Of a stretch of 64,000 nt of DNA, positions 1-64,000 are shown in pieces; position 1 is the first letter of the stretch; every line of letters starts with the position of its first letter. The position numbers and the translations under genes were made by a program. The DNA is from Chrysomallon squamiferum (lineage: Eukaryota; Animalia; Mollusca), in contig CM022665.1 of NCBI GenBank assembly GCA_012295275.1, positions 23,002,001 to 23,066,000 of the forward strand, in the 5' to 3' direction. The notes under the pieces are model-generated. The model was given only the letters and a program-made list of their open reading frames with translations, searched no databases and was not told where the DNA came from.

Positions 1-227
1 CAACAGCATACCTGTAAATAAATAAATAAAGGAAGAAGGAAATAATGTTCTTGTACTATCTAAAAAAAAAATGACATAAATTAATATTTTTTAATCATTG
101 AATTACTGTTATTTTGGAGAGTTTAAAATATACTGATAGATAAACAAAAAAAAAAAAAAAAAAAAAAAGAAAAAAGAAAATACAACAAAAAGAAGTAGGT
201 AAATAAATAAAATAAAAATAAAAATAA

Positions 228-230
<3 letters not shown>

Positions 231-283
<53 letters not shown>
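231..283. repeat. (TAA)n microsatellite
   Basis: Direct reading of the sequence. Confidence 0.9.
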
Positions 284-285
<2 letters not shown>

Positions 286-533
286 GTTATGCTTCAGAAT
301 TACCTCTTTTTTTAAATATAACTGCAAATGATTATATAGAGAGAAAAAGGTAAATAAATGAAATGAAATGAAAAAAAAAAAAATATATATATCAATCATA
401 TTATTTAAGTATTTTAGTAACTATAGTGATATCCACTGATATGAATTTATCTACTATAATGTTTTTCTGATTGAATAGTAAACCTAACACAATAATATTG
501 TTTATCTATTTTGTTGATATTTTCCCATGGCAG

Positions 534-18473
<17,940 letters not shown>

Positions 18474-20849
18474 ACTTAAAAATAGCAAAATGAAAAGGAA
18501 GAATAATAATTTTGAAAAACTGAGTACGCCATCTGTCTAGTTGGATGTTGCCCATCTGCAAATACCGGTGAAAGATATTTCAAATAAAATGAGACATACA
18601 AAATGATCATGACCCAGGCATGCTGATGATTTTTGTGACAATTTCCATCCATTGACAAGTGGCTACTGACTAGGTCTGTGATATATAATACAGATAAATT
18701 AATGAGTTACATATATGTATATATTATATATATAAAATATATGTATAAAACAGATTGTGATGTTTGTTCATTGTGATTCCAGTTCTAGATTGCTGTGATA
18801 CATTTGATGCAGATATTGAGTGAAGACTTGTGACAGTTTATAACTGTTCTCTAGTCATTTTACTCATTAATACATATATATATTTATAGTGGCATAAAAA
18901 AAATCTTAAGAATTTTTAATTTTTTTTTTTTTGACTTTACTTTTTTGTAAAATAAAAAATGCAATGAATAATTGTAATACACATTTTTTTTTTTTTAACA
19001 CATTTATCATACCAAATATATATTTTTATTTGTGTATGAATATGAATTTTTAAACAATCCATTTAGTTTCATTAATATATTATTAATCAGTGATCTTACC
19101 TAATCATTCTTTAATAAAACAAAAGTTTAATTACTTACAGAATGATGTTGAAGTTATTAAATTGTAACACAGCCATTTGGTTTTAGTACATTAACTGAAA
19201 TAAATCAAGAGTTTTAAAACTTTGCCATATTGAACAAACAGAAGTATTATTTGTTTATGTATTTTACACTAGTTTAAAATATTTCTCTAAAATAATAAAA
19301 ATAACAAAGTACTATAAAAGCATATAATGAATAATGAATTTAATAAGTCATTTCTAATTTTTGGTTTTTGGACCAAAATAAAGATCATATAATTCTTGTT
19401 TTAAATAATTTTCGGTTTCAAGAAATTTAAGGTATCATCTTGTTAAAAGCATTTATTGTAAATATTTATTTTTATACTGTAAATACAAGAACGTTTCTTA
19501 AATTTATGCATAATGTAAATGCTTGTACATACATTACAATGTTTTATGGAAAATACAAAATTCTTCACATTCTGTAGTGCATTTCCAAATTTGATCATGT
19601 TGGTAGCTGTCTTCACATTCAGAAATGTTACAAACATGTAATTTTTAGGAACATTTTCAAATTCAAATTCACACCAAAATAGTTTATTACACATGGAACA
19701 GATCACATAAGCAGCTTTAAAAAAAAAGAATTCTCCTAAATTTCTTTGCACAAGATATTTCAGTAGCATTTGAAACTTGTGATCTGGGATATGCTACCAG
19801 TCAACACTGAATTTGGAAAGTATATTGGATTCAGGATGAATACTGTATTATTATTTTTTAAATTTTACTGAACTGATCTGCATTTATTTATTGTATTAAC
19901 ACTGGTTCTATGCAAGGTTTGAGTGTCATCACCAAAAATATTTTGTCTTGCTTTTATAACCAGTTAACCTGAAATTGCTTCACTGAAATGTTTTATTACA
20001 TTATATTACTTGTTATTTATATAAATCAAAGATTTTTACCAAATTCATTTATTTCATACTTAACTTCTGAGTCTGATACATTAACTACACTGTTTTAGAG
20101 TGTATATAAGCAAAATTCTTTTTGTTGGGGGATAACACTTTTATTCTGAATTTTCCCAGACATTTTTTTTTTTTTATATATTATATTATTTTTTTATTTG
20201 GGCTGAATTAAATTGTTCTATTGATATTATTCTTTTGTATGTTATTCATTAATGCATTTTTCTGGAAAACCATTTTTCTTGTTTAAAACTGATTTAACAT
20301 AAGTGGTATTTATTCTATTTTATTTTATTTTTAATGTAGTATTGTTACATAATGCACATGAAGATTTTAAGCAACAGTTAAAAATGGTTCTATTATTTAA
20401 CAATCAGTGTGCATTACCAAATCAGAATTATATCAAATCTGTAATGTCCATATAATCTGGATTTACCATTTTTAAAATATAGTTCGTATAATTAAATATA
20501 AAATTATTAAACTGAAAATATTCATTATATCCAGTTGCAAATTGTATAGAGTGCAGTATAATTATTGAATGAAATATATTGATTGCAAGTAAACAGCCAT
20601 GCATAAAATGTTTGATTGGTCATGCATCTATGAATAACATGAACTTTGAATTATGGTAATTGTATATATTTATAATGTGTTAAAAATTCATACAAAGAAA
20701 ATTAAAAATATTTGAATTATGCATTTTGTTTTTCATGAATGAACTCAAGTTCTTGTGTTAATGAGAATGATTTGTTAATTGATTTCAAACATGTTGATTT
20801 TGTGAATATCTGAGTACAGGAATGCATGGCTTTCCTCATAATTGCAAAA

Positions 20850-21685
20850 GGATCATTCCATGTCAAATCACCCAAACAAAAAAGAAAATTTAAACCCGAC
20901 CATCTCAGATTTTTATCAAACTTGGTACACTTGTTGACTGGGATCCCACAGCACCAAATCTTAAATATTAGCCCAATCGGATCAGTGGTATGGGAGATAT
21001 GGCCCACCGACTTTTGAGATTTTTGGCAAAAATGGGCGTGACCACCAACCTTAGAACCCTCATATCTCAGGAACTACTGGGCCAATCTTCATAAAATTGG
21101 TATTGTTGAAAAGGCAATATGACAAGGATTCCAAATCTGCCATCTTAGTTAATCAGATGTTAATGGCTTCAAAGGAGTTATTTTCATGTATGTGCATTTT
21201 TTAAATCTATATTGTGGCTAAACAAAAAATATTAAACCCAGGAAAAATAAATATAAATGCAAAATCAAACCCATTCCTCTTTACAATGGGCATTTTTACT
21301 AACATACTTTTTTAATTTAAAATAAAATCAATTTTACAATATCCAATATCTTTTATGACCAAACATTTCTTCTCAGATACAAAATATCCATAATAAATAA
21401 AATAATCCCACTAACTTTACCTAGCCTAACAATTAATCAAGTCTGAGATAACATTCATTATATTAAACTAGTTCCTGAGATATGATGGTTCTAAGGTTGG
21501 TGGTCACACCCATTTTTGCCAAAAATCTCAAAATTCGGTGGGCCATATTTCCCATACCACTGATCCGATTGGGCTAATATTTCAGATTTGGTGCTGTGGG
21601 ATCCCAGTCAACAAGTATACCAAGTTTCATAGAAATCTGAGACGGTCGGGTTTAACCCATTGGGTGATTTGACACGGAATGACCC
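20850..21685. mobile_element. Non-autonomous DNA transposon (MITE) with ~220-bp TIRs and 4-bp TSD, possibly Sola2-like; carries a copy of CCS intron sequence
   Basis: Left arm 20850-21076 (GGATCATTCCATGTCAAATCACCCAA...TCTCAGGAACTA) is the reverse complement of the right arm 21469-21685 (TAGTTCCTGAGA...TTGGGTGATTTGACACGGAATGACCC), with about 11 substitutions and one indel block. AAAA flanks both ends. The superfamily is inferred only from the GG termini and 4-bp TSD. Confidence 0.92.
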
Positions 21686-22833
21686 AAAAGTTTAATATCC
21701 AAAAGTATTATTTATGACATTAATTAATTATCCTCAGAATAACACTTAAACATACACAGATAATAATAAAAAGCATGACTCATTATGTTTTTTATTCGTG
21801 ATCCAAGTTACAGTAACTTTGTTTAATGTCTACCACAAGAACAAAATATGTATCATTCATGGCGTGACAAACACATACAAAAATACAATTTTTAATATTT
21901 ATAATAACATCACTCTAATACGGGTAATCTTGTAGTCAAATTTCCCTTAATATATAGTAGAAAGTGAAAACCTTCCACACCACCATGCACAACAACAGAA
22001 CGGGCTACCACAATACTCATTAGTAGTGTCAGTCTTTGTTGCAAGTCAAGTACAAAACCACACCATTTATCCAACAGCTGGGACCAGTTGTGATTCAGAT
22101 ACATTTTCTGAAACAACCTTTATTACACATTCTAGTTGATTTTACTTGTTAAGCAAAAATGGTTTAGAGTTTTATATTATTATGTGGCAGTATGAGAGTT
22201 TAAATTATTTTAGAATGTCTAGGAATGTATATTTTTGTTTTTGTTTAGTCGTTATTAACTAGATCGTGTGTGAAGTGTTCACTCAGTGTACAACAGCAAG
22301 CTTTTCTTTTTACCTCCCACTGATGGAGTCACGAAACTCAGACTTTGACCATAACATGTTTAGAGACTATTGAACAATTTATAATCCATTACAAGTAAAA
22401 ACAAATATGAACTTAACCTTGGTGATGCTTGTAATGCCTATAGCTGCTAAAAATCCCATGTATGGTGTAGGTAAAAAGAAAATAATCATTATAATGGTGA
22501 CCTTCTTGAGTTCTTCAGTTTTATATCTTCGGTAACATTAAAACAAAAATCGAATAAAACATACGCTAATAAGGTGTTGACCTAAACTGCAAGGTTAACT
22601 GTAATTGTATTTAACAGACACAAATTAATACAATTCTACAGAGGGAGAGGGTGTCTGCAAACTTCATAAATGATCTAGTATCTGTGAATGTACCAAGTTT
22701 TGAAACCCGCGCCAGAATACAGTATCATGTGATACACGCAAATGGATTACGTTTTATACTATGTTTTCATTAATGTCATCTACTAAATTTCATAAAGCCA
22801 TATAGGTTATGTGAACATACTCACGTTTCAGCA

Positions 22834-23204
22834 ATGTCAGCGCCTACAAAGGTAAATGTTCTTTTGTTGTTGTTTTTTTAAACAGTATTCATTATTCGAT
22901 AGTTGAAATAGATGATGACAAAAAATAAAGTAACAACATGCTTAAGTTAATAATTAAAACAATACGTCAATACTGAAACCAGCTAGGAAATAACATGATT
23001 AATATGATGCAATAGGGGTTGAATAGCAGAAGTACCCAGTTTCATGACATTAAATTGAAAAGTCATCATGATGACTATGCTAATGGTCACAGAGTTTCGT
23101 ATGCATCGTGGTGCAATTTTGCAATGCTGCAAGCGTCTGTGATAGATGCATCATTGCATAGTGTTTTGAAAAATATAATGTTCGTAATAAAATAAAATTT
23201 AAAC

Positions 23205-23238
<34 letters not shown>

Positions 23239-25390
23239 ATAATAATAAACTGCATAGCTTAGCAAATAATTGCATAGTCATAAATAAGCAGCAGTGATAA
23301 AGCCTTCCAAACATATATATCATAAAGCTAAATAGCCTATTAACAAATCCAGTTACTAGAGTTACCTGTTTTTATTCAATAATTATTTACAGTTAGAATT
23401 TGCTGTTCAGATGACATGTCAGAGTTGTGTTGAAGCAGTGCACAAGTCCTTGAAAAATGTCAAAGGTAATATATCAGTATTAGTACGTTCTGTATATAAA
23501 TTCTTTATATTTTTAATTTACTTAAAGATATATAAAAACATATAGCCAAACCTCTTTATAACAGAGGTATTCTTTTCCTTTTGATATTTTAATGAGTTGG
23601 GTGGTATAATGAGTTATCTTGGATCATGAATTAGTGCATGCACCAAAGCATAGGTTTACTTTGTTTTATTTGCAGGTATTTCGTCAGTAGATGTCAACTT
23701 GGATACAGAAAAGGTTGTTGTAGTAACAACTCTGCCATCTGAAACAGTAAAATCACTGATCGAAAAAACTGGCAAACGAGCAGTACTTCAAGGAATGGGT
23801 TCAAGCAAAGGTAACATCATCAGTAAAATATACATTTTAATTAACTGACAAGTTTTTACTAATGGTATATAACATATTTATATTATTGTGATTATCCAAG
23901 TTACAAGTGATAATTTCTTGATATTGCTTTGTCTGATAAATTATATCAGAAACCAGTTTAAAGATATTTAAGTGGCAAAATTTTTTACTTTTGTTTTCTT
24001 TGTGGAAATTAAATATGTATTGATCCTAAAGAATTAAAGGGAAGAGAAATTTCTTCAACAATGTTAACAATTTTGTTTTTCACTAAATTTCTTCATTTCC
24101 AATTCTGTCTCTGTTTGTGTGTTTCTGTGTGTCTATTTTTTTTTTTTCTTTCTTTGTTTCTTGTTATATTTATAAATATTTTTACTACATACAGCTCCTA
24201 GTCATCTGGGTGCAGCAGTAGCCATACTAGATACAGGCAGTAAACTAGTAAAAGGAGTCATACGATTTGTACAGTCAGATGAGAAGACCTGTATAATTGA
24301 AGGTACCATTGATGGTCTGCCTCCTGGCAGCCACACTCTCTGTGTTCATGAACTTGGGGATATTTCACAAGGATGTAGCAGGTTTATTATTATTATTTTT
24401 TATTTCATTTATTTGAACTAGTTTAATATAATGAATGTTATCTCAGACTTGATTAATTGTTAGGCTAGGTAAAGTTAGTGGGATTATTTTATTTATTATG
24501 GATATTTTGTATCTGAGAAGAAATGTTTGGTCATAAAAGATATTGGATATTGTAAAAAATTGATTTTATTTTAAATTAAAAAAGTATGTTAGTAAAAATG
24601 CCCATTGTAAAGAGGAATGGGTTTGATTTTGCATTTATATTTATTTTTCAGTTGTGGTGACATTTTTGGTACTGGGTTAACAGAAAAGGTATGTATATTT
24701 TGAAGTGTTAATAGCTGAAACAGTACCATTAAAATACTTAAGAAAAATAAATAAATGAATAATAATAATATGAATAATAAAGAAAATAAAAATGTAATTA
24801 ATTTACAGATATATATTTTTATGATTAATATTAATTTTAAACAGGTAAAAGGCATTCTCCATGAACTTGATGTTGGAACAGATTCTCGAGCAGTATTCAG
24901 GTTTCAAGAAGAAAATCTTAAAGTATGGGATATAATTGGACGATCTGCTGTTATACATCAAGGAATAGTTGATGCAAAGGACTCTTCAGTTAATAAAACC
25001 GGAAATAACAGGTATCTTTATCAATTGTATAAATATATATAAAAAAATGTATTATATTGGTTTTAAAAATAAATTAACCATTAATTTTTTTGCATAATTA
25101 ATAATCTAAAGTTAACATAAATGTATTAACTGGTGAAAAATAAGAATATCTGGTATGAAATTCACATAAAGCTAGATCATTCTTCTTTTCTGTCAGAACA
25201 GATATCATGATATTTTTCATCTAGAAGTACACACTGTTGTTTCTATTTCAGATTGGTTTGTGGCATTATTGCAAGGTCAGCAGGCTTGTTTGAAAATCCC
25301 AAGAGAATCTGTGCCTGTGATGGTGTAACAATTTGGGAGGAAAGAGATAAACCACTGGCTGGTGGAAACAGATCAAACCTGTCCAGATAG
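22834..25390 (+). CDS. CCS: Copper chaperone for superoxide dismutase (251 aa)
   Basis: 7 exons: 22834-22851, 23393-23465, 23676-23810, 24195-24381, 24652-24688, 24845-25011, 25252-25390 (TAG); 756 nt. Domain I HMA motif LEFAVQMTCQSC; SOD-like domain II (GVIRFVQ, IEGTIDGL, VHELGD, KVWDIIGRS); domain III CGIIARSAGLFENPKRICACDGVTIWEE with the CXC motif. Confidence 0.95.
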
Positions 25391-26435
25391 TTTTCACAGA
25401 TGATGATTATAACCAAAAGACTCCATTGGTTTCTAGGAAACTGTTATTTTAATAGCTAATTTTAAGTCTTTGACACATCCACTAACATCAGATTTAGTCA
25501 TCTTATAGAGATATAACTGAAACTGGTTGTCTAATCTTATAATAAAAATGAGATTTGCTAATCTGAATATAAACCTGTAAACAAATCAAGTTAATTTTGA
25601 TTATTTCAAGACTTTAATTTTATGTACTGAACATTGGTATCAGCCTCTAATTTGAACTGAAACCGGTTGTCTGCCCATCTAATCCATTTGATAATTCTCA
25701 TCTATATAAAGACCTAAAAAAGTATTGGGATAATTTTTTAATCGTCACTAGTTGAATTATATGGTGGAATCTTCCCTGAAATGCTGAAGGAATATGCTGG
25801 TGACACTGATCACCTTTCTGTATTTATGAGAATTGTCTGCATATGAGTTTAGGTGAAAAGAAAAAAATGTCTGTGATATTTTCACATTTCTCATTTAATC
25901 CAGTGACCAAATGGTTCAATAAATTTTATGGAAATAAATAGTTGTTTATAATAATATTCAAATCTTTGTAAAAAAAAATTGTTTCTACAGTTATTGAATG
26001 AAAAACACATTTTTATCTCAAAACAATTTTCTTTTTAGACTTGTACTAATTTAGCCATTTTAATTTCTTAATAAAATTGATGATACAACAAAATATGTTG
26101 TTGTTATATATGTATGGCTGACAACAATGGTTTAAAGAAACCTCTGCATTAAAACGTCTTTAAATAAAAATAGTTTGTACCTCACTGATGAAATATATTT
26201 GCTGACATTCAGCTATCAATACAATTAATATTCAGCAAATGTTTAACTCTTGAAAGACGAAGTAAACCACAACATAGATTCTAATAATAATAATAATTGC
26301 TTTTTAATTTAGAAAATAAATATTAAACAATCATTTTCAATTTGTTGTTTGTTTTGTGGGTGGGTTGTGTTTTTGTGTGTGTTTTTTTTAAATGTGTTAG
26401 TATAAAAGTTTACAATTAACTCGATGTGAAAATAT

Positions 26436-26438
<3 letters not shown>

Positions 26439-26493
<55 letters not shown>
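26439..26493. repeat. (AT)n microsatellite
   Basis: Direct reading of the sequence. Confidence 0.9.
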
Positions 26494-26498
<5 letters not shown>

Positions 26499-26768
26499 AT
26501 ATATAACCAAAAATTTTAAAGTATTATATTAATGATGCACAAATGTTCGATTTTGTTGAACAGTTATGATAATTTAGCTCAACCACAGTATAATAATAAT
26601 AATAACAAAAACAATAATAAATGAATTTAATTATATTTCTCTGAATAAAAGATAAGATGTAAACAATTTCTGAAGTGGCCTTGATATAACAGTCGTAGAT
26701 CGATCTCGAAATTCTTTTAATGGACCAACACTAATTATCGAACATCTATACAATTATCTCCCTTCGTC

Positions 26769-26778
26769 GCGCGGGAAA
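26769..26778. promoter_or_regulatory. E2F-like site in the CpG-rich NAA40 promoter
   Basis: GCGCGGGAAA about 90 bp upstream of the NAA40 ATG, in a local CpG-rich patch. Confidence 0.5.
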
Positions 26779-26860
26779 TACTGTCGATGGCTGTATGTTC
26801 CTAATCATTTCCAGCACAATATTAATTACTGTTTTCACTGAATACTTGTGACAAGCGAAC

Positions 26861-29800
26861 ATGGGCGTAAGTTTATCATAAATTGTGTGAAGCCTATTTC
26901 ACAACTATTGTCTTACTGAATCATAAATGTTAAATGATGCTTCTTAATAATATCGTCTTCAAGTTAACGGTTTCAGGTTTGGGAGTAGGATATCTCTTCT
27001 TGGAAATGTGTTTTCTTTCTAAAAAAATGAATTAATAATAATAATTAGTAGTGGTATTATGATTTTTTAATGCAGTGTCTAGCGAAATCGGATATTAAAT
27101 TAGTAGTATCTTTAAGTTCATTCTTTTTTATACTAAAATCTGTGAATGTAGGAATAAGCCCCCCCGGGACAAAAGACCCCCACTCCCAGTCCGAAAACAC
27201 ACTGGCGGATAAGAAGTCAAATTTGCAGGGTAGGATAAAAGCCAGCAAATGAAAAATCGACGTAGGACAAAACACCCCAATGAAGAAGCATAGTAGGACA
27301 AAACCCCCACAGATGAAATGTAGAGTAGGACAAAAGCACCCCCCCACAGAAAACAACAACAACAACGAAAAAACTTCGCAAACACTCACTTTATTAAAGC
27401 ATATGTACTACATATCTTTATCAAAATTAGCATAATAACGACGTGATTATCAGTTTAATGTGTGTATTTCAGCAACATAATTAATTACTATAAAATAACT
27501 GATAAAAATAACAAGATAAAAGATACAGTTTGAAGGGAGAATTTTTATCAAAGCATACACGGTCATGTTGCATGAAACGAGATAATGTACCTTAGTACAC
27601 TGGGAATTTCACTGTTTTCAAAATTATATATAATTGCAGAAAAATAATATCAAAACATGATGAAAACTCTAGACATCATTGGATACTGTGACCTAATGAA
27701 AAAATCATTTCACATTTTCTAAGGCATGCTGTGTCACTTAAAGTTAGTCAGTTATTAAAGCAGATCACACCAAATTTACTATTGATAATTTGGTGTCGGG
27801 GGGGGAATGTTAAATGTTAAATGTTTTAAGTTGAGAAGCATTTATACTACCTTGTTTTTTATGTATTTGAGGGGCGTTTGTCTGACTTTGTTTTTTCACT
27901 GGGGGGGTGTTGTCCTAACTTGCATTTCCATGGTGGGGGCTTTTGTCTATCTGCATTTTTTGGATTAGGGTGCTTATGTCCATATCCCAAAATTCATAGG
28001 TTGCTTGTCTGTAGTGTCATTAACTTAAAGATAGTCACTTTTATTGTAAAATTATACTATAATTTACACATATAAGAAGATTCACTAATTTTGAGTTAAT
28101 GATATATCCCAAATTTAAATAATAATAATAAATAATTAAATAAAACAAAAAAATAAATAAAAAAATAATAAAAAAATATGAATTTACCCAATTTATTATA
28201 AGTTGTCTTAACTTAAAAAATATGTTGGATAATGTTCATTAATACATCTGAGCAAGCATTGTGATTCAGGTTGCATACTTCCCTTGTTTTCTCAGAGAAA
28301 ATCAGCAAAAGGAAAAGAAAAGAAGCTAAAAAGGAAAGAGGTAACTAATACTTTTTTCTATTTAATTTTCTAATTTAGTATATGTAGACCTATGCACCAT
28401 GAAATAAAGGAAATGGTTTTTTAGATTAGTATATATTTATATAGGGAAACTCCTCTAAAACAAAGATCCTTGTGACTGAATCAGTTGTTCAATTTGGAGA
28501 GGTGTTTAGTTTTCTGAGGTTTCAAGAATGAACCTTTCTTTACAGGGTGTACAGATTAAAAACAACAACAAAAACAAAAAACAGTGACAAAAAAAAAGCA
28601 ATGACCAAATTTTAGTGTGAACTCTTTATAAAGATGGCTGAACAATTTTAGAGAACTCCTTTGCTCTCTGTTAACAATCACATTGTTAGTCAGCTATGAA
28701 AACCTTTGTTAAAAAGTTCAATATTTAAGAATCGTTTATCGTTATAAAATGTTTTTCAACTTACTGATCATTTTGAACACTTGGATGTAGGTCATGCCAC
28801 TTCCTGGTAGCACAAACATCTCAGATTCCACTGTTATTATAATTATTTTTGGATTAATCATATTTGCTATTAGACAAGTTGATCACTAAATCCTCTTCCC
28901 AAGTTTCTAAATTATCCTCATCACTGCAGCATCATTAAACTATCCAAATGATTTGTGTGAATGTTACAATTTAATTCAGTTGCAAGATGTCCTAATGGAA
29001 TGCCATTATCTTCTTCATTTGTCATCAAGTCACCAGGCACAGAAGTATATACTTCTTATATCTAGTTTTGAAAGCCCCAGAAATATTTTGTTCAAGTAAC
29101 TGGAGATGTAAATATGTGTTGGCAGGCAAACACGTAAAATTCATGTTACTCAAGGCCATGTGAAGCTGCATTATCAAGAAATATTATAATTTTTCTCTTC
29201 TGTCTTTTCAGTATGCTATGCAGCAAGTAAGTATGTAGGTTTTCAGCCATACTTTCTTGTTTGCTACAAGTGTTTTTAGTTTCTCTCCAGGAGCACTGTA
29301 GGCAGACATTACTGTATCCATTCTTTTGATGATTTGCAGCCTTTGATTGAAAGTCTTTGAGTTGGCAGAGCACAGAAAAACAAACCAGTTTCATAACTGT
29401 TAAACATATGCTCTAGTGAAAAATTGCCAATAATATCCAGAATTCTCACTTAGTACTCATCTACAACTGCAATGTCAATGCCACTAACTCCCACTGACCT
29501 TGAATCCAGAATATCTCACTTTTCACCTGTCCAACCTAACAACAGATTCTGTAATAGACAATGTCTTTGCAAATGCATTTGTTTGTCTTGAATTACTTGG
29601 CCACTGACAGGTATGTTTTTCACAAGCACATGACAAAACCACTGCCAAACATGATCAAGACCACATAGTGTGTTCAGTAATTGGAGAGAGAGGTTTTCAG
29701 GGTTAATCAGACCAGGGAATGCCAGAAGACCTTCCTCACCAGTGGACAACCAGAATTCCCCTTTCCCCAAAACAGATGATAAGGCACCCCTACCAGTGGA

Positions 29801-32800
29801 CAAACAGGCTTCCCATCTCATGGATGACCAGGAACACCTATTTTAAATTTAAAAATTGCAAACCAGAATAAATTAATATAATTTTATATCCTTATTGCCT
29901 GCTTTAAATTATATTACTAAATTAGAATCTTGGTTGTATAGTAATGTTTTGATTTATATATATCAGTTTCTCAATAGTCTGCTCATCTTGGCTTTACTAT
30001 AGATTAATTATTATTGATTAATAAAAAAAAAATTTATAATCATATTCCAGGAAACTGCTAAAATGAAACAGTCTCTTCAAAAAGTGGACAAATGCAACAA
30101 GGTAAGAAATTAGGAATAAAAATGAAAATAAAATAAATATAGTTTTCTTTTTGTTTTAAAGTATAATAATATTATTTATTGCCTAAGTTCACTATTTTTG
30201 GCATTTGGGTGTTTTATTTAATATTCTTTATATTATTATTATTATTATTATTATAAATAATTATCCTGTCATTTATTGTGAAAATAATAACTTTTTTTTT
30301 TTTTAAGATGGAGGATCCCTTGGAGCCGTTTGTTGTATTCAGAAATTACAACAGAAATGGGTATTTTAAATTTATTTTTTTCTTTCAATTTTATATTTTA
30401 GACAAATATTCAGAATCATTTTTTATTTTATTTTCTATTAGTATGGATTAAAATTTAGTACTGAAGTATGATAGGTCACAGGATCAGTCCTTGGCACTCC
30501 TTGCAAGGCATGTTTTATAGTGTGTCATTCCCGTCTGTGTTTTCTGACTATTTTATCAAACTTCAAATTTTATGGAATTTAGATATATGTGTGTTGCTGC
30601 ATGAGAAAACCCAACCAAAGACACAAGCAGCTATTTTGAGCTACATCCCACAGAATGTCAGAATGAGCTAATTTATGGATTTTCTATTTTCTGTCTAAAT
30701 CACTTTATTGCAGGCTTATTTCTATTTCCTCAAAGATATTTTAGTCATATTTGTCTAGTTGTTTTATTGGTATTGATCAACTTTGGTTAAAACAGTAGCT
30801 CAAACTGATCTGCAGTCACCTCACACTTTCATTTACATTGTGTGAGATTTCCCCAAGGATGCATTGACATCTGATGTTAAGGTAGTTAAATGCTACCTGT
30901 AGAAATATTTTTAGACTCCTGTTGAGTTTGCAAATACAGAAGAAAAAATCCCACTTCATTTATCTTGGTTGTAGAATACTCAGGAAAAAACTAAGCAAGA
31001 TAGGCAAATTTTTACAATCAGAAAAAAACCCAACCATTTTGAGAATTTTGCTCATTAGCCTGGTTTTCTTATGCAACAAAACAAAATATCTTTTTACAGG
31101 TCTTAAAATCTGTTGGGGAAAATAATAATTATTATTATTTTGAAGTTGAACATACATTTTTAAAAGTAATCAAAGGAAAAAAATTATTTTATTAATATTC
31201 AAAATCTTAAAATATATTTTCCAGTTTAATATTTATACAAATCTAAATTAAACATACTAGTGCAACATTTTACAATAATTGAGGTAATTGAGGATACATT
31301 ATGAAAATTCTAGGTAATAAATAAAATACAGTGGTCTGGATTTATTACCATTATATATTTATTATTTTTAAAAGCATTTCATTAAAGATGATTATTTACT
31401 GTTTCAGTCTGACGGCAAGTATTGAATGTAAACGTGTGGGTGATTTAGACAAACCAACAATAGACTGGGCTTTTGAATTAACAAAGAGCAATATGCAAAC
31501 ATTGTATGTATTTATTTGCACTTAAACATGTACATTTTTATTTATTTTTCCTACAAAAGAAAATTAAAGATAAACGAAACACTTGGACATTTTTTATAAA
31601 TCACAGAAATAGAAAAAAAAAAAAGCTGCATATATTATAAACATTAACCAAAAAGTAATAGATATATCTTTAGCTTTTCCAGCTGTAAATATTTTGTAAA
31701 TGGTTTATCTTTTTACCCCTAATTTTTAAATTATATTTTCATTTAATTTCTTTTAAGATTACAAGCCTGCTAGAATAACTGTTTCAAGTGTTAAATGCTT
31801 TAAGAAGATAATGCAAACCTACACAACTTTTGCTTAATATATGTTGTTGAGTTCTTTACATTTTTTTTGTGAAAGAGGAACAAATACTAATAATTTTTAA
31901 ACATTTATGATTTAGGTAATATGATTTACTTGCATTTAACATGGGGATAAGAAAGCTACTTCGGTGAACAACACCTATTCAATTTCAGTATATATGTAAA
32001 CTAATTTTAAGTTTTACAAATCTGTTTTACTAATTCAATATATAACATTTTTGATTTTTCAAGATATGAACAGAGTGAATGGGGCTGGAAAGACAGAGAG
32101 AAGAAGGATGAAATGACGGAACATAAAGCTTGGTATCTCATAGTGAGAGACAAAGATGAAAAACCAATTGCCTTTGTGCACTTTCGTTTTGATATGGAAT
32201 TTGATGAAGAAGTCCTGTATTTGTAAGTTTTCATTTCTAATTCATTTTATAAATGTGAGGATAAATACAAGCACATTTTTTTTTTTTTTGCAAGGATGAT
32301 GCTCTGGAAGTATATAGCCCATTCCTGTTTGCTTTGTGAAAACATGTAAAATGCAGATAAGAAATTTCCTAAATACACAGACTGTTTATAGTTTTCATAA
32401 CTGTCATTATCATTTTGTTTCTGTATTATTTAATTCTGGATTAGGTATGAGATACAGCTGATTCCTGATATTCGTAAGAAAGGTCTTGGAAAATTCTTGC
32501 TCCTTATTTTAGAGCTGATGGCAAACAAGTAAGAGGATTTTTTTTTTTTTTTTTTTTTTTTCCCAGTTACCTTTATTATTTATTTTTCAGAACTGAAAAG
32601 AAATTATTCATGAAATGAGTAAAAGAATATACCATTAAAACTGATCTTATTTTAATTTTTTAATAATTTTTTTGCTAAATAAAGCATAACATAATAAGTA
32701 ATGTAAGCATTTTAATATACTTTAAATTTAATAAGTAGCATATTTTATATGTCTTCATTTTATAGGTATGAAATGTTAAAAGTTATGCTCACAACTTTTA

Positions 32801-33429
32801 AACACAACATGGAGGGATATGAATTTTTTAAAGCAATGAAGTAAGTTTTAGACTAGTTAAACATATTTTAGAATAGCTTTTTACCTCTTTGTTAAGACTG
32901 TATTCAAGTCAGTTTTAATGAAAAAAATTAATAATAATAAAAAAATAAAATTTTAATATCAAGACAATTAGTTTGTAAATTTTTAAGTAAATTAATTTAA
33001 ATCAAACAATTTTATTAATTACAACACTGAATTTCAGGTAATTTATATAAAATGTCAAGTCTTTTCATGTGAAGATATCTTGAAACACACAAACAAAATA
33101 AAATAAAAAATTATTTTTCACATTACAATTAATATTTGATTTTGATTTTTGATAAAAAAAAAAAAAAAAAGTTCTATATATATCTCCTTGATTTTTAAAT
33201 TTATTTTTAAGGAACACTGTTGATGTGACAAAGAAAAAAATTATCAATGTCTTCTTTCAGATATGAGATTGATGAAATTTCTCCTGAAGCTAGAGTATTT
33301 GAAGAAGGATATGACTATGTAATAATGAGTAAGCTCACAAAATATGGTAAAGAGCAGAAAGCCAAGGAAGAAGCTGAAAATGCTTTGGAGGAAATTAGTC
33401 TCGGAACAAAACAATCAGTTACCAGTTGA
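26861..33429 (+). CDS. NAA40: N-alpha-acetyltransferase 40 (NatD, histone H4/H2A N-terminal acetyltransferase), 245 aa
   Basis: 9 exons: 26861-26866 (ATGGGC), 28296-28340, 30051-30101, 30308-30360, 31408-31503, 32064-32222, 32445-32528, 32766-32840, 33261-33429 (TGA); 738 nt. Motifs [54 protein letters not shown], acetyl-CoA motif [19 protein letters not shown]. Confidence 0.95.
27144..27988. mobile_element. Non-autonomous DNA element with arrays of subterminal inverted repeats, in NAA40 intron 1
   Basis: The left end carries several (TA)GGACAAAA..CCCC units (27148-27345). The right end carries the inverted GGGG..TTTGTC(C)TA units (27870-27988), ending GCTTATGTCCATATCCC. TSD not established. 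Confidence 0.7.
28442..29670 (-). mobile_element. Decayed pogo/Tigger-family transposon with transposase remnants, in NAA40 intron 2
   Basis: Minus-strand fragments [23 protein letters not shown] (CENP-B-type HTH) and [14 protein letters not shown] (DDE_1 motif). A pogo-like terminus TAGGGAAACTCCTCTAAAAC...TTTGGAGAGGTGTTTAGTTTTCTGAGGTTT starts at 28442. Frameshifted and truncated. Confidence 0.8.
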
Positions 33430-33759
33430 TAAATACGTAATGGCTCACTATAAATGGAAAGGAGATTAATATTGAAACTGTTAGTAAGATTTATAAACAA
33501 AATAAAAAAAACTGTTTTAAAATGTTTGTTTTTCAGTAAGCGTTCATTGTTTTATAACAGTTGACTTAAAATTCATTATAAATTTGAGGTATCATCATGG
33601 CTGTAAAGATGAGGATACATCCGCGTTTGAACATGTCAGAACACTGGTAACAAGCACAGATTGTAATAAAATATGAAACACTTGAATCAAAGTCAGATCA
33701 GATGAACAGTTCATAGAATGGTTATTACTACAGGTTTTACTATTTTGAAAAAAAAAAAA

Positions 33760-33797
<38 letters not shown>

Positions 33798-36429
33798 AAA
33801 GAAATATTTTTTTGTGGTTTTTAAAATGTTTTATAATTAAGAATAGTTTGTGAGGTGGATGTCAGCATTTTGTAAAATGAACATAACCATAATAATTTGT
33901 TTTTATAAAACAAACTGAATGGATGGGTTAAAATTTCTCTAACCCATATCTGTGATTCAGTGAACACTACAGGTTTTATCTGTTTATGATTCTGAAAAAT
34001 GTAATAAAAGAATATGAAACATAATTACAGGATTTTGTTTTTTTGTTTTTCTTTTTTCTTCTTTTTTTTTTTACATTTTAGAACATAAAATCACCATTAT
34101 AATTAAGTAATAGCATTGAATAAGCAATTTGAAGATTACTAATTTAAAAAAAAATATATATGTTTATGAACAAATGATGAGGATATTGTCTGTTCTTCAT
34201 ATACTTAAAGCTTTATTAAATTTCAGTTATCTACTATGGCTAAATATTGGACAAAAGAATTAAAACTGGTATTCAAATGAAAAAAGAAAATTTAAATATT
34301 TTCAGATCACATTTACTTTGTTGTGGCATTACATTTAGTTCAAACTGTCAGGTGATACATCTTCAGTTTTGATTTGATCATTACCTTTAATAACCGAAAT
34401 AACTGACCAGTATTTAAATAATATTCTTGTTTCTTTTGCATTTGACAATGCATTATGAATTGCAACCAGGCTGTTTGTTACAAGGCTGGAAGATTTTATT
34501 CAGTAAAAAGTAATTACCACAGTTCCTTTCAAGTTTTTAAAAATTTATAACAACTTCAATTAAGCTAACTTTAAAGAAAATAAAAGTAATATAAAATAAA
34601 TCCTGTTTCATTTCACTCAGCTAGGTATTATGCTGGTAGAAAAAATGAGATGAAGGGTAGCTTAAGTGTAAATCCTTTATACTTTTTTCTTTGTAAAATC
34701 CCTGTAAAAGAAATGAATGTCTTGGCAAAAACCCCACTTAAAAATACTGGAAGATTTTTATATATATAAAAAAAATCCTTTAAGATGGTAAATCCATTAT
34801 GAACAGGGTTTTTTTCAGAAATATATATATAAATAAAAAATTGTAATATGTAAAATAGTATTTCCAACATCAAAGCAGTAAACAGTAAGGTTTTTCTGTA
34901 ACAGATCCACTTACAAATGCATTCTTTACAGTACATTTGATACATAGATTTTTATTCTTTCAAAAGAAAAACAACAAAACAAAAAGGTTTCATGTTTTGG
35001 TATATTTATTGGTATAGAGAAGGACCACACAAACTAAGTATACTTTTCAGATAACATGTACATGATTTTCAGTTATAGTTCAATTCAATCAGTGAGATGA
35101 CAACAAATGTAACACCTACACCAAACATACATTAAATATACAGATCAAAATAGTTTAAGATGTATAAATTTCCACAAATATATACTTCAGTTTCATTTAA
35201 TTATTTTTTCTGATTGAATAGAAAATAAAATTTTCATTATGAAAATATATTTTACAAAATGTCCTAGAAACACCGAAGGGAGCTGATGGATTATGAAAAA
35301 AATAGCCCAAAAATATAAGTGAAAATTATTTGACAGTTTCAAAGTGTTTTTGGTGTCATTTTATCTTTATTAATATTAAAAGTATATTAATTTTATAAAA
35401 AAGAAAATAAAAGCACATCTATAAATCAAAAATCTAACGAAACTGATGAATATCTGGATTTCATTATTAACCCTGAGAATTATTTACTGATGATGATAAT
35501 TATCAAAAAGAATTATATAAGTCACAATAATCTTAAATTTGAAGTGTTGCACAAATATATTTAATAAAAAACAGATTAATTTAACAGAAACTTCAGTATA
35601 TTATTTAAATTCAACTTTAATAATAAAAATAACATTAAAAAAAAACAGAAATGCCCACCAGTTGTTTTTATTTTTTACCACTTCTTGTGTTTAAAGGCAT
35701 GTATTAAGTATTGCACACAAAAAAAGAGAAAAACAAAACAAAACACCAGATATAAAAAAAAAAAAAAGAAAGGTTAATTGGCAAGAAAATTTCCTCTTTT
35801 ATAAGGTCATAAATTAAGCTTCTGCACTGTAAACAGTATATAGTGTGTTGTATGAGATAAAAAGAAAAAAAAAGAGACCCCCATAATGCAGAAATAAGAA
35901 CTTTATATAGCTGTTTTATGTTAAGGTGGTGCCCATACTAATTGCCCATTCATGGAGAAATTAACAAAAGTGAATACCATTATTTTTCATGATTCAAGCT
36001 TAAACCTCCAAATAAAAAATACACCATAAGTTTGAATTTGTAAAATTCAAAATCATTTTTTAATTTATAAATAATGAAGTTATTCAGATATTCAGACATT
36101 ACAGAACATACACAGAAGACAATGTATATTAAAATTTTAACAAAACTTTACTGATCAACAGTCTTCAACTTATTTCAGCGAAATTTTCTTGCACCAGTAT
36201 GTACAATTATCAATAAAATATGTTAACAAAAATTTCCATAATAGTGGGAAACATGTTCTGAATCTTTGACAGCCAGCTGCTTAATATTTAAAATTTAATA
36301 AATTAGGTATTCAGTGGAAAAAAAAATAAAAAATTGTCAACTTTTCCATTCTGTTTGCAATAATACTGGTGTATACTTCAAATAATCTAAATGCAATTAA
36401 GTCTCAGTATATTAAAATTTCATACAATA

Positions 36430-37724
36430 GTTAAGTAACATGTTTTGATATAAATTAATAAGTTTTACCAAAGTTAATCTCAAAAAAAAAAAAGAAAAAA
36501 AAAGAAAGAAAAATAAATCAAACTAAAATACAGTGGTACCTTGACTTACAAGTTTAATTCATTCCATGACTAAGCTCATATCTCAATTTGCTTGTATAAC
36601 AAATTAATTTTCCAAAATGAAATTAACTGAAATACCATTAATCTGTTCCAGTCCACCCAAAAAACCACCCCATTTTTTAAATAAGAAAAATGTATTTATA
36701 AATGACATATATTGTATGAAAATTAAAATAAAAGAGAATGTAAAGAAATAAATTGGTTTTGTAAACTGTATTTATCTTGTAGCCTTTGGTTGACATTATA
36801 GCCTTTATCAACTTCTGCTTCAGTATGGTACATATAGAGGTTCTATGCTTGTACTGCTTAGCCAAGTCGACTACACACACACCTCGCTTGTATTTTTTTA
36901 CGATTTCATGCTTTAATTCAATGGACATCATCTGCATCTTCTTCTCAGCACTGTCCTTTGCACTCACTCCTTTATCAAAAAAGAAATTTGGCAAAATACT
37001 GAACAAAATGCAAGCAATACACCACCGAGATGCTTCAACTGTGATAAACATGTTAAGTAAATGAATGAGATGTGGGATTATTGGCGGATGTTGTGTTTGT
37101 TGTGCCAACTCAAAGCAAAACATTGACCAGGCAAATGCTTGTAACTTGGAACACTCCCAAGTTGAGGTACCACTGTACTCCTAGAAACACACATTCAAAC
37201 AAAAATAAAACAAAACAGAAAAAAAACAAAATATATATGAACTAATGGCAGTTAAATAAACCATTTCAAAACAATACAGTAAAATAAAGTCCAATCTTTT
37301 AAAAAGAAATAAAAATCCTTGATTATTATGTATATAAAGGGAAGAGCCAACTGTAAACGTTAGAAATGTTAGTTAAATAACGTTTTGATACAAATTAATA
37401 ATTTTTACCAGTCTCAAAAAAAACAACATTTAAAATAAAAAAAAAGCAATTAAGAAAAAGAAATCAAACTAAAATACTCCTAAATACACATATACAAACA
37501 AAAATAAAACCAAACAAAATTCCTACATATATATATAAAGCAAAAATGATTAGAAATATTAAAGAGACAAACAAAATCACTTATAAACTAATGCCAGTTA
37601 AAGAAACCATTTCAAAACAATACAGTAAAATAAAATCACAACAATTTAAAAAGAGATAAAAATTCTCAGTTATTATGTATGTGGAAGGAAGAGCCAACTA
37701 TGTATCATTTTTTTAGAAATGTTA
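36430..37724. repeat. Tandem duplication of a ~300-350 bp unit; the first copy is interrupted by the Tigger element
   Basis: Shared blocks GTTTTGATAYAAATTAATAA, AATCAAACTAAAATA, ACTAATGSCAGTTAAAKAAACCATTTCAAAACAATACAGTAAAATAAA, GGAAGAGCCAACT and TTAGAAATGTTA occur in both 36430-37370 and 37371-37724. Confidence 0.85.
36531..37175 (-). mobile_element. Tigger/pogo internal-deletion derivative with TIRs and TA TSD
   Basis: TA|CAGTGGTACCTTGACTT ... AAGTTGAGGTACCACTG|TA. Retains a transposase N-terminus (MMSIELKHEIVKKYKRGVCVVDLAKQYKHRTSICTILKQK, CENP-B N-terminal HTH-like); no DDE domain. Confidence 0.92.
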
Positions 37725-38843
37725 TCTTTAAAATCCTGCATTCTTAAAAATAGTCATCAGATTCCAAAGAGAAACCTAAATCAGATATTAATAATATGTC
37801 TGGAAATACTGAATTAATCATAATAAAATAATACAATTAGTTCATTTGAGTTCTCTAAAGTCTACACTATTGGCAGCCTTTATCTTCATTTCACTCTTAA
37901 ATTTCTTTTAACTACCTTTTTCTTTCTGTAGCTTGTTCTAATTCTTTGAATATAATTATTTTATTTTTATTTATTTAAAAAAAAAAAAAGAAACAAAGAA
38001 ATTTATTTATATGTATAAAAGAAATGCCCCTTTTCATGATTAAAATATTTAAAATACATTAAAAAGTTTTGGGGTAAAATTAATGTACGTTTGGAAGTAA
38101 AATTTGAACACAAATTTAACCTCGTGGAATTCAGTACCCAGACAGAGAGCATAATTCAGAAATTGAAATGTACAGCCAGAGGTTTTACCTTTAATTATTT
38201 GTTTTGCTAACACCACTAAATAACAAATAGGTAAACACAACACCCACAGACACATAAAAACAAAATATTGATATTTTACTCAGGATGTAAAATTTTAGGC
38301 ATAAAACTCATTGGTAATAAACTTATTTATCGAAACAAGCAAATACCACAACAATTTAATACTGACTGTATCAAAACCAAAAAAATAAAATAAATTATTA
38401 TTATTTATTTGTATATTCCTGTCATCAAAATGTATACATGTATATTTTTGTATAAATGTCTTCATTTTTAATTTCATTAATTGTAAAATGCATGCAAATG
38501 TTGCACAAAATTAAATAATGGTTAACCACTTTTGTGGAAATTACCATTTAACAGTGTCACAGTTGAAAAGCAACATATTTCCTAATAAAGCATTTTGTTT
38601 TCAGAATCATATTTGTAATCTGATTTTTGATTTTTTTAATACAAAAATCTTCAGACTGAAAAATATATCTAAAATTGAAAAAAAAAAAAAAAAAAATCAA
38701 TAAAAGACTTAAGCAGAATTAGAAAACCCCTGTTGCATAGAATTCTGTTATGTTTTTCTGTGTTATAAAATCACTGAGAGTTCCTGGGTGTCAGATCAAA
38801 TCTTTACTTCAGCAGCTATCACCACGTCAAAAGGGAACATTTA

Positions 38844-48344
<9,501 letters not shown>

Positions 48345-48348
48345 CTAC

Positions 48349-48384
48349 TGAGCATGCGCAAATCGAAGTCGATTTGGCGGGAAA
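48349..48384. promoter_or_regulatory. ADSS proximal promoter/5' region with NRF1-like and E2F motifs
   Basis: TGAGCATGCGCA (48349-48360, one mismatch to TGCGCATGCGCA) and TTTGGCGGGAAA (48373-48384), 20-55 bp upstream of the ADSS ATG. Confidence 0.55.
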
Positions 48385-48548
48385 GTAGTGGCAGTGGGTA
48401 TAATAAATATTTTCCGGAATATCTCGGCTGGTTACGGATTTTTTCATTTAATATATCGCCCAATAACACAAATTATGATCTGGAATCAAAATCTCTCCAG
48501 AGAAAATTAATACAATTTAAAATATAAATGTCATATAAGTGGGACGTG

Positions 48549-48587
<39 letters not shown>

Positions 48588-48894
48588 TTATTTATTTGCT
48601 TGAAAAATACTCTAAGGTTTAATCATATCGATTAGCAGCAAAGGGTGGTATCAAATTTGAGGACAAAAAAAAAAAAAAAAAGAAGAAGCTGAAAAATCAC
48701 ATGCCAGGATCTTTCATAAACCAGAAACAGGGCATTATGGACAAAACAGGAAGTAGTGCAAGTCACGCACACATATACACATGCATTAATGATAATAAAT
48801 GAATAAATTTGTTTAAAAGACTTGTGTAATTTTTCTTCCAAATTCGTCGGTTTTTTAAATATTTTATTTTTTATTGATTTATTTATACTTATTA

Positions 48895-48931
<37 letters not shown>

Positions 48932-49578
48932 TTATAAAGCCTATTTATCTTGCTTCTCCACAACCGATTGTCAATAGTAAACGAACACTATGTCTTTCTC
49001 GAACCACAGTTACGTTGCATTTTGATCGTATAAGGTGCCGATTATTTATTCTTGACAACCATTGTCGATCACTGCAAAGTACCTTCTGTCATAAATTAGA
49101 AATATTTAGTATCAAGATTATAGTATTAATTTTATTTGATTATTATTACTTTTTAATATATATATATATATTTTTATCTATACATTTGCTATTTAATGGA
49201 CTTTCTCGACATTAACAGACAGACTTCATTAGCTCTTAGCAGTTCGTTAAAACGGCAAGGAGCAGTAACCATTGCATTTTTAAGATAACGATGAATGAAA
49301 ATATTACGTCATCAAGAGGACAGCACAGGCTTACACAATGAGCTGATTTGTCACCAAAACAAGCCCAGTAAACAGATCCTGTTTGGATGAACACCACTAA
49401 ACACTCGTGAATGTATTTCCTGGGAAATTACATTCATTAAAAACGTTTTTGTTCTACTTTGCAGTTGGAGATCTCTTGTAAACTCGAGAGGTTGGTTTTG
49501 GTTTGATTTTTAACTTTTTAAGTTGACTGTCTAGCAAAATAAGAACTATATATTAACTTTATTTATTTATTTTTCAAA

Positions 49579-49632
<54 letters not shown>

Positions 49633-49724
49633 TTTTTTTTTTTTTTTTAAATCATACATTTAATATTCATTTAATTAACACAAATATATAACTGTTTTAA
49701 TTATCGTTTGCAGGATTATTCAAA

Positions 49725-50134
49725 ATGATAAGAATTCTTTTCATGTTCATAACTTGGGTAAGTCGTTCTCATTAAACGTAGATAAACTGTGATAACAAAA
49801 ACTGAAAGATCAGTCTGATATTTTCAGTGACTATAACAATTAATACTTATTAAGTAATTGTCTATAGATATGCTGTCAACTGCATTTATTTAAAGCTTGG
49901 AATGTATGTAAATGAGCTACTAAATATTCAGGATGGACGAAAACAAATAAGTTTTATTAAAAAAACAAAAAAAAAAACCGACAGTTTAAAGGAAGAAACA
50001 TTCAAGAACTTTTCCTAATCTTTCACTAAAAGCAAATCAGTTGATTTTTAGAAGAACAAAACAGAGAGAAAAAAAGGAATAATAATTAAACAAAATAAAC
50101 AAATATATACATACATACATATATTTTCAGTGAC

Positions 50135-50177
<43 letters not shown>

Positions 50178-50654
50178 CCCAAAACAACATCAACAACAGA
50201 AACAGCTGCATTTTATAAAAGAATAAATACGTCTTTATTTTTTCTGAATCAGATCTTAACTACAGCATTCACATATACATCTGACGATAGCAGACCTACA
50301 AGTAAGTAAACGACACTCAAATGGGTTTTTTAATTAATAATAATGATAATAATAATACTGACAACAATAAAAAAAATATATAACAGCAGCAACAACAGCA
50401 ACAGCAACAACAATAACACTAATACTCCCGTATAGATACAGTTTTAATTACAAGTTTTCAAAACCATTGCACGTTTTTCTATGAAACCAACAGTTAAACT
50501 GTGAAAGATAGAAGTTCGTAAGTGCATCTATTTTTTCTTCTAATTATTAACTCGTGTATGTGCATGTGTACATGAGAAACCATACGTCTATAGGCATATA
50601 ATTACACACCAACAGTTCACGTGCAAGTATAAAAACATACTTACTTTCATGCTT

Positions 50655-50694
<40 letters not shown>

Positions 50695-51445
50695 ATAACT
50701 AAGAAAACATTCTTTATTGATTTCAGTACATGTGTTTTGCGGGGATATGAGTATGGGTGCTTTTGTCGTTGTAAACAGTAATCACACTGTTGCTGCATCA
50801 GCGACGTGTTTGTCTGATTACACAGAACATTTTGTTCAATATGACAACCATGACTACGTCATGTCTATATCGTACAAGGACTCCAGTTCAGCTGGTTGCG
50901 TATTTAACGTAAGTAAGCTTACCTAATTCCTGTTCCAAAAATAATAAACGTTAACTATATAACTCATTTGAATTTACAGTCCTACCAACACATCCAGACG
51001 TTCATTCTTTCGTTCATTATTAATTTAGTATTTAATTTAATTCAGTGTTCTTATTGTTATTGTTATTTTGTTGTTGTTGTTGTTGTTACTATTACTACTT
51101 TTATTATTGTCATTGCCATCAACATCACCATCACCATCACCATCACCATCATCATCATCATCATCATCATTCTCGTCATCATCATCATCATTATTATTAT
51201 ATTGCTTAAATTAGAATTATTTACTTAAATCGCAAGAGAAAGACACTTAAGTATTTTATGTTTAAGCTATATTTTGTTACTGTTTTATTTTTTATTTTTA
51301 TTTTTTTTAAGAAAAAGAAAAGCTCTTTAATATTTATTCAGCGAAGTGATTTAATTCAGGCATGAAAAGTAATTACTGTGTTAAGTCCTAAGAGGATAAA
51401 CCTATTTCCACCATTTTTACACAGCGGCGGTTCCAGAATTTCTTT

Positions 51446-51491
<46 letters not shown>

Positions 51492-51510
51492 AACGACAAC
51501 AACAACAACA

Positions 51511-51570
<60 letters not shown>

Positions 51571-51964
51571 GCAATAATAATAATAAATTCTGAAAAGTTC
51601 CCAAAACTTTTTTTTTTTTTTTTGTGTGGATGTTTCTTAATAATTTTATCTTATTATTATTATTATTATTATTTTTTTTTTAGTTGAAAGATTGAACATA
51701 TAAATAACATTTTTATTTATGGCTCAGAGAATTGGCGACGTCTGTTCTATTGCTATTTATATACAATGGACAACATACAGAACACTGCCTGTTAAAGAGG
51801 TGTATGTCATCAAATGTATTGAAAGTAACAACGTCATTGTTAGGAACGTAAGCCGTCCTTTTATTAGAAGGTGAGTAACGCAATGGATATTACTAAAACC
51901 AAGATATTAATTCTTTTATATGAAATTTTATTAGTTATCACCGTAATGTATTTATAACAATAAC

Positions 51965-52048
<84 letters not shown>

Positions 52049-53017
52049 CTTATTATATTCTTTATATACATGTACATATGCACGCACACACATATAAGCA
52101 TAATTTCTGGCAAGGGTGCATATACATGTATATGCACAGGTATGAGAGAGTACATGATTGTTGTCATAAATGTAAACAAGGAATTCAGTGTAAAAGTTTA
52201 CTGCTGTTGCTACTACTACTACTACTACTTCACATGAGTTATTTTTAAGATGCAAGAAACATTATTTATTATGACAGTTTTCTATATTTAATGAGTATTT
52301 CATTTTTTTTTTTTCTTTTCAATCTTTTTTTTTTTTTTTTTTCGTTCTTTTGCAGCACCGATTTGCCGACCGTAACCAAAATGAACCAAAGACAGTTTTC
52401 TAAACGATTATTTCTAGTGGATGTCAATGACAGGATTATTAAAGGAGCCAAGGTTAGATCTGAAAAAACGGTCAAACTGGTGGCTTTATTTGGCCACGCA
52501 GGTGCAGACACTATAATTTTATTACTTTATTTTACTGTTCTCTTAATTCCATAAACATTGTCTTATGTTCGTTACTTACATATGATATACATAATGTTAC
52601 TTGGATTATCTGAAGGCCTATCTGTATAGATTTCTTATGTGTCTGTCTGTCTGTCTGTCTATCTCTCTATCTATAACTCACGGAAAATAATAAAGTGAAT
52701 CCATTGTTTAAGTGCATAATATCAGAGCGTTATTTTCAATGCAGATTCAAAATCATGATGGTTATTATTAGGAACTGGTTATATAAATTTAATTCCAATT
52801 TATACTTTTAAAAATGAGTCAAAATTGTTTGCAGTAATATTTTGTATGTATTCTTAAAGTTAAAATAATCGTTTTGCAGTAAACCAAGGATCTGAATCTC
52901 ATGATTTCGATTCCATTTTTTCTGGACTGACTGTAGGACATATTTCTCCTGTGTCTTGTGATGCAGTTGGTGCTACCTATGGCAGACGATATGCAATCCT
53001 ACGATCAGGGTAAAAAA

Positions 53018-53062
<45 letters not shown>

Positions 53063-54776
53063 TTAATAAATACATTTTAAGAATTACAAACTAGTGTCCT
53101 TACATTTTCTAAAAAAAAAAAAAAAAAGAAGAAAAAAAAGAAATCACTTTGTGATACCTCACTCTCGACCAAATCCTTGCAATCAGTAATAAAATAAAAT
53201 TAATATTATATTAAACGAATGCAAAAGATCTAGCTATTGTTGTAGATTTTAGACACCCTTTTCTATGAAAACGTTTCATACATCTGACATCTTTTTCTTT
53301 ATTTCGACAAATTTATTAATTTTGATAAAAAATATAAAACATATTACATTATTTAATTATTTACTTGTAATTCAGATGTGGTGATGGTTTAGTATTCCGA
53401 CAAAGCGATGGTTTTTCAGTAAAGAAAAATAGTGCAGAAAGTAGTTATTTCAAACTCTTCCATGTGTTTGGAGATGACAAAATTACGTTTGAGTGTAGTT
53501 TTACTGTCTGCAAAAACTGTGAGGTAACGCATTCTGTCTCTATCTTTTCACAGTGAAAACACACATATACGTACAGACGTGCATACATACACGAACTTAT
53601 GTGCATTTACACGCACATACATACGCATGTTATTTATTATTTTTTATCTGTCGTATTTTTTTTCTGTTTATTTAATCTACTTAAAATATTTTGTTGGTCC
53701 ATATGTCTATATATGTTTATCAGTACGTTTAGATTACAGCTGATACTGTTTTTGCTTTGGCTTTACTGTTTATGAGCTAAGGTTCACTTGCTTTCAAAGA
53801 ATTCGTGCACAAAGAAGACTGAAGCAAGACCAGCTATGGCGACACTTTGGAACCACTTCATGCACTGGGTCGCTAAACCTCCATTAACAGCAACTGGCAA
53901 AAGATCAATTCCAGGTAACATTAAACAGGTGTCAATAATTAAATATTTCTATGAATACTGATGCTCTGATAAATCATTGTAGCATGTAAAAACAAAACTA
54001 CAGCAACAACAATAAAAAAAAAATAAAAAAATAAATAAAAGTACGCGAAGAAAAAGAAAGAACAAAACAAAATATGCCACTCTGATAAAGTTTTAAAATA
54101 ATAATGAACAACAGTCAATGATATCCACACAGTTTAATTCATTATCACTATAATGACAATTAATTAATTCTTCTTCTACTCCTGTGCTGTTAGCGCTGAT
54201 CTTACCAACTGCAAAAAATACCGCTTTTGTTGTTACTTCTACAAAAGCATTACTAACACTATCAATACTAAGTCAAATATTACAATTACTGTTATTTCTC
54301 ATCCTTCTACTGCAACTGGTACTACTACCATTATTATTATTATAACTCCTGCTGCTAAACCTACTACCTTAGACGCTTCTTGTGGTTGTTGGGGTTTTTG
54401 AGGGTTTTTTTAAATTATTATTATTTTTTTTTTAGATACGAAGACAACTGTGTATGTCAAAACACCCGTTTTCAGACTGCAAGAAACAAAACTCGAGACC
54501 ATCAAGTCGAAAAGTCTGATTTTGAAAAGTTACAGAATAGATTATGCAGAACCAAACTGTACCCAAAGAAGCTACCAGAATAGTGAAAATGAGAAAAGTG
54601 ACAAAAACAGAAAACGAAATTTAGAACAGAAAACCAAAATTGCGTTTAAAACGGGAATTCATTGGACGAAAAAGGTTGTCTGGGCGATATTGGCGTTAAT
54701 ATACGCCATATTAATAATTGTTCTTTTTATGTGTTGTTATCAGGATACTAGAAGAGCGAGGACTTATATTGAATAA
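49725..54776 (+). CDS. ZP-module membrane protein, VERL/VEZP (vitelline envelope ZP)-like, 428 aa
   Basis: 9 exons in phase: 49725-49757, 50253-50301, 50727-50908, 51728-51870, 52356-52501, 52880-53009, 53376-53523, 53800-53914, 54436-54776 (TAA); 1287 nt. Signal peptide MIRILFMFITWILTTAFT; Cys-containing ZP-N; ZP-C with PVSCDAVG..RYAILRSGCGDGLVF..DGF and ITFECSFTVCKNC; dibasic KR; EHP-like TVYVKTPVF; C-terminal TM VVWAILALIYAILIIVLFMCC. Confidence 0.85.
51448..51587. repeat. Compound (AAAT)n-(AAC)n-(AAT)n microsatellite
   Basis: Direct reading; lies in an intron of the ZP gene. Confidence 0.9.
51956..52048. repeat. (AAT)n microsatellite
   Basis: Direct reading; lies in an intron of the ZP gene. 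Confidence 0.9.
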
Positions 54777-56239
54777 CCTTTATTTCTCCCTAATGTTAGT
54801 TAATTTAAATATCATTTCTGTGATAAGAACTTAGAGGGAAGAACTTTTTAAACTTATCTATTTTTCATACTGTAATTCATTTAAAAGAAAAAAACAGACG
54901 AGGATCTAGATTTTCCGAGAAAAAGAAATGTGGATAAAATTATTAAAATAAAATTAATTTTATGATAAAGAAACGTTGGATTGTGTTAATGATAGAAAAA
55001 GTCTACAGTGGCCGAGTCACCAATTTACGTTCCTAAAATAACATGCAGACGCTTATAATGTTTTATACTCATTATCTTTTTAGTTTGAATTATATGAAAA
55101 TCCATGTAATGTGAATAAAATAACATATCAAAGTATTATGTTCATTACAATAAGAAGAAGAATGTATCTCTTCTGTTTCTTACTTAGAATAAATGACATG
55201 TATAATATATATAGTTAATAGACCCCTCAGCACAATGTAATTGTGTTTGTAATAATATTTATAAAGGTTACATGAACGTCATAAACTGAGAAAAGTTCTC
55301 AGAGAAGATAGTGTTTTAGACGGCACAAAACTTGCTTTGATATCCAAATACTACCCAACAAACGTAGACCCCGAATGTCGCAAATCTAGCTTTTTTTAAT
55401 ATTGTGATACACGAATACTTTTTAGGATGTATATCGACATATGTATATTTTCACTTAATGTCAATCCACATACGTAACCAGGAAGAGTAACTCTTATATA
55501 AAAATGCATTTTTAGATGAACATAAAATAAACAAACAAACAAACAAACAAAAAATATATATATATTTTTTTTTTTTTATGTATATATGTGAACGTGTGTG
55601 TGTGTGTATTATAACATTAACGATTAATGATTTCGAGAATCGTTGATTTATTTACACCGTTATATTTTGTGTGATCACTTTATGTATAAAAACTTTAATC
55701 GCAAAAATACCAACACCCAAAAACATCTGCTGTGTTAGGGTTTGGTCTAATTTTACTGCTATAAATCATAATTCTTTGTTGCATTCTTAAAAACAGAAAT
55801 AAGGTATTAATTGTTCTGAACATTTTGTATTGCATTCGTAATTATGAAAAAGTTTAGAAATTTTTATTATTGATATTTTAATACTAGATAAAGACTTTTT
55901 AAGTTATTATTTTTATCTGTCTGTAAATTTCTTTTGTTTAATCGTTACTTATTTGACAACATATATATAATGAAAAATCAACAACATAAAAAAAAATCAA
56001 CAATAACAATAGAAATAAATAAGTAAATAAATAAATAACAATAAAATTAATTATATTCACCAGCATAGTCTTTTTGTGTATATATATATATTTTTTTTTC
56101 ATTCTCAAACACAGACATACAAATAAAAATACATAAGTTCACGGATATAAAATATGCATAATACTACCTTATATTTTTCTGAAGTAAAGATTGAATATCG
56201 TAGATACGCAAAGATATTTATTATTTTACCAGTTCGTAA

Positions 56240-56285
<46 letters not shown>

Positions 56286-56931
56286 TTACGCTGAATAATC
56301 GGTCAATGTACTTATGAATAATATCTGAAAAAAGAAAGAAAAAAAGTAATATTAATAATAAGAATTAATTTTCCGTCTGAAAAAGCAATCAGACACACAG
56401 TTATTTGTTAACTGAGTTTAACGTATATTTTAAGTTATATTAAATTTTATTGTGATAACTGCTAATTACACGAGTTCAGTTCACTGAGCCTGAACAGGAG
56501 AAAACGTTACATTATTAGTACATAGTCTAGTACGCAAGATATTTCAATTGTTCACAGACAAAGAAATTTTAATCTCATTGTTTCATGCACGGTTTACAAC
56601 TTGTGGTTACATGACCAGGTTTTCATTTTTCAGTGATCAAATGCAACACCTAAAATAGATATTGGTGGCATATGTGGTAAAGAAACAATACAATTAATTA
56701 TAATGTGAAAATTAGATTGAAAAAAAAATTATATATAATTATATGGAAAGCGAAAACAATACATAATTGTTGCAAATTGTTTTAAACTCCGCTGAACCAA
56801 ATTTTAACTAGTAACGCTATCAAGTTATGTCCCTTCGTCCATTAATTCGTTTTCTTTGTCGACACCAGTATGAAATATGAAGTCGAAATTAAGCTGATTT
56901 TCTTCGACTCTGATAATAACAATAATAAGCA

Positions 56932-56964
<33 letters not shown>

Positions 56965-57790
56965 ATAATAAAAAAAATAAATACAACAGTTATGCCATAA
57001 TTAGTGGTATAATGTAATTAGCCTTTTATAAGTTATGGATATTAAAATTAACATTCAAATAAACAATTCAATAAAGAGTACATATTTTTAAAGTACATAC
57101 TAATATATTTGAAACTAAACCGAAAAAAGTAAAAATAATAATTTAATATCGTCGCTTTATCTTTGTTCCATTACAAATATACTTCAGCTTAACTTAATTC
57201 AATGAGAATGTAAGCAGCGGAAAACTTGCACTTAAAAAACTTTATCACGACCTAGAATAGGAAGATTTTTATTCTTGATCAGTAGCAAATCCTGTTGTTT
57301 TACGGACTGACAGTCATCAAACAGTTCTTTAGATAATAGTATTAAACAAATATCACACAGGTCATCGCAGATAGGAAGATCGCACAAAATGCGGATAAAG
57401 GATTTCATGAAAGTTTGCTGGTAATCTCACGTCATGCAAATAACACGTGATTTCAGTTTTTCTTTCTCTTTATAAACGCTACAATCTGACACCTCCATAT
57501 CTGAAGTCCTTGAACCACCGAAACACCCACACACAGATTTAATTTATAATATATACCAAATGAATCCTTAAGAATAGCTTTGCTAACGGTATATTTAAAC
57601 TAAAATAAACTTATATAAATATAAATTTATATGGCTTCTAATATAAGAGGTAATTATTCAAAATAATATATTCAACCATTTCTTTTAATTTAAAATGTAT
57701 TATTATATACATATGTATACACAATAGTAAGTAGGTCTATGTATCTATATCAATCTATCCATCTACCAACCTAGTTATCTACCTATATAC

Positions 57791-57792
<2 letters not shown>

Positions 57793-57833
<41 letters not shown>

Positions 57834-57883
57834 CAACCATACACACACAGTCAACCACACACACACAGTCAACCACACACACA
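57793..57883. repeat. (AC)n microsatellite grading into three 18-bp units (CACACACAGTCAACCAYA)
   Basis: Direct reading of the sequence. Confidence 0.85.
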
Positions 57884-58015
57884 TACTTATGTACATGCAT
57901 GTATTTGCAGAGATACACACATGCATGCTCGCAAGATTCAGCCATGGAACATCTCAAGTTAAATATAACAACACGTCACATGAAGTACATTCCAGCAGCA
58001 GTGAGGGGTTTAATC

Positions 58016-58390
58016 TCACGACACCTCTGTGATTAGGTGAGTAACTTCAACACGGTCCTTCAAATGATTCATCGTCGCCTTGATCTGAACCAAAGTGTTT
58101 GTATGTTCTACAGTAACACCCATCTCAGACGTCACCTCGTCTGCAGCAGCGGTCTCGACACCTTTCTCAAGCTGTTCCTGCATTGTTGCTGCAGCTCTGA
58201 GAGTGCTAGGCCAGCGCGATCGTCCCGTGATGTAAAAATAACAAGTAATTTGTATACAGGATGTTGCAAACAGGATTATGACAAAATATTCTTCAAGTGC
58301 CATCACATTTTCTTTCGGCCACAAGCTGTTGTATGGACGCACAGCAGGCCAGGTTCGCAGACGAGAAACACCTTTGAAATCAGGCGCCAT
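58016..58390 (-). CDS. Hypothetical 124-aa single-pass membrane protein (orphan)
   Basis: GC-elevated island in very AT-rich DNA. ATG in GAAATGG context after an upstream in-frame stop; hydrophobic segment YFVIILFATSCIQITCYFYI followed by a basic patch and an acidic tail. No family recognised. Confidence 0.45.
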   Translation of the reverse strand: MAPDFKGVSRLRTWPAVRPYNSLWPKENVMALEEYFVIILFATSCIQITCYFYITGRSRWPSTLRAAATMQEQLEKGVETAAADEVTSEMGVTVEHTNTLVQIKATMNHLKDRVEVTHLITEVS

Positions 58391-58700
58391 TTCCACCAAA
58401 TCCCGTTGAGAGTGTGACGCAACGGGAATTACGCCGATCACGTGATGTTTGGAAAGGAATAATCTTAATGATGAAAGAAGTGTGTGGAGTTGGTTGATAA
58501 ATTAGCCGCTGTCTTTGTGTGTGGATGAAATCAAGCAGGCAAATCATTATCTTGTCTCGCACTTGGGTATTGTGTTTATAATTCTTTGTGTCCAGTCATT
58601 AAAAAAAGGAAAAGAAAAAGAAAACACAGTTCTTGGTAGTAACATTTTGAAAATCGACATAATTATCGTTGGTATTTTTTTTAGTATGCCGTGTGTGTCT

Positions 58701-58713
58701 TTGTGTTTGTGTT

Positions 58714-58789
<76 letters not shown>
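58701..58789. repeat. (TTGTGT)n-(GT)n microsatellite
   Basis: Direct reading of the sequence. Confidence 0.9.
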
Positions 58790-58791
<2 letters not shown>

Positions 58792-58855
58792 GGCGAAACA
58801 CAGAGGATGTGAGATGAAAGGAAGGACATATATAACAAATGTTATTCACAAAAGG

Positions 58856-58895
<40 letters not shown>

Positions 58896-61041
58896 ATGAA
58901 AAAAAAAAAAAGGCAACAACAACAATAAATAAATAAATAAATAAAAGACAACCTAAAAGTAATTATTTTTATTTCGATATCTATCCTCCTTCACGGAAAA
59001 AGCACAATGCACTATAACATTAAACTATAAAGAAGTGAAATTTTAAAGAAAAAAATTTCTATAATCATATAATGACTTTGTAGACACTTTTTGCGAAGAG
59101 ACGTGGCTTTAAACGAGTTTGATAATTATCGATAAAATATAATACGGATAAAACACGGTCCATCTATCAAAGAGATTAACAATTAAAATATCCAGCCTGG
59201 CTGAGAAATTCTATATTTCCCAACCAGAAAATGACAGCACTTGGGTTCACATGATATGCTGTGTGTATTTCAAAGGATTAACTGTAATATAATTAACGTT
59301 GTTTGTTGCAAGATTACCATATACAAGATTATTTCTGGTGGTACAAAGCTTCATCGATTGATAATATTAATAACGTATTTTGTTACTGCGTAAAATAACG
59401 TACAAAAGATCTCAACTAGTTGACAAAGTATTATCTTGTTCAGAGAAAAGCGAAAATAAGACATGTATAATGGGATAGTAAAATAAAATAAAATATTGCC
59501 TACTTATTATAAAACAGTGGTCTTACAAAAACACAGATGTATGCATGTACGTATGTATGCATGTAGAATTTTTTGTTTTGTTTTCACAACGATGTATTAA
59601 AAATATATTACTGAAAAATATGAAACTGAATAATTAAAATCAAACAATAGAAATCGATATTAAGTGTTTTATTCTGCAAGCGTATGATCTATGGAATTGA
59701 AATGGATTTTAGTGTAGATAAAACTAAACTAAGCATTATTATGAAATAGAATTTTGTTTAAAACAAAAACCACAAATTGTTCATTTACTTTAAAAGGTTT
59801 ATTCGTAATTCATAATTCAGAAATGCCATTTTTCAAATACTAATGGTGAAAACAATGAACATATGAAACAAAAAAAAATATATCATGAAACAAAACAACA
59901 ACAAAAACAATAATATTCTTCAGAACATTTTAACATTTTGAATGAATTTCCTATCTTGGTTGCAGTTTCTGAATGCGTCAATCAATAAGCCATATATATG
60001 AAATGCATTATGAAAATAACATTCCATTATCAAATGGAAAAAATCCTTTATCACAGAAAGGTCGCGCATTTCGTACAGTATACAAGCATGTACAAGTGGC
60101 TTTTTGAAGCGACCGCGTACGCCATATGAAACAACCACTGAATAAACCTTTCAACAAATGATCTATTTCAGTGTAAATATTGACTTGAAAGAGACAATGT
60201 GCTGAGTTGTTTTATATTTATACATATTCATATATTCGGTCTCTTGATACGTCGAACATTATATTATAAGCAGAGAACTCGACACTGTTTTTGAGCACAA
60301 GAATATGCTTAAAAAATATAAAATCCACAATAGATGATGTTTTAAATTGTAGTATGCATTATAAATTAGATATACAATTTTGTTACACTCATAATCTTTA
60401 GTGCTTTATTTGGTTGACACGGTAACCAAAACGGCAACAAAAAAGAGATAACCTTTATCTATAAAAAAAAAAGAAGAAGAGGAAAACAAAATAACAAAAA
60501 AACAAAAGATAAAAAAGTGAAAACAGTAAACGCCCCAAATTATTTTCTCTTTTTAAAAATATGTTTTGTATTGTTTTGTGCTCGTAAATTATTCAGTAAC
60601 TGTTTTTTCACATGAGAAATCTGTAAAGGAGTTTTATATTTCCCTTCAGTTTGCGTACTATTAGCTTTTTCACATAACAATTGTCTAATTCTCCAGCCTT
60701 TTGTTACGTTTACCACGTAATTTATAATTGAAAGCAATGGTTAAACAGAGCGCAGTAGAAAGTCTTTTTCTGTCTGCACTGTTCTCTGTGTCATGCCTCG
60801 AGTTTAGTTTTAAATAAAGGTTACGATTACTAATTAAAATGTTTTTAAACAAAACTACACATTAGTCGAAGGAACTATGGCTAAATTGATGGTGGCTTCT
60901 GGCTATGTCAACCAACAGGCATTTCACAATTAAAATGGAATGGATTATTCACGTTTGCATTTTGTATCTACCAATAAGCTACCTTGATGACAAGCTAAGG
61001 CAGGTATTGGTTAGTTCTTTTAATCAGATATTATTATTAAT

Positions 61042-61094
<53 letters not shown>

Positions 61095-62439
61095 AATAAA
61101 AACAAAAAATTAGTTTAACGATAATTAAGTTTCAGTATTATTAAGAAAACTGTTTTTCAAAAAAATCTGGGCCAAGCACCAATATCGTAATTTTATCAAT
61201 TAATTATCAATGATAATCTCATCATTTATACAGTTTATTTAACACATATGTTCCGTATTTAACATCTGTCATAGCTAATATCTGTCACCAAACATTCGAC
61301 AATAGGTTATAATTATACTGAATTAAGGTCAGGCGCAAAAGACTGTCAGCTCTAAAACAAATTTAGTTTATTCGTGTTGATAATCTTAAAATTCAAATTC
61401 AAAATTATTTTTTTAGAGATACAACCCGTTATTTTAAAGAAAAACAAAAATGTATAAGAATGAATTAACTAAAAAGTACTTTAGTCTAAAACTCATTTCT
61501 GAACAGGTGAAAAACGTATCGTTAAAGTAACAAAGATCGCCATAATCGTCATCAACAATGCCGTAACTATAATCAACCCACGGACATACTCAGCTTCATC
61601 ATTATTATAATCTGCTTTCTTCTTTTTCTTCTTCTTCTTCTTCTGCTACTTCTTCATTATCTCATTATCTTCCTTTTCTTTTTCTTCTTCTCACTGCGAA
61701 GACTCAAAGCGTAGGTGTCATCCTTTAACTTAATGATGCAATGTATTATACCCATACATGCTACACCACCCGTTTCGACGTCAACATGCATGTCAGTTAC
61801 AAAATGTAACACTGCCTAATTTTACACGTCACGTAACAATGTCACAAATTTCGCAAAAAGAGCGTGAACAACATATCACACGTCATTGGTGGTCTATACC
61901 TGAACGAAACCGGAACAGGAAGAAGATAACTGTAGTTATAATTGGAACAGAAAATAATATCTGCTAATTGGGTGATGACACCATTATGATTCTTTTAACA
62001 AATTATTCTGTTAATGGTCTTTCCCCATTCACCCACGGAAGACAGAAAGGACGATCATAATATTTTAACTTCCGCTGAAATTAATATTTAACCATTTCTT
62101 TACAACAGGAAGTCTGTTCAGGCTATTGTATGGTTTTATACAGGCAAAATGTCAGGAATCAAAACTGTTAGCAGTAATAATTAAAAAAATTAACGATAAA
62201 AAAAAAAAAAGAAAAAAAAAAGAACAAATCAATGAAAGAACGAAAGAAGGAACAACTGAGCTACTAACAGAATAAATAAATGAATAATCTGAAAGAAAAC
62301 CATCATAATATTAAATCATTCAGAAAAGATTCTATTACGTTGTGAAAAGAAAACAAAATCTCGTGTTATTTTTGTGTAAACACAGTACTTAACACAAACC
62401 TCCAGGCCACGGTATAGCAGGACACACATTAAACTGGTA

Positions 62440-62833
62440 TTATGAGCCTCCCGCCAACCGTGCGTGCGCCGCGCCTTCATTTACTAATTATTAAACTGAT
62501 ATTTAAATGGAACGAGTCTTTCTTTTTGCTCGGTCGCATCATTTGACAATTATCTAAAATGCTGCTCCCTCTGGCACGGACAAAGGCAATATCCGAGTTC
62601 ACGTAGGATTATCCTTCGTTCTGTCAGCAGTTGGCGGTGAAAACAGGCAGAACTTGCTCTTTGGGCACTGGCTTTGTACACGGCTGACGTTAACACCGGT
62701 GTCCCTCGATGGAGGGATTTATTAAAGACCCTTATAATCACCGCGAGTACATCACCTGGATCGAATTCTTTTCAGTTGTATGAAATAAAATACCAAACAC
62801 TGGCCGTAAGTTGCATTGTGTTTACCGGTAAGC
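62440..62833 (+). promoter_or_regulatory. Probable CpG-rich promoter and non-coding first exon of a gene continuing beyond the window
   Basis: CpG/GC-rich patch with TCCCGCCAA (62449-62457) and GCGTGCGC (62462-62469), only short ORFs, and two consensus donors GTAAGT (62806) and GTAAGC (62828), followed by microsatellite-rich intron-like DNA. Confidence 0.45.
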
Positions 62834-63164
62834 CAGGGTTATTTTGTTTTACTACGTATTAATAGAGCCATAATGAATGTGGAATGAAAACCACCGCATC
62901 TGATGAAAGGATGATACGTTTATGTGTGAAAGTGATGGAAATGTTGTGGTATGGATATGTCTTTTTGTGATAGCAGTGTGTGCGTGTGTGTGTGTGCGCG
63001 AGCGCGCGTGTATTTGCTCATCCGTGTATGAGGTTGTGTGTGTTACGTGGTTAATTTGTAAAGTTTATGTAAAATGTATATTCTCGTGTACTTCTCTCTG
63101 TGTTTATAGTGTTATTTGTGCACGCGAGCATATATATAAAAGAACGAATGCATTACTGTATGTA

Positions 63165-63207
<43 letters not shown>

Positions 63208-64000
63208 CTGTATGTATGCATACATGCATATGTGTGTGTGTGTGTGTGTGAGTGAGTGCGTGTGTTTGTTTTTGCATGAACACAAATGACTGTTACGCCA
63301 GACGTCAGAGAATTATATACTTATTTAACAATCAGCCAAAATATATCAGATATATAAGTCTGTGAATGTTTTCTCTTCGATAACTAAGTTATAACATCAA
63401 AATGTCCATACATGCTGACTGAACAGTCTGAAAATGAACATTGTTTTCATATCAATTAATACAGTGCAACAGCTTAGACACAAATTAATAACTACACTGT
63501 GCGTGAAAAGGAAACCGAACGTCCATGAAACAACCTATCACACGAAACAAAAAATAATTATTTTTATCAAACAGCTTTTTATCGAAATAACAAAGATTTA
63601 ATTAACACAAAATATGCCTGATTAAGTCGGAACACAAACACGTTTTGTTATCATTATACGCTCTGTCATAATGATATTAATGTAATTTGATAGAATGGAA
63701 TGGACTGGAAGGTGGTATAACTGAAATATACTTAACAGATTTCTTAATGCACTTAAAAAAAAACTAAATGCTGAAGGAAAGAAATGAAGACTATATTACG
63801 GGTAATAACTTATTACGCTATTATTTAATAGACGTAAACGAAAATAACAGAGAAAACAGAGCTATGCGAACATTTATTTACTCCTTTTCGGCGGATATAG
63901 GTAATGGTTTAATACAACATTTAAATGGTGCTACATCAGTATTACTTTTATATTAGTATTGTGTATGTGTGTTGGTGTGTGTGTATGAATATAATTTTAA

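What the first reader, a model, noticed from the sequence alone, without database searches (positions are those of the whole stretch)
20850..24651. MITE carries a near-perfect inverted copy of the neighbouring CCS intron, with junction microhomology
Seen: 21242-21474 inside the MITE is the reverse complement of 24415-24649 in CCS intron 4 (233 vs 235 bp; the only difference I find is two As in a homopolymer). The copy covers about 87% of that 270-bp intron and stops at the base before the acceptor AG. At the right junction the TIR and the intron share TAGTTC, and arm symmetry breaks exactly there. Known: DNA transposons acquire host sequence by abortive gap repair/template switching (Pack-MULE, Ds and P-element filler DNA). 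Inference: this is a very recent capture from a template 3 kb away, seen at its site of origin, and the element still has both TIRs so it could spread the intron fragment. The two inverted copies also bracket the CCS promoter and exons 1-4, making a possible inversion substrate.
Basis: partly seen in the sequence, partly recalled or inferred. Interest (0 to 1): 0.8.

Follow-up and report, generated by a model that had tools for sequence, protein, structure and literature searches.

The report
Transposon repair scar with shifting border
A copy of a very common non-coding jumping element beside an animal copper-chaperone gene carries a flipped 233-base copy of that gene's intron in place of probably a quarter of its own middle, most likely pasted in during DNA-break repair; both joins occur in public sequencing data, the piece has not visibly spread, and it is an ordinary case of a known class, although one border appears to differ between individuals.

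Summary
Observation confirmed: 21242-21474 is the reverse complement of CCS intron 4 (24415-24649), differing only in one A-run, inside an 836-bp TIR element. It is not an artefact: contigs from public runs reproduce the left junction (X1) and the right junction (X4) letter for letter. It is not family consensus: the element arms lie at thousands-fold depth, the insert at one to two copies. A relative (L015) shows that about 210 bp of element were replaced by 223 bp of intron. The left junction has 4-bp microhomology (GAAA), which explains the stop before the AG; the right has 6 bp. This is a single-copy Pack-TIR, the gap-filling class of Tan et al. 2021 (PMC8277862). The scan noted similar captures on other DNA. 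One twist, inferred: three runs carry a left junction 10 bp further in, suggesting later gene conversion moved the border. No contig joins both junctions; inversion is untested.

The parts
20846..20849 (+). Left 4-bp target-site duplication candidate AAAA
   Evidence: relatives with both ends show 4-bp TSDs (L007/L029 AGTA, L011 TTCT)
20850..21143 (+). Left TIR, 294 bp here (284 in relative L015; 10-bp insertion near 20875-20884; third base A where the family has G)
   Evidence: family contigs leave the left arm at 21143 (table 7)
21144..21245 (+). Surviving element interior, family sequence
   Evidence: Depth 1.7e4-4.7e5 against 11-92 in flanks; 21187-21245 aligns to L015
21242..21245 (+). 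Left microhomology GAAA; start of a 14-bp stretch (21242-21255) where family and intron agree at 9 of 14 in register
   Evidence: Family loose ends behind 21245 in X1, X2, X3, X4, X5; L015; 9 of 14
21242..21474 (-). Captured inverted copy of CCS intron 4 (intron-only part 21246-21468, 223 bp), replacing an estimated 210 bp of element (143 interior + 67 right TIR)
   Evidence: one- to two-copy depth
21246..21255 (+). Variable border: intron letters in the window and X1; inferred element letters in X2, X3, X5 (junction at 21255/21256)
   Evidence: records 1 and 11, table 3; table 3; bookkeeping
21469..21474 (+). Right microhomology TAGTTC
   Evidence: family loose ends before 21469 equal the reverse complement of left arm 21077-21106
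21469..21685 (+). Right TIR remnant, 217 of about 284 bp, intact terminus
21686..21689 (+). Right TSD candidate AAAA
22834..25390 (+). CCS-type gene, 7 exons (22834-22851, 23393-23465, 23676-23810, 24195-24381, 24652-24688, 24845-25011, 25252-25390), 252 aa
   Evidence: model from sequence, not checked with RNA
24415..24649 (+). Donor segment in CCS intron 4 (24382-24651), ends at the base before the acceptor AG
   Evidence: run contigs carry it joined to the exon-4 side (loose end behind 21474)

Best explanation
An 836-bp copy of a high-copy, non-coding TIR transposon carries an inverted 233-bp copy of the neighbouring CCS intron, most likely copied in when a break inside the already inserted element was repaired by a template switch to the intron 3 kb away and back. 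Shown: the copy, both junction sequences in run contigs, the high-copy family without the segment, one- to two-copy depth of the segment. Inferred from one 87-89% relative and family loose ends: about 210 bp of element (143 interior, 67 right TIR) were replaced by 223 bp. Inferred: the 284-bp arms can fold back and make the interior fragile; synthesis switched onto the intron at a 9-of-14 look-alike stretch on the left and returned at TAGTTC on the right. Inferred, less firm: the allele is common or fixed among sampled individuals, has not transposed again, and its left border was later moved by 10 bp by gene conversion, from the intron or from another family copy. It is a neutral repair scar, a single-copy Pack-TIR; no function is proposed.
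For: Left junction: X1 contig of 56 nt, 21216-21271, 0 differences, depth 49.7, exactly the 26 31-mers that span a 4-bp overlap; next contig 21242-21289 at depth 150.6 against 67-84 in flanks. Right junction: X4 contig of 54 nt, 21445-21498, 0 differences, depth 59.4, exactly the 24 spanning 31-mers; total depth 120 there against 56-60 in flanks. Family lacks the segment: arm/interior depth roughly 1,500-6,300 times flank depth (rough), segment 11-84; family contigs leave at 21245 and rejoin at 21469 with other letters, the same letters as L015; 0 of 48 loci with the terminal 23-mer hold the segment; lost and inserted sequence are unrelated (120 of 300 shuffles score as well). Microhomology chance per junction: 0.026 for 4 bp or more, 0.0035 for 6 or more. 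Element older than capture or copy homogenised: 6 listed sites where 97% or more of family depth differs from the window in 613 bp (15 rows not shown) against 0 substitutions in 233 bp. Fold-back: -243 kcal/mol, z -40.6 (expected of any long TIR). Second left junction: X3 contig 21221-21313 with 6 differences, two listed (21251 T, 21255 G), same two in X2 and X5; the family differs from the window at 21246, 21247, 21249, 21250, 21255, which accounts for 5 of the 6. Class match: Tan et al..
Against: No contig joins both junctions, and neither window-form junction contig has 31 letters on both sides, the tool's own bar for bridging. The right junction is seen in 1 of 4 runs; in X1, X2, X3 and X5 the intron contig runs unbroken across it to the exon-4 side. 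The window-form left junction is seen in 1 of 4 runs, and X1, the best holder, may be the sample the window came from. I put the gaps down to graph simplification and the tool's filter (the exon-5 side contig is missing in 4 of 4 runs, the shared segment in X4), but did not show this. The four unlisted differences of the X3 contig are inferred, not read. A break in X1's contigs at 21260/21289 is unexplained. The 210-bp loss rests on one relative. The gap is about 26% of the element, far above the 4.6% median of Tan et al. No element without the capture, and no empty site, was seen at this locus, so the order of events is inferred.
Confidence: 0.8

Rival explanations
1. Same product, other trigger: the element was excised by a transposase and the gap was refilled from the sister or homologue, with an abortive switch onto the intron (P-element or Ds-type filler DNA).
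For: The family looks young (most laid contigs 90-100% alike); the replaced part is large (about 26%), which Tan et al. expect of excision gaps.
Against: Both breakpoints are internal (396 and 217 bp from the ends); the left terminus is changed in X1 and X2 as in the window; Tan et al. found orthologous elements without capture in 91 of 97 primate cases. No transposase for the family was identified.
Confidence: 0.12
2. The second left-junction form belongs to a second, transposed copy elsewhere, so the intron piece has begun to spread (multicopy Pack-TIR).
For: Contigs break inside the repeat, so the X2/X3/X5 junction is not physically tied to this site.
Against: The two forms exclude each other across the 4 runs that show a left junction; the alternative form lies at about single-copy depth (15.3 vs 11.6 in X3; 97.3 vs 58-92 in X5); the element is present at this site in X2 (flank contigs enter it on both sides); segment depth never exceeds double.
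Confidence: 0.05
3. Assembly artefact: the insert was mis-filled into a repeat or comes from a chimeric read.
For: The only difference is a homopolymer length; the window differs from 4 of 4 runs at 20625 and 22255; no contig spans the whole insert.
Against: Both junctions occur letter for letter at about single-copy depth in runs of two studies, with double depth on the shared part; X5's contig has the A4 form without a gap; neither junction contains GATC, where X4 and X5 contigs otherwise end.
Confidence: 0.02
4. The segment is family consensus and the intron was derived from the element.
For: None found.
Against: Depth falls from 1e4-1e5 to single copy at 21245 and rises again at 21469; L015 and family loose ends carry other sequence there; GC 0.23 like the intron, against 0.37 for the lost part.
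Confidence: 0.01

Closest known systems
Single-copy Pack-TIRs of animals (Tan et al. 2021, PMC8277862; seen: abstract, outline, parts 1-2 of 10 of the text, Methods section 14, search passages; supplements not read)
   Same: Non-TE sequence of 100-5000 bp between the two halves of one TIR element; donor close by (160 of 281 within 15 kb, most under 5 kb); microhomology at breakpoints (190 of 281; 1-36 bp, median 2); internal breakpoints; single copy; intronic sources occur.
   Different: Replaced part about 26% of the element against a median 4.6%; element is neither hAT nor Tc/Mariner by its ends; two forms of one junction segregate. 'Gene conversion' and 'mollus' occur 0 times in that paper's main text.
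P-element and Ds filler DNA by abortive gap repair; Pack-MULEs (as summarised in the Introduction of PMC8277862; otherwise recalled)
   Same: Template switch to a nearby sequence during gap repair, deletion plus filler.
   Different: Those are tied to excision or, for Pack-MULEs, often come from unlinked donors and are multicopy in about a third of cases; here cis, single copy, trigger not shown.
Sola2-type non-autonomous elements (4-bp AT-rich TSDs: passages of PMC3627910; GRG ends and long TIRs recalled, source paper not held)
   Same: 4-bp TSDs (AAAA here; AGTA, TTCT in relatives), GGG...CCC ends, TIRs of about 284 bp.
   Different: TSDs seen are not AWWT; no Sola transposase found, so the superfamily is only a lead.

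Membership tests
Single-copy Pack-TIR (Tan et al. 2021) | Internal non-TE sequence of 100-5000 bp flanked by two parts of the same TIR element | tested here: met
   223-233 bp between family sequence ending at 21245 and resuming at 21469
Single-copy Pack-TIR (Tan et al. 2021) | Both flanks cover at least 10 bp of the element's termini | tested here: met
   20850-20859 matches with 1 mismatch, 21676-21685 exact; L015 terminus
Single-copy Pack-TIR (Tan et al. 2021) | Parental copy at 90% identity or more, length ratio 80-120% | tested here: met
   99.1%, 233/235
Single-copy Pack-TIR (Tan et al. 2021) | Unique best parental hit and single copy genome-wide | tested here: inconclusive
   No genome held. 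Unique in the window; depth one to two copies in 5 runs, but contigs drop variants
Single-copy Pack-TIR (Tan et al. 2021) | No TE within 100 bp of the parental copy (excludes segmental duplication) | tested here: inconclusive
   No piece of this element there; flanks are 33 bp of intron plus exon 4, and exon 5; no repeat library to test other families
Single-copy Pack-TIR (Tan et al. 2021) | Microhomology at breakpoints (common, not obligatory) | tested here: met
   6 bp right, 4 bp left in the window form; none at the exact point in the inferred second form
Single-copy Pack-TIR (Tan et al. 2021) | Orthologous element without capture in an outgroup (transposition-independent origin) | not testable with these tools
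   No eukaryote genomes; 0 of 48 loci match the flanks
MITE / non-autonomous TIR element | TIRs, TSD, no coding capacity, high copy number, short | tested here: met
   TIR about 284 bp, 4-bp TSD, one 118-aa stop-to-stop frame only, depth thousands-fold, intact length about 823 bp, at the long end for a MITE
Sola2 | 4-bp AT-rich TSD | tested here: inconclusive
   4-bp length met in the window and in 2 distinct complete relatives (L007/L029, L011); L022 fits only with one extra base; L006 does not fit; sequences are not AWWT
Sola2 | Sola2-type DDD transposase in the autonomous partner | tested here: inconclusive
   An ORF about 1 kb inside the terminus of two 68-73% relatives (L018, L043; 150 of 152 aa identical) has no Pfam hit and no longer homologue at E 0.001 among 579 candidates
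Multicopy (mobilised) Pack-TIR / Pack-MULE-like | Several copies of the capture with different TSDs | tested here: not met
   Segment depth at most double in 5 of 5 runs laid; 0 of 48 family loci hold it

The most novel reading that the evidence does not exclude
The capture and its donor intron, 3 kb apart and inverted, still exchange sequence: the original left junction lay at 21255/21256 with no exact microhomology, and conversion from the intron later pushed the border 10 bp outwards across a 9-of-14 look-alike stretch to GAAA. Microhomology at such junctions could then be made after the event instead of recording the template switch, and near identity would not date the capture. All four combinations of A4/A6 and A/G at 21346, 15 bp apart, are seen (window), as conversion predicts, though A-run slippage can do the same.
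Probability: 0.35. Interest if true: 0.5.

Novelty: new member of a known kind. Interest (0 to 1): 0.3.

Why it matters
As it stands it is one more of a described class (370 cases in 100 animal genomes) and matters little: intronic, non-coding, no sign of spread or function. It is a clean, verifiable example with the lost element sequence recoverable from a relative. If the two left-junction forms are alleles linked by conversion, it would be a small natural test of whether junction microhomology in Pack-TIRs is original or secondary, and of whether a 233-bp inverted repeat around half of a conserved gene ever recombines.

Tried and rejected
Genome-wide BLAST: no genome held. Segment as family consensus, and intron derived from element: rejected. 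Splice-related or RNA-templated boundary: rejected as unnecessary; the copy lacks the AG and the stop coincides with the GAAA overlap. Old homology between lost and inserted sequence: none. X3's 93-nt contig as the intron-to-exon-5 path: rejected, that path differs at 12 of 21 over 21221-21241. Simple inversion heterozygotes with one copy of the segment: disfavoured, since junction depth is at single-copy level in X3, X4, X5 and the shared part is double in X1; not excluded for X2. Inversion between the two copies: contigs of 31-mers cannot phase it; no test. Uncovered parts (segment in X4, 21720-21790 in X5, exon-5 side in all) prove nothing. Restriction-ligation chimera: X4 and X5 contigs end at GATC sites (20851, 21800), but the junction contigs hold no GATC. 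A contig matching briefly at 21258 and 21329 is not from the window; treated as chance. Rfam: 0 matches in 20000-26000. Genome contigs: 0 matches to the terminus. Superfamily by transposase: no Pfam hit, Atlas gave no answer, no longer homologue, relatives' records could not be extended. Bacterial promoter scan: irrelevant, at chance. Literature searches for a described shift of such a border (listings only) gave none; this is weak, as most subscription papers are not held.
Full report
Observation. The window holds an 836-bp element at 20850-21685 with AAAA on both sides; its arms differ at 9 of 187 bases in the core. Inside it, 21242-21474 is the reverse complement of 24415-24649, with no substitution and one A-run of 4 against 6. 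The donor lies in intron 4 (24382-24651) of a 7-exon, 252-aa gene with HMA and Sod_Cu Pfam hits and the MxCxxC and CxC motifs of CCS (the name CCS rests on these and on recall). The gap between the copies is 2,940 bp.

Is it real? No genome is held, so I used public runs (11 listed, 9 holders, 3 studies, all as contigs) and laid 5 of them: X1, X2, X4, X5 on 20300-22400 and X1, X3, X4, X5 on 21205-21515. With 31-letter words, a junction with a 4-bp overlap should give a contig at 21216-21271 and one with a 6-bp overlap a contig at 21445-21498. X1 has the first (56 nt, 0 differences, depth 49.7) and X4 the second (54 nt, 0 differences, depth 59.4). The shared part is at about double depth where it stands alone: 150.6 in X1 against flanks of 67-84, and 120 in X4 against 56-60. 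The depth tables add up exactly from the listed contigs. Limits: neither contig has 31 letters on both sides; X1 may be the source sample; the right junction is missing in X1, X2, X3 and X5, where the intron contig runs through to the exon-4 side, and no left junction is listed for X4. The contigs come from a simplified graph (PMC12424806, passages) and the tool filters records; the exon-5 side contig, which must exist, is missing in 4 of 4 runs. So the absences are weak, but I did not prove their cause.

Is the segment part of the family? No. Element sequence lies at summed depths of 1e4-1e6, about 1,500-6,300 times the flanks (rough); depth drops to one or two copies after 21245 and rises again at 21469. 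Family contigs leave the window after 21245 and rejoin at 21469 with other letters; the letters before 21469 equal the reverse complement of the left arm. A scan for the terminal 23-mer found 48 metagenome loci; one, L015, is an 87-89% relative that still has the interior, with the same letters as the loose ends. Between GAAA and TAGTTC it has 210 bp (143 interior, 67 TIR) where the window has 223 bp of intron; the two are unrelated. The TIR is 284 bp and the intact element about 823 bp. None of the 48 loci holds the segment or the flanks. The left overlap GAAA is the TTTC before the acceptor AG, so the stop at the splice site needs no splicing explanation. Overlaps of 4 and 6 bp or more arise in 2.6% and 0.35% of random pairings.

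A second left junction. X3 has a 93-nt contig over 21221-21313 with 6 differences and no gap; two are listed, T at 21251 and G at 21255, and X2 and X5 show the same two. The family differs from the window at 21246, 21247, 21249, 21250 and 21255, and the contig starts exactly 30 letters before 21251, as it should if 21221-21250 is family sequence. I infer that element sequence runs 10 bp further in these runs and the intron starts at 21256; X5's long contig does start at 21256. The two forms have equal length and exclude each other across the four runs, at about single-copy depth, so they are probably alleles. Family and intron agree at 9 of 14 in register here, so either could convert the other. 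X2 shows a 61-nt arm centred on 21251, so the second form probably has its own variation; it is in 3 of the 4 runs with a left junction. I lean, about 60:40, to it being the older form. The four unlisted differences were not read directly.

Age and mobility. Flank contigs enter the element in X1 and X2 on both sides and in X4 on the right, and 5 of 5 runs laid show a junction contig, so the capture is shared, not private. The element differs from nearly all family depth at 6 listed sites in 613 bp (15 rows not shown), the copy from its donor at 0 of 233 (upper 95% bound 1.3%): the capture is younger than the insertion or has been homogenised, and this cannot be told apart. The left terminus has a changed third base and a 10-bp insertion, the right TIR is shortened, and nothing suggests spread. 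A crossover between the copies would invert CCS exons 1-4 and leave intron 4 without its AG, so such an allele would likely be selected against; contigs cannot test it.

Mechanism. Most likely a break inside the resident element, which can fold into a long hairpin, was repaired by synthesis that switched to the nearby intron on the opposite strand and back (inferred). Excision-triggered gap repair gives the same product and is the main rival. Later conversion at the left border is inferred with less confidence.

Known kinds. This meets the testable criteria for a single-copy Pack-TIR in Tan et al. 2021 (PMC8277862): 370 cases in 100 animal genomes, 160 of 281 within 15 kb of the donor, microhomology in 190 of 281, 1.4% multicopy, attributed to transposition-independent gap filling. 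I did not read its supplements, which list the cases and may hold junction variants. The element's 4-bp TSDs and GGG ends suggest Sola2 (PMC3627910 passages; ends recalled), untested for want of a transposase. PMC10294476 and PMC4455052 (passages) added nothing decisive. The scan's notes hold three similar local captures in other genomes, unchecked by me; none by sequence or in this genome.

Verdict. Real, well supported, a new member of a known kind; interest 0.3. The one feature beyond the textbook case is the apparently polymorphic border.

Noticed in passing
window 20625 and 22255: All 4 runs read T at 20625 and G at 22255 where the window has C and T: errors in the window or a haplotype not sampled.
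   Followed up: no
window 21978-22117 and about 22424-22537, minus strand: Two stretches with splice-like borders and short open frames (69 and 52 codons) between the element and the CCS start; possibly exons of a transcript running away from the CCS promoter towards the element. No RNA laid.
   Followed up: partly
L018:2479-2934 (+), L043:1-510 (-): A Cys/His-rich ORF about 1 kb inside the terminus of longer, 68-73% relatives of the element, 150 of 152 aa identical between two loci; perhaps the start of the family's transposase; no Pfam or longer homologue.
   Followed up: partly
L001-L048: The same 23-bp terminus occurs in 48 metagenome loci, most sharing only the outer 25-65 bp; complete short elements of 757 bp (L007, L029) and 493 bp (L011) have 4-bp TSDs: a widespread element group with varied interiors.
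   Followed up: partly
window 21144-21245: Family contigs show other interiors (loose ends before 21145 and 21193), and L015 differs upstream of 21187: several subfamilies share the TIR.
   Followed up: no
runs X4, X5 at window 20851-20854 and 21800: Contigs end at GATC sites, in X5 with 4 extra letters, as restriction-ligation libraries would give.
   Followed up: partly
window 37224-37352 / 37569-37699: A 131-bp direct repeat at 85% identity.
   Followed up: no
window 29146-29412 (-) and 36677-37180 (-): A weak DDE_1 hit (E 5e-4, below cut-off) and a frame that looks like a pogo/Tigger-type DNA-binding start (recalled; no Pfam hit): probable decayed transposon pieces.
   Followed up: partly
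window 1-18500 (+), 38953-48344 (-): Neighbours: a long leucine-rich-repeat gene ending about 2.4 kb before the element, and adenylosuccinate synthetase exons (Pfam).
   Followed up: partly
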